In this document: piece by piece, positions 1 to 64,000 of the stretch
Layout of the letters: every line of letters starts with the position of its first letter
How positions within the stretch are numbered: position 1 is the first letter of the stretch
Source: a bacterium
GTDB lineage: Bacteria > Patescibacteriota > Minisyncoccia > Phycocordibacterales > Zambryskibacteraceae
Direction of reading: 5' to 3'
Length of the DNA stretch: 64,000 bases
Assembly (NCBI GenBank): GCA_030649135.1
Contig: JAUSGI010000005.1
Location: 1-64,000, forward strand
Notes under the pieces: model-generated
What the model was told of the DNA's origin: nothing
The model's input: only the letters and a program-made list of their open reading frames with translations
Databases searched by the model: none
Program-made: the position numbers and the translations under genes

Positions 1-1
1 A

Positions 2-104
2 CCGGCCGAATTGGAGAAGCTCGGCAAAAAGGCCCGAGAAAGCAACGCCGGCGAAGAAGAGAAGGAGATAGGAAAGATCCGCGAAGAATACAAAGTACAG
101 TAGT
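2..104 (+). CDS. 3' end of an upstream gene (partial; C-terminal fragment ...EEEKEIGKIREEYKVQ*)
   Basis: Open frame 2 runs from the window edge to a TAG at 102-104; charged, helical-looking tail. Too short to assign. Confidence 0.3.
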
Positions 105-223
105 TTCATAGACAAAACAAAAATCCATTTTATCTAGCCTCTCGGACCGCGTCGGCGGGAGAGAGCGAAATCTCAGCAGAGATTATCGCGAGGCTAAGGA
201 AAATGGATTTTTGTTTGCGAAAA

Positions 224-496
224 CTATTTAACCGCGTCCTTGAGGCCCTTGGCCGGGCGGAACTTCGGCACGCGCATCGATGGAACCGAGATGGAGGCGC
301 CGGTGCGAGGGTTTCTGGCCTGGCGGGCGGCGCGAACCTTGGTCGAGAAGATGCCGAGACCGGCAATCGAGACTTCGCCTCCTTTCTTCAACGTGGAGAC
401 GATGGAGTCGATGACAATGTCTACAACTTCTTCCGCCTGTACCTTGGTACCGCCAAGTTTGGCGTGCACTGCGTTTGCGATATCTACCTTATTCAT
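224..496 (-). CDS. hup: HU family DNA-binding protein
   Basis: 90 aa; MNKVDIANAV...GFGxF...RNPRTG motifs are characteristic of HU/IHF (bacterial histone-like) proteins. Confidence 0.9.
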   Translation of the reverse strand: MNKVDIANAVHAKLGGTKVQAEEVVDIVIDSIVSTLKKGGEVSIAGLGIFSTKVRAARQARNPRTGASISVPSMRVPKFRPAKGLKDAVK

Positions 497-541
497 TATC
501 TAGCTAATTTATTGATAATAGTCAATTATATACCCATTAAT

Positions 542-2071
542 TTACCTTGCAAACTCGATAGAACGAGCCTCCCTGATGACGTTGACCTTAATCTCGCCCG
601 GGTATCTAAGCTCGCTTTCAATGCGGAGGGCGATATCACGGGCCATTTTCTTGGCCTCAAGGTCAGAAACCTTCTCCGGAGTGACGAAAACCCTGATTTC
701 CCTGCCGGCGGCAAGCGCGTAAGCCTTGTCCACGCCTTCATAAGAAAGGGCGATGTCTTCAAGATCCTTTAGGCGCTTGAGATAATTCTCCAAATTATCC
801 CTGCGCGCCCCCGGCCGGCTGCCGGAGATGGCGTCAGCCGTCTGGACTATGACCGATTCGACGGTCTCATAAGGATATTCACCGTGATGCGCTTGCATCG
901 CCTTGATAATATCTTCGGAGACATTGAATTTCTGGAGAATCTTCCTGCCTATTTCCACGTGAGTGCCGGAAACCTCGTGGTCTAAAGCCTTGCCGATATC
1001 ATGGAGCAGCGCTCCGGCCCTGGCTACAGCCACGTTTGCCCCCAGCTCCTCCGCAATCATGCCGGACAAGTGACTCATTTCTACCGAATGCTCTAGAACG
1101 TTCTGGCTATAACTGGTACGGAAGTGGAGTCGTCCAAGAATGGAAAGGAGTTTCGGGTCGAGATTGTATATTTCGCACTCCATGGCCGCTTCTTCGCCTT
1201 TTTGCTTGATGAGGGAATTCACTTCCGATTCGGCCTTGGCCACGAACTCTTCGATTCTGGCCGGCTGGATGCGCCCATCGGAGATGAGATTGTCGAGCGA
1301 GAGCTTGGCTATGGCCCTACGCACCGGGTCAAAGGAGGAGAGAGTGATGGAGTTCGGAGTATCGTCGATGATAACCTCTACTCCGGTGGCCCGCTCGAAA
1401 GCTTTGATATTCCGGCCTTCCTTGCCGATTATCTTGCCCTTAATCTCATCGGACGGAAGGGCTACCGCGGTAGACATGATTTCGCCGGAGATTGAAGCGG
1501 CGAGCCTCTGGATGGCCGCGGAGATTATTTCTTTGGCACGCTCATCGAAACGCTCCTGCCCATGCGCCTCAAGTTTCTGCATGCGTATCAGGAAATCTTC
1601 TTCGAAATCCTTTTCAATAACTTTCAACAGCTCCTCCTTGGCCTCAAGAGGGGAGAGACCGGAGACCTTGGCCAATTCGCCTTGTCTTTTTTCCACCAGC
1701 TTTTCTATTTTCTCCTTGAGGGCCGTGGTTTCCTGCGCTCTTTCCTTTACATACTCGACTTCCTGGGATAAATCCGCCTGGCGCTTGTCCAAAAATTCTT
1801 CTTTTTTTATAAGACGGTCTTCAATATTTTTGAAACGGTTCTCCTTCTCCTTGAGTTCGGCTTGCGCTTTCTCTGCAAGCTCCTGCGCTTTCTCTTCGGC
1901 TTCCAAAATAATCCTTTGGGCCTCTTCTTTGGAATGGAGTTCAAGCTGCTTGATGTCGAGTTCCATGGACCCCTTTCTGCCCAAAGAAATCAGCAGGCGC
2001 AGTAAATAACCGAAGCCGATACCGGCTGATGCGGCAAGTAAAGCTAGAAGTAGCGCTAGTTTTAGAGACAT
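542..2071 (-). CDS. rny: ribonuclease Y
   Basis: 509 aa with an N-terminal TM helix and coiled coil, a KH domain (IIGKEGRNIKAFERATGVEVIIDD), and an HD domain (LLHDIGKA...HHGE). Confidence 0.9.
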   Translation of the reverse strand: MSLKLALLLALLAASAGIGFGYLLRLLISLGRKGSMELDIKQLELHSKEEAQRIILEAEEKAQELAEKAQAELKEKENRFKNIEDRLIKKEEFLDKRQADLSQEVEYVKERAQETTALKEKIEKLVEKRQGELAKVSGLSPLEAKEELLKVIEKDFEEDFLIRMQKLEAHGQERFDERAKEIISAAIQRLAASISGEIMSTAVALPSDEIKGKIIGKEGRNIKAFERATGVEVIIDDTPNSITLSSFDPVRRAIAKLSLDNLISDGRIQPARIEEFVAKAESEVNSLIKQKGEEAAMECEIYNLDPKLLSILGRLHFRTSYSQNVLEHSVEMSHLSGMIAEELGANVAVARAGALLHDIGKALDHEVSGTHVEIGRKILQKFNVSEDIIKAMQAHHGEYPYETVESVIVQTADAISGSRPGARRDNLENYLKRLKDLEDIALSYEGVDKAYALAAGREIRVFVTPEKVSDLEAKKMARDIALRIESELRYPGEIKVNVIREARSIEFAR

Positions 2072-2166
2072 TTGCGGAGGCTCAGTCAGTCGGAGCGGTC
2101 AGGCGGCGGGCACCAAGAAACGTTTCTGTTTATGTTTTAAGAGTGAACAACCGAAGTGTACTACTT

Positions 2167-2778
2167 CTATAGAATCTTGTCTATAATTCCGTATTTTTTG
2201 GCCTCCTCGGCAGTCATGAAGAAATCGCGGTCAATGTCCTTCTGAACTTGAGAGACGGATTGGCCGGTATTTTTAGCCATTATTTTTACCAGGTTTTCCC
2301 GCAGTTTTAAAATTTGCTTGGCCCTAATTTCGATATCGGTAGCCTGGCCCTGGGCACCGCCAAGCGGTTGATGAATCATGACCTCGGCATTCGGGAGCGC
2401 GAAACGCTTGCCCTTGGCACCGGCCGATAAGAGCCACGCGCCACCGCTGGCCGCCATGCCCACGCAGACGGTGGAAACATCCGGCTTAATGTGATTCATG
2501 GTATCAATCATGGCCAATGTCGCCGTAGCGGAACCGCCGGGAGAATTGATGTAAAGGGAAATATCTTTTTTCGGGTCCTCAAATTGGAGGAATAGGAGCT
2601 GGGCGATAACGATATTAGCCACGTCATCGTCAATCTCTCCGCCCAGAAAAATAATGCGCTCGCGGAGAAGGCGGGAGTAAATGTCGTAAGCTCGTTCGCC
2701 GAACTGGCTTTTCTCAATGACTGTTGGCACTAGATAACTCATGCGGCTTAGATTATCCCAAAGCCCGAGCGAAATCAA
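2167..2778 (-). CDS. clpP: ATP-dependent Clp protease proteolytic subunit
   Basis: 203 aa; the [11 protein letters not shown] region carries the catalytic Ser and MIHQPLGG the His-region typical of ClpP. The start may be the internal Met at [10 protein letters not shown] (approx 2739). Confidence 0.92.
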
Positions 2779-2831
2779 GTAAACAAAAACACGCCCTAGG
2801 GCGTGTTTTTGTTTCTCATTCTAACGAGAAA

Positions 2832-3089
2832 CTAGGATGCGTTAAGCTCGGCGTCGAGATTTTCTATTTCAGTGGAATTCAGATCAGCCTCTATGGCGGC
2901 TGCTGTGTCTGAATCGCTCTGAGAGTTGATGGCGTTGATTTCATCATTTATCGCCTGATTGTCTTCACGCTGGCCCATGAAGTAGAGGGCGCCGAAGACA
3001 ATGACCGCGAGAATGATGATGCCGCCGATTATCGGTCCGGCCGAACTGCCTCTCTCTTGAACCGCGCTAATGTTATTTGATTCATCCAT
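2832..3089 (-). CDS. hypothetical small membrane-anchored protein
   Basis: 85 aa with a single hydrophobic helix (GPIIGGIIILAVIVFGALYF) and an acidic tail; no recognisable family. Confidence 0.4.
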   Translation of the reverse strand: MDESNNISAVQERGSSAGPIIGGIIILAVIVFGALYFMGQREDNQAINDEINAINSQSDSDTAAAIEADLNSTEIENLDAELNAS

Positions 3090-3112
3090 GTTAGTTCCTA
3101 ATTAAGAATAAA

Positions 3113-3640
3113 TTAATCTTCCGGGGTTGAAGTCGCGCTTCTTTCTCCTCCGAGGGCTCGTATTGCCTTCGTGAGGCTCCTGTGAGCTTCGCGGATGTGG
3201 CCCTTGGCCTCGCTAGCGATATCGCGGACTCTTTCGAAGTTCTCTTTGGCTTTGTCTCCGGAAAGGTCCACGGAGGCGAAGAGGGCTATGCTTGCTTTGG
3301 TTAAGGAGAGGTGGTTTCTGGCCTCCACCACGTAAGCGGTAGAAGTGGCGGTAACGCCACCATCGGCCTTAACCTTCTCAATCCTGGATTCGAGGCGGAC
3401 AATTATCCTCTCGAGACGCTCAACTGTCGCCGTAAGTACTCTTGACGTATTGGCGGCCTTTCTCTTAGCCAGGCCTCTCTGCATTTCTGCGCGAGCGTCA
3501 GTGCTTGAGGCTTTTCTGGTCTGGGCTTCAACTTTACGAGTTTCAGTCTGGGTTCTAACATTGGGCTCTTTGGCCAGAGCGGGGGAAGCGAGCGAAACAA
3601 TGGAAAACATCAGTATCAGTGGAATGATTTTGCGATTCAT
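3113..3640 (-). CDS. hypothetical secreted coiled-coil protein
   Basis: 175 aa; N-terminal signal peptide (MNRKIIPLILMFSIVSLASPALA) followed by Ala/Arg/Glu-rich helical sequence. Confidence 0.5.
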   Translation of the reverse strand: MNRKIIPLILMFSIVSLASPALAKEPNVRTQTETRKVEAQTRKASSTDARAEMQRGLAKRKAANTSRVLTATVERLERIIVRLESRIEKVKADGGVTATSTAYVVEARNHLSLTKASIALFASVDLSGDKAKENFERVRDIASEAKGHIREAHRSLTKAIRALGGERSATSTPED

Positions 3641-3713
3641 TAGTGTTGGGTTAACTCTTAAACAGCCGTTACCGTAACCTCGGCATCAAGCCGAGAGGGT
3701 TAATTATAGCTAA

Positions 3714-4247
3714 TTAACCCTGCTTCTGCGAATACTCTTCGTTGTATAGTTTTAGCCCTTCTTCAAAGGCGTTTTCCGCCTCAATTCTACCCTTAAAACC
3801 CTTAACCTCGACGACTTTGTCCTGGAGCTTCTTGTAGGTGCTGTAGAAATGCTCGATTTCCTTGAGAGTGTGGGGGTTCACGTCATTTAAGTCTTTGAGG
3901 GTGGCGAAACGCGGATCATCGACTGGCACGGCGATAATCTTGTCGTCTCCCTCGCCGGAATCAATCATGTTCATGATAGCCACCGGCCGGACACGCACCA
4001 GAATGCCGGGCATTAAGGGGTAAGTAGTGAGAATAATCACATCCAAAGGGTCCTTGTCATGCCAGAGAGAGCGCGGCACGAAGCCGTAGTCGAAAGGAAA
4101 GTCCTGCGCGGTATGAGCCACCCGGTCCAGGGCGATGAGGCCGGTCTTCTTGTCTATCTCGTATTTATTTTTCGAACCCTTGTTGATTTCAACGATGACG
4201 TTGATGGATTCCTTGGAACCCGGTTCTATGTCGTGCCAGAGATTCAT
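3714..4247 (-). CDS. ppa: inorganic pyrophosphatase
   Basis: 177 aa; family I PPase signature (EINKGSKNKYEID...DPLDVIIL...DDKII). Confidence 0.9.
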   Translation of the reverse strand: MNLWHDIEPGSKESINVIVEINKGSKNKYEIDKKTGLIALDRVAHTAQDFPFDYGFVPRSLWHDKDPLDVIILTTYPLMPGILVRVRPVAIMNMIDSGEGDDKIIAVPVDDPRFATLKDLNDVNPHTLKEIEHFYSTYKKLQDKVVEVKGFKGRIEAENAFEEGLKLYNEEYSQKQG

Positions 4248-4268
4248 AAGTTTTTATTATACAGCAAA

Positions 4269-5408
<1,140 letters not shown>

Positions 5409-5482
5409 GATGTGAATTGTTACGAATTAAACCGTATTAACGAGAGAGGTTCGCCTCGCGGCGAACCTCTCCGAATAACCTA

Positions 5483-5511
5483 TTACTCTCCTAGTATAAC
5501 AAATCCCTAAA
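5483..5511 (-). promoter_or_regulatory. candidate sigma70-type promoter for nusA (TTGCAA, 17 nt spacer, TATACT), followed by a leader hairpin at 5442-5472
   Basis: Read on the minus strand: TTGCAAaaaatttagggatttgtTATACT. The 5' UTR contains a perfect 12-bp stem (GAGAGGTTCGCC gcga GGCGAACCTCTC) about 30 nt upstream of the nusA ATG. Confidence 0.5.
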
Positions 5512-5564
5512 TTTTTTGCAAGCCTTCCTGTCAGAAATCTCCGGTACTGAAGAACTCTGACAGG

Positions 5565-5589
5565 AAGCCGACGTTGCATCGGCTTTTTG
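5565..5589 (+). terminator. plus-strand intrinsic-terminator-like hairpin (AAGCCGA cgttgca TCGGCTT TTTTGA)
   Basis: 7-bp GC-containing stem followed by a T5 run on the plus strand; no plus-strand gene ends here (see findings). Confidence 0.35.
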
Positions 5590-5692
5590 AGGATGGTGAT
5601 TCTCGGGAGTTGGAAGGTCTCCCACCCCTTCTGTTGCCAGGCCGTCCTCACGGCCCCGGTGACCCACGTGATAATCAGCGTATTGCTGCCGG

Positions 5693-6013
5693 CTAGGATG
5701 CCAGCGCAATCTCACTAATCTCAAGCCCCAGAAGATCCGAGAGGTAGGTGTCAACCTCCTCCGGCATCCTCTCCGGCTTGACCACGAGGATCAGGCTGGG
5801 CACCATACCCCTTTCCGGGATAGGAGCCTGCGCCATCACCCACTCGACCTTGGAATCCGACATGCGGTTTTCCACCGCAGCCAGACGCCCAAAGCAAGTG
5901 GTGCAGGCGCACCCCAACCACATCACCTCGAACGCGACGAGATTGCTCTCGACGCGACCGAAGCGAGGGTTGGACCAGCCGTCCACCCGCAGGCGAACGG
6001 TTCGGTTGGCCAT
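5693..6013 (-). CDS. hypothetical small protein with WLGCACTTC (CxCxxC) motif
   Basis: 106 aa from the ATG preceded by GGAGGTGaaatc. GC-rich codon usage, distinct from flanking genes. Possibly a thioredoxin-like or Fe-S-like small protein; not assignable. Confidence 0.45.
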   Translation of the reverse strand: MANRTVRLRVDGWSNPRFGRVESNLVAFEVMWLGCACTTCFGRLAAVENRMSDSKVEWVMAQAPIPERGMVPSLILVVKPERMPEEVDTYLSDLLGLEISEIALAS

Positions 6014-6262
6014 GATTTCACCTCCTTTCATGGCGAGTTATTCACCCGGATACCAACTGATAGCGCCTTCTCGCTAATCAGTCAGAAATCCAAGGCTACA
6101 TTAACGGCTAGGTCGCCCCAATCTTAAAAGAACAGCTGTTTCGCCCTTTTGGGCACATCAGTCGGGATACGCATCCCGAGACAGCAGGGACTAGTTGATA
6201 GTCCCTATGGCGGTTTCATCCGCCCCTCCTTATCCCCAACCTCCCCTGTGCGGGTGAGGATG

Positions 6263-6574
6263 TTACGGGGTCGAATCACCTTTCCCGGCATACTTACTCC
6301 GGTACTCAGCGATGAGCGCGTCCGCCTCCTCAGTCGAGGAGACGACCTGCCGGAGGCTAACCCTCCGGTTGAGCGTGCCGAACCGGCACGCCACGCGCGG
6401 ATTGGCAGCTTCGCCAATCCGAAGGACGAGCAGGTACCCGTCCTTCGTCTTGCGCAAGGAATGAGACATCTCCTCGTCGCAAAACTGGCGCACGACTACG
6501 CCGTCCGCGCTGGGAGCGGAATTGCACCCAGCGAAGAGCACGACCAGACAAAGAACAGCGGCAAACTTGATCAT
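6263..6574 (-). CDS. hypothetical lipoprotein
   Basis: 103 aa; signal peptide with lipobox (VVLFAGC); AGGAGaataagac ATG start; GC-rich. Confidence 0.5.
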   Translation of the reverse strand: MIKFAAVLCLVVLFAGCNSAPSADGVVVRQFCDEEMSHSLRKTKDGYLLVLRIGEAANPRVACRFGTLNRRVSLRQVVSSTEEADALIAEYRSKYAGKGDSTP

Positions 6575-6610
6575 GTCTTATTCTCCTGCGGCCTCGCCGC
6601 TTTCGAACAT

Positions 6611-6660
6611 TAAAGAACTTGAGCGAACCATTTCGCTCTTCTGAAAATCCAATTCCATTA
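6611..6660 (-). promoter_or_regulatory. copy 1 of a duplicated ~50-nt hairpin element located immediately 5' of the lipoprotein gene
   Basis: AAAGAACTTGAGCGAAccATTTCGCTCTTCTGAAaa... shares about 85 percent identity with 6985-7040. Forms a GAGCGAA/TTCGCTC stem extended by AGAA/TTCT. Confidence 0.5.
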
Positions 6661-6676
6661 GATTTTCGGAACAGCG

Positions 6677-6706
6677 GGCGAAGCATTGCACTTCGCCGGG
6701 TTTTTT
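6677..6706 (+). terminator. plus-strand intrinsic-terminator-like hairpin (GGCGAAG cattgca CTTCGCC GGG TTTTTT)
   Basis: Stem-loop followed by T6 on the plus strand, inside the GC-rich block. Confidence 0.35.
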
Positions 6707-6792
6707 AACGTGGTTCACTCCACGGAGCTGTGGTCTCGCCTCGGGATTATGATTTGCCCGAGATCCCCACTCATGTTTGCTCAGGCACCTTC

Positions 6793-6960
6793 GACTTACT
6801 TTCCAAAGCGATACAGCAGCTTTAGGAAGTAAGGAAAGGCCGCGAAGGACTGCGCACCTTTGAAGGCGAGGTTGCATCGCTTGCATACCATCACAAGCTG
6901 CCCGTCATCCGGGTCCTCGACCCCCTCAAGGAGTTTGTCCTTACACTCCGGACAGTCCGT
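6793..6960 (-). CDS. hypothetical 55-aa zinc-ribbon protein (CPEC...CKRC)
   Basis: MTDCPECKDKLLEGVEDPDDGQLVMVCKRCNLAF...; two CxxC pairs; preceded by GGAGGTGGTAAGAG. Below the 60-aa ORF-track cutoff; translated manually. Confidence 0.4.
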
Positions 6961-6984
6961 CATCTCTTACCACCTCCTTCTTCC

Positions 6985-7040
6985 AAAGAACTTGAGCGAA
7001 TTATTTCGCTCTTCTGAAGAACCAAATTTCAATTTTTAGT
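6985..7040 (-). promoter_or_regulatory. copy 2 of the duplicated ~50-nt hairpin element located immediately 5' of the zinc-ribbon gene
   Basis: CAAAGAACTTGAGCGAAttATTTCGCTCTTCTGAAgaaccAAATTTCAATT; same architecture as 6611-6660. Confidence 0.5.
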
Positions 7041-7498
7041 TCCTCGGAAGAGGGGGCTAGAGAAGTTCTCTCGCCCCGGCGTAGTCTGGAGTCCCGGTTT
7101 CCCTATGCCGGGTTATCTCCAGTTAAGGACCCACGCAAGGTCCCGCGCCACAGTCGAGGCTTCCCTCGAACGTCTGTGACGACTCGCCGCAACAACCATT
7201 GCGGCAGCAGGGGCTGAGATCATCAGCCAACCGCCTGCACGGCCGGTGGACTCTGGCGCGTTTTGGGGTACGCACCGCTCCACCATGGGAAGAACAAAAC
7301 CCTGTTTCATCCTTTCGGAATCATCAGCCCGGATACACATCCGGATACAGGAACCAGGGTTTAGCATTCCTGGTAGCGGCTCTGCTTCCGCGCGGCTCAC
7401 CACTCTAAGTAGGTGACACTTCTCTGTTTGTTATCGCGGGACAGAGAGCCGCGTATGCATTTTCTGTTCCCAGGACTGCGATAACACCCCGGCTAACC

Positions 7499-7669
7499 CT
7501 AAGTTAGCAGTACCCGGAGGGAGAAGATTACTTCCTTCTCCTCCAACGATCGGTCCGTCCTCCAGAAGGGAAAGAAATCGCTCGAAGCGACTCCCTCCTC
7601 TCGGATTTCGGACGACCGTCGGGGCTGTAGCCAGCCCGGGCGAGAATCATAGTGGCTTGCACCACCAGA
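7499..7669 (-). CDS. possible small basic ORF (56 aa, GTG start after GGAGGTGagtgagt)
   Basis: VEKGKKNLVVQATMILARAGYSPDGRPKSERRESLRA...; first ORF downstream of the minus-strand promoter at 7733-7761; weak evidence. Confidence 0.2.
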   Translation of the reverse strand, partial: SGGASHYDSRPGWLQPRRSSEIREEGVASSDFFPFWRTDRSLEEKEVIFSLRVLLT

Positions 7670-7732
7670 TTCTTCTTACCTTTTTCCACTCACTCACCTC
7701 CTTTCAGGGAACCTTGTCAGCGTCCGATTACA

Positions 7733-7761
7733 ATCTTACTCCATGTGATATTTATTGTCAA
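7733..7761 (-). promoter_or_regulatory. candidate sigma70 promoter reading into the GC-rich block (TTGACA, 17 nt spacer, TAAGAT)
   Basis: Minus-strand read TTGACAataaatatcacatggagTAAGAT within the AT-rich 7700-7950 hub. Confidence 0.45.
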
Positions 7762-7906
7762 CTCATTTTGACACTTTACTACAACTGGTCGTAAAAATAT
7801 GGCTAAATAAGACCATAGTTTGAAATATGAGTTTAATTTGGTCTGACTAAACTAGTATTTAAAGGGTTGATATTTTTGACCAATAATGGTGTTTAGTCAT
7901 TTACGT

Positions 7907-7935
7907 TTGACAAATAAAATTAGGGGGTATATACT
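7907..7935 (+). promoter_or_regulatory. candidate sigma70 promoter (TTGACA, 17 nt spacer, TATACT) with no protein gene downstream
   Basis: TTGACAaataaaattagggggtaTATACT. The next ~220 nt has no ORF over 22 codons and ends in the strong hairpin at 8131-8155. Confidence 0.5.
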
Positions 7936-8130
7936 GGTGACAGAAACTCCTCGAAAGGAGAGTGCATGAACGACTAGGGGATGGGGAAGTCCGGGGCGTA
8001 GCGCCCCGGACATGACCCAGAAATGCGGTTAACAGAAAAGGAGATTGGGATGGCCGACTGATGTCGTACCTAGGGTAGCTTCAAAAACCAGGAGGGGGTT
8101 ATGCTGTTAGCAATGACCCCACCCACAAAT

Positions 8131-8167
8131 GCCGTGGCGGCTTCACCGCCACGGCATCTTCATTTAT
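8131..8167. terminator. GC hairpin (GCCGTGGCGG cttca CCGCCACGGC) followed by a T-rich tract; terminator for the TrmB-like gene and/or the plus-strand transcript
   Basis: 10-bp perfect stem; flanked by T-rich sequence on the plus strand and lying just 3' of the minus-strand gene ending at 8160. Confidence 0.5.
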
Positions 8168-8900
8168 GATCAAAGATGTATTTGATAAGGCTTTTAAGAG
8201 TTTCTGCAAACTCCTGACTTTTTACAGATATTCCTGAAAGTCTTTTCCCGAGTATGGCTATTTTCACACGATCGCCATAAATCGTTATGTCACTTGTAAT
8301 CGGATACTTTTCATGATCTATTTTAATTCTTTCTCCAGTGCTATCAGACGGTTTATCGATAATTTTCGAGGTGTAAATTGATTTCGACCTGATTCCTCTG
8401 GAAATCCTTTCCTCTCGCATATTCGTCGTTTCTTTTTCAGTAAATAGATCTTTTACTAAATCTAGTGGATATACCATATAGACTGGTTCGTCATCGAGTT
8501 TTTTTACAAAAGTATCATCGTTGGAACTCAAGACCCCTTCCTTACCATCGAAAAACTGGACTATAGGTTTTCCTACTCGCTCTCCTTGGAGACCTCTCAA
8601 TTGGGGGATGATGATATCTAAGCTTTTTTTGTTTTCCTCTAGAAGGTGAATTTGTCTCTCAACAAAGAAACCGAGTTTCTCCGGTGGTTCGGCTAGGTAA
8701 TAAGTCTTTTTACCTATATTGGTCTCACTTACAAGACCCTTTTTAGCCAAAGAGTCGAGAATGACATAAGTTGTTGGTCTTTTAACTTTCGCTTTTTGTG
8801 AGATCTCTGATATTTGAGCCTTGTCGAAAGAGAGGAGGGCGACATAGACTGCCGCTTCCTTATCGCTCAATCCTATATCCCTGAGATATTTCTCGAACAT
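8160..8900 (-). CDS. TrmB-family HTH transcriptional regulator
   Basis: 246 aa; the N-terminal wHTH (DKEAAVYVALLSFDKAQISEISQKAKVKRPTTYVILDSLAKKGLV) matches the TrmB sugar-regulator family layout. Confidence 0.75.
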   Translation of the reverse strand: MFEKYLRDIGLSDKEAAVYVALLSFDKAQISEISQKAKVKRPTTYVILDSLAKKGLVSETNIGKKTYYLAEPPEKLGFFVERQIHLLEENKKSLDIIIPQLRGLQGERVGKPIVQFFDGKEGVLSSNDDTFVKKLDDEPVYMVYPLDLVKDLFTEKETTNMREERISRGIRSKSIYTSKIIDKPSDSTGERIKIDHEKYPITSDITIYGDRVKIAILGKRLSGISVKSQEFAETLKSLIKYIFDHK

Positions 8901-8933
8901 ATATTAAATGATAGCATGACAGAAACTCTGCTG

Positions 8934-9872
8934 TTACTTCCTCCTTGAATGAAACCTTTTGTGGGTATCGCGAAGCGCCTTGTCGGTGACGTGGGTATAT
9001 ATTTGAGTTGTCGAAATATTGGCGTGGCCGAGAAGCATTTGGACGCTACGAAGGTCGGCGCCATTGCTTAAAAGATCAGTAGCAAAGCTGTGACGAATAA
9101 CGTGAGGTGTCACTTTTTTTGAAATGCCGGCTTTTATCGCATAATGCTTCACAATTCTTTCTATCGAGCGGCGAGTGAGAGGAAGGGAGTCTTTGGTTTT
9201 AGTGTTTTTCCCTACCTGAACAAAGAGGGCATCATTCATATCCTTGCGAGCTTTGAGATATTTGGATACGGCGTTTCTCGCTTCATCAGAAACAAAGACT
9301 ACCCGCACCTTACTGCCTTTACCCCTGATAGAAAACTCCCCGACAGAAAGATCAGTATCATTATTTAACGAGCAGAGTTCGGATACACGAAGCCCTGTGG
9401 AGAAAAGCATTTCAAGGATAGCTTTGTCGCGAAGTTCTTTAATTCCATCGCCTTTGGGCATCTCAAGTAGGCGAGTGAGTTCGGCAGGGGAGATGAGATC
9501 AAGAGAGCGTTCTCCAACTTTAGCCAGTTCAATGCGTTCTGCTGGCAGACTTGTAATTTCTTGCCGAGCCAGATACTTGAGAAAAGAGCGTAAGGCAATC
9601 AGATAATAATTCTGCGTCTTCTTCGACATGGTTTCACCGGTTTGTCGGTTATTGCCGGTCGACTGGCGGTTAAGCCACATCCTAAATTCTCTCACCACTT
9701 CGTCACTAATATCCTTCGGATTTTTTACTTCGGTATGCTTAAGAAAAACGGAAAGGTAGTGGTCATAGTTCTCAATAGTCTTGAGTGCCCGGCCCTTTTC
9801 GATCTCGGTATATTCCAGAAATCCTCTCTTTAATCGCTCTAGTTCACTAACATTCCCCATATTGTGCGACAT
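8934..9872 (-). CDS. xerD: tyrosine site-specific recombinase (XerC/XerD / phage-integrase family)
   Basis: 312 aa; C-terminal catalytic box HVIRHSFATDLLSNGADLRSVQMLLGHANISTTQIYTHV (R..HxxR..Y). Confidence 0.88.
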   Translation of the reverse strand: MSHNMGNVSELERLKRGFLEYTEIEKGRALKTIENYDHYLSVFLKHTEVKNPKDISDEVVREFRMWLNRQSTGNNRQTGETMSKKTQNYYLIALRSFLKYLARQEITSLPAERIELAKVGERSLDLISPAELTRLLEMPKGDGIKELRDKAILEMLFSTGLRVSELCSLNNDTDLSVGEFSIRGKGSKVRVVFVSDEARNAVSKYLKARKDMNDALFVQVGKNTKTKDSLPLTRRSIERIVKHYAIKAGISKKVTPHVIRHSFATDLLSNGADLRSVQMLLGHANISTTQIYTHVTDKALRDTHKRFHSRRK

Positions 9873-9951
9873 TATAACACGGACGCATTTGACTTGATTT
9901 TCTGTTCAAATAGTTATAGGTTTCTTAGCAGAATTGAGCACAGACAGGAGA

Positions 9952-10215
9952 ATGGCCATGCGATCAGTCACGATAACATTCACGGAAGAGCTCCAGGATG
10001 TCGAGAGCGGCGTGACTCCGGGTGGAGCGATCTTTCTCCACAGCATGATTATGGCGATTAACCGCTTCACGAATACGCTTGAGGTTACCGCACCGCATGA
10101 GATCAAGGTAACCGCCGAACTCATTGGGCTCAAATACGAGGACGGCGCAGACGAGGATGCATTCTCGGTCATTGTGCACAGATCCAAGGTCAGCAAGATG
10201 ACCATCGAGTTTTAG
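9952..10215 (+). CDS. hypothetical protein (GC-rich cassette gene)
   Basis: About 86 aa. AGGAG precedes ATGgccATG; the true start is 9952 or 9958. Followed by a strong terminator. Compositionally unlike its neighbours. Confidence 0.5.
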   Translation: MAMRSVTITFTEELQDVESGVTPGGAIFLHSMIMAINRFTNTLEVTAPHEIKVTAELIGLKYEDGADEDAFSVIVHRSKVSKMTIEF

Positions 10216-10244
10216 TAACTACCTTTCGAACAGTATCAGGGGTA

Positions 10245-10278
10245 GGGCCGCGACGTCGTCGCGGCCCTCTTTTCATTT
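10245..10278 (+). terminator. intrinsic terminator (GGGCCGCGACG tcg TCGCGGCCC + TCTTTTCATTT)
   Basis: 11-bp GC stem followed by a T-rich run. Confidence 0.7.
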
Positions 10279-10326
10279 ACCTTTTAGTGTGTTGCAAAAT
10301 ATGAGTGCATATGCTATACTTGGAAA

Positions 10327-10593
10327 GTGATTTCAAAGACCAGAAAACTTAAGCTCATCAAGGAAGTAGCCATCCACGAAAAGGATACGGGCTCTCCTGA
10401 AGTGCAAATTTCCATACTGACAAAGCGTATCGAGGATTTAGCCAAACATCTCAAAACGCATGCCAAGGACAATCACTCGCGTCGCGGGCTTCTCGCCATG
10501 GTGGCGGGGCGCCAGGCGCATATGAAATATTTGGAAAAGAAAAGTCCGAAACGCGCCAGAGCTTTAGAAAAGAAACTTGGTCTGAAGAAATAA
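10327..10593 (+). CDS. rpsO: 30S ribosomal protein S15
   Basis: 88 aa; HEKDTGSPEVQISILTKRIEDLAKHLKTHAKDNHSRRGLL is the S15 signature. Confidence 0.9.
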   Translation: MISKTRKLKLIKEVAIHEKDTGSPEVQISILTKRIEDLAKHLKTHAKDNHSRRGLLAMVAGRQAHMKYLEKKSPKRARALEKKLGLKK

Positions 10594-10617
10594 GTTTTAA
10601 TAGATTAGAAAAATTTA

Positions 10618-11160
10618 ATGACAGTAATAAAACATAAAGCCCAGCGGGTCGGCATTTTCATAGACACGCAAAACATTTATCACAGCGCCAAAAATATTCA
10701 CCACGCCAAAGCAAATTTTGGCGCGATAGTGAAGGACGTACTCGATGGACGGGTGCTCATCCGCGCTTTAGCCTACGTGGTCACTACCGAATCCGGCGAA
10801 GAAAACGCCTTCTTCGGCGCGCTAGAAAAAGCGGGTATCGAAATACGTTCGAAACCATTGCAAATATTTCTCGGTGGAGCCAAGAAAGCGGACTGGGATG
10901 TCGGATTGGCAATTGATGCCGTCACTATGGCACCCAAACTCGACAGCATCATCCTCTTGTCCGGCGATGGAGACTATGTGCCTTTGGTAGAATACATTCA
11001 AAACACCCATGGTTGCCAGGTAGAGGTAGTGGCCTTCGGCAAATCATCTTCGGCGCGTCTGATTGAAGCGGCCGATGACTTTATCGACCTCGACCAGAAT
11101 CCTAAAAAATATCTTCTCAACACCAACAACATAAAACTTCGTGAAGGAGGCGTCAGATAG
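10618..11160 (+). CDS. NYN-domain (LabA-like / DUF88) protein, putative RNase
   Basis: 180 aa; VGIFIDTQNIYH...ILLSGDGDYVPLVEY matches the PIN-like NYN fold. Confidence 0.75.
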   Translation: MTVIKHKAQRVGIFIDTQNIYHSAKNIHHAKANFGAIVKDVLDGRVLIRALAYVVTTESGEENAFFGALEKAGIEIRSKPLQIFLGGAKKADWDVGLAIDAVTMAPKLDSIILLSGDGDYVPLVEYIQNTHGCQVEVVAFGKSSSARLIEAADDFIDLDQNPKKYLLNTNNIKLREGGVR

Positions 11161-11194
11161 TTCGACCAACTCACTACAAGTGAGTTAGAATAGA

Positions 11195-12061
11195 GTGATG
11201 AATCCGGAAGAAACTCCTTTAAAACAAATTCGCACCTTTCAAGGAGATGTAGCGGAAGCACTCCAGAAACAGCAAGGCTCGCTCGTCTCGATTCAACAAG
11301 CGGAACATTTAAGAACAAGGAACCGTCTTTCGGCTACCGATACCGCCACAGAACAACCTAACAAAAGAAAGGAATTCGTCGTGCTCCTTTTAGGAAGCTT
11401 TGTTCTCCTCGCCCTAAGTGTGGGCGGGGGCTGGTATGCTTACAACGAATATGTGAGAAGGTCCGCCACTCCGATTACAACCGCACCGGCAAACAGATTT
11501 ATATCGGCCAATACCGAAGCCAATATAATGCTTGCGGCCACTTCACGCGATACTCTTTTTCAGACTCTTTCCGATGCCATCAAGGGCATGGCCTCCGGGG
11601 AACTTAGACATGTCGTCTTGCGAAAGGGTTTGACGAAAGAAACGGCTTATCTGTTTCCCACAAGCGAATTTTTGGTAGCACTCGAGAGCCGGGCTCCCGG
11701 CGGGCTGGTACGAGCTTTCGACCCGCTTTTCATGTTTGGAGCTTCCGGAAAAAGTGCCTTCTTAATAATTAAACTGGCCTCTTTTGAAAATGCCTTTGCG
11801 GGCATGCTCGCTTGGGAGAAAAATATGAGTCAAGATATCGGACCTCTATTTGCCACCGCCACGCTCTTGAAAGATATGCCGCCCGAAGCCGTCTTCACGG
11901 ACCTGATAGACAAAAACAAGGACGTTCGGGTCCTTGCGCTCGGCAAGGAGCCAGTTCTCCTTTACTCATTTGTCGACAACAATATGCTTATCATCACGGA
12001 TAATATCGAGACTTTAAGAACTCTCGTAGACCGCCTGACGCGAGAAAAACTTTCCCGTTAG
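11195..12061 (+). CDS. hypothetical membrane-anchored protein
   Basis: 288 aa; one TM helix (FVVLLLGSFVLLALSVGGGWYAY) followed by a presumably extracytoplasmic domain. Confidence 0.5.
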   Translation: MMNPEETPLKQIRTFQGDVAEALQKQQGSLVSIQQAEHLRTRNRLSATDTATEQPNKRKEFVVLLLGSFVLLALSVGGGWYAYNEYVRRSATPITTAPANRFISANTEANIMLAATSRDTLFQTLSDAIKGMASGELRHVVLRKGLTKETAYLFPTSEFLVALESRAPGGLVRAFDPLFMFGASGKSAFLIIKLASFENAFAGMLAWEKNMSQDIGPLFATATLLKDMPPEAVFTDLIDKNKDVRVLALGKEPVLLYSFVDNNMLIITDNIETLRTLVDRLTREKLSR

Positions 12062-12085
12062 CCCGTTTTCTGATAAGATAAGTGT

Positions 12086-12445
12086 ATGGCTATAGACTAC
12101 GAACACTTTAAAACAAAGCTAGAGGCGGAAAAAAAACTTTTAGAAGAAGAGTTGGAGAAAGTCGGCAGAAGAAACCCCGATAACCTTTCCGATTGGGAAG
12201 CCACCCCTGCTGACAAAGACACCTCCCAAGCGGACGAAAACACCGTCGCTGATGGCGTGGAAGACTATGAAGACAATGTGGCAATCGTTGACACTTTGGA
12301 AACTCGTTACCGAGACCTCAAAATCGCTTTGGATAAAATCAAGCAGGGCACCTACGGCATCTGCGAAACCGACAAAGAAGAAATAGACACGGAGCGGCTT
12401 GAAGCGAATCCATCAGCCCGCACTTGCCGCAAACATATGGAATGA
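12086..12445 (+). CDS. DksA/TraR-like C4 zinc-finger protein (degenerate)
   Basis: 119 aa; acidic coiled-coil N-terminus and C-terminal GICETDKEEIDTERLEANPSARTCRKH resembling the DksA/TraR finger. Confidence 0.55.
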   Translation: MAIDYEHFKTKLEAEKKLLEEELEKVGRRNPDNLSDWEATPADKDTSQADENTVADGVEDYEDNVAIVDTLETRYRDLKIALDKIKQGTYGICETDKEEIDTERLEANPSARTCRKHME

Positions 12446-13971
12446 GTTTCTCCAAGGTTTATAGTGCACAAACAAATCTTCTTTCTGTTATCCCTATTTC
12501 CGTCGAGACGGATATTTCTCGCGGTCTAAATGCTTTCGCAATAGTCGGCCTGCCGGACAAAGCCGTAGAAGAAGCGCGGGACCGTGTCTCAGCCGCTATC
12601 AAAAACTCTGGGTTTGATTCCCCGAAAGCTAAAAATCATAAAATAGTTATCTCACTTGCGCCTGCGGACCAGAAGAAAGAAGGCCCGTCCTACGATGTTG
12701 CCATCGCTCTGTCATACCTTACGGCCAATAAAGACATCGCCTTCGACCACGAGGGTAAATTATTTTTAGGGGAGCTATCGCTCGACGGAAAAGTGCGGGC
12801 GGTACACGGCATCCTGCCTATTGCCCAATTTGCCAAACAAAATGGTTTCAAAGAACTTTATGTACCCATGGAAAATGTTCGCGAAGCGGCTCTTATTGAC
12901 GGTGTAAGTATCTTTGGCATCTTGTCCCTTGCGGGGCTCATAGAACATCTTTCCGGTACTGCCAAAATTCCAAAAGCGATATTGACCGTAGTCGATAAAA
13001 GAAAATCGGTTTCGAATATAGACTTCTCCGACATCAGGGGTCAAGAAAGGGCCAAGCGTGGACTCTTGATTGCGGCGGCAGGCGGACATAATGCCGCCAT
13101 GTACGGACCGCCCGGTACCGGCAAAACCATGCTTGCTAAAGCTTTTGCCGGCATCTTGCCGGAACTCACTTTCGAAGAGGCACTCGAAGCGACCGGCATC
13201 CACTCCGTAGCAGGCACGCTCTCCGAAACTTTTATTGCTCACCCTCCTTTCCGAGCACCACACCATACCGCTTCGTACGTTTCATTAGTCGGTGGCGGAG
13301 CCACGCCTAGGCCGGGAGAAATCACTTTGGCTCACCGCGGAGTCCTTTTCATGGATGAATTCCCGGAGTTTGACAGGAGAGTGATAGAAAGTTTACGCCA
13401 ACCGCTTGAAGATAAAGTGATATCCGTTTCCCGCGCCAAAGGCACGGCGCACTTCCCGGCGAATGTGTTATTGATAGCCGCCATGAATCCATGCCCTTGC
13501 GGGAACTTCGGCTTCCGAGGCAAGCCCTGCATTTGCACACCTTCCACGCTTTCGAGGTATCGAAGGAAAATGTCGGGACCAATCATGGACCGCATAGACA
13601 TCTGGCTTGAAGTGGATAGAGTCCTGCCAAGCGAACTCTCCGGCGACTCGGAAGGGGAAGTAAGTGAGAGTCTTCGAAGTAAAGTGGAGAAGGCACGAGT
13701 AGCCCAGAAAGAACGTTTCAATAAAAAAGGCAAGAAAATATCGCGCAACTCGGAAATGAACGCCAGAGACATGGTGACACTTGTCACTCTCGATAAAGAA
13801 TCGCGCAGGACGCTTGACCTCGCCGCAGAGCGTTTAGGTTTTTCCCCACGCGTTTATCACCGAATGATAAAAGTGGCGCGCACCGTTGCCGACCTTGAGG
13901 GCAGCGAAGAAATTAACAACTCGCACATCCTAGAGGCAGTCGAATACCGCCCTAAAAAGTTTGATGTTTAG
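12424..13971 (+). CDS. comM: YifB/ComM family Mg-chelatase-like AAA+ ATPase
   Basis: 515 aa; N-terminal Lon-like/ChlI domain, Walker A (GPPGTGKTMLAKAF), Walker B (LFMDEFPEF). Confidence 0.9.
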   Translation: MPQTYGMSFSKVYSAQTNLLSVIPISVETDISRGLNAFAIVGLPDKAVEEARDRVSAAIKNSGFDSPKAKNHKIVISLAPADQKKEGPSYDVAIALSYLTANKDIAFDHEGKLFLGELSLDGKVRAVHGILPIAQFAKQNGFKELYVPMENVREAALIDGVSIFGILSLAGLIEHLSGTAKIPKAILTVVDKRKSVSNIDFSDIRGQERAKRGLLIAAAGGHNAAMYGPPGTGKTMLAKAFAGILPELTFEEALEATGIHSVAGTLSETFIAHPPFRAPHHTASYVSLVGGGATPRPGEITLAHRGVLFMDEFPEFDRRVIESLRQPLEDKVISVSRAKGTAHFPANVLLIAAMNPCPCGNFGFRGKPCICTPSTLSRYRRKMSGPIMDRIDIWLEVDRVLPSELSGDSEGEVSESLRSKVEKARVAQKERFNKKGKKISRNSEMNARDMVTLVTLDKESRRTLDLAAERLGFSPRVYHRMIKVARTVADLEGSEEINNSHILEAVEYRPKKFDV

Positions 13972-14915
13972 AACTGATTCTTGGCGCCGCGGATTTCGAA
14001 ATGGAGATGCGGACCCGTTGACTTGCCGGTACTGCCGACAGCTCCGATAACTTGACCCTGCGCCACATTCTGTCCGGACAAAACAATATTTTTACTCATG
14101 TGGGCATAAAGCGTCTGGGTACCATTCGTATGGCTAATTACTACATAAAGTCCGTAACCGCCATTGTATCCGCCGGCACGTGACACAATAACCTTACCGC
14201 CAGCCGAGGCGAGGATTGGGGTGCCCGTGGGGGCCGCCAAGTCGACACCATTGTTGCCGTGAAGGCCTTGACTCTTTCTGCCACCCACTATCGGGCGAAG
14301 ATAAAATCCTGCATAAGTAGGATAACCTTGAGAGGCCTGTGACCTGGAAGTTCGGGCTAGGGAAGTCTGGGAAACACTAATGACACCGTCAGGGATAATT
14401 ACAACATCGCCCGCTTTGAGCTTGGCACCACTTGGAAGGTCGTTATATGAAAGGATATCGCCGAGATCCGCTTTATATTTGGTGGCTATAGACTTGAGAG
14501 TATCGCCGCTTTTTACAGTGTGGCGCACCCCGGAGATGGGCAGGATGACAAGTTCTTGCCCTTCTTTTATCGAACCCCTCTTGATGTCGTTGGCCCAGAC
14601 AATAGTGTTGGTGGAAACGCCGAACATCTCGGCAATTTCACTTAGGGTATCGCCTCGGCGCACAACGTACACACTAATCTGACCGGTGCCGGACTTACCA
14701 AGGTCTACGAATACTTCACTATCTCCGCCGTTAGATTCCAGAGCGACACTATCCACGATGGCGACCCGCGCGCGCCCTGTGCCGGTAGGGTTAATATTTA
14801 AATATCCTTCCAAAAGATCCATGGTCTGGGAATTACCGGCATCCACCACTTCCGGCATACGCAAAACTTCCCCCGCCTGGCTACGCGCTAGGGCGAAGAT
14901 AGGGAAGGTGACCAA
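13968..14915 (-). CDS. LysM-domain M23 family metallopeptidase
   Basis: 315 aa; signal peptide, two LysM repeats (YVVRRGDTLSEIAEMFGVS; HTVKSGDTLKSIATKY), and M23 HxxxD...HLHFE motifs. Confidence 0.88.
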   Translation of the reverse strand: MVTFPIFALARSQAGEVLRMPEVVDAGNSQTMDLLEGYLNINPTGTGRARVAIVDSVALESNGGDSEVFVDLGKSGTGQISVYVVRRGDTLSEIAEMFGVSTNTIVWANDIKRGSIKEGQELVILPISGVRHTVKSGDTLKSIATKYKADLGDILSYNDLPSGAKLKAGDVVIIPDGVISVSQTSLARTSRSQASQGYPTYAGFYLRPIVGGRKSQGLHGNNGVDLAAPTGTPILASAGGKVIVSRAGGYNGGYGLYVVISHTNGTQTLYAHMSKNIVLSGQNVAQGQVIGAVGSTGKSTGPHLHFEIRGAKNQF

Positions 14916-15027
14916 TGCAAAAAGTATATATTTGGTCGTTATTTTACTAATAGAATATGGCTAAACTGCTATGTTTTGTACCAATCTTTCACTAACCATT
15001 ATAACCTCATATGATATAGTGTCCAGC

Positions 15028-16956
15028 ATGTCGAAACTCTCGGGAAATCTCAACTCTCGACAGCAAAAAGCGGTCGCCTCTATAGCGGGACCGGTCTTAA
15101 TCTTGGCGGGTGCCGGCGCCGGTAAAACCCGCACTATTGCTGAGAGAATCCGCCACCTTGTTCATGCTGGCGTGGCCCCTTCGGCCATCCTGGCCATTAC
15201 CTTTACCAACAAGGCGGCCAGGGAGATGCGCGAACGGATAGAGCGGGGATTGAGAGACAGCCCCGAACAACCTTTTGTCAGCACATTCCACTCTCTGGGG
15301 GTATATATCCTGCGAGAACAGTCGGCAAAAGTGGGCATCAAGAAACACTTCACTATTTTTGACCGAGACGATAGCAAAAAAGCGGTGAGAGAGGTACTGA
15401 TAACTCTCGGACTTGACCCGAAGACACATGACCCCGGCCGCATTATGAGCATCATTTCGAGAGAAAAGGGTAGGGGTATAGGTACGGAGGCTTATGGCGA
15501 CAACGAGACACGTGGCTATTTTCAAAACGTGATAGGGCAAGTCTGGCCGGCATACGAGAAACTGCTCGCAAGAGACAACGCGCTTGACTTCGATGACCTG
15601 CTTGTCAAAACCATGGGCCTCCTCCGCGACGACCGTGCGGTGCGCGAGCTTTACCAAAATATTTGGAAATATATCCATATAGACGAGTACCAGGACACCA
15701 ACCGAGTCCAATACGAGATTTCAAAAATGTTGGTGGGAGAAAATAAAAATATCTGCGTGGTAGGGGACATAGACCAGAACATTTATTCTTGGCGTGGCGC
15801 GGATATCAAAAATATTCTCGACTTCGAGAAAGATTACCCGAACGCGCAAGTAATTACACTAGAAGAAAATTATCGTTCCACCAAAACAATTCTCGAAGCA
15901 GCCAAAGTGGTGATAGAAAAAAATAAAATCAGGTTTAAAAAGAATCTTTTCACAGATAACCCCGCGGGCGAGAAAATTGGCTTGTTCGGAGGCTTCGATG
16001 AATCAAGTGAGGCGGAGTTTATCGCTAGCAGAGCCGAAGTGCTCATCAAACAAGGGGTGTCGCCGGGAGAAATTGCGGTACTTTTCCGAGCAAACTTCCA
16101 GTCGCGAGTACTCGAGGAAGCATTCATGAATCGCGGTATTCCTTACCAACTCCTCGGCACACGATTCTTCGAACGCAAGGAAATCAAGGACGTAATTTCA
16201 TATCTGCGTGCCGCCCTTAATCCGGAGAGTCTTTCGGACTTTAAGCGCATCATCAACGTGCCGGCGCGCGGTGTCGGCAAGACTACGGTGCTGAAAATAT
16301 TTGCGGGCAACGAGTCAACCCTGCCACAAACAATGAAAGTCAAACTGACAAGCTTCAGAAAACTGCTTAACGAAATCGCACAAGTTTCACAAACGAAGAA
16401 ACCGAGCGAGACTATATCTTTCATTATCAAAGTATCCGGACTGGAACAAGAGTGGAAAAATAGTGGAGATGAAGGCGTGGCCCGACTCGAGAATGTCTAC
16501 GAATTGGCAAACTTTGCTTCCCGATACGATAGCTTACCTCCGGAAGAGGGTATTTTGAACTTCCTCGCGGATGCGGCGCTTCAGAGCGACCAAGACGAAA
16601 TGAAGGACGGGGTACCTGCGGTACGTCTAATGACTGTGCACGCTTCCAAAGGTTTAGAGTTCGATATTGTTTTCGTCACCGGACTTGAAGATGGGCTCTT
16701 CCCACACCGGAAGGCAAATGAGGAAGCCATCGGTCAGGAAGAAAGAGAGGAGGAACGCAGGCTTTTTTATGTCGCGCTCACCCGTGCGCGCAAGAAAGTG
16801 TTTCTTTCGTATGCCGAGACACGCACCCTCTTTGGCAGAAGGCAAGTCAATATACCTTCTGAATTTATTTTTGATATTCCCGAAACGTTGGTTGAGGAAG
16901 AGTCTTTCGATGAGCATAGTCTACCCAGAAGGCCTCTCCTCCAAATCGATTTCTAG
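15028..16956 (+). CDS. pcrA: UvrD/PcrA-type ATP-dependent DNA helicase
   Basis: About 640 aa; Walker A AGAGKTRTI, helicase motifs (DEYQDTN, YRSTK, VTGLEDGLFPH). The ORF track starts at 14971, but MSKLSG at 15028 is the more plausible start. Confidence 0.9.
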   Translation: MSKLSGNLNSRQQKAVASIAGPVLILAGAGAGKTRTIAERIRHLVHAGVAPSAILAITFTNKAAREMRERIERGLRDSPEQPFVSTFHSLGVYILREQSAKVGIKKHFTIFDRDDSKKAVREVLITLGLDPKTHDPGRIMSIISREKGRGIGTEAYGDNETRGYFQNVIGQVWPAYEKLLARDNALDFDDLLVKTMGLLRDDRAVRELYQNIWKYIHIDEYQDTNRVQYEISKMLVGENKNICVVGDIDQNIYSWRGADIKNILDFEKDYPNAQVITLEENYRSTKTILEAAKVVIEKNKIRFKKNLFTDNPAGEKIGLFGGFDESSEAEFIASRAEVLIKQGVSPGEIAVLFRANFQSRVLEEAFMNRGIPYQLLGTRFFERKEIKDVISYLRAALNPESLSDFKRIINVPARGVGKTTVLKIFAGNESTLPQTMKVKLTSFRKLLNEIAQVSQTKKPSETISFIIKVSGLEQEWKNSGDEGVARLENVYELANFASRYDSLPPEEGILNFLADAALQSDQDEMKDGVPAVRLMTVHASKGLEFDIVFVTGLEDGLFPHRKANEEAIGQEEREEERRLFYVALTRARKKVFLSYAETRTLFGRRQVNIPSEFIFDIPETLVEEESFDEHSLPRRPLLQIDF

Positions 16957-16969
16957 TCTCTTACCACAT

Positions 16970-16988
16970 GTCGACTCCGGGAGTCGAC
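16970..16988. repeat. REP-like 19-bp perfect palindrome GTCGACTCCGGGAGTCGAC (copy 1, 32 bp upstream of the RAYT gene)
   Basis: One of three near-identical copies at 16970-16988, 17174-17192 and 17643-17661. Confidence 0.7.
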
Positions 16989-17173
16989 AGCAAGCTGATA
17001 AAAGGGCTATAATTCAATTATGAGAAACGTAAAACTAGTTGAAAACGAACTTTATCACGTGATGAACCGAGGTGTAGATAAAAGGTCAATCTTCCGGGAC
17101 AAAAACGACCTGGACAGATTTTTTGAGGGAATGCAGAAACTAAATGTGCTGACTCCAACTGGGCACTTAGCTC

Positions 17174-17192
17174 GTCGACTCCCGGAGTCGAC
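17174..17192. repeat. REP-like palindrome copy 2 (GTCGACTCCCGGAGTCGAC), in frame inside the RAYT ORF
   Basis: Encodes ...RRLPESTDKK... within the transposase. Confidence 0.65.
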
Positions 17193-17642
17193 AGACAAGA
17201 AGCTTGTTAAGTTCATAGCGTATGATTTGAACCCAAACCACTTTCATTTTATCTTGGAACAGGCTGCAGAAAGAGGCATAGAACGGCTAATGAATCGGCT
17301 CTGCATATCGCATTCAAAATATTTTAATCTTAAGTATCATAGGATGGGCACTTTATTCCAAGGTAGATTCAAAGCAATTCATGTTGATACGAACGAATAC
17401 CTGCTTCACTTAAGCGCTTATGTGAATCTAAACGATGTAGCACACACCCGCAACAGTAAACCGGGACTGTCTAAATCAAGTTGGGTAGAATATATTGGCG
17501 AGTCAAGAGAAGAATTTTGCGATAAGTCAATAATACTTGATCAATTTAAAAATGGAGGAGAATATAAGAGGTTCGCTGAAAGCACTTTGCGGGACATTAT
17601 TGATCGAAAGATTTTGCTAGCAGAACTAGAAGACGAATTGAT

Positions 17643-17661
17643 GTCGATTCCCGGAGTCGAC
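17643..17661. repeat. REP-like palindrome copy 3 (GTCGATTCCCGGAGTCGAC) at the 3' end of the RAYT ORF
   Basis: Lies 10 bp before the RAYT stop and the overlapping rsmA start. Confidence 0.65.
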
Positions 17662-17669
17662 AAGGCGAT

Positions 17670-18455
17670 ATGAAAGCAAAAAAGTCATTGGGGCAGCATT
17701 TTTTGAGAAGCGAGAAAGCCTTGCGCGCAATTGTCGAGACCGGAGACATTAACCATGGTGAAACAATCTTGGAAATAGGGCCTGGGCGGGGAGTTCTGAC
17801 AAAAAAACTCTTGGAGGCCGGCGCGAAAGTAATCGCAGTAGAAAAAGATGACGAACTCTACGAACTTTTGCGGCAAGTATACGAAAAAGAAATTGAAAAC
17901 GGGAAACTTGAATTAATTCATGGCGATATTATTGAATTTGATTTGTCTAAGCTAGCAGCTAAAACCTATAAGCTAGTGGCCAATATTCCATACAATATTA
18001 CAGGCGCTATTTTAAAAAAATTCCTTGAGACAAATTGTCAGCCGGAGAGAATAGTGCTTTTGGTACAGAAAGAAGTAGCCAAAAGAATCGTGGCTCAAGA
18101 CGGCAAAGAAAGCATTCTTTCTGTTTCAGTCAAAGTATATGGGGCACCAAGATATATAGAAACGGTAAAAGCAGGTTCATTTACTCCCATGCCCAAAGTA
18201 GATTCGGCTATTATTCTCATAGATAACATTTCCAAAAAATATTTTGCTCATTTTTCCGAAAAAGATTTTTTTACAACGGTTCGCACTGGATTCAAATCCA
18301 AACGCAAAAAACTTTCTTCCAATCTTTCGGCAATATTTGCTAAAGAAAAGGTCCTGGAAACATTTCGAAAACTGAATTTAGACGAGAATCTGCGAGCCGA
18401 GGACGTCGGGATTGAGACTTGGGGAAAACTTGTTACCCACCTGTGCTCTGATTAG
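17670..18455 (+). CDS. rsmA: 16S rRNA (adenine1518/1519-N6)-dimethyltransferase
   Basis: 261 aa; LGQHFL... and EIGPGRGVLT SAM-binding motif of KsgA/RsmA. Confidence 0.9.
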   Translation: MKAKKSLGQHFLRSEKALRAIVETGDINHGETILEIGPGRGVLTKKLLEAGAKVIAVEKDDELYELLRQVYEKEIENGKLELIHGDIIEFDLSKLAAKTYKLVANIPYNITGAILKKFLETNCQPERIVLLVQKEVAKRIVAQDGKESILSVSVKVYGAPRYIETVKAGSFTPMPKVDSAIILIDNISKKYFAHFSEKDFFTTVRTGFKSKRKKLSSNLSAIFAKEKVLETFRKLNLDENLRAEDVGIETWGKLVTHLCSD

Positions 18456-18825
18456 TACCAACTTTGCCCATGAGACCGAAGGACGGCCAGACTATGCATT
18501 CTTCTTCAAGAATCATCCAGCAAGCCTGAACCCCCGGGGTGTAATCCCCCAGATGCCAGGTACCAGAGACGCCGATCTCGTAATAACCATAGAGAATAGT
18601 GGAGTAAGGGGAATAGACCATGGGGCCGGTAATCACTACCGGCCCACCCAAGTAAAGCGGAGAAAACCATATCCACATAAAACCGACGGTACAGGTGCAC
18701 TCCATTTCGAAAGAAACGACGCCACCGAAAGGCAGTAACCCTTGAGCCTTAGCTGGCGAGGTTGGCAAAAACAACCCTACGAGAGTGAGAGAAATGACGA
18801 GTGTAATTAGTTGCTTCCTTTTCAT
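18433..18825 (-). CDS. hypothetical secreted protein
   Basis: 130 aa; signal peptide (LITLVISLTLVGLFLPTSPAKA); Cys/Trp/Tyr-rich. Confidence 0.45.
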   Translation of the reverse strand: MKRKQLITLVISLTLVGLFLPTSPAKAQGLLPFGGVVSFEMECTCTVGFMWIWFSPLYLGGPVVITGPMVYSPYSTILYGYYEIGVSGTWHLGDYTPGVQACWMILEEECIVWPSFGLMGKVGTNQSTGG

Positions 18826-19817
18826 ATTATTATTTCGAGCTTATACGGTTCCCTATTGATACCGTGTTCGTTCTTAACGTAAATCCAGAGCGGTGCTTGA
18901 TAACCGCCACGGGTAAACTGCTTGATTTTATCGTACATGGAAAGCTCTGTGATGCGGAAAGTTAGAGTAGCGCCATTGGAAGATACCGGACCGGATAAAT
19001 TACCGAGAGTGGTAATGATTTTGTTCGCGGCGGTAAAACCACTACCAACGAGAGTGACCGTCCCATCCATAGCAGAAGCACTTTCTATTGTTGGCCCCGG
19101 CTGGGGTTGACTTGTAACCTTGATGGCAATTTTAATCGCGGGGTTATCAGAAGAGCCTAATGTGTTGGACACAGAGAGTCTGTATTCGCCCTCGGAAAGA
19201 CCGGCGGGTACAAACATTTCGATATTAGTGCCATCCGTGGATACGGCGGTAGCGAGCTGGCTACCGTTAAAATAAATTTTATTGAGAGTTTTGCTGAAGC
19301 CGGAACCGTCAAGCACAAGGGTGTCGCCAGACCGCACCTCAAATGGCGAGGCGCGGAAAAGCATCACCTGGTCAACTCTCATACCGGGCGCGGCAAGAGT
19401 GTCGGCTTCAACGCTCGGCAAGAAACTGAACGAGGTGGGCACCACGGGCACGGGCGCTGGATTTACGGGAGTAGCGGCAACCGGCGCCGATGTGGTCAGC
19501 TTAGTATTAAAAGCTTGGCGCGAAATCGGACCGAAGTAACCAACTGCCGGAGCAATACCGTGAGCACTCTGCCATCCTGCTACCGCTCCTCTAGTCAAAT
19601 AACCGAAATAACCATAAGAGACGCCCGCCGGCATCTGTAGGTAACCTTTTACTACGAGAAACTGCTGGAGAAGAACGACATCAGCGCCCCTGCTTCCAAT
19701 GGTTAGGTTGGTAGTAAACGTCTCGGCATCTACTGGAGTCGCCAGAACGCCGAGAGCCAATATTATGGCAAGTAGAACCGAGGGAAAAAAGAATCGCATA
19801 TCCTCAATTATACACAA
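18822..19817 (-). CDS. secreted protein with peptidoglycan-binding-like domain
   Basis: 331 aa; signal peptide; GSRGADVVLLQQFLVVKGYL... resembles a PG_binding_1 domain; Ig-like C-terminal region. Confidence 0.55.
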   Translation of the reverse strand: MCIIEDMRFFFPSVLLAIILALGVLATPVDAETFTTNLTIGSRGADVVLLQQFLVVKGYLQMPAGVSYGYFGYLTRGAVAGWQSAHGIAPAVGYFGPISRQAFNTKLTTSAPVAATPVNPAPVPVVPTSFSFLPSVEADTLAAPGMRVDQVMLFRASPFEVRSGDTLVLDGSGFSKTLNKIYFNGSQLATAVSTDGTNIEMFVPAGLSEGEYRLSVSNTLGSSDNPAIKIAIKVTSQPQPGPTIESASAMDGTVTLVGSGFTAANKIITTLGNLSGPVSSNGATLTFRITELSMYDKIKQFTRGGYQAPLWIYVKNEHGINREPYKLEIII

Positions 19818-19850
19818 AAAGTTGCGGTATCTTCTGATATACTAAAAGCA

Positions 19851-20639
19851 ATGTCGCGAATCCCGTTTATCAGCGCGCTCTCCATTTCTGTCGCTCTTAT
19901 TGGTGGAGCGCTGTGGGTTAGATTCTTCCCGACCAACCTACCGCCCGCTCAAATAGCCTCCGTTCCGGCAAGCGGGCAACTTTCATCTGCAGATACTTTC
20001 GTGGAAGACTTTTATGATGCCGGGGCTTCTCTACCCAGGGCATCAACCAGTACACTATCCCAAGCAGACTTGCTTGGCCGGCGACTGTTTACAGATTTTA
20101 TGTCGCTTAAATCGCAAGGCCAGACCTCTTCAGACAATATTACCGCTTTAGCCGATAAATATGCGGAGAGTATCAAGAATACCGAAATATCGACACCTAA
20201 AGTAAACCTAAGCCAAATTGTCGTCATTCCTAATTCTGTGGAAAATCTGACCAGTTATGGCAACTCCATGATAAATATCCGTAATAGGTATAAAAACCTT
20301 GTAGCTGCCCAAGATAACGGTGGAAATATTGCGGACATTACCGGCCCAGCCTTCTCGACCTTTATGGGCTCGGTTGGAAAGTTATACCAAGCATCAGCCA
20401 ATGAGCTTCTGACCATCGAAGTACCCGAGTCACTTGTTTCAAACCACATGGCCATCATCAATAGCTATCTGGAAAGCGCTAAGGTCATGAAATTACTAAG
20501 CGACACCGCTAAAGACCCGTTGCAAGCATATGCGGCGCTAAACATTTATGCCCAGAACACCGGACAGGAATCCGAGTTTCTGCTGAACATTCAAAAAACC
20601 CTAATGGCCAATGGTATAATTTCTGGTAGCAGCATATGA
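19851..20639 (+). CDS. hypothetical secreted protein (first gene of the T4SS-like cluster)
   Basis: 262 aa; N-terminal signal/TM segment. Confidence 0.5.
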   Translation: MSRIPFISALSISVALIGGALWVRFFPTNLPPAQIASVPASGQLSSADTFVEDFYDAGASLPRASTSTLSQADLLGRRLFTDFMSLKSQGQTSSDNITALADKYAESIKNTEISTPKVNLSQIVVIPNSVENLTSYGNSMINIRNRYKNLVAAQDNGGNIADITGPAFSTFMGSVGKLYQASANELLTIEVPESLVSNHMAIINSYLESAKVMKLLSDTAKDPLQAYAALNIYAQNTGQESEFLLNIQKTLMANGIISGSSI

Positions 20640-22015
20640 ACTACCGCAATCATATCTTAGCTATTGGCTTCATTGTCCTTGCGCTCATCTCTGTCTTACC
20701 CAATAGAGTCATGGCGGTAGATTCTGTCTCCCCGATCCCGGTTGCAGATTCTATCGTGCGGGACAAAGAAGCGGGGTTAACTATTTTCGGCTATACCATC
20801 CCGGGTCTAACTTGGGATAGTATAGCCATAGCTCTAGCGAAAGTAGTATTGGAAAAAATATTCCAAGCTACCACAGATTGGGTTAAAAGCGGCTTTGAAG
20901 GCAATCCGGCTTATGCGACCGACCCGGCACAATTTTTCACCAATATTGCAGACGGTATTGCGGGAGACTTTATCGGGGGTTCGGATCTTGCGTTCTTATG
21001 TTCGCCGTTTCAGGTGAAAATCAGACTTGCTCTGCAGAGATACCATACTCAAAGGCGGCAATTCCAGTGTACTTTGACAGGCATAGTAAAGAATATGGAC
21101 GCTTTCTATAACGACTTCAGCCAAGGGGGGTGGAACGGATGGTTCTCTATGACTCAAAACGATAATAATAACCCTTATGGATCCTTTCTTAAGGCGCAAG
21201 TTGAACTCGACTATCGTATCGCAAAAGCCCTGAGTATTAAGGATAAACAACTTAGTTGGGATAGCGGGTTCTTAGGCTGGTCTGAATGTATCAGAAAAGA
21301 TGACGAAAATGGGGAATGTTATGAACGCGGACCAACAAAAACGCCAGGGAAAGTCATTGAGAGTCAGTTCAACGGTAACCTAGGAAGCGCAGTGAGACAA
21401 CTTGAGCTCGCAGACGAATTTGATGAATTGCTTACTGCTTTGGCCGCACAGCTCTTGAAACAGGCCGTAGATGCTGTATTTACTAAAAAAGGTCTCTTCA
21501 ATGAAGGAGGTGGTCCTCCTCCGGTTCCTGTAGCTTTAGGCATTTCTAAATTAGGTACCGGCGCAGGTACCGTGACCTCAAACCCTGGGGGGATAAACTG
21601 CGGCTCGGCATGCTTTGACACCTACAGACTCGGCGCATCAGTCACTCTTACAGCAATACCATCTGCTGGCTCAATCTTTAGTGGTTGGCCGGGAGCATGC
21701 TTCGGCCTAGGCACTTGTGAGGTAACCATGAATACAGATAGGGACATAACGGCCATGTTTGATTTGAGTATGGCCCTAAGTATTGTCAGATCCGGCACCG
21801 GTTCAGGCACGGTAACTTCAGTCCCCGCAGGTATTAATTGTGGCCTTGCCTGTCGAGCCATTTATCCAGCCGATTCATCAGTCATTATCACTGCCGCGCC
21901 AGCTTCCGGCTCGACCTTTGTCAACTGGTCTGGGGGAGGATGCCGCGACGTAGGGCGCACTTGTGTGGTGCGCATGAGCGTGGACAGAGATATAACGGCC
22001 GAATTCGCTAGATGA
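20636..22015 (+). CDS. secreted protein with two C-terminal InlB-B-repeat-like domains
   Basis: 459 aa; signal peptide; tandem about 75-aa repeats GTGAGTVTSNPGGINCGSAC...SGWPGAC..C.V.M..DRDITA.F. Confidence 0.55.
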   Translation: MNYRNHILAIGFIVLALISVLPNRVMAVDSVSPIPVADSIVRDKEAGLTIFGYTIPGLTWDSIAIALAKVVLEKIFQATTDWVKSGFEGNPAYATDPAQFFTNIADGIAGDFIGGSDLAFLCSPFQVKIRLALQRYHTQRRQFQCTLTGIVKNMDAFYNDFSQGGWNGWFSMTQNDNNNPYGSFLKAQVELDYRIAKALSIKDKQLSWDSGFLGWSECIRKDDENGECYERGPTKTPGKVIESQFNGNLGSAVRQLELADEFDELLTALAAQLLKQAVDAVFTKKGLFNEGGGPPPVPVALGISKLGTGAGTVTSNPGGINCGSACFDTYRLGASVTLTAIPSAGSIFSGWPGACFGLGTCEVTMNTDRDITAMFDLSMALSIVRSGTGSGTVTSVPAGINCGLACRAIYPADSSVIITAAPASGSTFVNWSGGGCRDVGRTCVVRMSVDRDITAEFAR

Positions 22016-24189
22016 AAAAATACTTTCCACATATTTCCGCTTTCATTCTCACCTTAGTACTTGTCTTCGCGATGAGTGGATTTCTTTTTCCTCAAATTGT
22101 GCACGCCGGCGTTTGGGATGTTTTGGAGTGTACAGTATCTCCTTTGGATTGTGCACTAAGAAATTTCGTTAGTTTTGTAGTGGGTATGATTTTAAAATTG
22201 GTTAGTTTGCTCACTGGTTTGGCTGGTATTATTTTGAACGGAGTTATCTTCTATACAGTTGTTGACGTATCTAACAACTATGCCAAGATTCCGGCCATTA
22301 GCAAAGCTTGGGAAGTCATTCGAGACGTTGCCAATATGGGTTTCATTTTTGTCTTGCTTTACGCGGCCATAAAAACAATATTGGGTATCGGTAGTGATGT
22401 CAAAAAACTTATCGTCAACATTATTGTGGTCGCAATCCTCATAAACTTCAGCCTCTTCTTCACCAAAATAGTCATAGATATATCCAACATTTTAGCTCTA
22501 TTCTTCTATGAGGCCATAGCACCGGGAGCCCTGGAGTCTACAAATATCTTAGAGCAGGCCGGCCTTTCAAATGCTTTTATGCAATACCTGAGTCTTCAGA
22601 GTCTTTACAAAGTTGCCGAGATTAAAGGCTTAATGCCTATAATCACTATAGGCATAATGGGCTCCATCATGCTTCTTATTGCCTCTTTCATCTTTTTCGC
22701 CGTAGCAATTATGTTTATCATCCGCTATGTCGTTCTGATTTTAGTGCTCATCCTCTCTCCCATAGCATTTATGTCATTTGTCCTGCCTGAACTCAAAAAA
22801 TATAGAGACCAGTGGTGGAATGCTCTGTCTGGTCAGGCATTCTTCGCACCCATATACTTCATGCTTACTTGGGTAACCCTTGTTGTATTGGGAGGTGTTA
22901 TAAAGGCAAGCTCGTTTGGCGAAGTGGATAAAACAACAGATGCCCTAGGTAATCTAGTCCTGACGGATAATGGGTTAACCTCCCTGTCGGGTGGAGCTTT
23001 CGCCATGTTCATAAACTTCGTCGTTATTATTGTCTTTCTCATTACTTCTCTCATCATCGCCAAAGAATGGTCCAATAAAGCCGGTCCGGGGGTATCGGGT
23101 CTCACCAAGTGGGCCATGGGCGCCGCCGGCGGGGCGACACTTGGTATGGCGGGTAGGTTTGGGAGGGGAACAATTGGTAGGGCGGGAAGTGCCTTGGGAG
23201 AGAGTGAGGAACTGAAGGCGCGGGCAGCACAGGGAGGTATGGGAGGCATGGCAGCTCGATTAGCTTTGGCAACTGGACGAAGAACTGGTAAAGCAAGTTT
23301 TGATGTACGAGGTACTCCTATCGGAGGACAATTAGACGCCGGCAAAGCTCAGAAAGGTGGATTTGCCCAAGTCCTGAAAGACAGAAATAAAAAAGAGAAA
23401 GAATTTGCGGATTCTCTTGGCCCGTCAGATGCACTCATTGCTGAGAAAGAAAGAGCGATGGAACGAATTGCTGCTACTGAAAGAGCGGCAGGAAGAAGAC
23501 CGGAAGGAAGTACTGAGTGGTTAGCGGCTCGTGGAGAGGTTGACAAAATGAAAGGTGTAGATGAAAAAGAGGCAATCAAAAGAATAAGAGACGAGGCAAG
23601 AAGAGTGGGAGAAGAAATGTCTGAAGAAGAAGCTAGGAGAGTAGTAAATGAAGATAGGGACAGATTTGTTATAAAATCTATAAAAGACGAGCGCAAAGAA
23701 GAACGCGTAGAAAGTTTGGAAAGAAGCCCAACTTATATGGCCGCAGAAACCCTTGAGGCGGGTGGCAGAAGGATTGCTGAAACAAGGCCCGCACAAGCCA
23801 TAACCAGAGCAGCGGGTAGAACAGCCCAACTGCTTACTGGAGCTGGGGAGAAGGCAAGTGGAGCAATCGCAAATGTTACCGATATGAGGGGCTTGAGAAC
23901 GGTGGGAAGATGGGCTGGTGGGGCGGTCAGAGGTGTAATCAACGCCCCGGCTGAAGCAACGCGTACGGCAGTAGGAGCTGTACGCGAAATTCCTAATATG
24001 ATTAAAGCCAAGAATCGTGCAGCTATTGCAGAAATCAGAAAAGGCAAAAAACCAGTCAAGGATCAACTACAGGAAATATTAGAAGCGGAAGGCGAACGCC
24101 CAACAGGCGGAGCAGGTGCAACGCCAACAGGAAATGTACCAACCGGAGATGCGACCGCAACACCCGGAGGAACACCTCCTACGGCATAA
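22012..24189 (+). CDS. VirB6/TrbL-like polytopic membrane protein with long charged C-terminal extension
   Basis: 725 aa; about 7 predicted TM helices in the first ~350 aa, then a Gly-rich and Arg/Glu-rich coiled-coil tail. This layout is typical of T4SS VirB6/TrbL proteins. Confidence 0.55.
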   Translation: MKKYFPHISAFILTLVLVFAMSGFLFPQIVHAGVWDVLECTVSPLDCALRNFVSFVVGMILKLVSLLTGLAGIILNGVIFYTVVDVSNNYAKIPAISKAWEVIRDVANMGFIFVLLYAAIKTILGIGSDVKKLIVNIIVVAILINFSLFFTKIVIDISNILALFFYEAIAPGALESTNILEQAGLSNAFMQYLSLQSLYKVAEIKGLMPIITIGIMGSIMLLIASFIFFAVAIMFIIRYVVLILVLILSPIAFMSFVLPELKKYRDQWWNALSGQAFFAPIYFMLTWVTLVVLGGVIKASSFGEVDKTTDALGNLVLTDNGLTSLSGGAFAMFINFVVIIVFLITSLIIAKEWSNKAGPGVSGLTKWAMGAAGGATLGMAGRFGRGTIGRAGSALGESEELKARAAQGGMGGMAARLALATGRRTGKASFDVRGTPIGGQLDAGKAQKGGFAQVLKDRNKKEKEFADSLGPSDALIAEKERAMERIAATERAAGRRPEGSTEWLAARGEVDKMKGVDEKEAIKRIRDEARRVGEEMSEEEARRVVNEDRDRFVIKSIKDERKEERVESLERSPTYMAAETLEAGGRRIAETRPAQAITRAAGRTAQLLTGAGEKASGAIANVTDMRGLRTVGRWAGGAVRGVINAPAEATRTAVGAVREIPNMIKAKNRAAIAEIRKGKKPVKDQLQEILEAEGERPTGGAGATPTGNVPTGDATATPGGTPPTA

Positions 24190-24202
24190 CAAATCAATTA
24201 TT

Positions 24203-25096
24203 ATGGAGGAAGATAAAATCTTACAGGAACAAATAAAAAATGCCCCGACGGAAATAAAAAACCTCCTGACAAAAGGGGACTGGTCTATTGTGGTTAGCCA
24301 GATATCCCGAAAGAATAATTTCTCTCATGAGCAGACAGTAGCCCTCGAAAATGAAGTGTTATTCGTGTTACTTAGCATGGAGCTCTCCAAAGATTTGGTG
24401 AGAAATATGCAGGATGTGTTAGAAGTTCAGGAGAGTGTCTCACAAGAAATCGCACGAGAGGTTAATGAAAAAATATTCAAGGAAGTAGAACCGTTTCTCC
24501 CGACATCGTCGGAAGATTCGAACTTAATCGAAAGTCTGCATGATGAAAATAGCGCGGAGAATATTCGTCAGATTTTGAAAGCCAATACCGGAGAAGACAG
24601 AGACAAACTGATAGCAAACCAACTCAAGAAACTGCCGGAAGCACTCCAGCAAGCTATTCGAGTGGTACCTTGGAAATCTGTGGTCAAGGAGATTGCCCTT
24701 CTCAATAAACTGGACCTCGCTCAAATTGTGGCAGTCGAGAGGGAAACTATGTTCGTCATTTACGGCTTTGAGGACGAGAAAAACTATCTCTCCAACGTCA
24801 TGAGAGAGGCGAAACTTGATGAAGCAATGGCCACCACCATCACTGCCGCCCTGAACGAAAGGGTATTTAAAGTCATAGTCAACAAAGTCAACGAATCTGG
24901 ACCCGCATCGCAAAATGCCGCCACCAACGTGCCGGAAATTCCTCCGGCTAACCTGCCCATGATTGAAAAGGGAGAAGTAGTGCATGATGCGGCGCCAACG
25001 GTCACGAAAGAGATAAAAATTGAAAAGTCGAAAGTCTCTTTGCCAGACTATCGTTATCCTAATGGTAAAGACCCATATCGCGAACCGTTGGTATAA
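24203..25096 (+). CDS. hypothetical protein (T4SS-like cluster)
   Basis: About 297 aa from MEEDKIL; the ORF-track start at 24116 overlaps the previous gene by 74 nt. No TM segment; helical. Confidence 0.45.
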   Translation: MEEDKILQEQIKNAPTEIKNLLTKGDWSIVVSQISRKNNFSHEQTVALENEVLFVLLSMELSKDLVRNMQDVLEVQESVSQEIAREVNEKIFKEVEPFLPTSSEDSNLIESLHDENSAENIRQILKANTGEDRDKLIANQLKKLPEALQQAIRVVPWKSVVKEIALLNKLDLAQIVAVERETMFVIYGFEDEKNYLSNVMREAKLDEAMATTITAALNERVFKVIVNKVNESGPASQNAATNVPEIPPANLPMIEKGEVVHDAAPTVTKEIKIEKSKVSLPDYRYPNGKDPYREPLV

Positions 25097-25108
25097 AATA
25101 AAAACACA

Positions 25109-25549
25109 ATGCGTTTCCAAGTTCCTCAATTCATAGAAATAGAAGACAAGATTTTCGGCCCTTTGACTTTCAAACAGTTCATTTACATTGCGGGTGGAGT
25201 GGGTGTTGCTGTCATGCTTTTTGTCTTCCTGCCGAAATTTTTGGCCGCTCTCGTTGCTCTGCCGGTGGTGCTCTTCGGCGCAGCATTGGCTTTTTACAGA
25301 CTCAACGGTAAACCCTTCGTGAACGTAGTCGAGGCTTTTGTGAAATACACCTTCACCAGCAAACTTTATATTTGGAAAAAGGAGGAAAAGCAAGTGATAA
25401 GCAATCAACCCCAAATGGACAGGAAACCGATTGAACAGGTGTATGTTCCAAAACTTTCCGGCTCAAAGCTGAAAGAACTTACTTGGAGCCTAGATATCAA
25501 AGAGGCTACCAATCCGGTAACCTCAAACGAGGACAAGTCTAGTGTATAA
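25109..25549 (+). CDS. small two-TM membrane protein (VirB3-like candidate)
   Basis: 146 aa; paired hydrophobic helices (FIYIAGGVGVAVMLFVFLP...LVALPVVLFGAALAFY). Confidence 0.4.
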   Translation: MRFQVPQFIEIEDKIFGPLTFKQFIYIAGGVGVAVMLFVFLPKFLAALVALPVVLFGAALAFYRLNGKPFVNVVEAFVKYTFTSKLYIWKKEEKQVISNQPQMDRKPIEQVYVPKLSGSKLKELTWSLDIKEATNPVTSNEDKSSV

Positions 25550-25556
25550 TTAGCAA

Positions 25557-26198
25557 ATGTCTCCGAGTACAAATGCTACTCAAGAATTTGTTCCCATCAA
25601 GGAAGTGCGCGACGGCGTCGTCCTACTGAAAGATGGCGGCATGCGTGCCATTCTCTTGTGTTCGTCTCTAAACTTCGCGCTTAAATCCGAGGATGAGAGG
25701 CAGGCTATTCTTCTGCAGTTCCAGGATTTTCTTAACTCCCTAGACTTCTCGATTGAGATAGTAGTGCAGTCGCGCAAACTCGATATCCGGCCATACATAG
25801 CGCTACTCGAAGGGCAAGAAAAAATACAAACCAACAGTCTGATGAAAATACAGGTTCGAGAGTATATTGAGTTTATCAAGAGTTTCACCGAAAACACGAA
25901 TATCATGACTAAAAACTTTTTCATTGTGGTGCCATACAGTCCGGCCATGTTGAATGCCCATAAATCAGGGGGTATCGTCTCGCGCCTTGGATTCGGTACC
26001 AAGAGAGAGCGCGCGGCCGCCACAGAAGCGGGATTTGACGAAAATCGTAGCCAACTGGAAGAGCGGCTATCGGTGGTTGAACAGGGACTTATCCGTACCG
26101 GTATCCGCGTGGTGCGCCTCGGCACGGAAGAAGTCATTGAACTTTTTTACAAGGCCTTTAATCCGGGGGAAACGGAAAAGCCACTAAAAGTGAGCTAG
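25557..26198 (+). CDS. hypothetical protein (T4SS-like cluster)
   Basis: 213 aa; no recognisable motif. Confidence 0.45.
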   Translation: MSPSTNATQEFVPIKEVRDGVVLLKDGGMRAILLCSSLNFALKSEDERQAILLQFQDFLNSLDFSIEIVVQSRKLDIRPYIALLEGQEKIQTNSLMKIQVREYIEFIKSFTENTNIMTKNFFIVVPYSPAMLNAHKSGGIVSRLGFGTKRERAAATEAGFDENRSQLEERLSVVEQGLIRTGIRVVRLGTEEVIELFYKAFNPGETEKPLKVS

Positions 26199-26245
26199 CT
26201 CACTTTTAGTGGCTTTATTCACAATAGATAATTAACAATTTACAA

Positions 26246-26605
26246 GTGAAACAATTCAATTTCTTGGATTGGCCGGTGTATAAAGATGCGCAAGAATTAG
26301 TCTCTTTTTCATTAGAAATAGTAAGGAAATTACCAAAAGAACACCGGTTTGAGTTAAGTTCACAATTGATTAGATCTAGTTCTTCAGTCGTTTTAAATAT
26401 AGCAGAGGGAAGCGGTAAGTCATCTAGGAGAGACTTTTCTCATTTTATTGATATAGCACTGGGTTCTCTCTATGAAACTGTTGCGAACATGGATATTCTA
26501 AAGACAAACCAGCTAATCAACAATACAGACTTTGAACTAGCCAAGGAAAAGGCTGCGAGTATCGCTAGACAACTAGGCGGCTTTAGGAAAAAGCTCAAAA
26601 CATGA
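26246..26605 (+). CDS. four-helix-bundle protein (23S rRNA intervening-sequence protein / Avd-like family)
   Basis: 119 aa; PKEHRFELSSQLIRSSSSVVLNIAEGSGKSSRRDFSHFIDIALGSLYET is the hallmark of the TIGR02436-type family. Confidence 0.8.
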   Translation: MKQFNFLDWPVYKDAQELVSFSLEIVRKLPKEHRFELSSQLIRSSSSVVLNIAEGSGKSSRRDFSHFIDIALGSLYETVANMDILKTNQLINNTDFELAKEKAASIARQLGGFRKKLKT

Positions 26606-26633
26606 CTCAAATTCACCTATTGTTTATTGTTCA

Positions 26634-28529
26634 TTGTTCATTGATAATTACTATATGAGTATTCTCGATAAATTATTTGGAAAGGGGGGAGCAAAAAAGC
26701 CGGATATTTCTTCTATCTTGCCTCAAGAAATTTTTGAAGCGGGGCTACTTGAACTCAAAGATATTATCGCGCCTTCCGCACTCAAGATTACCCCGAAAGA
26801 AATCAATCTGGGCGAGAAAATTTTACGAAGCTTCTTCGTAATTTCCTATCCGCGCTTTCTTTCTGAAGGATGGTTCTCGCCCATTATCAATATGGATAAG
26901 GTTTTCGATATTTCTATTTTTATTCACCCCATCGAAACTTCGAGGGTGTTACGCCAATTCCAAAGAAAGGTAGCCGAGGTTCAAAGCCAAATCCATAGCC
27001 GGGAAGAAAAGGGTTTGGTGCGTGACCCGATGCTTGACGTCGCTTACCAGGACCTTGAGAATTTGCGTGACCAACTCCAGCAAGCGCAAGAGAAACTCTT
27101 CGATGTCGGCCTCTATATAACCATCTATGGCGACAGCGACTCGGAACTTGATAAAGCGGAATCCGAAATCAAATCAATTCTTGAGGCCAAACTTATATAC
27201 GTCAAGCCCGCACTCTTTCAACAGGAACAGGGATATAAAAGCACTCTTCCTCTCGGCAACGACCTTCTGGAAGTGCACTCAAAATTGAATTCTTCTCCGC
27301 TCTCATCTCTCTTCCCATTTACTTCGTTTGACCTCACTTCCGACAAAGGCATTCTCTACGGCATCAATAGGCACAACTCGTCTCTGGTGCTTTTCGACCG
27401 CTTCTCGCTTGAAAATTATAATTCCATCATGTTCGCCAAATCCGGAGCCGGTAAATCTTATGCCACCAAACTCGAGATTTTGCGTACCCTGATGTTTGAT
27501 ACGGAGGTGATAGTGATAGACCCGGAGCGAGAGTACGAATATATGGCAGAAGCTACCGGAGGGAGATACTTCAAAATTTCTCTTAATTCCGAGCACCACA
27601 TTAACCCGTTTGATTTGCCCGTACCGGGGCCGGACGAAAGCGCCGCCAACGTGCTTCGCTCAAATATCATCAACTTAGTCGGCCTCTTTCGCCTGATGAT
27701 GGGCGGTCTCTCCGCGGAAGAGGATGCCATCATCGACCGAGCTATTACCGAAACTTATGCTCTAAAGGATATTACGGTGGAATCGGATTTTCGCACCATT
27801 GAGCCCCCACTCATGTCAGATTTTGAAATGGTACTCATCGGCATGGAAGGCGGCGAATCTCTAGCTCAACGTCTTTCCAAATATACCAAGGGCACTTGGT
27901 CAGGATTTATCAATAGACCTTCTAATGTCGATATCAACAGAAAATTCGTGGTCTTTTCACTGCGCGACATGGAAGATGAGCTTAAGCCCATCGCTATGTA
28001 CATTGTCACTCATTACATTTGGAATGCCATCCGCAAAGAACTAAAGAAGCGTCTACTTGTTATCGATGAGGCATGGTGGATGATGAAGTCGGAAGATACA
28101 GCTTCATTCCTCATGGGTCTGGTCAAGCGCGGCCGTAAATATTTCCTTGGAGTAGCCACCATTACCCAAGATGTCGGGGACTTCTTGAAAAGCCCCTACG
28201 GCTTGCCAATTATCACCAACTCCTCCATCCAGATTCTTTTGAAACAATCGCCGACAACTATAGGCGAACTCCAGAAAACTTTTAATCTTACAGATGAGGA
28301 GAAGTATCTCTTGCTCGAATCAGACAGGGGAGAGGGCATCTTCTTCGCCGGCCTCAAGCACGTGGCAATTAAAAATATTGCCTCATATACGGAAGACCAA
28401 ATTATCACTTCCGACCCATCTCAAGTTTTGGCCATCAAGAAAGCCAAACAAGACGCCATGGAAGATAAGGAGGTCGCCTTGAAAGCCGCGAGCGCTGAAT
28501 TGAAAGAAGCTGAAACAACAAACACATAA
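26634..28529 (+). CDS. VirB4/TrbE/TraC-like type IV secretion ATPase
   Basis: 631 aa; Walker A FAKSGAGKSYATK; Walker B/DEAW region (LLVIDEAWWMM) of VirB4-family ATPases. Confidence 0.8.
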   Translation: MFIDNYYMSILDKLFGKGGAKKPDISSILPQEIFEAGLLELKDIIAPSALKITPKEINLGEKILRSFFVISYPRFLSEGWFSPIINMDKVFDISIFIHPIETSRVLRQFQRKVAEVQSQIHSREEKGLVRDPMLDVAYQDLENLRDQLQQAQEKLFDVGLYITIYGDSDSELDKAESEIKSILEAKLIYVKPALFQQEQGYKSTLPLGNDLLEVHSKLNSSPLSSLFPFTSFDLTSDKGILYGINRHNSSLVLFDRFSLENYNSIMFAKSGAGKSYATKLEILRTLMFDTEVIVIDPEREYEYMAEATGGRYFKISLNSEHHINPFDLPVPGPDESAANVLRSNIINLVGLFRLMMGGLSAEEDAIIDRAITETYALKDITVESDFRTIEPPLMSDFEMVLIGMEGGESLAQRLSKYTKGTWSGFINRPSNVDINRKFVVFSLRDMEDELKPIAMYIVTHYIWNAIRKELKKRLLVIDEAWWMMKSEDTASFLMGLVKRGRKYFLGVATITQDVGDFLKSPYGLPIITNSSIQILLKQSPTTIGELQKTFNLTDEEKYLLLESDRGEGIFFAGLKHVAIKNIASYTEDQIITSDPSQVLAIKKAKQDAMEDKEVALKAASAELKEAETTNT

Positions 28530-29050
28530 TGCCAGAAGCAAATCAAATACTAGATTTCAATACTTTTCGACAAAGAAGACTGGCTAAAATCCAGAAAGAA
28601 ACTGCTGATATTACCCAAAAAATGGAGAAGAGAAATAGGGTTAAGACCTCAGATATCATTCTTATGGTGGGTACTGCTCTCTTTTTCGACAGTATTCAGG
28701 CTTTATTTCTCTTGATTCCATTTTTGGGATGGGCACTGTCTTCCTTAATCTCAATATATGCTTGGCTAACTTTTTACGTCTGGACGTCTGTTAAGGGATG
28801 GGGGGTAGTATCAGATACAGTCAAGAAAGCAATCGTCCCTAAAGGTAAAATCGTAAAATTTATTATTAAGTGGCTTACACCGTTAATAGAACTTATTCCG
28901 GTAGTAAACGTAATCCCAACTTGGACAGTTTCGATTATTCTGCAACTGTTACTTATTAAAGCCGAGGATGTCCTTTATAACACTACCGAAGGAAAGGTCG
29001 ACCTCGAAAAACTGGGAGAACTTTATAAACAATATAGAAAAGTTGCCTAG
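28529..29050 (+). CDS. hypothetical membrane protein (T4SS-like cluster)
   Basis: 173 aa with several hydrophobic helices. Confidence 0.45.
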   Translation: MPEANQILDFNTFRQRRLAKIQKETADITQKMEKRNRVKTSDIILMVGTALFFDSIQALFLLIPFLGWALSSLISIYAWLTFYVWTSVKGWGVVSDTVKKAIVPKGKIVKFIIKWLTPLIELIPVVNVIPTWTVSIILQLLLIKAEDVLYNTTEGKVDLEKLGELYKQYRKVA

Positions 29051-29067
29051 GGTATATAATAAGGAAA

Positions 29068-29765
29068 TGAAAAAGTACCACCTTCTCTTAGTTACTCTTG
29101 TACTCATCACGCCCGTTTTCTATTCACAGGCGCAAACGGTGGATATCCTCTGGCAGGGACAAACTTACACCTCGCCTTTCTACAAAGGTAAATCACTATG
29201 GTCTAGCCAGTCCAGAATTACCTTCTTGGCCATACCGCACGGTACCGGTACTGGTAACCCAGCAAGCCTTATCTATAAGTGGTCTAAGAATGGCACGGTG
29301 CTCGGTAATATCAATGGTGTGGGCAAAAACACCATGGTTTACACTGACTTAATCCTTTCCAAACCCCAAACTGTCAAGATAGACGTCCTCTCTCCTGACG
29401 AGGGCCTCCTGGCCAGTGCGTCAGTTGCTGTCACCCCGATATCTCCAATTCTCGCTATTTATGAAAACAACCCGCTGTATGGATTTATGTTCCACAAAGA
29501 AACCAGCGGGACACATGAACTTCAAAATAAGGAAGCTACTTTCACGGCATTTCCTCTTTTCTTCAGCGTTTCCAATCGTATGGATAGCGGCCTGAAATAT
29601 GAGTGGCGTACCAATGACGGGGGAGTAGAAACCAGTAACTCAGTGACATACCGAGTGCCGGATGATACCCCGGGCACATCCGCGGTCGCGGTGGAGGTCT
29701 CTAACATAAACAAGATTATGCAGAGCTCCAATAAGAGTTTCTTGATACAATTTGGAAAGCAATAA
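29068..29765 (+). CDS. hypothetical secreted protein
   Basis: About 232 aa from MKKYHLLLVTLVLITPVFYSQAQ (signal peptide); the ORF track begins earlier, at 28968. Confidence 0.5.
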
Positions 29766-29766
29766 G

Positions 29767-30183
29767 ATGAAGAGCTTTGCTACTTACTGTCTGATACTTG
29801 TCGCCCTTGTCTTGATTCCTGTTTCTGTTCCTGTGCTTACCAAAGCGGAAACCGAATACACGCTTCTTCAACCTCTCCCCCTTTACGGTCTGGATACAGT
29901 AGATCAGGAGAAAACGACCGCTGAACAATACATTGAAGGCATTGTTACCTTAACTATTGCCATAGCCGGGGGGCTTGCGGTGATTATGATTATTTACGGT
30001 GGCATCAAATATATGTCGAGTGATGCAATCGGAGGGAAAGGTGAGGCCAAGGATATTATCCAAAACGCCATATGGGGGCTCCTTCTAACCATCAGCGCAT
30101 GGCTCATTCTTTATACTATTAATCCAGATTTGATAGAATTTAATTTAGACCTCCCCACTCCGGATAAAATCAATAACCCTTAA
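29767..30183 (+). CDS. VirB2/TrbC-like pilin candidate
   Basis: About 138 aa; signal peptide followed by two hydrophobic helices separated by a short loop (TLTIAIAGGLAVIMIIYGGIKYM...IWGLLLTISAWLILY), as in T4SS pilins. Confidence 0.5.
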   Translation: MKSFATYCLILVALVLIPVSVPVLTKAETEYTLLQPLPLYGLDTVDQEKTTAEQYIEGIVTLTIAIAGGLAVIMIIYGGIKYMSSDAIGGKGEAKDIIQNAIWGLLLTISAWLILYTINPDLIEFNLDLPTPDKINNP

Positions 30184-31406
30184 TGAAAAAAATTTTAATC
30201 ATCTTAGTAGCAATTATCGCAATCACTCTAGCCGTTTTCTTTGGGTGGTATTTGTTCTTCCAAAATTCCGATATGCCCGTAGGAGAGGTGGTTAGAAATG
30301 TTTTGCCATTCGGTTCCGGTGGAGATACTTCCTTACCAGTGAACCTGCCGGGTGGAAACGAGCAATTGCCTAATGGACAACAACTGCCGGCAGACGAGTT
30401 TGCCAGACCAAATGCCAAACTCTTCCGCATTGCCGATACCCCCATAGCCGGTGCGGTAGTATTTAAAAGAGGAAACCAAACGGTCGTACGCTACGTTGAC
30501 CGCGCCACAGGACATATCTATGATGCCGATTTGGCAACGCTCGAGAAGGTAAAGGTGTCCAACAACACCCTGCCCAAAATTTACGAGGCCTATTTCAGAA
30601 CAGACGGCAACGCAGTACTTCTCCGGTCTCTCAAGGACAACTCCGATGTGGTAGAAAATTTATCTCTCACCCTTACTCCTCCCCAATCATCGAGCACCCT
30701 ATACGCCATCTCATCTACAGCCCTACGCGGTAACATTGGAGCTGTCGCTGTGGGTTCCGGCAACACCCTCGTATACACTCTGCGAGACACCGCTACCGTG
30801 GTTGCTTCGGCCTTCAATGGCACCGGGGCCAGAATCCTACTTACCTCACCCTTCACAGACTGGCGACTGGCATCGGCCGGAAACAGTTTAGTGCTATACA
30901 CGAAAGCAAGTGTTAATGCGCCAGGTTATGCCTACGCCCTAAACACGTCCGGCGGGGCATTAAAAAAAGTTATTGGACCGCTCAACGGATTGGTAGCTCT
31001 GCCCGATAGTTCCGGCAATCGAGTACTGTATTCATATGTCGAGAATAACAAGACAAAATTGGTGACTAAGAATCTTACCAATAATATCGTTTCCGAAATA
31101 TCCCCCGTCACATTGGCTGAAAAATGTCTTTGGAGTATAAGAAACGCAGGCATCCTTTTCTGTGCCGCGCCCACTGACAACTTGGGACCTGACGAACCTG
31201 ATAGTTGGTACAGGGGAGTAACGCACTTCTCCGACCGTATTTGGCTCTTTGACACCAAAAGCGGAGTGTCCCAAGTCTTGGTAGAACCAAAGCAGAGCCT
31301 CGATACGGAGCTTGACGCGGTAGACCTAAAACTTTCCCCCAGCGAAGACTATCTCGTTTTCACAAATAGAACCGACCTCTCACTTTGGGCACTTAGACTT
31401 GAGTAG
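30183..31406 (+). CDS. hypothetical membrane-anchored protein, beta-rich (last gene of the cluster)
   Basis: 407 aa; N-terminal TM helix; Ser/Thr/Gly-rich beta-propeller-like body. Confidence 0.5.
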   Translation: MKKILIILVAIIAITLAVFFGWYLFFQNSDMPVGEVVRNVLPFGSGGDTSLPVNLPGGNEQLPNGQQLPADEFARPNAKLFRIADTPIAGAVVFKRGNQTVVRYVDRATGHIYDADLATLEKVKVSNNTLPKIYEAYFRTDGNAVLLRSLKDNSDVVENLSLTLTPPQSSSTLYAISSTALRGNIGAVAVGSGNTLVYTLRDTATVVASAFNGTGARILLTSPFTDWRLASAGNSLVLYTKASVNAPGYAYALNTSGGALKKVIGPLNGLVALPDSSGNRVLYSYVENNKTKLVTKNLTNNIVSEISPVTLAEKCLWSIRNAGILFCAAPTDNLGPDEPDSWYRGVTHFSDRIWLFDTKSGVSQVLVEPKQSLDTELDAVDLKLSPSEDYLVFTNRTDLSLWALRLE

Positions 31407-32109
31407 CCCTGATGTTTTTCTTGATAAAAAGTTCCTGCCCAATACTGAACAGGTTGGTGGTAAGCCAGTAGAGAGCAATAACTCCGGAAATTTTGTAGGA
31501 AATAAAAAAAACTATCACCGGAAAGAAATATTTCATTTGAGTCTGCATGCTACGGGTAAGATTGTTGCCAAATGAATCTCCTTTTGGCTGAACCTGTCCC
31601 TGCATAGAAAGTTTGAACTGGAAAAAGGTAGAGACGGCGGCCAAAAAAGCGATCACGGCACTTTTGGCCGTGATGTCCAAAAAGCCAAGAAAGGTGGTGC
31701 TAATATGGCTCGGCTCGGTCACGAATGAATATAAAAGGGCGGAGTTAACTTCCGGAAAGTGCAGGAAAATTTGATACAAAGCGAAGATAACGGGAATTTG
31801 GATAATAATGACCAATATGCCCGAGAATGGGTTAACCCCTTTTTCTCTGTATAGAGCGAGGGTGAGTTTCGCTTGCTCCTCGGCCTTATCTTTATATTGC
31901 TCTTTAATCTTGGCTAAAGCGGGAGCTATTTCTGTCATCTTTGCTTGCGCAAGTACTGCCTTTCTGGAAAGAGGGAAGGTTGCCAAGCGAACTAGAATAG
32001 TGAGGATAATAACCATCACCCCGGCATCGGCCCAGGGCAACACCTTAAACAAAAACATTAAAATATTGTAGAGCGGGTCGAAAAAAAACGTGTGATAGAG
32101 AAAAGACAT
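31393..32109 (-). CDS. yidC: membrane protein insertase YidC (short form)
   Basis: 238 aa; conserved TM2 region (ILTILVRLATFPL) and C-terminal TMs of the YidC/Oxa1 family. Confidence 0.88.
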   Translation of the reverse strand: MSFLYHTFFFDPLYNILMFLFKVLPWADAGVMVIILTILVRLATFPLSRKAVLAQAKMTEIAPALAKIKEQYKDKAEEQAKLTLALYREKGVNPFSGILVIIIQIPVIFALYQIFLHFPEVNSALLYSFVTEPSHISTTFLGFLDITAKSAVIAFLAAVSTFFQFKLSMQGQVQPKGDSFGNNLTRSMQTQMKYFFPVIVFFISYKISGVIALYWLTTNLFSIGQELFIKKNIRATQV

Positions 32110-32118
32110 CGGTTAATT

Positions 32119-32364
32119 TTATCCTTTTTTAAAGAGCTCGGCTAGTTCAGCTTCAAGAGCACGGCCTTTTATTTTTTCAGCCCCAGGTTTGGCAACAATA
32201 AAATATGTAGCGGGTTTTAGATTAGAAATAAATGTGCGTGCAATCGGGCGGACGCGCCGGCGAATTCTATTTCTTATAACGGCCTTTTTGGAAACCTTTT
32301 TAGAAACAGAGATTACTACTTTCACCGCATGGAAAGATTTAATCATTAAATAAAAGTGGTTCAT
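32119..32364 (-). CDS. rnpA: ribonuclease P protein component
   Basis: 81 aa; basic RNR-type motif (VIRNRIRRRVR); translationally coupled (TAATG) to rpmH upstream. Confidence 0.75.
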   Translation of the reverse strand: MNHFYLMIKSFHAVKVVISVSKKVSKKAVIRNRIRRRVRPIARTFISNLKPATYFIVAKPGAEKIKGRALEAELAELFKKG

Positions 32365-32498
32365 TAGACGGCTAAACGCTTGCGACCCTTGCGGCGTCTA
32401 TTCCTGATAGTTCTCCTGCCGGTAGACGTTTTTTGCCTCGAGAGAAACCCGTGAGTTCTGGCTCGCTTGCGCCTTTTTGGTTTGTATGTTGTGGACAT
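32364..32498 (-). CDS. rpmH: 50S ribosomal protein L34
   Basis: Manually translated 44 aa: MSTTYKPKRRKRARTHGFLSRQKTSTGRRTIRNRRRKGRKRLAV. Not in the ORF track (under 60 aa). Confidence 0.85.
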   Translation of the reverse strand: MSTTYKPKRRKRARTHGFLSRQKTSTGRRTIRNRRRKGRKRLAV

Positions 32499-32513
32499 CT
32501 TTTTCTTAACAGG

Positions 32514-32533
32514 TTATAAACACATTATAAACA
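32514..32533 (+). promoter_or_regulatory. tandem DnaA-box-like 9-mers (TTATAAACA x2) in the rpmH/dnaA intergenic region
   Basis: Two direct copies of TTATAAACA (2 mismatches from TTATCCACA) between divergent rpmH and dnaA. Confidence 0.4.
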
Positions 32534-32601
32534 TTTTTCGAGTCTTTAACAAGTTTTTATCATACTCCAAAAAGATATACTATGTGAACCTTACAAACTC
32601 T

Positions 32602-33948
32602 ATGGACTATAAACAACTTTGGCAAAGCGTTTTGGTGGAAATCGAGTTAACTGTCTCCAGCGCCAACTTTGCCACTTGGTTTAAGGATACTCGTATTGTT
32701 AAAGAAGATAGCGGGGTAGTGGTGCTCTCCGTGCCAAACGCCTTTGTGAAAGAGTGGCTCCTGACCAAATACCACAGTACCATCCTTAGAAGTCTAAGGA
32801 ATCTTGAAACTTCTGTCCACGCTGTCGAGTATGTGGTAAACAAAGAGGAAACCCGCAAAAGAGAGGAGAGACCGAGCGAGGCAACTCTTTATACCAAAGA
32901 GCTTCCCCTACCGGAAACCCAGGTGAATAGGGACGACAACTTAAACCCGCGCTACACATTCGAGACCTTTGTCGTAGGCCCGTTCAACGAGCTGGCCCAC
33001 GCTGCCGCCCAGGCTGTTATAAAAAAGCCCGGCATTATGTATAACCCACTTTTCATACACGGGGCCACCGGCCACGGCAAAACCCACCTGATTCAAGCAA
33101 TCGGCAACCATATTAAAACAACCAGTCCGGGCAAGAAAGTTTATTACATGACTTCTGAGCAATTCGGACAAGACTGTATGAACGCTCTCCAACACCAAAA
33201 AATGACCATTTTTAAGGAAAAATACCGCAAATATGACGTCCTCATTGTTGACGATATTCAATTTTTCTCGGATAAACAGAAGTTTCAAGAAGAATTGTTC
33301 CATCTGTTTAACACTCTTTACGACAACAACAGACAAATCATCTTTTCTTCCGACAAACACCCCTATTTTATTACCGGACTGGAAGAGCGATTGAAGTCAC
33401 GGCTTTCTGCCGGTATGACCGTTGACATTCCGGCGCCCGATAAAGAATCGAGGATAGCTATTATCTCCGCCAAAGCACTCCAGCAGAACATCCCTCTGAC
33501 ACCGGAAATCATAGACTACCTCGCCCACACTATAAACGGCAATATCAGGGACCTAGAGGGGGCCGTTAATACTCTGCTATGCCATGCCCAACTCAAAAGT
33601 AGAGAAATATCAATGATTGACGTCAGAAATTACATCAAGAACAATGTTAAGCCCAAGAAAACCATCGCCGTCAAGGACGTGGTCAGGATTGTTTCCGACT
33701 TTTACAATATTAAAGAAGACAGTATTTACGAGAAAACCAGACATAAGGAGGTTATTAGGCCTCGGCAAATTGTTATGTATATCTTGCGTGAGGATTTCAA
33801 CATTTCTTATCCGTCAATAGGCCAAAAACTGGGAGGCAGGGACCACACCACGGTTATCTATTCATGTGAAAAAATAAAGACCGACATCAAAGTGGACCAA
33901 TCCTTACTGGAAGAGGTCGGCCAGATTAGAAATTTATTAACCGTGTAA
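32602..33948 (+). CDS. dnaA: chromosomal replication initiator protein DnaA
   Basis: 448 aa from MDYKQLWQSVL; AAA+ Walker A GATGHGKTHL; C-terminal DNA-binding domain. The ORF-track start at 32467 overlaps rpmH and is rejected. Confidence 0.93.
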   Translation: MDYKQLWQSVLVEIELTVSSANFATWFKDTRIVKEDSGVVVLSVPNAFVKEWLLTKYHSTILRSLRNLETSVHAVEYVVNKEETRKREERPSEATLYTKELPLPETQVNRDDNLNPRYTFETFVVGPFNELAHAAAQAVIKKPGIMYNPLFIHGATGHGKTHLIQAIGNHIKTTSPGKKVYYMTSEQFGQDCMNALQHQKMTIFKEKYRKYDVLIVDDIQFFSDKQKFQEELFHLFNTLYDNNRQIIFSSDKHPYFITGLEERLKSRLSAGMTVDIPAPDKESRIAIISAKALQQNIPLTPEIIDYLAHTINGNIRDLEGAVNTLLCHAQLKSREISMIDVRNYIKNNVKPKKTIAVKDVVRIVSDFYNIKEDSIYEKTRHKEVIRPRQIVMYILREDFNISYPSIGQKLGGRDHTTVIYSCEKIKTDIKVDQSLLEEVGQIRNLLTV

Positions 33949-34152
33949 TACTATGTGGAGAAAGAATGTAAATAATGTTAATAAGGTGTGGGGAGAAGAG
34001 CATCCGAAGACCACCACCACTCTTCTTTTCCAACATCTTAGAACTTATCCCCAAATCAATCGGATAATAAAAAACAAAATACAGCCCACCAACAGGCTAA
34101 AAAATATTATGCACATATTCACACCCCTAATAGTATTAATAAATTTTTATAT
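33949..34152 (+). promoter_or_regulatory. candidate oriC/DUE region between dnaA and dnaN
   Basis: TTATCCCCA (34045-34053, 1 mismatch from the DnaA box), TGTGGAGAA-like reverse box, then a long AT-rich tract (aataaaaaacaaaataca...aataaatttttatat). Confidence 0.45.
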
Positions 34153-35256
34153 ATGAAAATAGAATGTATTAAAGACCGACTGGAAGAAGTGTTGAGTAAG
34201 GCGGATAAGATAGCTGGTAAAAATATAACACTCCCTGTATTGGTGGGACTTTATTTGGATGCTCGCCAAAATTCATTGTCGGTAAAGGCTACTAATTTGG
34301 ATCTGGGTATTTCCGTCAGTTTGCCGGTCAAGGTGATTGAGCCTGGGATAGTGGTTATACCGGCACACGTTATTTCCTCTTTCGTCTCGTCATTATCTAA
34401 AGATAGGAATATTACCATCAGTACTAAAAATCAAGTGTTGGAGGTAAAAACCTCCGCCACTAAAACCAGTATCAATACCCTTCCTAGTGAGGATTTCCCG
34501 GTTATACCGGAGATAGATGAGGATAAGGCTTTCTCGATGCCCGCTAGAGATCTTATTTTTGGCATCAGGTCGGTTATTTACGCCGCGGCGGTGGGGAGCA
34601 TCAAACCGGAATTATCATCCATCTCCATAAAACACGAAGGTGAATTTCTGGTTTTTGCCGCTACAGATTCGTTTAGGCTGGCGGAGAAGAAAATAAGAAT
34701 AAAAAAGGCCCCTCACTTTAAACAAATCCTCGTTCCCCAAAAAAATGCTACGGAAATAATAAAGATTTTTGACCGAGGTGATGAGGAAATATCGATTTCC
34801 GTGGAGGAACACCAAATGGCTTTGCGCTCGCAGAATATTTATCTAACGTCACGCATTGTTGAAGGGAGCTTTCCGGACTACCGGCAGATCATTCCCAAAG
34901 AAACTACTTCCAAAGCGGTTTTACTCAAACAGGACCTAACTAACTCGCTCAAAACAAGCCTCATTTTTTCCGATGCCTTCAATCAGCTAACCCTGAAACT
35001 TTCTCCCAAAGCCAAAAGTTTTGAAATCGAGTCAAAAAACAGCACTGTGGGTGAGAACGTCTATACTGTGGAGTCTGTCTTGGAAGGAGACGATATTACC
35101 ATCAATGTGAATCATCGCTACTTCACGGACTGCTTCCAATCCATTACTACCGATAGCGTTTCTCTCAATTTCAGCGGTCAGGCCAAACCAATTATCATTC
35201 AAGGAGTGGGGGACACCAGTTTTCTCTACCTTGTGATGCCTATGAATCAATCTTGA
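34153..35256 (+). CDS. dnaN: DNA polymerase III beta sliding clamp
   Basis: 367 aa; three-domain clamp pattern; positioned immediately after dnaA. Confidence 0.9.
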   Translation: MKIECIKDRLEEVLSKADKIAGKNITLPVLVGLYLDARQNSLSVKATNLDLGISVSLPVKVIEPGIVVIPAHVISSFVSSLSKDRNITISTKNQVLEVKTSATKTSINTLPSEDFPVIPEIDEDKAFSMPARDLIFGIRSVIYAAAVGSIKPELSSISIKHEGEFLVFAATDSFRLAEKKIRIKKAPHFKQILVPQKNATEIIKIFDRGDEEISISVEEHQMALRSQNIYLTSRIVEGSFPDYRQIIPKETTSKAVLLKQDLTNSLKTSLIFSDAFNQLTLKLSPKAKSFEIESKNSTVGENVYTVESVLEGDDITINVNHRYFTDCFQSITTDSVSLNFSGQAKPIIIQGVGDTSFLYLVMPMNQS

Positions 35257-35276
35257 TCGACTCGAATACCAAAATT

Positions 35277-37340
35277 TTATTGAGAACTTGCCCACAATTC
35301 TACACCGTACTCCCAGTTTACAAACTGCGAATCGCCCGATGGGTTAATGGGTATAGGTCCGCGTGGGTTGTCCTTATCCACCCAATAAAGAATGGAGTGG
35401 ATGCCGCCGGTAAACGGGTCACCACGCAAGATAGGCTTCAAATCCATGGGGTTTTCCGGTTCCGGTGGTGTAAAAGTTTCAACTGGAAATTGAGGTAAGA
35501 TTTTTACCATATACTCATGCCAAAGAGGTGCGACCACCAGACCAGAAACCTTTTTTTCCATTGGTCTATTGTCGTTGTTACCCACCCACGCGCCCACGGT
35601 AAGGTTGGGGGTATAGCCGATAATCCAGGCGTCGCGGTAGTCGTTTGATGTACCCGTTTTGACCGCGACAGGACGAGTCGGTATATATAGAGCGGAGTTG
35701 GCGCCGAAGCCGGGTGTCCGTGCCGCGTTGTCGGAGAGAATGTCTGTGATAAGGCGTGAGGTTTTTTCCGACAGTACTCGGTGGGGAGATAAAGAATTTC
35801 TATCCACGATATTACCCTGGGCATCTTCCACCCGCAGTACGGCATTGTAAGGATTACGGATACCATCGTTGGCAAAGACGGAATAGGCCGAGGTCATATC
35901 CAAAAGAGAGACCTCTCCGCCTCCTAGCACGAGCGACAAGCCGTACCGGCTAAGGTCGTTGAGGGTTTCTATGCCCATACTCTTGGCGGTCGCCACAGCG
36001 TCTCTGACCCCGGCCAAATAGAGTCCTTGCACAGCCGGGATGTTTACTGACTGGGCGAGGGCATTTCTTACGGTTATGGGACCGCGGAATTGGCCGTCAT
36101 AGTTGGTCGGGGAATAACAGATGTCATCCGTAACAAAGTTGTCCGGCGCACAGCCGGCAGCGAATTGAATGGGGGTGTCATAGAGAATGGTCTCAGCGGT
36201 GTAGCCCTTGTTAAACATGGTAGCGTAACTAAATGGCTTGAAAGTGGAACCGGGCTGGCGGAATCCCATGGTCACGTTGAAGTTGCCGTCAATTTCTTTG
36301 TCAAAGTAGTCACGGGAACCCACCATCATCAAGATGTCACCGTTTTTTGGGTCGATGGCTACCATACCGTTATTTTCACCGTTGAAATTCTCTTTGTTTA
36401 TAGCGCCGTATTTTCTGGCTATCGCCTCGGCTTCCTGTTGTAGCGAGTAATCAAGCGTGGTAACTACTTTAAAGCCACTACTGGTCACGGTATCCTCGCC
36501 GTATTTTTTGGCTAAGTAGTCAATGACAAAAAAAACGAAGTGCGGCGCCTTAATGCCGCCGGTATTTTGTCTGGGTTTAAATTCCACTTTTTCCTTTACC
36601 GCGCTTTCGTATTCCTTTTCCGAGATAAAATTATTGGCAAGCATTTCGCGCAGGACCAAGTTTTTTCTGGCCTCCAGTTCGGGTCGATTGGGGCCGTAGG
36701 GAGAATAGTAAGTAGGAGCTTTGGGCATTGAAGCAAGATATGCCGACTCGGCTAAAGTGAGGTTGGAGGCGGGTTTGCCGAAGAAGTTTATTGCCGCTTC
36801 TCCTACGCCGTAAATAGTGCCTCCGTAAGGAATTTCGTTTAAGTATAGGGAAAGAATCTCGTCTTTGGTCAAAACTTTTTCAAGCTTGATTGCCAAAATT
36901 AACTCCTTCAACTTTCTGGTGGGAGTCTTGTCTTTGGTAAGAATGGAATTTTTTACCACTTGTTGGGTGATGGTGGAACCGCCCTGGCTGAAAGAGAGGG
37001 TGCTTAAGTTTACGAATACTGCCCTTAGAAAAGAAGTCCACTGGAATCCGTTGTGCGAATAAAAATTTTTGTCCTCTATGGCCAGAGTCGCATCTCTTAC
37101 ATAAGGAGCAATATCTTCGAAAGAGAGAAGCGCGCGCCGCGTGTCTTGGGACATGTCGTAAAGTAAGATTTCTCCGGTGCGGTCGTAAATCTTGGTGGAC
37201 TGGTCGATTCTTCGCTCAGCGATGTCTTCCAGGGCCGGAATACGAAGCGATGCCAACCACAAGATTAATACACCTAAGGTAAACAGCGTCACGGCTGTAA
37301 CAGCCAAAAAGTAATTGGAATGGCGGAGTTTCCTAGACAT
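35277..37340 (-). CDS. class A penicillin-binding protein (transglycosylase/transpeptidase, PBP1A family)
   Basis: 687 aa; N-terminal TM; GT51 motifs (EDKNFYSHNGF, GGSTITQQVVKN); transpeptidase STFKP and KTGT motifs. Confidence 0.9.
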   Translation of the reverse strand: MSRKLRHSNYFLAVTAVTLFTLGVLILWLASLRIPALEDIAERRIDQSTKIYDRTGEILLYDMSQDTRRALLSFEDIAPYVRDATLAIEDKNFYSHNGFQWTSFLRAVFVNLSTLSFSQGGSTITQQVVKNSILTKDKTPTRKLKELILAIKLEKVLTKDEILSLYLNEIPYGGTIYGVGEAAINFFGKPASNLTLAESAYLASMPKAPTYYSPYGPNRPELEARKNLVLREMLANNFISEKEYESAVKEKVEFKPRQNTGGIKAPHFVFFVIDYLAKKYGEDTVTSSGFKVVTTLDYSLQQEAEAIARKYGAINKENFNGENNGMVAIDPKNGDILMMVGSRDYFDKEIDGNFNVTMGFRQPGSTFKPFSYATMFNKGYTAETILYDTPIQFAAGCAPDNFVTDDICYSPTNYDGQFRGPITVRNALAQSVNIPAVQGLYLAGVRDAVATAKSMGIETLNDLSRYGLSLVLGGGEVSLLDMTSAYSVFANDGIRNPYNAVLRVEDAQGNIVDRNSLSPHRVLSEKTSRLITDILSDNAARTPGFGANSALYIPTRPVAVKTGTSNDYRDAWIIGYTPNLTVGAWVGNNDNRPMEKKVSGLVVAPLWHEYMVKILPQFPVETFTPPEPENPMDLKPILRGDPFTGGIHSILYWVDKDNPRGPIPINPSGDSQFVNWEYGVELWASSQ

Positions 37341-37384
37341 TTCTATTCAGAATAGCTTATTTTAACATATGTTAAGATACTTCC

Positions 37385-38509
37385 ATGGATAAAGAAATAG
37401 AAGAATTGCTTACTCGTGGGGTTGAGAAAGTTATACCTCGCGATCTGGCGGAGAAAAAACTTCTCTCGGGGGATAAATTGAGAATCTATTTCGGCGTTGA
37501 TCCTACTGGTGCCAAGTTGCATCTTGGTCACTCCGTGCCATTACGAAAGCTCAACGCTTTTGCAGATGCTGGGCACGGGATTATTTTTCTGGTCGGTAGC
37601 TTTACTGCCATGATAGGTGATCCTTCCGGTCGTGATGTAATGCGCATTCCGCTCAGTCGCCAAGAGGTAGAAAACAATTTTCGAACATACAAGGAGCAGG
37701 CGGGGAAAATACTCGACTTATCCAAAATAGAGGTACGGTACAACCACGAATGGTTGGATTCCCTTCAGTTTACTAAAGTGGTGGAATTGGCAAGTAATTT
37801 TACGGTACAGCAAATGCTTCAGCGTGATATGTTCGATAAGCGCATGAAAGAAGGCAATCCAATTTCGCTTCACGAGTTCCTGTACCCGCTCATGGTAGGA
37901 TACGATTCTGTTGTCCTGGATGTTGACTGCGAACTCGGAGGTTCCGATCAGGAATTTAATATGCTTGCAGGGCGTACCCTTCAGTCGGTGTACAAGAAGC
38001 GCGAAAAGTTCGTGCTCACCACTCGGCTTATAGAAGGCGCTGACGGCCGTAAAATGAGCAAAACTTATGATAACTGTATTTATCTTGAAGATTTGCCAAG
38101 TGATATGTATGGCAAGCTTATGTCGGTCAACGACAGTTTGGTTAAAAGCTATTTCGAGTGTTTAACCGACGTTTCTATGGGTGAAGTTGAATCAATCCTT
38201 TCCGGCCATCCCAAGGAAGCCAAAATGCGTCTAGCGTTTGAAATTACAAAAATCTATCACGGCGAAGCGGAAGCGAAAGATGCTCAAAAAAATTTCGAAC
38301 AAACTTTCTCGAAAGGTGGTGTGCCAAAAGATATTCCCTTAGCAAAAGTCAAAGCCGACACGCCTCTTGTCGAAACTTTTCTCGCGCATGGTATCGTGTC
38401 CTCTAAATCGGAATTCAGCAGATTGGAGAAAGCCGGAGCGATAGAGAAAATGGAAAACGGCGTTTACCGCATTGGCAAACACCGTTTTCTCCGTATCGAG
38501 TTTCTCTAA
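37385..38509 (+). CDS. tyrS: tyrosine--tRNA ligase
   Basis: 374 aa; HIGH-type LHLGH, KMSKT, and C-terminal S4-like domain. Confidence 0.9.
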   Translation: MDKEIEELLTRGVEKVIPRDLAEKKLLSGDKLRIYFGVDPTGAKLHLGHSVPLRKLNAFADAGHGIIFLVGSFTAMIGDPSGRDVMRIPLSRQEVENNFRTYKEQAGKILDLSKIEVRYNHEWLDSLQFTKVVELASNFTVQQMLQRDMFDKRMKEGNPISLHEFLYPLMVGYDSVVLDVDCELGGSDQEFNMLAGRTLQSVYKKREKFVLTTRLIEGADGRKMSKTYDNCIYLEDLPSDMYGKLMSVNDSLVKSYFECLTDVSMGEVESILSGHPKEAKMRLAFEITKIYHGEAEAKDAQKNFEQTFSKGGVPKDIPLAKVKADTPLVETFLAHGIVSSKSEFSRLEKAGAIEKMENGVYRIGKHRFLRIEFL

Positions 38510-38512
38510 AGC

Positions 38513-38680
38513 GGGTTAACGTCGTCGAAGGGTTCTTCTACATCCGGCTCCTCCTCTTCCACTAGGTCATCAATACTTTCCACGTCATCATCAAGCAAGC
38601 CTTTCTTTTTTGTATCCGCCTCTTCTTCAGCGGGTAAATCACCCTCCACAAGTTCGTCGTCTTTTAGCATGTCGTCCATG
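38513..38680 (-). CDS. possible highly acidic 55-aa ORF
   Basis: MDDMLKDDELVEGDLPAEEEADTKKKGLLDDDVESIDDLVEEEEPDVEEPFDDVNPL; manually translated; convergent with tyrS; weak. Confidence 0.2.
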
Positions 38681-38827
38681 GTTCGAATAATCTAATTATT
38701 TTTTAATAAAACGCCTTGATTGGAAACAGACGTTTTTGAATGCACTTATTTGTATCAGATACCCTTTTTTGTTGCAAGGTGAGTAATCCACTCATGACCC
38801 TTAGCGACATAATTAATAACTATTCCC

Positions 38828-47253: not shown

Positions 47254-49601
47254 AAAAAGAACAAAAACGCATTGTACTTTTTGATGCCCACGCCATTATT
47301 CATCGCGCTTATCATGCCTTGCCGGAGTTTGCGACATCAAAGGGTGAACCAACCGGCGCTCTCTACGGTCTCTCCGCAATGCTTTTAAAAATTATCGGCG
47401 AACTCAAACCAAACTTTTTAGTGGCGTGTTTCGATTTGCCTGGGCCCACTTACCGCCACGAGGCCTACGAAGCTTACAAATCCGGCCGCGCCAAGACAGA
47501 CGACAACTTGGTATTACAGCTTGAGCGCGCCAAAGATGTTTTTACCGCTTTCGGTATTCCCATTTATTCTCAGCCCGGTTTCGAGGCAGACGATATCATC
47601 GGCACCATTGTCGGCAGTTTAAAAAAAGATAAAAATATCGAAATCATCATTGCCACCGGTGATATGGATGCGCTTCAGCTCGTAGATGATAAAAAAGTTC
47701 AGGTATATACCCTTAAAAAGGGCATTAACGACACTATTTTATACGACGAGAAAAAAGTGATGGCACGCTTCGGTTTTCCACCGAAACTTCTGGTGGATTA
47801 CAAAGGTTTACGCGGAGACCCTTCGGATAATATCATCGGAGTCAAAGGTATTGGAGAAAAAACTGCGACCTCTCTCATCACCACATTTGGTACTGTAGAA
47901 GATATTTATAAAGTGCTCAAGCAGAAAGATGATACGTATAAAAAGGCCGGCATCAGCGAGCGCGTTAGAGATTTACTTCTTCTAAATGAGGAAGAAGCGC
48001 TCTTTTCAAAAACATTGGCGACTATCCGCACCGATGCGCCCATTCATTTTATTTTACCCCCGGAGTGGAGACAAAATCTGGAACTCGATAAATTACTCGA
48101 CCTCTTTGGCGTACTTGAATTCAGAACCATGGGGGAGAGGGCAAAAAAATTGGTGGGGGGAGCTTCCGTAACGGAGACTGGAGTTGCCCCCACTCTGTTT
48201 TCGCCCGAGACCAAAGAACTTTGTTTGGCGCTCTGGGTCATAGATTCCAATCTCGCCAATCCGACGCTCGAGGAAGTTTTCCGGTTCACTAAGACGGATA
48301 GCATTAAAGAAGCCAAAAAAGTGATCGAAGTCGAGCTCGATAAGCGAAAGGTTAGAAAGGTTTTTGAGGAGATTGAGAAACCCATCATGAGAGTGGTGGA
48401 AGAGATGAACGAGAGGGGCGTTAAGATTGATAAAAAAATTTTGAAAGACCTTTCCTCGAAATATCATCAAGAACTTTCGCGTCTCGAGAAAGTTATCTGG
48501 AAAGAAGCCGGAAAAGAATTTAATATCAACTCACCTAAAGTGCTCTCCGATATTCTTTTTAATAAACTTCAGTTGGCTGATAAGCGCCAGAAGAAGACCC
48601 CGACGGGAGCTCTTTCAACCAAGGAGTCAGAATTGGAAAAACTGCGAGACAAACATCCCATTATCGCTCTGATTCTGGAATACCGTGAACTTGCCAAACT
48701 GCTCTCGACTTACATCGACGCCATACCACCTCTTTTGGATAAAAACTCCCGTCTGCACTCCACTTTTCTCCAAGCCGGCACCACTACCGGTCGCATGGCA
48801 TCCAACAACCCCAATCTGCAAAATATTCCCAACAAAACTCTTCTGGGCCGAGCTATCCGCCACGCCTTCGTGGCGGAAGGTGGGTTCAAACTGGTCTCCC
48901 TCGACTATTCGCAAATCGAATTGCGCATCGCCGCCATTCTTTCGGGGGACAAGAAACTAATTGAGATATTTAAAAATGGAGAGGATGCGCATGCCGGCGT
49001 GGCGATGCGTGTGTTTAAAGTGCCGAAAGAGGCGGTGGACAAAAGCATGCGCACCAGAGCCAAGACCATTAACTTCGGCATCCTTTACGGCATGGGAGTC
49101 AATGCTCTTAAAGCCAACCTGGGTGTGGAACGTAAAGAGGCCGAAGAGTTTTACAATAAATATTTTGAAACATTTTCCGGACTCGCCGCGTATTTGGATA
49201 AAATAAAAGCCGAAGCCAAGCGGAAGGGATACACGGAAACTCTTTTTGGCAGAAGGCGATATTTCGCGGGGCTAAGTTCGCCCTTGCCCTATGTGCGGGC
49301 GGGAGCCGAAAGGATGGCCATCAATGCGCCCATCCAAGGCACCCAGGCGGACCTGATTAAAATTGCCATGAAAAGAATTGATGAACATATCCGGTCCGAG
49401 GAGCATGAGGATGATATACGCTTAATTCTCCAAGTACACGACGAATTGGTTTACGAGGTAAAAAGTTCTTTGGTCAACGAAGTTGTTAAACACTTTAAAC
49501 AACTAATGGAGACAGTTTTACCTAAAGAGAAAACTTCCGGCGTTCCCATTACTGTCGAAGCCGAGATGGGTGAGAATTGGGGGGAAATGCAACGGATATG
49601 A
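47250..49601 (+). CDS. polA: DNA polymerase I
   Basis: 783 aa; 5'-3' exonuclease domain, polymerase motifs A/B/C (DYSQIELR, RRxxKxxxFGxxYG, VHDE). Reduced 3'-5' exonuclease region given its length. Confidence 0.92.
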   Translation: MKKEQKRIVLFDAHAIIHRAYHALPEFATSKGEPTGALYGLSAMLLKIIGELKPNFLVACFDLPGPTYRHEAYEAYKSGRAKTDDNLVLQLERAKDVFTAFGIPIYSQPGFEADDIIGTIVGSLKKDKNIEIIIATGDMDALQLVDDKKVQVYTLKKGINDTILYDEKKVMARFGFPPKLLVDYKGLRGDPSDNIIGVKGIGEKTATSLITTFGTVEDIYKVLKQKDDTYKKAGISERVRDLLLLNEEEALFSKTLATIRTDAPIHFILPPEWRQNLELDKLLDLFGVLEFRTMGERAKKLVGGASVTETGVAPTLFSPETKELCLALWVIDSNLANPTLEEVFRFTKTDSIKEAKKVIEVELDKRKVRKVFEEIEKPIMRVVEEMNERGVKIDKKILKDLSSKYHQELSRLEKVIWKEAGKEFNINSPKVLSDILFNKLQLADKRQKKTPTGALSTKESELEKLRDKHPIIALILEYRELAKLLSTYIDAIPPLLDKNSRLHSTFLQAGTTTGRMASNNPNLQNIPNKTLLGRAIRHAFVAEGGFKLVSLDYSQIELRIAAILSGDKKLIEIFKNGEDAHAGVAMRVFKVPKEAVDKSMRTRAKTINFGILYGMGVNALKANLGVERKEAEEFYNKYFETFSGLAAYLDKIKAEAKRKGYTETLFGRRRYFAGLSSPLPYVRAGAERMAINAPIQGTQADLIKIAMKRIDEHIRSEEHEDDIRLILQVHDELVYEVKSSLVNEVVKHFKQLMETVLPKEKTSGVPITVEAEMGENWGEMQRI

Positions 49602-50047
49602 CAGACGAGTTTTACCATAAAGATATCTTTGGTGCGGTAGTAGACATTAATCTTGGTGCGGTCGAGGAAACGGGCGACAAACAGCTTTTCGACAAGAAGG
49701 GTCGGGAGTTCAATATTTTCGCTCTAACTGATGCTTTGGGCGCGAGAAATAAAAAAGATGCTTGGATTCTGTATCAAAAGGCGTTGTCAGCCGGTTTGTC
49801 GGCCGAGGAGGTTTTCTTCAAAATAGTCTGGCAAGTGAAATCCCTGCTCATCGCATCAAAGACAAAAAATGTCGGAGAAACAGACATGAAAGTGTTTCCA
49901 TATAATAAAGCCAAAAGTTTCCTCGAGAATTTTAAACCCGGCGAACTCGAAAAACTCTCTGAAGATTTGGTTATTGGCTATACGCTTTCTCGTCGGGGCG
50001 AGGGGGAAGTGGAAACACTGGTCGAAAAGATACTTCTGAAACTTTAA
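49598..50047 (+). CDS. hypothetical protein, possibly DNA Pol III delta-like C-terminal domain
   Basis: About 149 aa from MTDEFYHKD (ATGA overlap with the polA stop); helical; weak resemblance to the HolA C-terminus. Confidence 0.35.
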   Translation: MTDEFYHKDIFGAVVDINLGAVEETGDKQLFDKKGREFNIFALTDALGARNKKDAWILYQKALSAGLSAEEVFFKIVWQVKSLLIASKTKNVGETDMKVFPYNKAKSFLENFKPGELEKLSEDLVIGYTLSRRGEGEVETLVEKILLKL

Positions 50048-50129
50048 TTGCGTTGATACTGGACTGCATTAATTTTGTATGTAATATGGTACATGGAATT
50101 GTAGTCAACATCTTCCCAGGGGGTGTCTA

Positions 50130-50510
50130 GTGATTCGTGCGAAGAAGAAGTTTGTTGTCGGTGCAGGGGAGCTTGACCAGTATGGCCACCTCAACTGCGA
50201 GGCCTTGAAACGGGTATTGCGGCCATCTCAGGACGCGCTGCTTGCTTCTCGCGGCATGACATTTAGTGCCGCCTGTGGCCCCGGGAAGTTCATCAAGAGG
50301 CTCAGTATTATTTGGTTGGCCCAGCTCAAGAAAGGGGATAAGTGTCTTGTTGTGACTAGTCTCACGCTGGGCAAAACAGACATAGTGTTCGAACAGAGAC
50401 TCACCAGGAAAGGTAGTCTCGCCGTTTCCTACATCACGGTGTTGACCATGGTAGGGAATGGCAGAAAAGTTCCCATTCCCATGGAAGTCAAGAGGCGGTT
50501 ATCGACCTAG
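50130..50510 (+). CDS. hotdog-fold thioesterase-like protein
   Basis: 126 aa; the DQYGHLNCEAL pattern resembles 4HBT-type acyl-CoA thioesterases; moderately GC-rich; non-ATG start likely. Confidence 0.45.
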   Translation: MIRAKKKFVVGAGELDQYGHLNCEALKRVLRPSQDALLASRGMTFSAACGPGKFIKRLSIIWLAQLKKGDKCLVVTSLTLGKTDIVFEQRLTRKGSLAVSYITVLTMVGNGRKVPIPMEVKRRLST

Positions 50511-50534
50511 AGAAGTGCCACCTCTCGTGACGTC

Positions 50535-50570
50535 ACCGCCGCCCGCATGTTACCGGGCGGCGGCTTTAAT
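50535..50570. terminator. bidirectional terminator hairpin (GCCGCCCG catgtta CCGGGCGGC + TTTAATT) shared by the thioesterase gene and folD
   Basis: The stem overlaps the folD stop codon; a T-run follows on the plus strand. Confidence 0.5.
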
Positions 50571-51380
50571 TAGGTTTTGAAAAAGGGAGGCGACGGTCAT
50601 CGGGCCAACACCACCGGGTACCGGCGTAATGGCTTTCACTACCTTGCTGACTTTCTCATAATCCACGTCCCCCACAATTTTTTTGTTTTTTGTGATATTG
50701 ATACCGATATCAACCACAATCTGATTTCGGGAAACGTGTTTCGTTGTAATTAATTTGGGGTGACCGACGGCCGTTATCAAAATATCGGCACGCTTGGTTT
50801 CTTTTTCTAAGTTTCTCGTATTTTTATGGCACATGGTTACTGTAGCACCCTTATTCAGCAAGGCGAGCATGGCCGGCCTGCCAACCAAAGATGATTGTCC
50901 CACGATTACTATCCTCTTACCGGCCAGTTTGATTTTATATTCCTCGAGCAGGTCCACGATGCCTTTGGCTGTAGCGGGGATGAATGCCTCGTTATTATCA
51001 AACAAATGCTTAGTATTAACTGCCGTTAGCCCGTCCACATCCTTTTGCGGGTCTATAGACTCAAGCACTTTTTCAATGAGAAAATTTTTAGGCGCGGGTA
51101 ACTGTACCATGATGCCATGAACGGAAGAGTCCCGGTTACTTTTCAGAATATAAGAAATTATTTGTGACTCCTTGACGCTGTTCGGATACCTTTTGTGTAT
51201 AGTCTCTACGCCAATTCTCTCGGCAAAATTTTTTTTGTTTCTGATATAGGTATTCGACTCTTTCAAGTCGCCAATCTGAATAATTACCAGTTTTGGTTTG
51301 CGAGGCAACTTCTTGATTTTCTTTAGAAGTTTAAGGGCCAGTGACTGACTTAATTTCTTGCCGTCCAGGATTTTTGTCAT
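50550..51380 (-). CDS. folD: bifunctional methylenetetrahydrofolate dehydrogenase/cyclohydrolase
   Basis: 276 aa; GRSSLVGRP-like and PGGVGPMT motifs. Confidence 0.92.
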   Translation of the reverse strand: MTKILDGKKLSQSLALKLLKKIKKLPRKPKLVIIQIGDLKESNTYIRNKKNFAERIGVETIHKRYPNSVKESQIISYILKSNRDSSVHGIMVQLPAPKNFLIEKVLESIDPQKDVDGLTAVNTKHLFDNNEAFIPATAKGIVDLLEEYKIKLAGKRIVIVGQSSLVGRPAMLALLNKGATVTMCHKNTRNLEKETKRADILITAVGHPKLITTKHVSRNQIVVDIGINITKNKKIVGDVDYEKVSKVVKAITPVPGGVGPMTVASLFQNLIKAAAR

Positions 51381-51390
51381 GATAATACGG

Positions 51391-51463
51391 TGCGCCCAGC
51401 AGGGATCGAACCTGCGACCTTGTCCTTAAAAGGGACCTGCTCTACCAACTGAGCTATGGGCGC
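51391..51463 (-). tRNA. tRNA-Lys (anticodon TTT)
   Basis: Manual fold: acceptor GCGCCCA/TGGGCGC; D-arm GCTC-AGTTGGTA-GAGC; anticodon loop CTTTTAA; T-arm GCAGG-TTCGATC-CCTGC. CCA not fully encoded. Confidence 0.8.
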
Positions 51464-51508
51464 AATTTACCCCGCCATGGCGGGGCGTAGCCTAAAAACA
51501 TATAACAA

Positions 51509-51913
51509 TTAGAGGGGGATGTCTATTGCGTAAGCGCCGGCGCCGGTCAACAGTAACGACAGAGAGATGGCGAAAATGAGAATATAGAAAACCATGTCGC
51601 GTTTGAGGATTTCGCGCGCCTGCCATTCCACATAGAGCTCAATGCCGGAGAAAATCACAAAGGCTAGAGCCGCCACTTGCGTCCAAAGACCAGCCAAGAG
51701 CATCAACCCGCCGATAATCTGGAGCAGGGCGTAGAGAGGCACGAATAAGTCTGCCGGACGCAGACCGAGTGTTTCAAAGGAAGCAAGCCATCCCTCTTTT
51801 TCGCTTCGGAATTTTAAAAATCCAAGGTCGATAAAAATGAGAGCTAGGAGTATCCGCAAGATAAAAGGGCCGAGCATTGAGTACGCCAAGAGTTCGGGAA
51901 AAGGGTTAAGCAT
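51509..51913 (-). CDS. DoxX family membrane protein
   Basis: 134 aa; four hydrophobic helices with the DoxX-like pattern. Confidence 0.7.
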   Translation of the reverse strand: MLNPFPELLAYSMLGPFILRILLALIFIDLGFLKFRSEKEGWLASFETLGLRPADLFVPLYALLQIIGGLMLLAGLWTQVAALAFVIFSGIELYVEWQAREILKRDMVFYILIFAISLSLLLTGAGAYAIDIPL

Positions 51914-51939
51914 GACTTTATGATAGCATAACTAGAACT

Positions 51940-52407
51940 GTGAAAAAATGCGTACTTATTTTGGACAATATTCGTAGCGTGGCCAATGTGGGCTCCATTT
52001 TTCGCACTGCGGACTGTTTGGGTGTTGTCAAAATTATACTGGTAGGCACCACCCCCGCGCCAACCGACCGCTTTGGCCGTAAGAGGAAAGACTTTGCCAA
52101 GGTTTCTTTGGGGGCAGAAGATATTGTGAGATGGGAACATCAAAAAGAGATTGAACCGGTTCTCAGTAAACTACAAGAGCAAGGGTATGAGATTGTTGCT
52201 TTGGAACAAATAGTAAATGCAGAGAACATTATAAATTTCAAACCGAAAAACAAGTTCGCTCTTATTGTCGGCAACGAAGTCACCGGGGTTTCAAAAGGCG
52301 CACTCGACATGGCCGACCGAGTGGTGGAAATTCCCATGATAGGCACGAAAGAATCTTTAAATGTATCCGTCGCAACGGGTGTAGCGTTGTTTAAATTATT
52401 TAAATAA
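51940..52407 (+). CDS. SpoU/TrmH-family RNA 2'-O-methyltransferase (TrmL-like size)
   Basis: 155 aa; SPOUT motifs (NVGSIFRTADCLG; LIVGNEVTGVS; SLNVSVATGVAL). Confidence 0.8.
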   Translation: MKKCVLILDNIRSVANVGSIFRTADCLGVVKIILVGTTPAPTDRFGRKRKDFAKVSLGAEDIVRWEHQKEIEPVLSKLQEQGYEIVALEQIVNAENIINFKPKNKFALIVGNEVTGVSKGALDMADRVVEIPMIGTKESLNVSVATGVALFKLFK

Positions 52408-53253
52408 TTTTTGGTGAACGGGACAGAAATGCGCGCTGCGGGCGCCAACAATGATGCGCTTAATAACACCTCGGCAACCTCTTTTCCCACAGGATAGCCC
52501 TGTGCGCCGGTAAGCATGGTGATGGTTTTGGAAATGACCTTTCTCGCCCTTAATGTTTCGATAGTCGGACATAGAGTCTCCACCCAAATCAATGCCTTTT
52601 CTCAAAGTTTCTTTCGTTGCCCTAAACATGGCTCGAAGATTTTTCTCCGGAATCTGGTTTGGATGCGAGAGGGGATGAACTCCGGCGTGCCAGAGAATTT
52701 CATCGGAGTAAATATTGCCAATACCGGATATCAAACTTTGGTCCATTAAAACTTGCTTAATCCTGCCCTTTGGCCTTTTCTGTATTTGTAAATTGAAAAT
52801 TTTAAATTGAAAATTTTTATCAAGGGGTTCTGGTCCAAGATGTTCGAGATGTAGAGATTTCTCAAGTTCTGCCGTCCTCACCAGCGTTACTTTCGCAAAC
52901 TTGCGCATATCGGAAAGGACCAAATGTTTGCCGTTATCGAGTTTGAAATCAAGTCGGATAAAAGTAGTGGCAGGGCGGTCATAGACAAAATGTCCCGTCA
53001 TTTTCATATGGACAATGATAGTGTGTCCGCCGGATAGGTGAATAAGCACATTTTTTGCCCGTCTTTCTGCTCGTAGTATTTTCTTACCCCCGACCTTCTT
53101 TCTGAAAATTGCAAAAAACTTTGGATTCTTGATGTTATCTTTGCCTGCATGGTAGGAGCTGTTATAACTGGTTTCTACACCAATGATTTTCTTGTGTTTG
53201 ACGGTTCTATTCAAACCATTGACCGTAGTTTGGACTTCTGGCAGTTCAGGCAT
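52396..53253 (-). CDS. mutM: formamidopyrimidine-DNA glycosylase (Fpg/Nei family)
   Basis: 285 aa; N-terminal MPELPEV catalytic Pro; C-terminal zinc finger (CGKRGCRGVIKRIIVGARSAHFCPVHQ). Confidence 0.9.
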   Translation of the reverse strand: MPELPEVQTTVNGLNRTVKHKKIIGVETSYNSSYHAGKDNIKNPKFFAIFRKKVGGKKILRAERRAKNVLIHLSGGHTIIVHMKMTGHFVYDRPATTFIRLDFKLDNGKHLVLSDMRKFAKVTLVRTAELEKSLHLEHLGPEPLDKNFQFKIFNLQIQKRPKGRIKQVLMDQSLISGIGNIYSDEILWHAGVHPLSHPNQIPEKNLRAMFRATKETLRKGIDLGGDSMSDYRNIKGEKGHFQNHHHAYRRTGLSCGKRGCRGVIKRIIVGARSAHFCPVHQKLFK

Positions 53254-53261
53254 ACAAAATT

Positions 53262-54407
53262 TTAGCGCTCAGGTTGCTTAATAAGATTTTCTAAATTGTT
53301 AAACCAGAAATACAAGGAAATAAATGCCACAACCAAGAATGAGAGTTCAAACTTACCTATAGACAAAAGGAATAATGTGGTGGTAAAAACTATGACCCTT
53401 CCTAAAATGGTAGGAACTTCTCGTAGTACGAGGAATTGAGCATCGGCACTGCGGGCGCGATTTAGCATAATCGCACCGTATGCACTGGCGAAGATTCCTA
53501 GTGCAAATCCCCGAAGAATGGTCACCATATAGAGCAGAGCCGGTGTCGGTGAATAAATAGCAACCACATAAGAAAGAGTCCACGTGACTGTTGTTGCAAT
53601 TGCACCAAAGCGCACAATTGCTTTTTTATCCCATTTATCGATGAGCGTGCCGGTGATATGGGTTACGACAATTCCTACAAGTCCAGCAAGAACTCCTAGT
53701 GCCCCAATATCAAGCACCGTGAGTCCCGTTATGATTAAGAAAAGGACCCAGATGATTTGTGCATCCTGCCCAAGGTTATCTAGGATTTCTGGCAAAATGA
53801 AATGTTTGTTTTTGCGAGTAATTGCACTAATTTCTGATAGGTCAAATTTAAAACTCGTTTTCTCGTGTCTCATCGGTAGCACGGGAATAATAGAAATAAG
53901 AATAAATACTAATGCGGCTGCAAATAAAAGGTTGTACCCATAAAAAACAATTAATAGGGCGGCAATTCCTGGCACAATAAGCCCAACCGCAGACCCAACG
54001 TTAGACATAAAAGCAAGTGATGAGCCTATTGTGGAATCTTCGGTCTTACGAACAGTAAGGATGTTGTATGGAATCCAGAAAAATGCCGATTCCATTCCAC
54101 TTATAATAGCCAGAATAAATAAGATAGATGGGTGGCTTGGTAACAAAAATAACCCAGAGAAGAGAATTGTTACTAACACTATGCGTACATACCAACAACG
54201 CACAAGCCCGATGATGTTGGAAACATAAATTGCCAAAAAAGCACCCAAAAGAAGTGATAAATGGTGTGCCAGTAACCAAGTAATTACGATGGAAACAGAG
54301 TTTCCCAGCCCCAATAAATATATAGGAACAAATAATCCTACAAGGCCCGTACCAATACCAGCGATGGTATTCATGGCAACAATACGCTGAAAATCAGTTA
54401 AGCGCAT
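53262..54407 (-). CDS. MFS transporter
   Basis: 381 aa; about 11 to 12 hydrophobic helices. Confidence 0.7.
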   Translation of the reverse strand: MRLTDFQRIVAMNTIAGIGTGLVGLFVPIYLLGLGNSVSIVITWLLAHHLSLLLGAFLAIYVSNIIGLVRCWYVRIVLVTILFSGLFLLPSHPSILFILAIISGMESAFFWIPYNILTVRKTEDSTIGSSLAFMSNVGSAVGLIVPGIAALLIVFYGYNLLFAAALVFILISIIPVLPMRHEKTSFKFDLSEISAITRKNKHFILPEILDNLGQDAQIIWVLFLIITGLTVLDIGALGVLAGLVGIVVTHITGTLIDKWDKKAIVRFGAIATTVTWTLSYVVAIYSPTPALLYMVTILRGFALGIFASAYGAIMLNRARSADAQFLVLREVPTILGRVIVFTTTLFLLSIGKFELSFLVVAFISLYFWFNNLENLIKQPER

Positions 54408-54411
54408 ACGA

Positions 54412-54987
54412 CTAACTTCTAGTAGATAGTAATTTCAATGCGGCTTTGACACGCTCGCTTGCTCCCGCTGTCTCTTTGGGAACTTTTTTGAGGGCTTCGC
54501 GAGCGTCCCGTTCGCTATAGCCGAGAGAGACGAGGGCCTCCAGGGCGTCTCCTTCGGAGCGCATATCTGTGCCCCCGTCTTCTTTCGTAGTTTTGAGTTT
54601 GTCTTTAAGTTCCAGCACGATTTTTTCCGCCTTTTTCTTGCCGATACCGGATACTCGTGTCAGATAAGTTGTGTCTTCGCTTGCCACGGCTTGTCGAAGC
54701 ATTGCGGGACTCGCGACATTCAGAATACCCAAAGCACTTTTGGGGCCAATGCCGGAGATGGTGATGAGCAGTTCAAATATATCCAAAGTTCCTTTATCCA
54801 GGAAACCAAAAAGTTCCAAAGAAGTTTCTCTGACCGCCAAATGAGTCCAGAGGAAAATGGGGGAACTCGGAGTTATTTCTAGCGCTGTTTCGGTAGTGAC
54901 GAAAACTTTGTAGCCTACGCCGGAAACATCTACCACAAGAGCGTTTAGGTTTTTATGTCGGACCGTGCCGTTTAAAGTACCAATCAT
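54412..54987 (-). CDS. ruvA: Holliday junction DNA helicase RuvA
   Basis: About 191 aa from MIGTLNGTV; HhH motifs (GIGPKSAL; VSGIGKKKAEKI). The ORF track starts 6 codons earlier. Confidence 0.88.
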   Translation of the reverse strand: MIGTLNGTVRHKNLNALVVDVSGVGYKVFVTTETALEITPSSPIFLWTHLAVRETSLELFGFLDKGTLDIFELLITISGIGPKSALGILNVASPAMLRQAVASEDTTYLTRVSGIGKKKAEKIVLELKDKLKTTKEDGGTDMRSEGDALEALVSLGYSERDAREALKKVPKETAGASERVKAALKLLSTRS

Positions 54988-55024
54988 GTTGCCATTATAA
55001 TGCAAAGTCTGCTAAGATGCTCCC

Positions 55025-55288
55025 ATGCCGATTACCCGAGGAGCCAAAAAGTCACATAGGAGCTCGCTACGCAAGCGAGAGTTCAATTTGCGCCGCAAGG
55101 ACAAGGTTTCCCGGGCTATCAAATCTCTCAAGAAACTCGTTACTTCCGGCAAGAAAAAAGAAGCCGAGGCCATGATGCGCGAAGTCCAGAGCGCTCTCGA
55201 TAAAGCGGTCAAAGGTAAGACGCTTAAGAAAAATACTGCCAGCCGTAAGAAGTCTCGCCTTTCGAAGTTAATAAAGAAGTTATCGTAA
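55025..55288 (+). CDS. rpsT: 30S ribosomal protein S20
   Basis: 87 aa; basic, helical (SALDKAVKGKTLKKNTASRKKSRLSK), typical of S20. Confidence 0.85.
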   Translation: MPITRGAKKSHRSSLRKREFNLRRKDKVSRAIKSLKKLVTSGKKKEAEAMMREVQSALDKAVKGKTLKKNTASRKKSRLSKLIKKLS

Positions 55289-55306
55289 GTCGTTTTGTTT
55301 CCTACT

Positions 55307-55381
55307 GCTCCCATCGTTCAATGGATAGGACATAACTTTGCGGAAGTTAAAATGTAGGTTCGATTCCTACTGGGAGCACCA
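55307..55381 (+). tRNA. tRNA-Arg (anticodon read as GCG)
   Basis: Manual fold: acceptor GCTCCCA/TGGGAGC; D-arm GTTC-AATGGATA-GGAC; anticodon stem TAACT/AGTTA with loop TTGCGGA; T-arm GTAGG-TTCGATT-CCTAC; CCA encoded. Confidence 0.7.
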
Positions 55382-55409
55382 AAACTAAAAACAGGAAAAA
55401 AGAATCTCC

Positions 55410-56399
55410 ATGAAAAAAATTTTGATTGTTGCGATTATCCTTTTGACCGGATTAATATTGGTGTGGGTCACTCGTTCTCTGACTCCAAAAGAAAGTCATC
55501 AAATAACCGATTTTACCGTGGCTTGCCGTCCTACAACCGGAAAGATCGATCAGAAAGTTTTTGGAATTGGATCGGTCGGCGCCGACGTAGAAATATTTAA
55601 TATTGTTCAGGATTTGGGAGTTAAGTGGCTTCGTCTGGATATCCCTTGGACTGACATTGAACCGGCAGAAGGAACGTTCAAATGGGCGGGGGTCGATCTC
55701 GGTATGCGCGAATTGGAAAAGCGAAATATTGGACTTCTTGCAATCATTAACCATCCACCCGACTGGGTATGGGGACGTGATACGACACTTGCACAAAATG
55801 CCGCAAAAAGTTTTGGCAAAGCAATTGCCGCTCGCTATAAGGGAAGAATCAAATACTATGAAGCTTTCAACGAGCCCAATTTGCCGGGTTTCGGTTTTTT
55901 CCGCGAAGGGGAGAGGGTGAATGTAAAAACATATGTCGCATATTTATCAGGGCTCAATGCCGGTATTCGCGAAGCTGATCCCGCCGCGCTTATTGTGCTT
56001 GGTGGACTTTCTTCTGACGAGAACAACATTTCAAGAAAGCAATTCATTGCTGAATTAAGTCAAAATGGAGCTGGTGACTGTTTTGATATTTTTGCTTTCC
56101 ATCCCTACGGCTACGAAGATGGGTATTTAGACAGCCTTCATTCAGAGTTGAAAGAAACTATTAAGTCACTTGGCCTTGAGAAACCAATATGGTTTAACGA
56201 ATTGGGAACGAGTGACGATTCAAAAAGAGCAGAGATTTTAAAAGGTCTTTCAAATCAAATTTCTAACATCCCTGGGTTTTTTTGGTTCAGTGTTCGCGAT
56301 CTTTCTCCGCGTGAGCGCTATGGTCTCGTAACGCTCGATAATCAAAAAAAGGAGCCCGATTACTCCCTTTTTAAAGCAATCGTTCAGTTCGTCGATTAA
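55410..56399 (+). CDS. secreted glycoside hydrolase, clan GH-A TIM-barrel (GH5/GH39-like)
   Basis: 329 aa; N-terminal TM/signal; FNEPN catalytic acid/base motif. Confidence 0.65.
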   Translation: MKKILIVAIILLTGLILVWVTRSLTPKESHQITDFTVACRPTTGKIDQKVFGIGSVGADVEIFNIVQDLGVKWLRLDIPWTDIEPAEGTFKWAGVDLGMRELEKRNIGLLAIINHPPDWVWGRDTTLAQNAAKSFGKAIAARYKGRIKYYEAFNEPNLPGFGFFREGERVNVKTYVAYLSGLNAGIREADPAALIVLGGLSSDENNISRKQFIAELSQNGAGDCFDIFAFHPYGYEDGYLDSLHSELKETIKSLGLEKPIWFNELGTSDDSKRAEILKGLSNQISNIPGFFWFSVRDLSPRERYGLVTLDNQKKEPDYSLFKAIVQFVD

Positions 56400-56416
56400 T
56401 CTGCAACAATTTTTTA

Positions 56417-56887
56417 TTAAAATCCCAAGTATTCCAGAATTTTCTCGACAAAGGGAAGGCTGTGGAATTCTTCGGGCAGGAAGATAGAAAGATTTTCATG
56501 CAGTTGTTCCACGTCGGTCTCGTTGCCGAGCGGCACAATGACAAGAGGCATGAGCAGTTTTTCGGACCGCATAATAATTTTTTTGTGCGGATGTTCCGTG
56601 TCTATCCAGAATGACTGGAGAGTAGAAAAAGGATAACGAATTTTACCCCGGGTGACACCTTTCTCGTCCACAACTACGTGCAACATGCTTGGTGGACGAT
56701 TGATAAAGAGTGAGAGCGCGAAAGCACTGATGAGCACCAAGATACCAAAAATAATGTTGCCGAAGATGACAGAGGCAATAGCCACGGAGATCGAGATGAT
56801 ACCTACTGCCCAGAACCAGTCCGGGCTCCTTTGTTTGTGCTCATACTCATGTGCATCCCACTCTATTTTGAAGGATGGTCGTGGCAT
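56417..56887 (-). CDS. hypothetical membrane protein
   Basis: 156 aa; two adjacent TM helices followed by a PH-like soluble domain. Confidence 0.45.
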   Translation of the reverse strand: MPRPSFKIEWDAHEYEHKQRSPDWFWAVGIISISVAIASVIFGNIIFGILVLISAFALSLFINRPPSMLHVVVDEKGVTRGKIRYPFSTLQSFWIDTEHPHKKIIMRSEKLLMPLVIVPLGNETDVEQLHENLSIFLPEEFHSLPFVEKILEYLGF

Positions 56888-56930
56888 AGATGCAAAAATT
56901 ATATCATAATCTATATGTCACTATCCCCTA

Positions 56931-57686
56931 ATGACTGAATTGCTTTTATATTCGGCGCTTATCATGCTCGCCTCACTAGTTGGGGTCTTCTTTGTATGGC
57001 ATAGGGCAGGGCAAGTCATTGAGCGCCATTCGAGTCTCTTGGTCAGTTTTTCCGCGGGAGTGTTTATCGTTATTGCTTGCCAATTGGGTGTGGAGGCGCT
57101 AGAGCATTCGGACACTCTTGGCTCCGGGTTCGTCTGGATAATCATCGGCGCGCTCGCAGTCTGGCTTCTGTTTAAATTTCTACCATCATCGCACCATCAT
57201 CATGATGTGGCGCTCGAGACACACCCCCACTCGAGACTTGATGCTCGGCGGATTATGACGAGCGACGCTCTGCATAATGTGGGAGACGGTATTCTCTTGG
57301 CCGCATCCTTCGCGGTGAGCTCGTCGTTTGGGGCACTGACCGCTTTAAGTATTTTTATACATGAATTGGTGCAGGAGGTGTCGGAGTTTTTTGTTATGAG
57401 GCAAGCGGGTTATTCGACCAAGCAGACTCTCGCCTTAAACTTCGCGATTTCCGGCACAATTTTTCTGGGTGCGCTTGGGGGTTTCTTTCTCTTGGAAAGT
57501 TTTGAAGCGCTTGAAGTGCCTCTCCTCGGTCTCGCTGCAGGTGCCTTCTTGGTAGTCGTGGTGCATGACCTTATCCCGCATTCAGTCAGAGCTTCAAGAC
57601 ATGAAAATCTTTATTTTAGACACCTCTCATGGTTTTTCGCGGGAGCTATTCTAATGTTTGTCATAAATACATTCACCGCGCATTGA
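56931..57686 (+). CDS. zupT: ZIP-family divalent metal transporter
   Basis: 251 aa; His-rich loop (SSHHHHDVALETHPH); HNVGDG and HELVQE motifs. Confidence 0.85.
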   Translation: MTELLLYSALIMLASLVGVFFVWHRAGQVIERHSSLLVSFSAGVFIVIACQLGVEALEHSDTLGSGFVWIIIGALAVWLLFKFLPSSHHHHDVALETHPHSRLDARRIMTSDALHNVGDGILLAASFAVSSSFGALTALSIFIHELVQEVSEFFVMRQAGYSTKQTLALNFAISGTIFLGALGGFFLLESFEALEVPLLGLAAGAFLVVVVHDLIPHSVRASRHENLYFRHLSWFFAGAILMFVINTFTAH

Positions 57687-57825
57687 TTTTTCTTTCCAAA
57701 AATGTTTTAATCTTTTGATTATTGGAGGGGTGGCTGACCATCGCCTACGGCGAGGCCCCGCCTCACCGCATTATGCGGGATCCCGCCAATGGCGGTGAAG
57801 CGGCGGTGGGAGGTTTAAGGCATAT

Positions 57826-58071
57826 TTGTTTATGTTTGCAACCTACATTCTTAAAAGCAAAACCACCAACAGATATTACATTGGGTATACAAGTAACGTA
57901 GGAAAAAGAATCATTTATCACAATACCGGCAGGAATATTTCTACGAGAAGCGGTATACCTTGGAGCCTTGTGTATTCAGAATCATTTGAAACTCGAGCTG
58001 AAGCATGGAAAAGAGAACACCAGATAAAGTCATATAAAAGTGGAGAAGCTTTTAAAAAATTGATACAGTAA
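57826..58071 (+). CDS. GIY-YIG nuclease family small protein
   Basis: 81 aa; YILKSKTTNRYYIGYTSNVGKRIIYHN... carries the GIY-x10-YIG and R..H/N motifs. Confidence 0.75.
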   Translation: MFMFATYILKSKTTNRYYIGYTSNVGKRIIYHNTGRNISTRSGIPWSLVYSESFETRAEAWKREHQIKSYKSGEAFKKLIQ

Positions 58072-58078
58072 GGTATCT

Positions 58079-58167
58079 GGAGGGGTGGCAGAGAGGTCTA
58101 TCGCACCGCACTTGAAATGCGGCGTGGGGTAAATCCCACCGTGAGTTCGAATCTCACCCCCTCCGCC
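58079..58167 (+). tRNA. tRNA-Ser (anticodon TGA)
   Basis: Manual fold: acceptor GGAGGGG/CCCCTCC; anticodon stem CCGCA/TGCGG with loop CTTGAAA; long variable arm (CGTGGGGTAAATCCCACC); T-arm GTGAG-TTCGAAT-CTCAC. Confidence 0.8.
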
Positions 58168-58302
58168 TTCGCCTCGCCGAAGCCCGCAAGGGCGTAGGCG
58201 GGCTTCGCTCGGCTTCGGCGTGACAAAGTCCGCCAGGTTGCATCGGAGCGACCCGAGTGCCTTAACGTGTCCTTTGGTCGAATCTGATATACTTTTTTTA
58301 TT

Positions 58303-58854
58303 ATGAATATCAAATTAGGGACATTAGATTTCGCGATAGCAATGGAACGTCCAGAGTTACTTGCAAAAGCGGTGGTTGAGGTCCTTTCTGTCTTACCTAA
58401 TGCTGACAAAGTCGGGGTTGCCGAAATTGACCCTAATCTCTCCGACACAGCTGGTTTTTGTGAACACTATAAGGTTGGAATGAACCATGCAGCCAACTGC
58501 GTAGTATTAGAAGCGAAGCGGGCAGATAAAAGCTGGTTTGCCGCTTGTGTAATTTTTGGCAATACCAGAGCCGATGTAAATGGTCTGGTTCGGAGAACCT
58601 TGGATGCCCGCAAGGTGTCATTTGCGCCAATGGAGCAGGCGGTAACTCAGACCGGTATGGAATATGGAGCTATTACACCAGTTGGCTTGCCTAATGATTG
58701 GTCTATTTTGATTGATAAAGCGGTAGCTGATTCTGATTATGTAATTATTGGAAGTGGAATTAGAAAATCGAAACTCGCTGTTCCTGGAAGCTTTTTAGCA
58801 TCTCTGCCTAATGTCCAAGTTTTAGAAGGACTTGGCCAAATGAAAACAATATGA
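58303..58854 (+). CDS. YbaK/ProX-type aminoacyl-tRNA deacylase domain protein
   Basis: 183 aa; size and pattern (AANCVVLE...GAITPVGLP...IGSG) fit the YbaK/EbsC editing domain. Confidence 0.7.
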   Translation: MNIKLGTLDFAIAMERPELLAKAVVEVLSVLPNADKVGVAEIDPNLSDTAGFCEHYKVGMNHAANCVVLEAKRADKSWFAACVIFGNTRADVNGLVRRTLDARKVSFAPMEQAVTQTGMEYGAITPVGLPNDWSILIDKAVADSDYVIIGSGIRKSKLAVPGSFLASLPNVQVLEGLGQMKTI

Positions 58855-59195
58855 GCCAGATTACTTACGAAGAATTTGAAAAAGTGGATATTCGGGTTGG
58901 GAAAATTGTCGAAATTTCTGACTTTCCGGAAGCTCGGAAGCCTGCATACAAACTCAAGATTGATTTCGGCTCCGAGATCGGGATAAAGCAATCAAGTGTT
59001 CAAGCAGTAGGAGCTCATGCAAAAGAAGAGCTTCTCAACTCGCTTGTTTGCTGTGTGGTTAATTTTCCACCAAAGCAAGTGGGGCCATTTAAGTCGGAAG
59101 TCCTAACTCTTGGCTTTAAGAATAGTGCAGGTGACGGGTGGGTTCTTATTGAACCGAAGAGTGATCCGGTAACACTTGGAAGCAAACTAACTTAA
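58851..59195 (+). CDS. csaA: tRNA-binding protein CsaA (Trbp111/EMAP-type OB fold)
   Basis: 114 aa; FEKVDIRVGKIVEI...HPDADKLYV-like pattern. Confidence 0.8.
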   Translation: MSQITYEEFEKVDIRVGKIVEISDFPEARKPAYKLKIDFGSEIGIKQSSVQAVGAHAKEELLNSLVCCVVNFPPKQVGPFKSEVLTLGFKNSAGDGWVLIEPKSDPVTLGSKLT

Positions 59196-59255
59196 TCTTA
59201 TGGCAATCCAAATTACCTAAGCGTGCCCATGACCCCGCAAGGGAATTTGAACCAC

Positions 59256-59283
59256 TTGACATTGGATAGTTTATATGTATAAT
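59256..59283 (+). promoter_or_regulatory. near-consensus sigma70 promoter with extended -10 (TTGACA, 16 nt spacer, TGtATAAT)
   Basis: Followed by about 75 nt of UTR and an AAGGAG SD before the GC-rich gene at 59365. Confidence 0.55.
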
Positions 59284-59364
59284 GGTGCCCAGACGTTCGA
59301 TTGCAGTTAACCGATCTACAGGCGGGGTACGCAAAGTAAGCGTATTCTAGCCAAGGAGTTTGCC

Positions 59365-60045
59365 ATGAAGCTGAAGTTTCCCGACCTGACCAACGTGCTT
59401 GCGTGTGTGAACGGGAACTGCCCCGCCTCGAAGGAGGGTATCCTCCCAGAGGAAGCTCACGCTCGCCTCCGCCAGGACGGCGAGGATGTCGTGGCCGAGC
59501 CGATCTGCCTGGCCTGCGCCGGGGATGCGGCAAAGCGCGGTATCTCCGCGCCTCTCATCTCCTCGCTCATCAAGCGCGAGGAGGAGGCTCGGGCGATCAT
59601 CGTCGCCAACGCGAAGGAGGTCGAGAGCCACGATGCCCGGCAGAGGGAGCTCGATGCTCTCTTTGCCGGTGCCGTGTTCTTCTGCCGGGTTCCCGGCTGT
59701 TCGGCGGCTCCCGAGCCGGTGAACAAGATGTTTTCGGCGGTCTACATCGAGGGCGGGAAGGAGCAGGTCGTTCCGATCTGTCCGATCTGTGTCGATGGCG
59801 CCCACCAGACGGGCGTGAAGGTCACCGACCTTCACGCCACCATCGCGCGGCTCACGCGCGAGGGTAGGGAGCACCTGCTCTACGAGCAGGCGGAGAGAAA
59901 CAAGGTCCCGGCGAATAACTTTCTCGCCGCCTGCCAGAGGGGCGACGCCCGCAATCAGCGGGCGATGCCAGCCGTGGTCGCTCACCACGGCAATGGCAAC
60001 GGTAACGGCCTTGGCAATCGACCGAGGCTGGCGACCAACAGGTAG
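59365..60045 (+). CDS. hypothetical protein with duplicated Cys-ribbon module (very GC-rich)
   Basis: 226 aa; two similar units (CVNGNCPAS...PICLACAGDA and CRVPGCSAA...PICPICVDGA); (HGNG)n Gly/Asn C-terminal tail; about 65 percent GC against about 40 percent in its neighbours. Confidence 0.5.
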   Translation: MKLKFPDLTNVLACVNGNCPASKEGILPEEAHARLRQDGEDVVAEPICLACAGDAAKRGISAPLISSLIKREEEARAIIVANAKEVESHDARQRELDALFAGAVFFCRVPGCSAAPEPVNKMFSAVYIEGGKEQVVPICPICVDGAHQTGVKVTDLHATIARLTREGREHLLYEQAERNKVPANNFLAACQRGDARNQRAMPAVVAHHGNGNGNGLGNRPRLATNR

Positions 60046-60059
60046 TCCGAGCGCAGCAA

Positions 60060-60091
60060 GGCGTGGGGAGGAATCTCCCCACGCCTTTTAA
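60060..60091 (+). terminator. intrinsic terminator (GGCGTGGGGAG gaat CTCCCCACGCC + TTTTAA)
   Basis: 11-bp GC stem followed by a T-run. Confidence 0.7.
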
Positions 60092-60117
60092 CTTTTCTAA
60101 AATAAATTTCTGGGAAA

Positions 60118-60351
60118 TTATTCCTCCTCCACTATTTCCACCTTATACTTCTTGGCGACAAAGAATAGGTAAATTATTTCAAGAACACCGAGCGTATTTA
60201 TTAAGAGAATTACGATAAACCAGTACTTCTGTCTAAGTTCGGCTGATTTCCAAAGGGCGAACCCTTTCCATGTCAGCGTCCATATTATTGCGAGGGCGAT
60301 GAGGAGAGGGTTTGTCTCTACCCATCCAGCCAGTATATTTATTGATTCCAT
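60118..60351 (-). CDS. hypothetical small two-TM membrane protein
   Basis: 77 aa; two hydrophobic helices. Confidence 0.4.
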   Translation of the reverse strand: MESINILAGWVETNPLLIALAIIWTLTWKGFALWKSAELRQKYWFIVILLINTLGVLEIIYLFFVAKKYKVEIVEEE

Positions 60352-60380
60352 GACAGGCTAATTATACTATAATTCTTCCT

Positions 60381-60770
60381 ATGAGACTGATGGCTATCGA
60401 TTACGGAGAAAAGCGTGTGGGCATTGCTTCCACGGACGAGACCGGCGGTTTCGCTTTGCCGCGTGCCGTCTGGCCGAACGATAAGACTTTGTTGGACAAG
60501 ATTTTTAAACTCAAGGAAGATGAGGGGATAGAGAAAATTATTGTCGGTGAATCAAGAAACTTGGATGGTAGCGCCAATCCGATTCAGAAAGAGATAGAAA
60601 AATTTAAAAGCGAACTGGAAAAACGTGGCGCCGAAGTCGTTTCCCATCCGGAAGTGTTTACTACTGTCGAGGCCAGGCGGCTTCAGGGGCAAACGGAAAT
60701 GACCGACGCTTCCGCCGCCGCCCTAATTCTCAAGAGTTTTCTTGATACCGTGTATAATAAAGGCACATGA
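60381..60770 (+). CDS. ruvX: putative pre-16S rRNA nuclease / Holliday-junction resolvase-like YqgF (RuvX)
   Basis: 129 aa; MAIDYGEKRVGIA...IVGES motifs of the YqgF family. Confidence 0.85.
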   Translation: MRLMAIDYGEKRVGIASTDETGGFALPRAVWPNDKTLLDKIFKLKEDEGIEKIIVGESRNLDGSANPIQKEIEKFKSELEKRGAEVVSHPEVFTTVEARRLQGQTEMTDASAAALILKSFLDTVYNKGT

Positions 60771-62326
60771 CCGCGCTTCTAGGGCAAAAAACTTTTCTGG
60801 ACTTTTTCCCTGCACCCGAATTTCTCCTGCTCTCGACTGTCGGCATTGTCATTACCGATACCGACACGAGACTCGTACAGTTAAGGAGAGAAATTTTGGG
60901 AGACGGGTTCAAACTAGCCAATTCAAGCCAAGCGGCAAATCCTGCCGGTGCGGTTGAGGCAGGTCTAATCAATAATCCCGACGCGCTCGGCGCTGTTTTA
61001 AAGAAACTTGCTTTGCCCTACGGTATTCGTTATGCCCACGCCTCCTTGCCGGAAGAGAAGACATATCTCTTTACCACTCGCATTAACTGGGTACCTCCGG
61101 AAGGTCTAAAGGATGCGGTGGCATTCATTGTGGAAGAGAACGCGCCGGTGTCTCTGTCCGAATCGGTATTCAACTTTGAGATTATCAAAGAAGATGAGCA
61201 TGCGGACGAGATTAACCTGGCTGTTTCTGTGGTGCCTAAAAATGTCATCAATGCTTATGTAGAACTTTTTGAATCTGTCGGCATCACTCCGATTTCCTTC
61301 GACCTTGAGTCGCAAGCTATCGCGCGGGCAGTCATTCACCGCGGGGACAAACGTACGCAACTTATCGTCAATCTGTCTTTGCGTAAAACCGGTTTCTATA
61401 TAGTCGCGGACGAAGTGGTGCAGTTTAGCACTACGCCGGCTTATGGGATTGGTGAAGACGAATCTTATCCCAGTCTTAATGATTTAAAGGCGGAGATGCG
61501 CAAAGTGCTGGCTTTTTGGAATGCTCGTACTGATAAATCCGGTAAACCAGAAAAGAAAATTGAAAAGGTAATCCTAGTCGGACTCGGAGGCAGTAAGACG
61601 GAATTTGTTGAAAAATTGATGAGCGAAAGCGATATTCCATATGCGCCGGCGGATGTGGGGCTCAACATGTCTCCTTCGCGGAGCCATGTTTCGGGGATAC
61701 CTTTCGATGAATCTCTAAGTTACGCTTCCGCCATAGGCCTGGTTCTTCCCAGGGGCAGAAAAGACATGTTTAAACTACTGACAGAAGAAGGAGGTCATAA
61801 GGTGGCGCACAAATATGCTATGCATCGAGCTGTGGTCATGCTTTCTGCATTCATCTTCGTGCTTGTTGCGGGAATAATAGGACTCTTGCCGTCATACGTA
61901 CTCTCGAATGCCCGCCAGAACGAGGCGTTGGAGCGTACGAGAATCATGAATAGTGCCGGACAAATCGATAATGAGTCAGTTCTACAGGCATGGCTTAAAG
62001 AGATGAATCGCAAACTTCGGATACTTTCCCCCGCACTTGATATGGACCGGCCATCGGCTTTTATCGAGAGAGTTCTCGACCAGAAAGCTACCGGTGTGCG
62101 TGTTACCGGTTTTTCGTGGATAAGGGCGAAAGATAAGGTCACTCTCTCGGTCAATGGCATCACTTTAGATCGCCAGGCACTTATCACATTTGAAGACCGC
62201 ATTAACTCTTCGGGATATTTCTCTGAAGTTACTTTGCCAATATCCAACTTAGCCAAAGATAAAGACATTGATTTCCAAATTAAATTCTCGCCGGCTCTAC
62301 CTACGCCGTCCGCTCAAACGCCATGA
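60767..62326 (+). CDS. pilM: type IV pilus assembly PilM-PilN fusion protein
   Basis: 519 aa; N-terminal actin-like ATPase-fold region, then a TM helix (VMLSAFIFVLVAGIIGLLP) and a PilN-like periplasmic coiled-coil/beta region. Confidence 0.65.
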   Translation: MTALLGQKTFLDFFPAPEFLLLSTVGIVITDTDTRLVQLRREILGDGFKLANSSQAANPAGAVEAGLINNPDALGAVLKKLALPYGIRYAHASLPEEKTYLFTTRINWVPPEGLKDAVAFIVEENAPVSLSESVFNFEIIKEDEHADEINLAVSVVPKNVINAYVELFESVGITPISFDLESQAIARAVIHRGDKRTQLIVNLSLRKTGFYIVADEVVQFSTTPAYGIGEDESYPSLNDLKAEMRKVLAFWNARTDKSGKPEKKIEKVILVGLGGSKTEFVEKLMSESDIPYAPADVGLNMSPSRSHVSGIPFDESLSYASAIGLVLPRGRKDMFKLLTEEGGHKVAHKYAMHRAVVMLSAFIFVLVAGIIGLLPSYVLSNARQNEALERTRIMNSAGQIDNESVLQAWLKEMNRKLRILSPALDMDRPSAFIERVLDQKATGVRVTGFSWIRAKDKVTLSVNGITLDRQALITFEDRINSSGYFSEVTLPISNLAKDKDIDFQIKFSPALPTPSAQTP

Positions 62327-62841
62327 TTTTAAAAAACTCCAAGCCACTTCTTATCATACTTTCACTCATCTCTATTTCACTTCTTGCCGTGCTGGTATTG
62401 GGAGCATACAGAATACAACTCAAGAATAAGGAGGCTTCCGAACTTCTTAATTTGGCGGATCGCGCTGCCGAGGCAAGAACTTTGGCCCAGTCCATCCGCA
62501 CGGTACAAAGTAGTGCCGCCGAAGAATTGGCGGCTTTTGATAGTTTTACGCTTTCCGACAGTAAGCTTGTACCTCTCATTGAAAGTGTGGAGGGGGTTGG
62601 CAAGGCCCTTGGTCTTAATACCGATATCGTATCTGTGGGGAAAATAGAGGACAAAAAAGCTGTCGAGCCGGCCATGATTCGTATAGTGATGGAGACTCAA
62701 GGTTCATGGGCGCAAAACCTTTCCTTTCTGCGGGCTATCGAGAGTTTGCCTAACCGAGTGGTAATAGATGAGCTCGGTCTCTCGAAAGCGGAGGTCGGTT
62801 GGCGTTTAAGAATGGTCCTATCACTTTATTCATTTAACTAA
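62323..62841 (+). CDS. PilO-like pilus assembly protein
   Basis: 172 aa; N-terminal TM, coiled coil, then a ferredoxin-like domain; lies directly after pilM-pilN. Confidence 0.5.
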   Translation: MILKNSKPLLIILSLISISLLAVLVLGAYRIQLKNKEASELLNLADRAAEARTLAQSIRTVQSSAAEELAAFDSFTLSDSKLVPLIESVEGVGKALGLNTDIVSVGKIEDKKAVEPAMIRIVMETQGSWAQNLSFLRAIESLPNRVVIDELGLSKAEVGWRLRMVLSLYSFN

Positions 62842-62845
62842 TACT

Positions 62846-63172
62846 ATGGAGAACTCCCCAGCATCTCTAAAGAAGTCGAGTAGGAAGGCTAAAGGCGGCT
62901 TGTTTACTTTCGGTACCAGTCCGGAGGCCGATTGGAAGATTATTTTAATCTCGGCGATGATTCTTGCCGCCTCGGTTATCGCCCTTAGTGTTTTTATTTT
63001 TATAAAAGTTGGCAAGGGAGAAATCTTTGTGGCAGATATGCCTGAAGTGCAGAAAGAAAAAGCTCTAGATACCGCGCTTCTCAAAGAAACCGTTTTGTAT
63101 TATCAAAATAAGGCGCTCGAGCTTGAGAAAATTAAGAGCACGAGAATCCCAACTGCCGATCCTTCGTTATAG
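62846..63172 (+). CDS. hypothetical single-TM protein (pilus cluster)
   Basis: 108 aa; one TM helix (IILISAMILAASVIALSVFIFI). Confidence 0.35.
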   Translation: MENSPASLKKSSRKAKGGLFTFGTSPEADWKIILISAMILAASVIALSVFIFIKVGKGEIFVADMPEVQKEKALDTALLKETVLYYQNKALELEKIKSTRIPTADPSL

Positions 63173-63363
63173 GTGCGGTTTCAAGTTTTCTTCTCGACCT
63201 GAGTTTTATCGAAGGTTGGCGGCATTAAATCCAGGAATTCACGGAGTGAATATCTAAATAATACAAGATTATGACAAAAATTTCAATTTTAGAAAAAAGC
63301 AGAGCCCCAAGCAGAATTGAATTCCGCAAGGGGCTCGAGTACGAGCTGTTTTCGAAGAAGCCA

Positions 63364-63660
63364 TTACGACCTCTGCGAAGGCGCGACCTCTCTTCCACTG
63401 AACAGAATCACGACGCCGAGTACGAAACCGAAGTTGTACCAACCGCCGCTGTTATGAACCTCATAGAAGCCCACATTGTTCGAGAAGAGCGAGATGACCA
63501 AAGTGATCGGCGCGATCATCCCATGCCATAGACCGAGCCAGAAGCCAGCGAGGCTCCCGTCCGAGGCAACGATATGCGCGGCGGTGTTGGGACCGGCGGC
63601 ACAGCCCGTCAGGAACAGCGCGCTATAGAACAACATCCCGAGCAGGTGCGTTTTCTTCAT
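63364..63660 (-). CDS. hypothetical lipoprotein (GC-rich cassette gene)
   Basis: 98 aa; signal peptide with lipobox (LFLTGC); additional hydrophobic segments; GC-rich. Confidence 0.5.
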   Translation of the reverse strand: MKKTHLLGMLFYSALFLTGCAAGPNTAAHIVASDGSLAGFWLGLWHGMIAPITLVISLFSNNVGFYEVHNSGGWYNFGFVLGVVILFSGREVAPSQRS

Positions 63661-63735
63661 CGCCTTTTCCTCCTTAAGGTGCTATTCCGCGAAGCCCTCG
63701 CGGTGGGGATTTCGGATAACTCCGATTCTTAAACC

Positions 63736-63764
63736 AATATAGCATATATGGTCTTGGAAGTCAA
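63736..63764 (-). promoter_or_regulatory. near-consensus sigma70 promoter with extended -10 (TTGACT, 17 nt spacer, TGcTATATT) driving the GC-rich lipoprotein gene
   Basis: Minus-strand read cTTGACTtccaagaccatatatgcTATATT; UTR with an AAGGAGG SD. Confidence 0.55.
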
Positions 63765-63866
63765 GCCCAACAGAAAAAGCCTATATTTTAGGGCTTTTTC
63801 AAGGTTTCTGAATTATTTGATTTGGATTAAAAAATTTTCTTCCCCATTATAACCCGATTTCCTACA

Positions 63867-63941
63867 TGGTGCCCCCGGCAGGAATCGAACCTGCATCAAA
63901 GCCTTAGAAGAGCTCTACTTTATCCATTAAGCTACGGGGAC
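63867..63941 (-). tRNA. tRNA-Arg (anticodon TCT)
   Basis: Manual fold: acceptor GTCCCCG/CGGGGGC; D-arm GCTT-AATGGATA-AAGT; anticodon stem GAGCT/GGCTT with loop CTTCTAA; T-arm GCAGG-TTCGATT-CCTGC; CCA encoded. Confidence 0.75.
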
Positions 63942-64000
63942 AGGGGACAAGATACCATCTAAAATTATCAGTATGGGGGCTATCTAGCAAGTTTTTTGAC

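Follow-up and report, generated by a model that had tools for sequence, protein, structure and literature searches.

Predicted hammerhead ribozymes and covarying RNA elements in a conserved TrmB-linked operon of Parcubacteria-type (CPR) bacteria

The block studied here, positions 5409-7700, lies upstream of nusA in the window, the term used for the whole 64,000-nucleotide stretch of DNA that was analysed. It belongs to a larger unit that runs from the start of a TrmB-like regulator gene at 8900 to about 85 nt past the stop codon of a small gene, p106. The features of the unit are as follows.

8160-8900, minus strand: gene for a TrmB-family HTH regulator of 246 aa (Pfam PF01978, E=1.7e-15, residues 6-73)
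8129-8157, no strand assigned: 12-bp GC-rich hairpin right after the TrmB stop codon, terminator-like on both strands and kept in relatives L022 and L025
7733-7761, minus strand: sigma-70-type operon promoter TTGACA-17-TAAGAT, a 10/12 match conserved with L022 and L025
7528-7689, minus strand: p53, small basic protein with a GTG start and the Shine-Dalgarno (SD) sequence GGAGGTG at 7701-7695; 56 aa if the start is GTG 7698
7435-7492, minus strand: core44, an AACAGAA-type element, CCGG-hairpin-UGGGAACAGAAAAUGC followed by a hairpin CGCGG/CCGCG; paralogue of the p106 3' element
7376-7417, minus strand: Y module, GUCACC..GGUGAGCC plus a hairpin with the conserved loop AAGCAGAG, common to L013, L025 and Giovannonibacteria-type loci
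7296-7357, minus strand: hammerhead type III copy B, predicted cut A7346/U7345, core CUGAUGA, 76 bits on model R1
6985-7079, minus strand: Z module copy 1, hairpin GGGGCGAG.., helix UUCCG..CAGAAG, hairpin GAGCGAA/UUCGCUC and GUUCUUU, ending 22 nt before the p55 start
6796-6963, minus strand: p55, 55-aa orphan ORF, zinc-ribbon-like with CPEC..CKRC (CPxC..CxxC), SD GGAGGTG, GC3 0.70
6612-6700, minus strand: Z module copy 2, ending 37 nt before the p103 start
6263-6574, minus strand: p103, 103-aa lipoprotein-like orphan ORF with signal MIKFAAVLCLVVLFAGC, SD AGGAG only, GC3 0.75
6127-6191, minus strand: hammerhead type III copy A, predicted cut C6180/U6179, core CUGAUGU, Rfam RF00008 42.7 bits (E=3e-7), 83 bits on R1
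6011-6107, minus strand: p106 5' leader, ACGUAG box, hairpin 6096-6045, GNUGAAU box and SD GGAGGTG
5693-6013, minus strand: p106, conserved 106-aa CxCxxC protein with three invariant Cys, SD GGAGGTG
5593-5669, minus strand: p106 3' element, ACCGG-hairpin Pb-UGGCAACAGAAG (5639-5628)-hairpin Pc with loop ACCUUCCAA (5618-5610)
5524-5567, minus strand: inverted repeat with 22-bp arms after the p106 3' element, kept in L045

The GC content of the block was 55.5%, compared with a window mean of 46.8% (sd 3.0, 2292-nt windows), and a value as high was reached in just one of 618 windows of 2292 nt, which overlaps nusA. About 960 of the 2292 nt are covered by the four small minus-strand ORFs (~42% coding), in agreement with the original prediction of a GC-rich block of low coding density. 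The sharp difference in composition from the flanking genes, which had also been claimed, is limited to the TrmB side (38% GC) and does not extend to nusA, which has 54% GC and a GC3 of 0.64 and resembles p106, p103 and p55 (GC3 0.70-0.79). RNA structure, together with GC3-rich codons of the kind also seen in nusA, explains the GC-richness. The non-coding stretches, described earlier as rich in stable hairpins, fold well beyond shuffled sequences, with z = -7.0 for 7527-6964 and z = -3.5 for 6262-6014. As had been noted from the sequence, no RimP was found among the ORFs of the block (Pfam, E up to 1); in the relative L022 the gene preceding nusA is that of a XerC-like recombinase. An assembly artefact was ruled out because an independent assembly (Logan SRR13727527, L014) is identical across 7483-5409. 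An Rfam search, proposed together with the original prediction, returned only tRNAs and sub-threshold Hammerhead_3 for the block, both at gathering and at E up to 10, and the same was obtained for ten related loci at relaxed E-values (0.1, 0.5). Twister, pistol, hatchet, HDV, riboswitch and large-RNA families gave no match in the block or in the ten loci.

The small ORFs were found as predicted, with 106, 103 and 55 aa, together with the basic ORF, given in the prediction as 56 aa and read here as 53 aa. The claim that each is preceded by the same GGAGGTG is correct for p106, p55 and p53 and fails for p103. Sequence comparison shows conservation at the protein level for p106, which matched no known family or fold, and for p53, which has a homologue in L029 (tblastn 56% over 41 aa, E=1e-11) and whose substitutions concentrate at third codon positions. 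For p55, Pfam gave weak zinc-ribbon matches and a search of 5.8 billion proteins gave self matches only; similarly, the protein search with p103 returned only itself. These two and p53 are probably lineage-specific passengers. A 96-aa ORF at 7403-7113 was rejected as a gene: it overlaps hammerhead copy B and has flat GC1/2/3, without a codon-position signal.

The TrmB winged-helix domain (PF01978) is N-terminal in the regulator and places it in that family. On the NCBIfam models TrmB, TrmBL1 and TrmBL2 the protein scored 20-24 bits against cut-offs of 530-650, and it does not represent a characterised sugar-sensing TrmB/TrmBL equivalog. The strong promoter predicted at 7761-7733 does point into the block. 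Its -35 box lies within the inverted repeat TGTCAA-N6-TTGACA, and repeated TGTCAA boxes upstream of it, conserved with L022 and L025, form a candidate operator. The TrmB-like protein would control the promoter via these boxes, as suggested by guilt by association. At the other end, the inverted repeat 5524-5567 is a possible end of the operon transcript, and the nusA promoter is found immediately past it, at 5521-5493. The view that the block is not a normal nusA leader holds: it is an operon of small genes with the promoter 7761-7733 as its predicted driver.

The two hammerhead copies are on the same strand, 1.17 kb apart, and bracket p55 and p103. L022 likewise has two copies, and a sixth was found directly after the TrmB gene in the distant L041; all copies sit 5' of small ORFs. 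When five copies were compared (two from the window, two from L022, one from L025), 96% of the predicted pairs were formed and 7 of 16 pairs had changed on both sides; none of 500 shuffles was as good, and slid controls reached 31-46%. Stems I and II capped, stem III open and compensatory changes were found across the 5 copies, and this covariation shows the predicted hammerhead folds. The cleavage triplets are GUC in copy A, GUA in copy B and GUU or GUC in relatives, all of the NUH form. Neither the ribozymes nor the link to the TrmB-like gene had been part of the original prediction.

Copy B has a complete core (CUGAUGA..GAAAC), and its stem II opens with U10.1-U11.1, a natural variant (PMC3088659, section 8) and, according to older mutagenesis as cited in that paper, the most active mismatch at that pair. 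Copy A has U (T6155) at position 9 in place of the conserved A9 and may be slow or dead. No U9 hammerhead was found in the viral contigs scanned, and in L045, the nearest relative, a Z-type hairpin takes the place of copy A. Relative to the RF00008 gathering score of 48.5 bits, copy A falls below and copy B is unreported; the short-stem subtype as a whole misses this threshold, since the canonical-core copy of L025 also scores just 42.0 bits. The hammerheads are not essential to the TrmB-p106 unit, because they are absent from most lineages carrying it.

Over 45 nt, copy B shares 91% identity with hammerheads from 66 Pseudomonas phages. In phage Clew-1 the same U-U is seen, in a copy of this subtype located directly before a CDS. 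The phage and prophage type III hammerheads (RF00008; PaP3 / LUZ24-like Pseudomonas phage subtype) share with the present copies the core, the three-helix junction with open stem III, the stem I loop (GAUGUGU..), the stem II GAAA/AAAA loop and the position immediately 5' of ORFs. In contrast to the phage copies, the ribozymes described here are located in a conserved CPR chromosomal operon without phage genes, copy A has U9, the copies are followed by a conserved UGNUCUUU box, and some are preceded by core44. Clustered hammerheads of prophages flank genes, and their polycistronic RNAs were cleaved in vitro (Perreault et al. 2011, PMC3088659). There, too, several ribozymes per transcription unit separate genes or short blocks and a tyrosine recombinase gene is nearby, and cutting into gene-length mRNAs is the proposed role. 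Unlike those clusters, the context here is chromosomal, with no PHROG family below E=0.01 and a vertically conserved core, and the ribozymes are confined to a sub-lineage and interleaved with other conserved RNA modules. A literature search for hammerheads in CPR/Parcubacteria returned no relevant paper.

The second set of RNA structures surrounds p106. The leader hairpin 6096-6045 has the apical loop AGAAGG at 6071-6066; over 15 leader sequences 93% of the pairs are formed, 16 of 20 pairs have changed on both sides, and 0 of 500 shuffles did as well. The leader model R2 finds one match per locus, always 5' of p106. Similarly, the p106 3' element is 92% paired, with 10 of 15 pairs changed on both sides. 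Its Pc loop (CCUUC) is complementary to the leader loop (GAAGG), and at least 5 Watson-Crick pairs can be formed in 16 of 16 loci, a level that a random 6-mer reaches with a 9-mer 0.9% of the time. Four loop types co-vary, namely GAAGG/CCUUC, GAGGG/CCCUC (L030), GAGAG/CUCUC (L044) and GAAGAA/UUCUUC (L013). Complementarity across types is 2-5 nt, and the native assignment alone, out of 24 permutations, keeps all four at 5 or more; the changed loops are in three lineages only, and that of L013 is of low complexity and is reached by 39% of shuffles. Within this comparison, a co-varying complementarity of the predicted 5' and 3' loops is shown, and the leader hairpin, the 3' element and the Z module (96% paired, 5 pairs changed on both sides) are shown to be covarying RNA structures.

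The two loops might also never touch each other. One would then be an SD mimic serving as a ribosome standby or decoy site, and the other an anti-SD mimic blocking the p106 SD, as in icaR. Both loops do look like SD or anti-SD, the 3' loops can on inspection pair with the invariant GGAGG via wobble, and a long-range anti-SD/SD pairing is predicted in the p55 leader as well. However, the SD and the 16S anti-SD are invariant, and yet both loops changed together in L030, L044 and L013; GAGAG/CUCUC and GAAGAA/UUCUUC would be poor mimics. Independent mimicry is considered improbable, although it fares best among the rivals.

Pairing between the 5' UTR and the 3' UTR of bacterial mRNAs is known from icaR of Staphylococcus aureus and from the fold-back inhibition of hok mRNA. 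In both, as in p106, the 3' UTR has a pyrimidine-rich, anti-SD-like segment that can pair with part of the 5' UTR of the same short mRNA, and the p106 complementarity has been kept in evolution through the 16 loci and four loop types. Here, however, the partner would be the apical loop of a dedicated 5' hairpin, in a loop-loop kiss, and not the SD or the extreme 5' end; it lies ~45-50 nt upstream of the SD, which differs from the SD or 5'-end occlusion of the icaR / hok type. The 3' loop is further embedded in a larger conserved element (ACCGG..UGGCAACAGAAG).

The leader contains related modules. Core44, preceded by a variable hairpin at 7510-7493, shares a common architecture with the p106 3' element; over 44 nt it matches L022 and L025 (three copies) at 98% identity, and L013 also has it. 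The Y module occurs with stem variants GCGG/CCGC and CUGG/CCAG. A tentative idea, with clearly less than even chances, is that the leader hairpin and the 'ACCGG-hairpin-UGGCAACAGAAG-hairpin' are halves of one RNA device, with the kissing loop closing the p106 mRNA end to end, and that the AACAGAA-type fold in the core44 copies works with the hammerheads as an mRNA punctuation or regulatory unit; together they would constitute an undescribed CPR-specific class of cis-acting RNA. Such a device could be a ligand- or protein-controlled switch or, less likely, a new catalytic motif of the kind clustering with hammerheads.

The arrangement of TrmB gene, 0.8-2.3 kb ORF-poor leader and p106 recurs in all the retrieved relatives whose upstream sequence is long enough. 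They span several Parcubacteria-type lineages, including the distant L040 and L041, while the outer neighbours of the unit vary (UvrD, a KsgA-like methyltransferase (PF00398), ClpP, nusA). L045, with a p106 86% identical, has the downstream spacer of the window up to the window's nusA promoter region. The closest relatives (L022, L025, L029, L045) carry other small genes between the same RNA modules; the modules are mosaic and swapped between relatives, and the accessory small genes behave, as far as these loci can be compared, as interchangeable cassettes. In Giovannonibacteria-type loci a 1.4-kb leader has no conserved long ORF. On sequence grounds, the unit is a conserved chromosomal operon of Parcubacteria-type (CPR) bacteria and not a foreign insert, because TrmB, leader and p106 are linked in several of these lineages. 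Of the predicted foreign cassette array or operon, the operon and the cassette-like exchange of accessory genes stand, and the foreign origin is contradicted.

A horizontally acquired mobile array, integron-like or a prophage remnant, would have been inserted beside nusA by the neighbouring tyrosine recombinase, with the repeats as recombination sites. Such an origin is slightly more doubtful than the mimic reading. It could account for accessory ORFs that vary among close relatives, for the orphans p55 and p103, for the XerC-like gene having the TrmB-to-p106 block on one side in the window and on the other in L022, for a hammerhead subtype otherwise found in phages and for a GC content above the genome mean. 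The core of TrmB, leader, p106 and 3' element is nevertheless kept across many CPR lineages, the spacer shared with L045 argues against insertion, and besides the PHROG result the core element is missing from IMG/VR, core44 being absent from its viral contigs. The recombinase scores best on XerD/XerC (254, 236 bits); on TIGR02249, the model for integron integrases, it reaches just 128 bits against a cut-off of 265. Integron arrays do have short, variable, mostly orphan ORFs, structured repeats between them and an adjacent tyrosine recombinase; here there is no IntI-type integrase, attI or attC, and the repeats do not define cassette boundaries. The repeat scan of the block gave no attC sites (RYYYAAC...GTTRRRY), just a 41-nt Z repeat and short pairs, and the box that recurs reads GUUCUUU where attC would have GTTRRRY. 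As RNA modules the repeats are strand-specific, with covarying helices, and sit 5' of ribosome-binding sites; they are not attC-like palindromes on either side of each ORF.

The favoured interpretation, considered rather likely, is that the block forms the variable central part of a conserved CPR operon, in which a TrmB-family gene is followed by the promoter 7761-7733, a 1.7-kb structured polycistronic RNA and p106; the RNA would be self-cut by ribozymes into small mRNAs, with p106 under 5'-3' UTR control. All RNA processing in this scheme is read from the sequence. The primary transcript would cut itself at A7346/U7345 and C6180/U6179 and yield three RNAs, carrying p53 with core44/Y, p55-p103, and p106. 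Each downstream RNA would start with a 5'-OH and a compact ribozyme fold, and these 5' ends may insulate the translation starts of the small genes from upstream context and set separate stabilities. The Z modules would fold beside the ribosome-binding sites of p55 and p103. The anti-SD-like 3' hairpin loop CCUUC of the p106 mRNA would kiss the 5' hairpin loop GAAGG, join the two ends of this mRNA and tune stability or translation. Synthetic ribozyme insulators of the RiboJ type place a hammerhead and a hairpin 5' of a gene. The 5' UTR hammerheads here would likewise remove upstream RNA context from the downstream ORF; the arrangement is natural, in contrast to RiboJ, and the insulator function is putative.

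Very unlikely is a single large non-coding RNA of 2.7 kb, in the sense of OLE, GOLLD or ROOL, with small ORFs arising by chance: the very strong folding signal and the Giovannonibacteria-type leader would fit it, but p106 and p53 are conserved as proteins, an SD and a GC3 bias mark both p103 and p55, together with signal-peptide or zinc-ribbon features, the modules are mosaic, and no Rfam large-RNA family matched.

A large part of bacterial diversity belongs to the CPR bacteria, in which RNA-based gene regulation is almost unexplored. If the operon reading is correct, hammerheads in a vertically conserved chromosomal operon, not in a phage, would make their debated role testable as natural insulators or processors. 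Covariation supports three motifs that Rfam lacks, in the p106 leader, the AACAGAA element and the Z module. The co-evolving 5'UTR-3'UTR loop pairing would be a rare bacterial case, and p106 represents a new family of small Cys proteins in strict association with a TrmB-type regulator. A missing rimP and an odd GC content would here mark functional RNA and not foreign DNA.

Several other identities were considered for core44. A hairpin-ribozyme loop A (A|GUC opposite AGAA) was rejected: inspection showed AAAA on the opposite strand, with nothing corresponding to the catalytic G8, and the flanking helices show no covariation. A sigma-54 promoter (GG-N10-GC), a Xer dif site and a TrmB operator were set aside in view of the 44-nt, strand-specific conservation and the homologous 3'-UTR element. 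A local pseudoknot, in which the core44 hairpin loop would pair with sequence 7-9 nt further downstream, is no more than suggestive: by eye it has 7 bp in the window copy and 6, 5 and 4 bp in others, 7-49% of shuffles per copy reach it, and one copy has none.

The block and the elements that define it are located as follows.

5409-7700: block, bounded by the nusA start (5408) and a sigma-70-type promoter
7761-7733, minus strand: operon promoter, sigma-70-type, TTGACA-17-TAAGAT
6013-5693, minus strand: p106, a conserved 106-aa CxCxxC protein

The GC content of the block was 55.5%, compared with a window mean of 46.8% (sd 3.0, equal-size windows), and only one other window position, overlapping nusA, was equally high. 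About 42% of the block is covered by four small minus-strand ORFs (p106, p103, p55 and p53, named by length in amino acids). Stable folding relative to shuffled controls was found in the non-coding stretches 7527-6964 (z = -7.0) and 6262-6014 (z = -3.5). No RimP-like ORF was present among the ORFs of the block. The stretch 7483-5409 was identical in L014, a Logan assembly made from a different run. Because of the GC content, coding density, folding, missing RimP and L014 identity, the original prediction of a GC-rich, low-coding, hairpin-rich region is correct apart from small corrections, and the promoter predicted at 7733-7761 was recovered as well. The shared Shine-Dalgarno (SD) sequence GGAGGTG holds in general but not for p103, which has AGGAG. 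The proposed contrast in composition and codon style with the flanking genes fails for nusA, which itself uses GC3-rich codons as p106, p103 and p55 do. The ORF 7403-7113 was rejected as a gene. nusA has its own promoter (TTGCAA-17-TATACT, extended TG, 5521-5493, minus strand), and its 5' UTR carries a perfect 12-bp hairpin (5471-5444, minus strand); this hairpin region may be an autoregulatory leader that stands in for rimP.

Nineteen homologues of p106 were found, 62-100% identical to it, among which three cysteines are invariant; the full profile search returned 27 clusters. The structure model was confident (pLDDT 92), and no family or fold match for p106 was found. Judged by these homologues, p106 is a genuine conserved protein. 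In every fetched locus with enough upstream sequence, p106 is preceded at a distance of 0.8-2.3 kb by a TrmB-family HTH gene in the same orientation, and the gap between the two genes was ORF-poor. The outer neighbours vary by lineage: a KsgA-like methyltransferase (PF00398) and UvrD in Giovannonibacteria-type loci, ClpP in the related locus L040, and nusA in the window. This constant linkage with differing outer neighbours indicates that the block is part of the unit of the TrmB-like gene (8900-8160, minus strand, 246 aa) and not that of nusA. The TrmB-leader-p106 arrangement is vertically conserved across relatives, and the block is not foreign. The nearest distinct relative, L045 (p106 86% identical), shares the spacer after p106 with the window up to the position of the window's nusA promoter; its small ORFs differ from those of the window. 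L022 is 87% identical to the window in nusA, 83% in the XerC-like gene and 77% in TrmB; there the TrmB-to-p106 block occupies the opposite flank of the XerC-like gene. In the window this XerC/XerD-like recombinase gene (8934-9872, minus strand) precedes the TrmB-like gene, and in L022 (5966-6907) its place is between the array and nusA. The different recombinase position indicates that the order of block and recombinase was exchanged between these two close relatives.

The rival reading of a mobile cassette array draws part of its support from the accessory genes. At the same positions, relatives carry other small genes, including HxxxCxxC proteins, small membrane proteins and a micro-ORF of 24-26 codons, and L041, a distant relative, carries a kinase gene; thus the accessory genes appear cassette-like in behaviour. 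Against mobility, no recombination machinery or recombination sites for these genes were identified, and the neighbouring recombinase scores as XerD/XerC and not as an integron integrase. Both the zinc-ribbon-like p55 and the lipoprotein-like p103 come with an SD and show GC3 bias; no homologue of either turned up among 5.8 billion proteins. From the comparison with its L029 homologue, in which the differences are mainly at third codon positions, p53 is a real gene. The micro-ORF (..YxVVNGVVYRxRA[DE]AIAARQK*) is conserved, has an SD and lies inside a 1.4-kb leader of the Giovannonibacteria-type loci L001 (~5567-5644), L002 and L018, with synonymous or conservative differences. Paralogous HxxxCxxC proteins of ~60-80 aa recur in the relatives' arrays (L022 3676-3915 and 4954-5139; L025 4601-4783; L029 ~3720-3900), one of them right after a hammerhead. 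In L041 the kinase gene is of the APH family (1476-2453); it is an insertion ahead of the p106-like gene.

Directly 5' of p106, every lineage has a long hairpin; its conserved apical hexaloop, at 6071-6066 in the window, reads AGAAGG or UGAAGG. In 15 sequences it was 93% paired, with both sides changed in 16 of 20 pairs; 0/500 shuffles matched it, and slid controls gave 33-46%. Its covariance model matched once per locus, always just upstream of p106, and also matched the distant loci L040 and L044. A second conserved element, the 3' element directly after the p106 stop, consists of ACCGG, hairpin Pb, UGGCAACAGAAG and hairpin Pc with loop ACCUUCCAA; it was 92% paired, with both sides changed in 10 of 15 pairs. 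In 16/16 loci examined, the loop of Pc (5618-5610 in the window) and the 5' hexaloop are complementary.

Loop types of the p106 5' hairpin and 3' element
Most loci: 5' loop GAAGG, 3' loop CCUUC
L030: 5' loop GAGGG, 3' loop CCCUC
L044: 5' loop GAGAG, 3' loop CUCUC
L013: 5' loop GAAGAA, 3' loop UUCUUC

Wherever one loop changed, the other changed with it (L030, L044 and L013, the last of these three lineages being low-complexity). Cross-combined loop types gave only 2-5 complementary bases, and all four types reached at least 5 pairs only under the native assignment (1/24 permutations); random loops gave 5 pairs in 0.9% of trials. Our reading, on purely comparative evidence, is that the 5' and 3' UTRs of the p106 mRNA meet in a kissing-loop contact, which would control the stability or translation of this mRNA. 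Independent SD/anti-SD mimics could account for the GAAGG and CCUUC loops of most loci; the joint changes in the other lineages argue against them. One giant ncRNA would suit the strong folding; the coding status of p106 and p53 argues against it.

The p106 3' element also has a likely relative in the leader, where the following modules were located.

7492-7449, minus strand: core44, 44 nt, shared at 98% identity by three copies in L022 and L025, also in L013
7417-7376, minus strand: Y module, hairpin with loop AAGCAGAG, common to distant loci
7079-6985, minus strand: Z module copy 1, ending 22 nt before the p55 start
6700-6612, minus strand: Z module copy 2, ending 37 nt before the p103 start

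The core44 architecture, CCGG-hairpin-UGGGAACAGAA-hairpin, is that of the p106 3' element, and core44 is best seen as its paralogue. Its copies come after stop codons, in three cases ahead of a hammerhead. The Z module, whose helices covary, was also found elsewhere: some Giovannonibacteria-type loci have it before p106, and L045 has it before other small ORFs. Relatives differ in which modules they have, lack or carry in duplicate; therefore the leader, by this comparison, is a mosaic. The Z modules and the p106 leader may act on translation initiation. Rfam, Pfam and NCBIfam have no entry for the p106 leader, the AACAGAA (3') element, the Z module or the p106 family. In the minimum-energy fold, the minus-strand sequence after the p53 stop (UCUUCUCCCUCC, 7513-7527) is predicted to pair with the p55 ribosome-binding region (GGAAGAAGGAGGUGG, 6966-6985) at a distance of 540 nt, which could be a long-range anti-SD or chance pairing.

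Two type III hammerheads are present on the minus strand, copy A (6191-6127) and copy B (7357-7296). Copy A was matched by Hammerhead_3 of Rfam at a relaxed threshold (6187-6133, 42.7 bits, E = 3e-7, below the gathering score of 48.5), and copy B was revealed by a self-similarity match at ~7350-7302. A descriptor scan gave three further copies with canonical cores, two in L022 and one in L025. The three-helix fold of these five copies was 96% paired, with 7 pairs changed on both sides, and 0/500 shuffles were as good. In the first 23 sources the covariance model matched only these five; one further match was a canonical hammerhead directly after the TrmB gene of L041 (1364-1428), which is followed by UGUUCUUU and precedes the kinase gene. 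Small ORFs lie 3' of every copy, and a UGNUCUUU box comes after each ribozyme.

Stem II of copy B opens with a U10.1-U11.1 mismatch. This mismatch has been described as natural (Perreault et al. 2011, PMC3088659), and earlier mutagenesis cited there found it the most active mismatch at that pair. Hammerheads of 66 Pseudomonas phages match copy B at 91% identity over 45 nt; the one inspected among them, from phage Clew-1, shares its stem II (UUCC/GGAU) and directly precedes the start of a CDS. In copy A, U replaces A9. No example of another hammerhead with U at position 9 was found, and L045 has a Z-type hairpin, not a ribozyme, at the copy A position; the activity of copy A is therefore uncertain. 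Self-cleavage at the hammerheads, predicted after A7346 in copy B and C6180 in copy A, would divide the 1.7-kb transcript into separate small mRNAs carrying 5'-OH ends. The position of the ribozymes 5' of small ORFs is that known from clustered hammerheads flanking genes in polycistronic RNAs (PMC3088659), whereas here they sit in a chromosomal setting that lacks phage genes. The ribozyme class is known and gains new members; to find them in a conserved CPR operon is a novel variation on a known arrangement. A literature search on hammerheads in CPR/Parcubacteria found no relevant paper. The same hammerhead subtype also occurs in ~60-kb viral contigs of IMG/VR (L036 4256, L037 9053, L038 2821), where it is fused without a gap to a tRNA-like T-arm (GGGGGTTCAAACCCCC) on the 3' side of the arm.

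The AT-rich spacer contains four TGTCAA/TTGACA boxes, at ~7756-7775 and upstream to ~7915. A TGTCAA-N6-TTGACA inverted repeat covers the -35 of the operon promoter, and the boxes are kept in L022 and L025. These repeated boxes are a candidate operator for the TrmB-like protein, which would regulate the operon promoter. A near-consensus promoter, TTGACA-17-TATACT (7907-7935, plus strand), is divergent from the operon promoter and is also kept in L022 and L025. The predicted RNA from it, ~230 nt (7940-8168, plus strand) and convergent with the TrmB-like gene, is a candidate sRNA or antisense regulator of TrmB. This RNA (fold z = -5.4) would end at a shared hairpin (8129-8157) and contains two conserved AUGNNCGACUNR boxes, each preceded by AGGAG.

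Follow-up and report, generated by a model that had tools for sequence, protein, structure and literature searches.

Likely composite make-up of the nusA-rpsO interval in a Zambryskibacteria-like genome: a core Xer recombinase, a recurrent TrmB/ribozyme module and an ORFan

The DNA between nusA and rpsO in this Paceibacteria (Zambryskibacteria-like, CPR) genome is best explained, with a probability that we put at about 70%, as a composite of three parts: a core Xer recombinase, a recurrent accessory module combining a TrmB-family regulator with ribozymes, and an unrelated ORFan. The interval belongs to a 64,000-nucleotide stretch of DNA, here called the window, in which a first-pass annotation had proposed a single integrated island at 5409-10278. 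All the features listed in that annotation are present where it placed them, as Pfam and promoter and terminator scans confirm, including the housekeeping flanks, NusA (4269-5408) and S15 (10327-10593), both recognized by Pfam. The single island itself did not survive: the span resolves into the core xer gene, a 3.4-kb TrmB/ribozyme module and the separate ORFan. The features outside the module are:

4269 to 5408, minus strand: nusA, native flank (Pfam NusA_N, S1 and KH_5; orthologues)
5493 to 5521, minus strand: nusA promoter, TTGCAA-17-TATACT, native edge of the insert (promoter scan and homology)
8934 to 9872, minus strand: gene of an Xer-type tyrosine recombinase, core chromosomal, outside the insert (Pfam, relatives, synteny, NCBIfam)
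9952 to 10215, plus strand: 87-aa ORFan preceded by an SD of its own, located between xer and rpsO (no homologues)
10244 to 10268, plus strand: intrinsic terminator of the ORFan (11-bp stem with nine G-C pairs, then a T-tract)
10292 to 10320, plus strand: native rpsO promoter (promoter scan)

The recombinase is the lineage's own conserved Xer and no island integrase, which is the alternative that the first-pass annotation had itself offered. It carries a Phage_integrase domain with an N-terminal SAM-like domain (Pfam, 147.7 bits), passes the NCBIfam XerA cut-off and has 593 relatives, of which the best 80 are Paceibacteria (CPR) proteins with 63-74% identity. In 66 of these 80 loci xer and rpsO form a divergent pair less than 1 kb apart (median gap 139 nt); synteny with rpsO is found in 66-77 of the 80, and the module is missing from most of them. 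Relatives without the accessory features have xer directly adjoining nusA, and three of them (L056, L057 and L064) show the order nusA-xer-rpsO without the intervening module, the gaps being as short as about 65-200 nt. The nusA orthologues of L047, L056, L057, L064 and L090 are 81-87% identical to that of the window. The xer gene is vertically inherited, and nusA and rpsO are its ancestral neighbours.

That 5409-10278 is one island, placed between nusA and rpsO by this very recombinase, is extremely improbable. Such an origin would fit the adjacency of a tyrosine recombinase to high-GC3 accessory genes, the frequent proximity of bacterial hammerheads to integrases (PMC3088659), and the absence of the TrmB gene, the block and the orphan from the same place in relatives. 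However, the rpsO synteny in mostly module-free loci and the Xer-like NCBIfam assignment speak against it, as do the position of the module across xer, on its other side, in the nearest relative (L090/L086) and the fact that the orphan is unrelated to the module in every genome. Furthermore, att-like direct repeats, which the island would lead one to expect near 5409 and 10278, were found neither there nor at the true ends of the insert; a 40-nt inverted repeat (5482-5521 / 10292-10331) consists of the nusA and rpsO promoters.

What was inserted beside xer is the module, whose features are:

5522 to 8933, minus strand: 3.4-kb inserted module with TrmBL2-like regulator, convergent small RNA, divergent promoters and ribozyme-bearing small-gene operon (absence in relatives and recurrence)
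5524 to 5590, minus strand: operon 3'-terminal hairpins, including a long CAGAG...UUUCUG hairpin at 5567-5524 (folding)
5693 to 6013, minus strand: o106, 106-aa Cys-rich protein with three invariant Cys
6131 to 6190, minus strand: type III hammerhead, copy 1 (Rfam, family model R1, MFE fold)
6263 to 6574, minus strand: lipo103, predicted lipoprotein with signal peptide and LFAGC lipobox (translation)
6612 to 6652, minus strand: first copy of a 41-nt repeat, made up of a hairpin and AAGUUCUUU, right upstream of the lipo103 SD (repeat search)
6796 to 6963, minus strand: zn55, 55-aa CxxC...CxxC zinc-ribbon-like ORF with strong SD (translation)
6985 to 7025, minus strand: second copy of the 41-nt repeat, likewise a hairpin and AAGUUCUUU, ahead of the zn55 SD (repeat search)
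7297 to 7356, minus strand: type III hammerhead, copy 2 (family model R1, Rfam, MFE fold)
7416 to 7513, minus strand: M45, conserved RNA motif of about 100 nt, 60 nt upstream of hammerhead 2 (conservation and covariation)
7528 to 7689, minus strand: o53, small ORF that comes first in the operon, with a GTG start and a strong SD (translation)
7733 to 7773, minus strand: operon promoter TTGACA-17-TAAGAT, whose -35 box is covered by the palindrome TGTCAA-N6-TTGACA at 7773-7756 (promoter scan 10/12; conservation)
7907 to 7935, plus strand: promoter of the convergent RNA, TTGACA-17-TATACT (promoter scan 11/12)
7937 to 8160, plus strand: RNA of about 225 nt, convergent with trmB and ending at the shared terminator (sequence)
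8129 to 8157, either strand: bidirectional terminator common to trmB and the convergent RNA (12-bp stem; kept in relatives)
8160 to 8900, minus strand: TrmB-family (TrmBL2-like) winged-helix regulator, 246 aa (Pfam TrmB, 57 bits; structure match)
8908 to 8937, minus strand: possible trmB promoter, extended -10 TGCTATCAT, overlapping the xer stop codon (promoter scan 9/12 with TG)

The insert, at about 5522-8933, fits exactly from the xer stop codon to the nusA promoter. The xer-nusA gap of L056, L057, L064 and L090 holds no module; in L057, L090 and L064 a homologue of the nusA promoter comes straight after the xer stop codon (0-20 nt past it), and homology with the window picks up at 5521. 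The proposal of an integrated element was sound as to accessory DNA missing from L056, L057 and L064, but this DNA does not include the recombinase. The block at 5409-7700 is odd, as described, with no long ORF and a transcript (5525-7735) of 56.1% G+C against 46.8% for the window, and GC3 is high in its four ORFs (0.57-0.78) and in the orphan (0.68) compared with native genes (0.36-0.64); trmB, however, is G+C-poor (38%), and the leftward contrast is modest, nusA already having 54% G+C.

The module recurs across Paceibacteria: it is found elsewhere on the chromosome in L053/L094, L081, L083, L084, L086/L090 and L102-104, and downstream of xer in L077. We found no mobility gene or module-borne recombinase, terminal repeat or target duplication for it, and it is this positional variability that suggests that the module moves. 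IMEX elements integrate at dif, not next to the xer gene, and dif spacers are 6-8 nt long. An IMEX-like module without a recombinase of its own, moved by the host Xer at a dif-like site in or near it, would account for modules found to the one side of xer or the other in two close relatives and, in L077, downstream of it. It would also suit the abutment of module and xer in the window, L090/L086 and L077, the lack of a recombinase within the module, the long palindromic hairpin (5524-5567) at the far end of the module and the related 12-mer GAGTTTCTGTCA at the xer-proximal junction. We nevertheless consider this very unlikely: the IMEX target is dif rather than the vicinity of the xer gene, in L081, L083, L053 and L102 the module is distant from xer or has unrelated surroundings, the 12-mer, with two mismatches allowed, is not over-represented in the window, the hairpin arms are 19-20 nt apart, not 6-8, and the xer-rpsO spacer of other genomes collects unrelated genes too.

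Within the module, the regulator is a TrmB wHTH protein, as first annotated, with relatives in about 70 clusters (62-82% identity), an AF2 model of pLDDT 90 and full-length TrmBL2 as best PDB match (E 2.6e-12). Its possible promoter lies 7 nt ahead of the ATG, a spacing that suggests a leaderless or near-leaderless trmB mRNA, and relatives carry TGATATAAT about 10 nt ahead of theirs. The AT-rich promoter hub noted beside it consists of two strong back-to-back sigma-70-like promoters, on the plus strand at 7907-7935 (11/12) and on the minus strand at 7761-7733 (10/12). The palindrome and the operon promoter are kept in L081, L083, L084, L086, L093, L094 and L098, and the plus-strand promoter is nearly identical in L053, L081, L083, L084, L086 and L098. 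From its palindromic form, TGTCAA-N6-TTGACA is a candidate operator of the TrmB-like protein, which most likely would repress both promoters through this site over the -35 box.

The plus-strand promoter would drive the RNA of about 225 nt back toward the 3' end of trmB. This RNA has no Rfam match and holds two SD-preceded three-codon ORFs, MND* (7966-7977) and MAD* (8050-8061), with a covarying G+C-rich hairpin between them. An SD-anchored scan found such M-x-D-stop mini-ORFs in eight of the ten modules examined (absent from L102 and L103), 14 in all against 0.023 expected.

The minus-strand promoter would drive a 2.2-kb operon rich in structured RNA and encoding o53, the zinc ribbon, the lipoprotein and o106. 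Both hammerheads in it have an MFE fold with the three-way junction. Copy 1 scores 78.8 bits with R1 and 42.7 bits with Rfam Hammerhead_3 (E 2.7e-7, under the gathering score of 48.5), and copy 2 scores 76.5 and 30.7 bits (E 6.5e-5, under the gathering threshold). The family counts 24 copies, with pairing at 96.3%, compensatory changes in 11 of 16 pairs and a covariation of 0.612, whereas slid controls reach no more than 0.11. Copy 1 has A9 replaced by U in its core (CUGAUGU), the sole case among the 24 copies, and copy 2 has a U.U mismatch at 10.1/11.1, a variant shared with L095. Perreault et al. did not accept mispairs of this kind without a demonstration of activity (PMC3088659), so that either copy, or both, may be slow or inactive.

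Cleavage is predicted after A7346 (7346|7345, copy 2) and after C6180 (6180|6179, copy 1), which would split the operon transcript into three RNAs: the first with o53 and ending in M45, the second of 1,166 nt with zn55 and lipo103, and the third with o106 and a 5'-OH end. By analogy with other hammerhead-flanked genes, cleavage might uncouple the stability and translation of these cassettes. That hammerheads can flank small genes is known: several bacterial ones flank single genes or short gene blocks, one of them with a marR-type regulator and an integrase close by, and hammerheads cleave polycistronic RNA in vitro (PMC3088659). The CPR host, the linkage to TrmB and the accompanying RNA motifs appear to be new. 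Some modules do not have hammerheads and/or M45 (L081, L084, L102-104), and the module can therefore do without processing.

In M45 two variable hairpins enclose a nearly invariant stretch of 45 nt, itself with a 9-bp hairpin, and an A-rich strand comes last. Its 45 nt are 98% identical to those of L053, and it has no Rfam match. It occurs in 17 metagenome stretches, and model R2 finds 12 distinct copies. In all, 90% of cells are paired, 10 of 18 pairs have compensatory changes, and covariation reaches 0.314, whereas slid partners give 0.075 at most. The 3'-terminal hairpins fold at -26.9 kcal/mol (z = -6.6), and their relatives in L084, L087, L090 and L102 have covarying lower stems. The two copies of the 41-nt repeat are 90% identical, where none would be expected by chance, and were flagged as terminator-like.

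The small proteins are real, as judged from the clusters and pLDDT of o106 and from homologues of lipo103 and o53 in equivalent blocks. The o106 gene is the most widely shared among these modules (19 clusters, 62-86% identity; pLDDT 91.8), lipo103 has homologues of 30-46% identity in L053/L094, L083 and L088/L093, and o53 shares 57.5% identity across 40 aa with its positional counterpart in L083, the codon-position G+C of o53 being not clearly coding-like. That of zn55 is coding-like, with weak Pfam matches to Trm112p and Zn_Ribbon (E about 1e-3); among the fetched loci zn55 has no homologue.

Only 44% of the operon is coding, most of the remaining 56% is unexplained, zn55 and two long spacers are without homologues in the fetched loci, both hammerheads deviate near the core, and the -10 box (TAAGAT) is weaker than in relatives, as would be expected of non-functional DNA, pseudogenised or junk, whose ORFs are due to chance and whose ribozymes are fossils. 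It is nonetheless highly improbable that the block is mostly of this kind, given the identity of o106 across its clusters and its confident fold, hammerhead and M45 helices kept by compensatory changes, and intact promoters, SDs and terminators. Also unlikely is a decayed prophage or satellite, in which the hammerheads and small ORFs would be what is left of an early phage operon and the TrmB-like protein would have served as repressor. Clustered hammerheads are typical of prophages (PMC3088659), the larger L081 block encodes a ParB-like protein matching phage families, G+C and GC3 are unlike those of host genes, and a repressor beside divergent promoters would resemble a phage immunity region. 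However, none of the five small proteins of the window matches PHROGs, 2.9 million IMG/VR viral contigs contain neither the o106 family nor this TrmB subfamily nor M45, and the conservation of TrmB, o106 and the RNA motifs argues for selection over decay. The composite reading, with its recurrent accessory module, remains the one that we prefer.

Its third part, the 87-aa gene, is a lineage-specific ORFan, inserted separately and unrelated to the module. It matched only itself among 5.8 billion proteins, with no Pfam, PHROG or NCBIfam match and no homologue in any locus. The terminator-capped gene first annotated has its SD, its strong terminator and codon-position G+C (0.52/0.36/0.68) typical of coding sequence, and the xer-rpsO spacer that holds it measures 455 nt here, whereas in 48 of 77 loci it does not exceed 200 nt.

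The tyrosine recombinase gene that lies between nusA and rpsO is a native housekeeping Xer gene (xer) and is not part of the accessory DNA inserted beside it.

4269-5408, minus strand: nusA, the left flank
8934-9872, minus strand: xer, tyrosine recombinase with an N-terminal SAM-like domain (Pfam)
9952-10215, plus strand: orphan gene (87 aa) with an SD, coding-like codon-position G+C and a strong terminator
10327-10593, plus strand: rpsO, the right flank

The recombinase matches Pfam Phage_integrase (147.7 bits) together with Phage_int_SAM_1, and it passes the NCBIfam single-Xer model XerA_Arch with 234.9 bits against a cut-off of 220. The first-pass annotation had allowed that it might be the chromosomal XerD; a conserved core Xer it is, but its scores for the XerD and XerC equivalogs fall under their cut-offs. 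An exact-protein look-up found this very protein not to be on record, and a scan with one genome per species gave 593 relatives, the best 80 of which, at 63-74% identity, all belong to Paceibacteria/Parcubacteria-type CPR genomes. The S15 gene was found in 77 of these 80 loci, with an xer-adjacent rpsO in 66-77, mostly without the accessory module. Divergent from xer, rpsO lies within 1 kb of it in 66 of the 80 loci and within 200 nt in 48 (median gap, 139 nt). Three loci from related genomes, L056 and L057 (Zambryskibacteria) and L064, have the flank genes nearest to those of the window, and in them nusA-xer-rpsO follow one another with nothing intervening. Such relatives, to which the first-pass annotation had looked for a decision, keep the recombinase between both flanks but lack the intervening genes. 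No second Xer copy is present within the 64-kb window. We also noted that an NYN-domain (LabA-like) gene, at 10618-11160 on the plus strand in the window, stands directly 3' of rpsO in 76 of the 80 related loci.

The nusA promoter delimits the insert. It starts 0-20 nt past the xer stop codon in L057, L090 and L064, but in the window it is found at 5521-5493, with the xer stop codon at 8934-8936, so that the insert spans approximately 5522-8933. This segment is missing from L056, L057 and L064, which makes it a presence/absence polymorphism among relatives. In this, in its atypical composition and in its place beside a tyrosine recombinase gene it is like the genomic islands and integrative elements that carry a tyrosine integrase, and like IMEX; unlike them, it lacks an integrase of its own, att repeats, a tRNA target and a dif-like site, and the neighbouring recombinase is conserved independently of it. 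Att-like direct repeats, expected near 5409 and 10278, are absent both there and at the true ends (~5522 and ~8933), where merely a 6-mer and a degenerate 12-mer were seen; the 12-mer TGACAGAAACTC shows no enrichment. A repeat search over 5300-10400 returned chance-level short repeats and two promoters as an 'inverted repeat' only, and comparison with L057, L090 and L064 gave no target duplication at the insert junctions. The span contains no tRNA, all four of the window being beyond 51 kb, and no Rfam match at gathering level.

The features that had suggested an integrated element, namely the odd block, the promoter-rich spacer, the TrmB gene, the recombinase, the terminator-capped gene and the nusA and rpsO flanks, are all real, and accessory DNA is present; the span is nevertheless not one island, as its recombinase is the core Xer. 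Movement of an island by its own recombinase was rejected because xer is present in 80 of 80 related loci, mostly without the module, and att repeats are lacking; we consider this model extremely unlikely. An IMEX-like borrowing of the resident Xer by an insert that carries no integrase is very unlikely as well. A recombinase beside odd DNA invites annotation as an island; here that reading is corrected, the gene in this CPR lineage being a housekeeping Xer.

The claim of G+C-rich foreign cargo was likewise true of a part only. Between nusA and an A+T-rich promoter spacer, the 5409-7700 area consists of 2.3 kb without long ORFs. The transcript of this block has 56% G+C against 47% for the window, and GC3 of the block genes, except the small ORF o53, is 0.70-0.78 versus 0.36-0.64 in native genes; the orphan, with a GC3 of 0.68, resembles them. 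The description fits the block and the orphan alone, since nusA itself has 54% G+C and trmB only 38%.

Units of this plan are also present elsewhere: on one strand they have a 246-aa TrmB-like gene, then roughly 1.2 kb in which no genes were called, and after that small ORFs lacking any Pfam match. Its flanking genes differ in every context examined (L081, L083, L084), and in L084 the module is inverted and adjoins clpP. In L090 and L086, where nusA is 87% and xer 83-89% identical to those of the window, the order is nusA-xer-[block-trmB]-rpsO, placing the module on the other side of xer. The cassette of o106, another operon ORF, has together with its UTRs (5581-6118 in the window) a different rank in L090, and cassette order varies among relatives. 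Furthermore, about 11 of 77 genomes carry 1-4.3 kb of unrelated accessory genes in the xer-rpsO spacer; the nusA-xer-rpsO neighbourhood is a variable region and not a specific site of attachment. A replication origin or terminus as the reason for the site was dropped, the window-scale skew being too weak.

The module comprises the following features, in addition to its operon ORFs, ribozymes and conserved RNA motif.

8160-8900, minus strand: TrmB-family winged-helix gene, 246 aa
8129-8157: bidirectional terminator common to trmB and the convergent RNA
7937-8160, plus strand: convergent RNA of ~225 nt, with a near-consensus promoter at 7907-7935
7966-7977 and 8050-8061, plus strand: mini-ORFs MND* and MAD*, three codons each, SD-preceded
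7756-7773, minus strand: perfect palindrome TGTCAA-N6-TTGACA, overlapping the -35 box of the operon promoter
7761-7733, minus strand: operon promoter, back-to-back with that of the convergent RNA
6985-7025 and 6612-6652, minus strand: 41-nt repeat, a hairpin plus AAGUUCUUU, immediately 5' of the SDs of two cassettes

The regulator has an N-terminal TrmB winged helix (PF01978, 57 bits against a Pfam cut-off of 25.6) and relatives in about 70 protein clusters at 62-82% identity. Its AF2 model has a pLDDT of 90, and the best full-length Foldseek match of this model was to TrmBL2 chains (261-270 columns, E 2.6e-12, TM 0.38), the low TM-score being due to differing domain orientations. TrmBL2 (PDB 5bpd/5box), which in archaea is a chromatin protein and global repressor of the TrmB family, is of similar length (~264 aa against 246 aa) and has the same architecture: a TrmB winged helix at the N terminus, a long helix forming a coiled coil, and an alpha/beta domain at the C terminus. 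The present protein, however, is bacterial (CPR), is 21% identical, and does not reach the NCBIfam TrmB, TrmBL1 and TrmBL2 equivalogs (19.6-23.7 bits against cut-offs of 530-650; 23.7 against 530 for TrmBL2); unlike the chromatin protein, it would appear to serve one adjacent locus. An extended -10 promoter, overlapping with the stop codon of xer, may drive trmB. The palindrome is kept at equivalent positions in L081, L083, L084, L086, L093, L094 and L098, and from its sequence and place we infer it to be a candidate operator of the TrmB-like protein. More TTGAC(A/C) boxes occur close to the opposite promoter.

Mini-ORFs of the form M-x-D-stop were found by an SD-anchored scan in eight of the ten modules examined (none in L102 and L103), with 14 observed against 0.023 expected; the Asp is invariant, unlike the codon before it and the stop. 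A G+C-rich hairpin between the two mini-ORFs covaries. Pairing is also possible between the GAC-stop nucleotides and a CUAGUC-like segment downstream, and the two covary, so that RNA structure is an alternative to translation. No Rfam family matched the convergent RNA above chance level. Very short ORFs with strong SDs in a non-coding transcript and a fixed last sense codon are familiar from the lambda 'bar' minigenes and from regulatory mini-ORFs or leader peptides. The mini-ORFs of the module share these properties, but they consist of three codons, of which the last before the stop is always Asp; they also form a tandem pair and belong to an RNA convergent with a regulator gene.

The operon reaches hairpins at 5590-5524 (minus strand), and a long CAGAG...UUUCUG hairpin at its end has a z of -6.6. 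It is 44% coding, and that it is non-functional DNA is a reading that we hold to be highly improbable; its four ORFs have relatives or recognizable features. The o53 product is 57% identical to that of an ORF at the equivalent position in L083, zn55 is a zinc-ribbon-like 55-mer, and the predicted lipoprotein lipo103 is 30-46% identical to ORFs in the equivalent blocks of four other modules. The o106 family comprises 19 clusters at 62-86% identity, with three invariant cysteines; its named sources are all of the Paceibacteria group, and in Giovannonibacteria-type contigs o106 is again found downstream of TrmB. With a confident predicted fold and no clear relative in the PDB, it is a Cys-rich family to follow up.

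Two spacers on the minus strand, 7296-6964 (333 nt) and 6795-6575 (221 nt), are G+C-rich and ORF-free, and neither has an Rfam match or a homologue in any fetched locus. The 41-nt repeat was flagged as terminator-like; attenuation, RNA processing and translation are possible roles for it, and L087 (~5800-5760, minus strand) has a related sequence whose stem covaries. The leaders of relatives contain two further motifs with apparent covariation that are not in the window, GCUUCCACUUGGxGxCCUGGAUCGCACAAAUxAAUUGCGAGAGGCC and CAGUUCUGGUUAGCGA..GGCAACCGUCCAGAUAAUUAUCACGGACCC; loci with these motifs are L090 (~8260-8150), L094 and L093, after the operon promoter, and the leaders of L081, L083, L084 and L098.

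Two predicted hammerhead ribozymes lie in the operon. The Rfam type III model (RF00008) finds copy 1 at 6187-6133 (42.7 bits, E 2.7e-7) and copy 2 at 7353-7299 (30.7 bits, E 6.5e-5), both under the gathering score of 48.5. A regular-expression scan misses copy 2 on account of a U.U mismatch, and a covariance model built from six copies was used instead; it yielded 24 distinct copies, those of the window included, the others being in related loci. Their alignment has 96.3% of cells paired, compensatory changes in 11 of 16 pairs, and a covariation of 0.612, where slid partners give no more than 0.11. The copies fit type III, with three helices round the core and the open end in stem III, and the MFE folds of both window copies form the three-way junction. 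Copy 1 has a CUGAUGU core (A9U, unique among the 24 copies), an intact GAAA and a GUC site, and copy 2 an intact core, a GUA site and U.U at 10.1/11.1, a position that is again U.U in L095 and is A.A in L051 and L083. Cuts predicted after C6180 and A7346 would release a 1,166-nt RNA with zn55 and lipo103.

The arrangement is of a known kind: Perreault et al. 2011 (PMC3088659) described bacterial operons, close to regulators and integrases, in which several hammerheads flank single genes. As in their (pro)phage operons, a polycistronic unit contains several same-strand hammerheads that bracket varying single small genes or short runs of genes, both a winged-helix regulator and a tyrosine recombinase are encoded close by, and gene-length RNAs are the expected outcome. 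A prophage remnant would share this organization; it is nonetheless unlikely, because the window proteins have no PHROG matches and o106, this TrmB subfamily and the conserved RNA motif M45 are all missing from IMG/VR viral contigs. The sole viral 'match' of o106 (L105) covered 11 residues and was discarded. Further differences from the phage systems are that the neighbouring recombinase is the core Xer, that the ribozymes belong to a fixed module with a TrmBL2-like regulator, mini-ORF RNA and M45, and that the host is one of the CPR/Patescibacteria, for which, as for a link to TrmB, we found no hammerhead reported in the searchable literature. Both window copies also deviate near the core, and Perreault et al. 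left out mispairs of this sort unless activity had been demonstrated (PMC3088659). The setting appears new for hammerheads: a small, host-dependent Patescibacteria genome and a conserved regulator-linked module, with no recognizable prophage.

M45 is a conserved RNA motif, about 100 nt long, that lies upstream of copy 2 and recurs in related loci.

window, 7416-7513, minus strand
L053, 2177-2272
L081, 8708-8802 and 9440-9539
L084, 6037-6132
L086, 4734-4829
L087, 5862-5956 and 5477-5566

The 45-nt core (7493-7449) is 98% identical to that of L053, though the TrmB of L053 is only 49% identical. A 22-mer from it was found in 17 metagenome stretches. The motif begins with a variable, covarying hairpin; a nearly invariant segment forms a 9-bp hairpin, which compensatory changes preserve in the divergent L087 copy, and AAAUGCRUAC, a second covarying hairpin and an A-rich strand follow. 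Over 12 distinct copies, with 90% of cells paired, compensatory changes occur in 10 of 18 pairs, and covariation reaches 0.314, where slid partners give no more than 0.075; the alignment was fitted to the model and so favours it. The MFE fold of the window copy has a different, window-specific pairing. Neighbourhoods of self-cleaving ribozymes, explored by Weinberg et al. in 2015, reportedly led to twister-sister, pistol and hatchet. M45 is similarly a highly conserved structured RNA within about 100 nt of a hammerhead, which follows ~60-110 nt downstream in eight of the 12 copies; unlike those families, it matches no Rfam family, ribozymes included, beyond chance level. It also occurs without a hammerhead.

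Together, we interpret the insert as a relocating, RNA-rich small-protein operon controlled by a TrmBL2-like regulator and processed by hammerheads (probability about 0.7). If the ribozymes are active, it is a compact natural case of small secreted or membrane proteins expressed under the control of a regulator from ribozyme-processed RNA; proteins of this sort are candidates for a part in the symbiont-host interface. Comparative evidence also defines several short RNA features without an Rfam match, namely M45, the RNA with the M-x-D mini-ORFs, and the leader and hairpin motifs. A bolder joint reading, which we regard as quite unlikely, takes the TrmB-linked module for an undescribed RNA-centred CPR accessory system with the M45 class, a mini-ORF sensor and cassette exchange. 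M45 would then represent a new class of functional RNA, linked to hammerheads: perhaps a gate on cleavage that responds to a ligand or protein and makes the hammerhead a naturally allosteric one, or else another class of self-cleaving RNA. The translated M-x-Asp-stop mini-ORFs would be a sensor controlling antisense read-through into the regulator gene, and cassette shuffling would reflect a dedicated, possibly RNA-level, exchange mechanism. The module gains in interest if M45 or the mini-ORF RNA turns out to be a new functional class.

Other modules vary in content and layout. In L081, a Zambryskibacteria contig, the equivalent block (9663-13691) extends over ~6 kb with 47-61% G+C against 29-38% in the flanks, and contains a ParB-like/HTH_psq protein and two small proteins that are CheY-like by eye, with no Pfam or PHROG match; this suggests that larger foreign cargo can ride in the modules. 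In a second layout, frequently at an xth...cca locus, the block of small genes is G+C-rich, contains hammerheads and diverges from a TrmB-like gene of more distant kinship (24-33% identical) (L051, 5750-7986; L053, 13476-15300; L065, 18879-20993; L077, 4701-6700; L036, 17641-19600).

No homologue of the orphan was found among 5.8 billion proteins or in any of the loci fetched; the gene is a lineage-specific insertion of its own in the spacer between xer and rpsO. The cargo of this spacer in L009, L033, L045, L054, L063 and L068 includes, by eye, long secreted-type proteins and a membrane protein.

Follow-up and report, generated by a model that had tools for sequence, protein, structure and literature searches.

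Clusters of hammerhead ribozymes have been described in prophages of Clostridium scindens, Azorhizobium caulinodans and Agrobacterium tumefaciens, and the role proposed for them is the processing of a transcript into single-gene mRNAs (Perreault et al. 2011, PMC3088659). The ribozyme of phage PaP3 was listed among the active core variants, and its U10.1-U11.1 mismatch was discussed as one that occurs naturally (Perreault et al. 2011, PMC3088659). The biological roles of bacterial self-cleaving ribozymes were called "largely elusive" in a 2019 review.

The locus described here belongs to an uncultured bacterium with relatives among the candidate-phyla-radiation (CPR) bacteria and lies between small genes of a single operon. 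The modules at positions 6120-6260 and 7290-7400 of the window (the whole stretch of DNA analysed, 64,000 nucleotides) are, by their sequence, type III hammerhead self-cleaving ribozymes of the minus strand, a known kind of RNA, and are referred to as HH-A and HH-B. As in the prophage clusters, several hammerheads that point the same way border individual small genes within a polycistronic transcript. In contrast to those clusters, no evident prophage genes were found, the neighbours being nusA, a TrmB-family regulator and a XerC/D-like recombinase; the ribozymes here alternate with non-ribozyme leader elements (D2), and hairpins replace them in close relatives. RNase III hairpins between cistrons, e.g. 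in the early mRNAs of phage T7, are sites at which polycistronic RNA is cut into units that keep a terminal hairpin. The likeness to that system is only functional, a structured element being placed at each cistron boundary, whereas hammerheads are protein-free and their cut yields ends with 5'-OH and 2',3'-cyclic phosphate. The favoured explanation, to which a probability of about 0.8 is given, is that both modules are minus-strand type III hammerheads inside one polycistronic transcript and that they split the operon. As ribozymes HH-A and HH-B are ordinary; their exact subfamily was described and tested in 2011.

Structure of HH-A and HH-B

A repeat search detected a 49-nt direct repeat (6136-6184 and 7302-7350) with 78% identity, the copies being in the same orientation and 1166 nt apart, which agrees with the two homologous segments that an earlier note on this DNA had reported. 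Its first hairpin was found in both copies, as TCGGGAT-ACGC-ATCCCGA in A and (C)CCGGAT-ACAC-ATCCGG(A) in B, and corresponds to stem I. The CCTTTYGG segment corresponds to stem-loop II, and AAGAACA, reverse-complemented, gives a GUUCUU motif located downstream. The single-stranded linkers, which the note had described as conserved, are the hammerhead catalytic core (CUGAUGA...GAAA); the processing that it proposed would therefore be self-cleavage, a point that it missed.

The isolated 55-nt folds of both copies gave the type III topology, stems I and II being closed by loops and stem III being open, as did the alignment of HH-A to Rfam and those of both copies to the covariance model of the subfamily (R1). 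HH-B (7300-7352, minus strand) was assigned from its sequence, the three-way junction of the 55-nt fold, the R1 model and the match to the PaP3 type. The 5' strand of stem III spans 7352-7347 (U16.1 = 7347) and is followed by A17 at 7346, with a predicted cut at 7346/7345 (GUA then U). Stem-loop I (7345-7328), the core segment CUGAUGA (7327-7321), stem-loop II (UUCC-GAAA-GGAU, 7320-7309, with a U10.1/U11.1 mismatch), GAAA (7308-7305) and the 3' strand of stem III (7304-7300) complete the element, and its core is complete in both CUGAUGA and GAAA. HH-A (6135-6185, minus strand) was assigned from an Rfam match at 6187-6133, its fold (z = -3.55) and the R1 model. U16.1 is at 6181 and C17 at 6180, with a predicted cut at 6180/6179 (GUC then U). 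Stem-loop I (6179-6162) is followed by the core CUGAUGU (6161-6155), stem-loop II (GCCC-AAAA-GGGC, 6154-6143), GAAA (6142-6139) and the 3' strand of stem III (6138-6135). The NUH triplet is thus GUC in HH-A and GUA in HH-B. In both, A15.1-U16.1 closes stem III, and the conserved nucleotides of loop I (UGYGU) and loop II (NAAA) are kept; the geometry of the cleavage site is considered established.

The compensatory changes between the copies that had been noted earlier were observed in all three stems. From A to B, the third pair of stem I changes from G-C to C-G and its first pair from U-A to U-G, a C-G pair of stem II becomes U-A, and the fifth pair of stem III changes from G-C to C-G, while the inner four pairs of stem III (CUGU/ACAG) are common to both. 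Position 10.1/11.1 is G-C in HH-A and U/U in HH-B and in 25 of the 49 aligned relatives.

The hammerhead core, the Rfam match and the model matches were found on the minus strand only, which establishes the strand and bears out the reading of the modules on the gene strand. The alternative of antisense or small RNAs read from the plus strand, also raised in the note, is virtually negligible: nothing speaks for it except hairpins that form on the complementary strand as well, the CUGAUGA...GAAA core and the Rfam and model matches are confined to the minus strand, no promoter-like plus-strand site lies nearby, and every credible gene and ribosome-binding site between 5400 and 7700 is on the minus strand, as is the predicted promoter.

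With the R1 model, HH-B scored 73.7 bits and HH-A 68.7 bits, the next best place in the 64 kb reaching 10 bits; the two high scores arise partly by construction, because both copies are in the seed alignment. No further hammerheads were found in the 64-kb window by a regular expression, a generic finder or the covariance model with filters off.

The identity of HH-B is supported by a phage hammerhead with 91% identity over 45 nt (blastn E 2e-7, 2.3 Gb searched), an element conserved in 65 Bruynoghevirus (LUZ24/PaP3-like) phages. The phage sequence is the reverse complement of the oligonucleotide JP_126_HH_PaP3-R (Perreault et al. 2011, PMC3088659), and HH-B is therefore nearly identical to a ribozyme of proven activity. 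The two share stem-loop II UUCC-NAAA-GGAU with its U10.1/U11.1 mismatch, the stem I loop AUGUGU, the GUA triplet, the type III topology and an intergenic position on the coding strand. They differ in host (a Pseudomonas phage versus a bacterial chromosome with CPR relatives), in the sequence of stem III and in what follows: in the PaP3-type copy 1 nt separates the end of the ribozyme from a start codon, whereas about 330 nt of structured RNA lie between HH-B and the next ORF.

HH-A matched the Rfam family RF00008 (Hammerhead_3, clan CL00010) over the full model (positions 1-54) with 42.7 bits and E 2.6e-7 in a permissive scan, a score below the gathering score of 48.5. Together with the phage match of HH-B (E 2e-7), this value upholds the view that a functional RNA structure far beyond chance is present. 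The Rfam scan suggested in the note thus recovered HH-A below the gathering score, while HH-B gave no match at E <= 10. At gathering thresholds, the whole window yielded four tRNAs only and no hammerhead. Copies of the PaP3 type were likewise not reported by RF00008 at E <= 1; since an active copy is also missed, the Rfam result is a limit of the model and not evidence against membership. HH-A and HH-B share with RF00008 the three-way junction, the open stem III, the CUGANGA/GAAA core and the NUH triplet; the differences are that HH-A falls below the gathering score and carries a U at position 9, and that HH-B and the phage copies go unreported. Being below threshold or unreported in Rfam, the subfamily is overlooked by routine annotation.

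The subfamily and the U9 variant

Pattern scans for the subfamily returned 31 and 56 viral contigs and 59 genome contigs, the latter mostly from Patescibacteria. More than 170 distinct relatives were collected, with covarying stems I-III; the further copies and conserved structure that the note had proposed to search for were thus found. In an alignment of 49 diverse members, pairing holds in 96.2% of cells, and both-side changes occur in 250 cells versus 58 in shuffles, values that overstate independence because the set was partly selected by a finder requiring pairing. Sequences collected with pattern 2, in which stems I and III were unconstrained, still pair. Slid controls gave 35-47% pairing. 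Both-side changes were found at 15 of the 19 pairs, with a covariation score of 0.731 (shuffles 0.195, slid controls at most 0.09), and A15.1-U16.1 was invariant in all 49 members. A collection of plasmids contained no match to the elements, and the library searched contained no paper linking hammerheads with Patescibacteria or CPR.

HH-A carries U instead of the near-invariant A at core position 9 (6155, minus strand; plus-strand base A6155), the rest of its core being intact. A9 is present in 173 of the 175 distinct hammerheads collected, and HH-A is the only one with U. A separate public contig (L145) carries an identical HH-A sequence, and an identical contig is contained in the run SRR13727527. 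A9 forms a pair with G12, and its phosphate takes part in binding the catalytic metal. For this reason HH-A may be impaired by the change, i.e. it may be slow, condition-dependent or dead. A literature search on the effect of A9U returned nothing specific; a comparable natural hammerhead variant, A6C, prefers Mn2+.

The U9, which is private to HH-A, would fit a history in which the two elements are decaying relics, recently acquired from a phage or mobile element, having no role in the host operon and with HH-A already inactivated. Such a history would also accord with the abundance of the subfamily in phage contigs, the absence of hammerheads from syntenic relatives and a G+C content of the island somewhat above that of its flanks. 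It is nevertheless unlikely, as U9 aside all stems, the triplet and the conserved loop nucleotides are intact in both copies, the positions of the copies are not random but coincide exactly with cistron boundaries, which in relatives hold other structured elements, and both keep the abutting 5' hairpin that is typical of the class.

This hairpin is a recurrent accessory feature on the 5' side of the ribozymes, with a class-wide excess. It is located at 6186-6206 for HH-A (AGGGACUA-UCAAC-UAGUCCCU, minus strand) and at 7353-7374 for HH-B (ACCAGG-AAUGCUAAAC-CCUGGU, minus strand). These are the second hairpins of the earlier note: their presence next to both ribozymes was corroborated, while their sequences are not alignable homologues. 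The flanking hairpin presumably shields the new 3' end or lends stability to stem III. At HH-B the loop and 3' arm (AAACCCUG) can instead pair with CAGGGUUU at the 3' end of the ribozyme, and when the flanks are included the minimum-energy fold favours the AAACCCUG/CAGGGUUU helix over stem III, with a z of only -1.2. A small hairpin, GGCGG-AUGAAA-CCGCC, lies at 6209-6224 (minus strand) between the stop codon of a 103-aa gene and HH-A; its counterpart upstream of HH-B is a weaker GCGG...CCGC hairpin at 7376-7391.

The operon and its processing

A predicted sigma-70-type promoter, TTGACA-17-TAAGAT, at 7733-7761 (minus strand) was recognised as a consensus match only; it would drive the operon that holds both ribozymes. 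Upstream of HH-B there is a putative 53-aa ORF (7528-7689, minus strand) with a GTG start and the Shine-Dalgarno sequence AAAGGAGG. Between HH-B and the next leader, the segment 7083-7288 (minus strand) is highly structured and apparently non-coding; it is partly conserved in an alignment with a relative (L146), no conserved ORF was found in it, and the fold of 7346-6964 gave z = -6.2. A 96-aa ORF at 7113-7403 was rejected as a gene; it is without a ribosome-binding site, is not conserved in L146 and overlaps HH-B. The leader element D2-2 (6985-7082, minus strand) stands just 5' of a 55-aa zinc-ribbon-like gene (CxxC...CxxC, 6796-6963, minus strand). It consists, in order, of a G+C hairpin, a hairpin of ~20 bp (CUCUUCCGAGGAAC.../...GUUCUUCAGAAGAG), the short hairpin GAGCGAA-AUAA-UUCGCUC and AAGUUCUUU. 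D2-1, of the same architecture (6612-6703, minus strand), is located just 5' of the 103-aa gene (6263-6574, minus strand), which has a lipoprotein-like signal (…LFAGC) and a stop codon upstream of HH-A. Downstream of HH-A lies a 106-aa gene (5693-6013, minus strand), conserved in Parcubacteria-type CPR genomes and always downstream of a TrmB-family gene.

D2 was compared with other self-cleaving classes (twister, twister-sister, pistol, hatchet, hairpin and HDV-like) in permissive Rfam scans of 5400-8200, L146 and a second contig, L147; no match was obtained, apart from noise-level hairpin (miRNA-like) matches. In L146, D2 elements are located at 208-302, 436-538 and 798-884. Nearly all matches in a metagenome scan with a D2 pattern were due to chance, with one true relative (L270) among about 120. 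An integron cassette array was rejected: the recombinase at 8934-9872 is XerD/XerC-like (254 and 236 bits), and its 128 bits with the integron-integrase model fall short of the cut-off of 265; GTTCTTT, the motif at the boundaries, is incompatible with the attC GTTRRRY; and the syntenic relatives have no adjacent recombinase.

Both ribozymes are placed at cistron boundaries, in line with the earlier suggestion of processing sites that punctuate a repeated, gene-cassette-like unit. At other loci with multiple copies, hammerheads and ORF ends of the same strand are 20-40 nt apart, an arrangement also described earlier (Perreault et al. 2011, PMC3088659). One minus-strand transcript would run from the predicted promoter (7761-7733) through four small ORFs and the structured non-coding stretch. 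During transcription each ribozyme would fold into a three-helix junction and cleave itself through internal transesterification, HH-B after A7346 and HH-A after C6180. At its 3' end the upstream RNA would keep the abutting hairpin, with a single-stranded tail of about 6 nt and a 2',3'-cyclic phosphate, while the downstream RNA would carry a 5'-OH, with the compact body of the ribozyme first, then GUUCUUU and then the next cistron's leader. The operon would be split into separate RNAs, which could differ in stability and translation. HH-A and HH-B probably cleave in vivo, and intercistronic processing is presumably their purpose.

The motif after each ribozyme is GUUCUUU at 6127-6133 (minus strand), 1 nt past HH-A and the first conserved element in the 5' UTR of the 106-aa gene, and GUUCUUC at 7289-7295 (minus strand), 4 nt past the 3' end of HH-B. 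This U-rich GUUCUU(U/C), together with the short hairpins of the neighbouring D2 elements and AAGUUCUUU, which were flagged as terminator-like, could point to compound intrinsic terminators or attenuators of the minus strand, as the note had also considered. However, a scan of 5200-8200 gave six terminator-like sites, none of them at either hammerhead, and no G+C hairpin is directly followed by a U tract. The U-rich run stands apart from the helix and is interrupted by G and C, and the tails UGUUCUUUU and UUUUGUUCUUCC follow a junction-closing helix of only 5-6 bp. Termination would leave unexplained the conserved unpaired bases, which are the hammerhead core, and the same RNA self-cleaves in phage PaP3, 1 nt before a start codon. 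Terminators are thus extremely unlikely.

Cleavage at both sites would free a 1166-nt RNA (7345-6180), and it was considered whether this is an excision unit, in which an RtcB-type ligase circularises the structured stretch with its two small genes. RNA ends with 5'-OH and 2',3'-cyclic phosphate are the substrate chemistry of RtcB, and the hammerhead ends match it. The copies have the same orientation, 1166 nt apart, and because they share the inner pairs of stem III (CUGU/ACAG), the ligated junction would rebuild a hammerhead. Identical stem III sequences are likewise kept in many multi-copy loci, e.g. in L140, which has eight copies without ORFs between them. Nevertheless, circular or spliced products from clustered bacterial hammerheads were not found when they were sought (Perreault et al. 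2011, PMC3088659), the U9 may compromise HH-A, and relatives keep the same genes without any ribozyme. Excision is therefore considered very unlikely, and splitting of the operon remains the preferred explanation.

Replacement of the ribozymes in relatives

In the closest relative, a long-hairpin element was found instead of the ribozyme at both orthologous positions, followed by the same GUUCUUU leader, which is consistent with a shared role in punctuation. The hairpins at hammerhead positions in relatives have 20-45 bp. Hammerheads were absent from all 15 syntenic relatives of the 106-aa gene module, the weak finder matches there being false and located in coding regions, and the ribozymes are therefore dispensable for the module. 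Pairing of GUUCUUU with the 3' strand of stem II (AAAGGAC) was rejected, since changes in stem II (e.g. in L086, L104 and L110) leave the motif unaltered. A function of GUUCUUU as a genome-wide signal was also rejected, its frequency elsewhere in the window being at chance level.

A broader reading is put forward tentatively, as possible though with the odds against it. This CPR lineage may use interchangeable modules at cistron boundaries, a hammerhead here and a covarying hairpin (D2) of at least about 20 bp in the closest relatives, each followed by a constant GUUCUUU. The hammerheads would be protein-independent substitutes for possible RNase III hairpin sites, D2 would be a site of this sort, or else a self-processing or regulatory RNA not yet described, and the A9U copy would be naturally attenuated or condition-dependent. 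By analogy, the hairpins of the relatives may be RNase III sites.

The subfamily is missed by routine annotation, yet it occurs in about 59 genome contigs, mostly of Patescibacteria. HH-A is a natural A9U variant of an otherwise intact ribozyme, with the change beside the metal-binding site, and offers a ready-made probe. The chromosomal small-gene operon and the swapped elements tie the ribozyme to intercistronic punctuation, a role that can be tested by swaps. If the interchangeable-module reading is true, the locus and its relatives would constitute a natural swap experiment on the role of bacterial hammerheads.

The two repeats and their fold

The region 5500-8200 was examined on both strands. 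A repeat search revealed a 49-nt direct repeat (6136-6184 and 7302-7350, 78% identity, spacing 1166 nt), and pairwise alignment of the minus strands gave one conserved block with unrelated sequence on either side. This bears out the observation of the earlier note that two similar segments lie in the same orientation, and all the sequence strings quoted there were found in the window. The Rfam scan suggested in that note, run permissively over 5400-8200, recognized one of the two. Copy A (6187-6133, minus strand) aligned from end to end with the type III hammerhead model, RF00008, at 42.7 bits (E 2.6e-7), below the gathering score of 48.5, and copy B gave no match at E ≤ 10.

On the minus strand, copy A (HH-A, 6185-6135) reads GCUGUC/UCGGGAU-GCGU-AUCCCGA-CUGAUGU-GCCC-AAAA-GGGC-GAAA-CAGC and copy B (HH-B, 7352-7300) reads CCUGUA/UCCGGAU-GUGU-AUCCGGG-CUGAUGA-UUCC-GAAA-GGAU-GAAA-CAGG, where the slash marks the predicted cleavage site, after C6180 and after A7346, respectively. 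Among the previously noted strings, ATCAG is the reverse complement of the core segment CUGAU and CTGTTTC that of the core segment GAAACAG. "Hairpin 1" corresponds to stem-loop I and CCTTTYGG to stem-loop II, and AAGAACA is the reverse complement of UGUUCUU downstream of the ribozyme. The three-way junction was the fold of each 55-mer taken alone. The two copies are type III hammerhead ribozymes of a PaP3-like subfamily, and the finding is both real and explained. Compound terminators on the minus strand, as first suggested, are highly improbable: the terminator scan flagged neither ribozyme, and the catalytic core accounts for the conserved unpaired bases. The other suggestion, antisense or small RNAs on the plus strand, found nothing in its favour and has a vanishingly small probability.

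The "hairpin 2" of the earlier note directly adjoins stem III on its 5' strand, in copy A as in copy B. Among the collected hammerheads described below, a perfectly paired hairpin of 6 bp or more, ending at most 3 nt from the ribozyme, accompanied 60% of the genome copies and 68% of the viral ones, compared with 10-12% at random positions; therefore, the abutting hairpin is a recurrent accessory feature. Its presence recurs without conservation of its sequence, and it might stabilize the short stem III by stacking, protect the new 3' end, or both.

A PaP3-like family in phages and Patescibacteria

When the island, the ribozyme-carrying stretch between nusA and a TrmB-family gene, was compared with phage genomes by blastn, 65 Pseudomonas phages of Bruynoghevirus (LUZ24/PaP3-like) proved to carry a counterpart of positions 7304-7348 with 91% identity. 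This element is on the phage coding strand, and its end is 1 nt short of a start codon in one phage (L001). The phage sequence is the reverse complement of the oligo JP_126_HH_PaP3-R (supplement of Perreault et al. 2011, PMC3088659), and the PaP3 ribozyme was counted there among active hammerheads with core variations. Copy B shares with the PaP3-type hammerhead the same U10.1/U11.1 mismatch, which that paper describes as a natural variation. For this experimentally active hammerhead (L001 and a second phage, L002), Rfam release 15 reported nothing at E ≤ 1.

Public collections were scanned with two DNA patterns, the first fixing part of stem I plus CUGAUG and the second fixing the core plus a U/U-type stem II, with stems I and III left unconstrained. 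The two scans returned 31 and 56 viral contigs, and the first also gave 59 genome contigs (L086-L144), mostly Patescibacteria MAGs (e.g. Saccharibacteria, Kaiserbacteria, Paceibacterota). In the literature searched, no paper connecting hammerheads with Patescibacteria/CPR was found. A generic hammerhead finder, permitting any base at positions 7 and 9, was run on the collected loci. The further copies that the earlier note had called for were plentiful: 175 distinct hammerheads with covarying stems were obtained. A9 was present in 173 of them, the single G9 belonged to a weak, probably false match, and U9 occurred only in copy A of the window. A separate public contig (L145) also carries hammerheads, but its sequence is identical to the window, U9 included.

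In an alignment of 49 diverse members, 96.2% of cells were paired (35-47% in slid controls) and 250 cells had changed on both sides (58 in shuffles), figures that are generous because many sequences were selected by requiring pairing. In the set from the second pattern, stems I and III pair although they were left unconstrained. The covariance model built from this alignment scored HH-B at 73.7 and HH-A at 68.7 bits, partly by construction as both are in the seed; the next best place in the 64-kb window reached 10 bits, and no further copies were detected there. A Candidatus Paceibacterota MAG contig (JAGVDT010000057.1, 4827-6838) holds eight hammerheads on one strand within 2 kb, with a near-identical stem III (AUUCUGAUA...AUCAGAAU), a spacing of 155-453 nt and almost no ORFs between them. 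This array resembles a series of tandem small-RNA units more than an operon of genes.

Operon context and the D2 leaders

The window is bacterial chromosome, with genes for RNase Y, ClpP, inorganic pyrophosphatase and NusA at 542-5408, the TrmB-family regulator at 8160-8900 and a XerC/D-like recombinase at 8934-9872. The NusA and RNase Y proteins match NCBI entries of a bacterial MAG exactly. Integron-like cassettes were rejected on the recombinase, which is of the XerC/D type, and on the boundary motif. Four tRNA genes (Rfam gathering hits) lie in the last 13 kb, at 51391-51463 (minus), 55307-55378 (plus), 58079-58165 (plus) and 63870-63941 (minus), with no relation to the hammerheads.

The island has a G+C content slightly above its surroundings. 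On its minus strand, a good promoter match (7761-7733) is followed by a putative 53-aa ORF, HH-B, about 200 nt of strongly structured, apparently non-coding RNA (7083-7288; z = -6.2 for 7346-6964), a structured leader (D2-2, 6985-7082), a 55-aa zinc-ribbon-like gene, a second leader (D2-1, 6612-6703), a 103-aa lipoprotein-like gene, two hairpins, HH-A and a 106-aa gene (5693-6013). Divergent from the island promoter, the plus strand carries a near-consensus promoter (TTGACA-17-TATACT, 7907-7935) and, about 200 nt downstream, a strong terminator (8129-8157) with a 12-bp stem and a T-rich tail. The only ORF in this unit (7907-8160) encodes 22 aa at about 8102-8170 with a good Shine-Dalgarno sequence, and the unit is thus a candidate for a small RNA or a micro-peptide gene.

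D2 is a repeated leader located just 5' of small genes, and no Rfam family matched it. Besides the two window copies, it was found in L146, the closest relative (86% protein identity; 208-302, 436-538 and 798-884), L158 (about 4780-4960) and L270 (408-503 and 1038-1155). It comprises a G+C hairpin, followed by a covarying hairpin of about 20 bp (CGCUCUUCCGAG.../...CAGAAGAGCG), in which 11 of 19 pairs were changed on both sides among six copies, and by a short hairpin (GAGCGAA-AUGG-UUCGCUC) and then AAGUUCUUU; the 5' arm of the short hairpin overlaps the 3' arm of the long one. D2 may serve as a site for RNase III, act as an attenuator or be a processing RNA of a kind not yet described. Read in the plus direction, the D2-1 upstream hairpin (6677-6706) has the form of a canonical intrinsic terminator, GGCGAAGCATTGCACTTCGCC then GGGTTTTTTA, with no evident plus-strand gene or promoter upstream of it. 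The structured RNA at 7083-7288, between HH-B and D2-2, is partly conserved in L146 (about 540-800), e.g. CUGCCGC...GCGGCGAGNCGUCAC. It showed neither a conserved ORF nor an Rfam match, and it may be a small non-coding RNA freed by the flanking processing elements.

Cistron boundaries and the proposed role

Homologues of the 106-aa protein were found in Giovannonibacteria, Paceibacterota and Parcubacteria. The relatives (L147-L162, L284) conserve the order of the TrmB gene, 1.5-2 kb with few called genes, and a 105-aa gene; the intervening stretch is mostly non-coding, highly structured RNA with small ORFs. This module, in which the 105-aa gene has a conserved leader of about 110 nt, is conserved in Parcubacteria-type genomes. 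Its neighbourhood varies, with xerC/D and nusA in the window and a position between ksgA and uvrD elsewhere. None of 15 syntenic 105/106-aa loci carried hammerheads. From GUUCUUU onward, all relatives conserve the 5' UTR of the 105/106-aa gene, and the element just upstream varies: the window has HH-A, L146 and L158 have a D2-type element, and L147, L153, L283 and L285 have long hairpins. In L146, D2-type elements also take the place of HH-B, preceding the structured RNA that is conserved in part. D2 sits at the positions of both hammerheads in close relatives.

GUUCUU(U/C) occurs downstream of both ribozymes. On the minus strand of the island it follows HH-B (7295-7289), D2-2 (6991-6985), D2-1 (6618-6612) and HH-A (6133-6127), and it lies in the loop of the last hairpin (5556-5550). 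GTTCTT was found at most 25 nt from the 3' end in 18 of 69 hammerheads of genome loci, mostly CPR MAGs (0.6 expected), and its frequency across the window overall is at chance level. In the window and in many CPR loci the motif is the start of each cistron leader, preceded by hammerheads, D2 elements or long hairpins; in L147 (3766-3775) it lies downstream of a promoter. No covariation with stem II was seen.

Judged from the sequence, the best-supported reading for both ribozymes is that a polycistronic mRNA would self-cleave between cistrons at HH-B and HH-A. Intercistronic processing has been proposed for clustered bacterial hammerheads (Perreault et al. 2011, PMC3088659), a role still held unproven in a 2019 review. 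At other multi-copy loci the ribozymes lie 20-40 nt from the ends of same-strand ORFs, which supports this reading. That relatives carry long hairpins in place of hammerheads is consistent with a common role as punctuation; these hairpins are probably of the type that serves RNase III as an intercistronic substrate. The 1166-nt fragment released by the two cuts could conceivably be joined into a circle, because the inner stem III pairs are common to both ribozymes; this is nevertheless quite unlikely, as earlier work on clustered bacterial hammerheads found no circular products (Perreault et al. 2011, PMC3088659). HH-A is intact apart from U9, and it may cleave slowly, depend on the metal or be dead; that a change in the core can alter the preferred metal has a precedent in the natural A6C variant.

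The exchange of hammerheads for hairpins at orthologous cistron boundaries is of continuing interest, as are the GUUCUUU leader start and the private A9U change of HH-A. The same holds for the PaP3-like subfamily itself, which is poorly annotated, its U10.1/U11.1 members being invisible to routine Rfam annotation, and apparently abundant in Patescibacteria.

Follow-up and report, generated by a model that had tools for sequence, protein, structure and literature searches.

In rrn operons the boxA of the spacer comes after the RNase III helix of the 16S rRNA, and the early mRNAs of phage T7 as well as rrn transcripts are processed at intercistronic hairpins. Both the leader and the 16S-23S spacer of rrn operons carry nut-like sites with the order boxB-boxA, in which boxB is dispensable (PMC8632103), and the published boxA consensus, which comes from gamma-proteobacteria, is GYTCTTTAANA (PMC5725501). 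Nus complexes that depend on boxA protect long non-coding CRISPR transcripts from Rho (PMC7665894), and Nus complexes also chaperone RNA folding (PMC8632103). For hammerheads clustered around single genes, it has been proposed that they cut a long transcript into gene-length mRNAs (PMC3088659).

We analysed a stretch of 64,000 nucleotides (contig JAUSGI010000005.1), which we call the window, in which a duplicated hairpin had been predicted just 5' of two adjacent small genes. The duplicated hairpin is one part of a ~100-nt transcribed module that consists of three hairpins and a boxA-like UGUUCUUU motif. Its components resemble known things, namely boxA, boxB-like hairpins and clustered hammerheads; what appears new is the module as a composite, its placement before every cistron and its interchange with hammerheads. 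We found no description of the module in the literature searched, and a comparison of positions 5300-7900 with Rfam 15 (E up to 5) assigned it to no family, returning only the hammerhead and two chance-level matches.

The duplicated module and its island

Both copies lie in a GC-richer stretch of ~2.2 kb (5530-7770), the island, which is neighboured by a TrmB-like regulator and a XerC-like recombinase on one side and by nusA on the other. A promoter at 7761-7733 on the minus strand is directed into the stretch; this promoter, like those of the relatives described below, is a consensus match only. The features, all on the minus strand, are the following.

7733..7761, minus strand: sigma-70-like promoter of the island, TTGACA-17-TAAGAT (consensus scan)
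7706..7712, minus strand: degenerate, promoter-proximal core GUUCCCU, followed by the Shine-Dalgarno sequence and GTG of the 53-aa ORF (sequence read)
7528..7689, minus strand: 53-aa ORF with a strong Shine-Dalgarno sequence, no Pfam family matched
7299..7353, minus strand: hammerhead type III motif B, with core CUGAUGA, a GUA cleavage site and a U.U mispair at 10.1/11.1 (cmscan, motif scan)
7289..7295, minus strand: core variant GUUCUUC, 4 nt past hammerhead B
7053..7077, minus strand: hairpin P1 of copy w2 (GGGGCGAGAGAA-C-UUCUCUAGCCCC; fold)
7007..7054, minus strand: long hairpin P2 of copy w2 (covariance model R1, 61 bits; covariation)
6994..7011, minus strand: hairpin P3 of copy w2, the hairpin originally predicted, overlapping the 3' base of P2
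6985..6991, minus strand: boxA-like core GUUCUUU of copy w2
6796..6963, minus strand: 55-aa zinc-ribbon ORF, an ORFan
6677..6697, minus strand: hairpin P1 of copy w1 (GGCGAAG-N7-CUUCGCC)
6634..6676, minus strand: long hairpin P2 of copy w1 (covariance model R1, 70.4 bits)
6621..6638, minus strand: hairpin P3 of copy w1, the hairpin originally predicted
6612..6618, minus strand: boxA-like core GUUCUUU of copy w1, then AAU
6263..6574, minus strand: 103-aa lipoprotein-like ORF with lipobox LFAGC (by eye), an ORFan
6133..6187, minus strand: hammerhead type III motif A, with a GUC cleavage site and core CUGAUGU (A9 to U; cmscan, own scan)
6127..6133, minus strand: boxA-like core GUUCUUU(UAAG) directly past hammerhead A, the exact point at which L010 homology starts
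5693..6126, minus strand: conserved structured 5' UTR and 106-aa locus-anchoring protein (Parcubacteria-wide)

The predicted duplication was borne out by a repeat search of the window, in which 6612-6652 and 6985-7025 were 90% identical over 41 nt, by gapped blastn, which gave a longer alignment (6612-6697 versus 6985-7075, 76% identity over ~90 nt), and by a 32-nt pattern with exactly 2 sites in the window, where 0.00 were expected from 100 shuffles. The covariance model, run with filters off, likewise recovered the two copies and no third one in the 64-kb window. The repeat unit had been put at about 50 nt; the actual unit is about twice as long. As an independent Logan assembly (L001) reproduced 7483-5344 at 100% identity, the duplication is not an assembly artefact. 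The repeat ends 37 nt before the ATG at 6574 of the lipoprotein-like ORF and 21 nt before the ATG at 6963 of the zinc-ribbon ORF, roughly in line with the predicted 25-35 nt, and both ORFs have good Shine-Dalgarno sequences.

Only self-matches were obtained for the lipoprotein-like ORF (among 5.8 billion clusters) and for the zinc-ribbon ORF (among 1.84 billion representatives). Since two ORFans made a gene-based search for context impossible, we used the conserved neighbour to find relatives. This protein of 106 aa (6013-5693), encoded by the final gene of the stretch, has conserved counterparts in Parcubacteria, Giovannonibacteria and Paceibacterota; its AlphaFold2 model is confident (pLDDT 91.8), and a Foldseek search gave no PDB match better than E = 0.15 and hence no functional lead. 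The relatives share the order TrmB, near-perfect TTGACA/TATAAT promoter, an ORF-poor region of 1.2-2 kb and a 105-aa gene, with TTGACA-17-TATAAT at the position equivalent to that of the window promoter.

In the sense of the mRNA, the module reads P1, P2, P3 and U-GUUCUUU-(N)-AA, and the Shine-Dalgarno sequence and start codon come after another 10-30 nt. P1 is a GC-rich hairpin of variable sequence that abuts P2 on its 5' side. P2 (CGCUCUUCC...GGAAGAGCG), a hairpin of 17-20 bp with apical parts that vary from AT-rich to GC-rich, is the best conserved structure in an alignment of eight copies, with 97.1% of cells paired. Compensatory changes affect 12 of its 17 pairs (also by RNAalifold), a covariation that was reached by 0 of 500 shuffles, with slid controls at 37-59%, and that is based on 8-12 copies from six genomes, some of them paralogues. 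The covariance model scored 61-70 bits on the sense strand versus 20-27 bits on the antisense strand, and this gap, together with the G.U pairs, argues for a sense-strand RNA rather than a DNA palindrome.

P3, which reads GAGCGAA-N4-UUCGCUC on the minus (mRNA) strand of both copies (6638-6621 and 7011-6994), is a hairpin of 6-7 bp with 93% of its cells paired and compensatory changes in 3 of 7 pairs. It is also kept in L010, L023, L067 (Kaiserbacteria) and L072 (Saccharibacteria), while copies of the Giovannonibacteria type (L006, L011, L017, L026) keep P2 and the core and lack the 3' arm of P3. The segment GAGCG serves both as the 5' arm of P3 and as the 3' base of P2, so the two helices are mutually exclusive, and in constrained folds their states lay at most 3.2 kcal/mol apart in 12 of 12 modules. 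The shared arm covaries with both of its partners: where the shared G has become A (L010 E3, L067 b and L067 c), both partners have changed from CGCUC to CGCUU. The P1-P2-P3 layout, with the same overlap, recurs in a second family of sequences, type B (CCACCAAAGUUUUCAA...UUGAAAGUUUUGGUGGG, then GGGAUAG/CUAUCCC). The extended hairpin of the original prediction is thus present as P3, but as one of two competing helices, of which P2 is the better conserved. The larger overlapping hairpin, the GUUCUUU after it and the two hammerhead motifs that flank the gene pair had been overlooked.

The core motif, the hammerheads and the relatives

The motif GUUCUUU follows P3 by 2-4 nt in every module and precedes the start codon by 21-37 nt in the window. 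It had been placed inside a stem; we found it to be single-stranded, just 3' of the hairpin, and to be the most conserved feature of all. On the island strand GTTCTTT occurs 4 times against 0.245 expected (P = 1.2e-4), and the remaining ten occurrences in the window lie inside coding sequence or without a module. Forty non-redundant junction sites gave the consensus U(-1) G U U C U U U N A A, in which G1 is present in 39/40 sites, C4 in 40/40, and GUUCUUU at positions 1-7 in 35-40 of the 40; a U precedes the core in 25 sites, and A is the majority base at positions 9 and 10. Wherever an ORF follows, the distance from G1 to its start codon is 17-37 nt.

The core fits the boxA consensus GYTCTTTAANA, which is gamma-proteobacterial and may not be that of the host lineage, with AA at positions 8-9 in about a quarter of the sites and, shifted by one base, at 9-10 in the other three quarters or so. 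String searches of the literature for a boxA of the GUUCUUU type returned unrelated papers only. Ordinary genes in the window do not have the core in their 5' regions, and hence it is not a general translation signal. Further GYTCTTTNAA sites in the window are no more frequent than by chance; they lie at 12856 (without a module), at 32137 (at the end of a coding sequence) and at 48609 (within the ORF 47250-49601).

The core also occurs without the three hairpins. In five relatives (L011, L013, L016, L017 and L026) it lies 17 nt past the -10 box with no preceding hairpin and reads GUUCUUUUAAG. It also follows hammerheads: in the window, motif A ends in ...GAAACAGCU and runs straight into GUUCUUUUAAG, motif B is followed by GUUCUUC, and the corresponding sequences are GAUCUUU in L014 and GCUCUUUACAAAG in L018.

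Motifs A and B lie on the same strand, 1166 nt apart, and bracket both repeats and both ORFs. In cmscan, motif A (6187-6133) scored 42.7 bits (E 1e-8) and motif B (7353-7299) 30.7 bits (E 3e-5), both below the RF00008 gathering score of 48.5. All three helices are present in each, and the cleavage triplets are GUC in A and GUA in B. The strict core criteria that we took from PMC3088659 (C3 U4 G5 A6 N7 G8 A9, G12 A13 A14, U16 H17, paired next to the core) are broken once in each motif, by A9U in A and by the U.U at 10.1/11.1 in B. With sub-threshold scores and one broken criterion each, cleavage in this genome is uncertain, and under the strict criteria of Perreault et al. both motifs would be set aside for testing (PMC3088659). 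An element found in 66 Pseudomonas phage genomes matches motif B at 91% identity and has the same helix II; the search of the phage collection matched the hammerhead only, not the module. A hammerhead of phage PaP3 with a core variation is listed as active in vitro (PMC3088659), and its variant is probably the same as that of B. In our own motif scan, canonical copies appeared in L014 (4374-4424 and 4845-4893) and L018 (6262-6312), immediately ahead of small ORFs and on the strand of the genes, whereas an Rfam scan of these two loci at gathering scores reported no hammerhead. The L014 peptides have the look of double-glycine leaders, without Pfam support.

The closest relative, L010, is 91% identical to the window over 6133-5512 and carries three copies of the element as well as a fourth that belongs to another sequence type; in other relatives a single copy directly precedes the 5' UTR of the conserved gene. 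The window and L010 are homologous from the very G of the core onwards; 5' of this G, hammerhead A stands in the window and the third module copy in L010. This breakpoint indicates that module and hammerhead are interchangeable upstream partners of the core. The content between the flanks is wholly different in the window and L010, although the flanks are 91% identical, and L003 and L006, with flanks 99.5-99.9% identical, differ by a discrete module swap.

Operons of Parcubacteria, Kaiserbacteria and Saccharibacteria have genes preceded by the same architecture, in every case on the sense strand. In the Kaiserbacteria operon L067 the core stands before 7 of 7 genes, 25-37 nt from each start. 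Some parts are near-identical across CPR classes: one P1 occurs in both L072 and L010 E2, and the type-B P2 is identical at 38 of 39 positions in L067 and L010. A DNA pattern scan of contigs was dominated by chance (90 hits against ~68 estimated by chance), with only the L067 and L072 loci real by the covariance model and the window's own genome not among the 80 loci listed; two scans of viral contigs gave no true module and no hammerhead-plus-core unit.

The copies in six genomes, all sense and all upstream of an ORF or of the conserved 5' UTR, support the predicted shared 5'-leader device on the sense strand. The alternative of a UTR module copied along with its gene comes close to the picture in the relatives. 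A proposed link to small secreted or zinc-ribbon genes does not hold, as the L067 copies precede CheY-like and other unrelated proteins.

Possible functions of the module

The reading that we favour, tentatively and from the sequence, is that the hairpin and GUUCUUUNAA may form an rrn-type nut-like site, a boxB-like hairpin and then boxA, that is renewed past each RNA processing point. NusB/NusE and other Nus factors would load at UGUUCUUUNAA onto RNA polymerase, and the resulting antitermination would keep transcription processive, with chaperoned folding, across a long, structured and sparsely translated polycistronic RNA. The transcript would be cut by hammerhead self-cleavage, or at the P2 duplex by a double-strand-specific RNase, and as such a cut would release the upstream boxA from the polymerase, a fresh boxA would be supplied past each cut, ahead of the next ribosome-binding site. 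Access to boxA may be gated by the near-isoenergetic exchange between the P2 base and P3: since the extended P3 pairs AGAA with UUCU, this switching may control the exposure of the core. We know of no precedent for a boxA before every gene of an operon. We found no rRNA genes in the window or in the related CPR loci examined, and tblastn with an E. coli NusB query gave no nusB match in the sequence examined.

Less probable, and in our view doubtful, is a role in processing and stability only, in which RNase III would cut P2, or RNase Y the single-stranded GUUCUUU, the resulting fragments would be shielded, the upstream one at its 3' end by P1 and the downstream one at its 5' end by P3, and the core would be a nuclease determinant or an S1-binding translational enhancer rather than a Nus site. 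The module takes the same position as the self-cleaving hammerheads, P2 offers a duplex of 17-20 bp, the window has an RNase Y gene (542-2071), and processing at hairpins has its parallels in T7 and rrn transcripts, all of which suit such a role. The reported binding of S1 to a boxA-type sequence (PMC8632103) would suit it as well. Against it stands the promoter-proximal core of the relatives, which lies ~10 nt into the primary transcript without a hairpin, where cutting would be of little use; moreover, the known preferences of RNase Y or RNase E are less specific than an invariable G1 and C4, and the motif is missing from the 5' regions of the window's ordinary genes.

We consider it unlikely that the module is an attenuator, in which P3 and the U-rich tail would form a weak intrinsic terminator, possibly stimulated by NusA or NusG, with the P2 base as antiterminator, so that polarity would be set gene by gene; in a variant, the hairpin and TTNTTT would be a NusG-dependent pause site that couples ribosome to polymerase. 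The Bacillus NusG pause motif is TTNTTT, which the 7-mer also contains (as TTCTTT), and a simple scan called both P3 copies terminator-like, as expected of a U-rich tail behind a hairpin. The mutually exclusive, near-isoenergetic P2 base and P3, with their three-way covariation, are likewise what an attenuator would have. Yet the 7-mer is conserved without a terminator hairpin, both after the promoter and after helix III of the hammerheads; the tail has 5 U in 8-9 nt, broken by a C, and its UUCU is itself paired in the extended P3; the copies L006, L011, L017 and L026 do without the 3' arm of P3; and C4 is invariant, whereas TTNTTT allows any base there.

Quite improbable is an element acting at the level of DNA, a recombination site or mobile repeat (attC-like or MITE-like) that would shuffle small cassettes and form its hairpins in single-stranded DNA. 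Such an element would explain why the window and L010 have wholly different content between their flanks, the module swap between L003 and L006, the ORFan status of both cassette ORFs and the near-identity of module parts across CPR classes, and a tyrosine recombinase gene lies near the locus in the window and in L014. This gene is missing from most related loci, however, and the module is not dispersed in the window, occurs in sense orientation in 100% of cases at a fixed distance to the Shine-Dalgarno sequence, and shows no target-site duplications; repeats of any function, moreover, would promote such rearrangements as a side effect. We rejected the attC reading on core sequence and architecture: GTTCTTT misfits the R' sequence GTTRRRY, there is no complementary inverse core and thus no RYYYAAC/GTTRRRY pair, and three separate hairpins take the place of one imperfect stem. 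A REP or MITE was rejected in turn, with two copies in 64 kb and every copy, within six genomes, in sense orientation and in one operon type; dispersed repeats in random orientations, which the original prediction had named as the finding that would count against it, were not seen.

An internal promoter with a palindromic operator copied before each gene, close to the repeated promoter once offered as an option, would suit the position 5' of each gene and the perfect 7-bp inverted repeat that P3 forms in DNA, but was rejected as the least credible reading because no sigma-70-like match lies inside either copy, though TTGACA/TATAAT promoters lie nearby; the P2 apical parts range from AT-rich to GC-rich, and the G.U pairs and the strand-asymmetric scores speak for RNA.

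Should the nut-like reading be true, boxA/Nus-type antitermination would be used gene by gene in protein-coding operons of CPR bacteria, beyond rRNA, suhB and CRISPR leaders, and would be coupled to RNA processing by hammerheads or hairpin modules. Clustered bacterial hammerheads, a long-standing puzzle, would gain a concrete role, in which the transcript is cut and the polymerase then re-armed, and a conserved structured RNA family outside Rfam would mark fast-evolving small-protein loci in unculturable organisms. A wider version, which we regard as a long shot, is that hypervariable operons of Patescibacteria are built from self-contained gene cassettes, each with a leader made of an RNA-cutting device and then boxA; P1-P2-P3 would be a substitute for the hammerhead, at the extreme a new class of self-cleaving or self-processing RNA, or the transferable unit by which cassettes pass from one CPR lineage to another. 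Were the Nus reading to fail, there would still be two facts to explain: a hairpin pair that is bistable and covaries three ways, and an invariant 7-mer before every gene of such operons.

Comparison with known systems

The boxA sites of rrn nut-like regions, suhB and CRISPR leaders share with the module a hairpin followed by a linear motif that fits GYUCUUUAA, and a setting in long, structured and poorly translated RNA. As in the rrn case, one copy lies past the operon promoter and internal copies follow presumed processing points. Unlike there, the module stands 10-30 nt ahead of the Shine-Dalgarno sequence of almost every cistron, and adds two conserved hairpins and the competition between P2 and P3, with the AA mostly shifted by one base and no boxC identified.

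With the clustered hammerheads of prophage-like regions (Perreault et al. 2011, PMC3088659), the window shares two type III motifs on the same strand that bracket two small genes, and the locus a nearby tyrosine recombinase and relatives with canonical copies directly before start codons. The hammerheads in the window differ in that they alternate with a non-ribozyme hairpin module, are each followed by a boxA-like core, and each deviate from the strict consensus.

The RNase III sites of phage T7 early mRNA and the REP/BIME stabilisers are, like the module, stable hairpins between the cistrons of one transcript, while the module keeps one orientation and a set distance to the next start codon, has a conserved single-stranded motif and occurs in one operon type. 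Integron attC sites, finally, are structured repeats that separate small ORFs, strain-specific and without promoters of their own, behind a single strong promoter, with a 7-nt core that begins with GTT at each junction, in all of which the module resembles them. It differs from them in its three hairpins, in a core that misfits GTTRRRY and has no inverse counterpart, and in a locus without a conserved IntI-type integrase; and whereas attC lies 3' of the cassette ORF, the module lies 5' of its ORF and is tied to the Shine-Dalgarno sequence.

Leader modules that differ between strains, with parts near-identical in different classes

Parts of the leader module (hairpins P1-P2-P3 followed by a boxA-like GUUCUUU) were found to be near-identical in different CPR classes, namely at positions 3181, 5388, and 1900 of the Kaiserbacteria locus L067 versus 45-85 of L010, the closest relative of the window locus, and at ~6600 of the Saccharibacteria locus L072 versus ~440 of L010. 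The type-B P2 of L067 matched that of L010 at 38 of 39 positions, and L072 and L010 have the P1 sequence GCGGACGAACAGAACAUCGUCYGCC in common. Such near-identity at the sequence level suggests either horizontal spread or very strong constraint.

Between strains L003 and L006, in which the 105-aa protein is identical and the flanks are 99.5-99.9% identical, a type-B module is replaced by a type-A module, and one leader hairpin carries a different apical extension. The segments that differ are:

L003 4781-4910 versus L006 4810-4910
L003 4403-4475 versus L006 4486-4504

In the window, P1 of module copy w1 (6677-6697) scores as an intrinsic terminator on the antisense (plus) strand, because it is followed there by GGGTTTTTT; on the sense strand, P1 is preceded by AAAAAACCC.

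The conserved 106-aa protein and other genes of the window

5693-6126, minus strand: 106-aa protein and its 5' UTR
5524-5567, downstream of the 106-aa gene: inverted repeat with 22-nt arms, 82% complementary, no spacer
542-2071: RNase Y gene
31393-32109: yidC, divergent neighbour of dnaA
32467-33948: dnaA, divergent neighbour of yidC

DGWSN and CxCxxC are invariant in the conserved 106-aa protein, for which Pfam has no family. Its AlphaFold2 model was confident (pLDDT 91.8), and a PDB fold search with this model returned nothing better than E = 0.15. The conserved 5' UTR of ~110 nt contains a hairpin with the loop GAGAAGGC. The inverted repeat, which just precedes a nusA promoter-like site (5521-5493), may mark the end of the operon. 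As yidC and dnaA are divergent neighbours, the region of the replication origin probably lies within the window.

Elements and small ORFs near hammerhead motifs

7427-7513, minus strand: non-coding block CCGGGGUGUUAUCGCAGUCCUGGGAACAGAAAAUGCAUACGCGG..., ~100 nt upstream of hammerhead B
L002 (Pseudomonas phage Clew-1) 1012-1068: hammerhead-like element
L014 3167-3406 and 4445-4630: paralogous small ORFs starting with LSDEEL..VVVGG

The block upstream of hammerhead B resembles segments of the related loci L018 (4567-4631 and 6173-6216) and L014 (4744-4818) at 82-98% identity, and two of these counterparts lie 27-46 nt upstream of hammerheads. An Rfam scan of the block matched no family; the block is a possible RNA element associated with hammerheads.

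In the Clew-1 element, our own motif scan found all hammerhead parts, although cmscan reported nothing at this site for E values up to 1. The first annotated early gene of the phage starts with an ATG that overlaps the 3' strand of helix III.

The paralogous L014 ORFs are adjoined by small membrane ORFs, one of which begins within hammerhead helix III. Pfam lent no support to a double-glycine leader reading of the paralogous ORFs, the start of which resembles a double-glycine bacteriocin leader.
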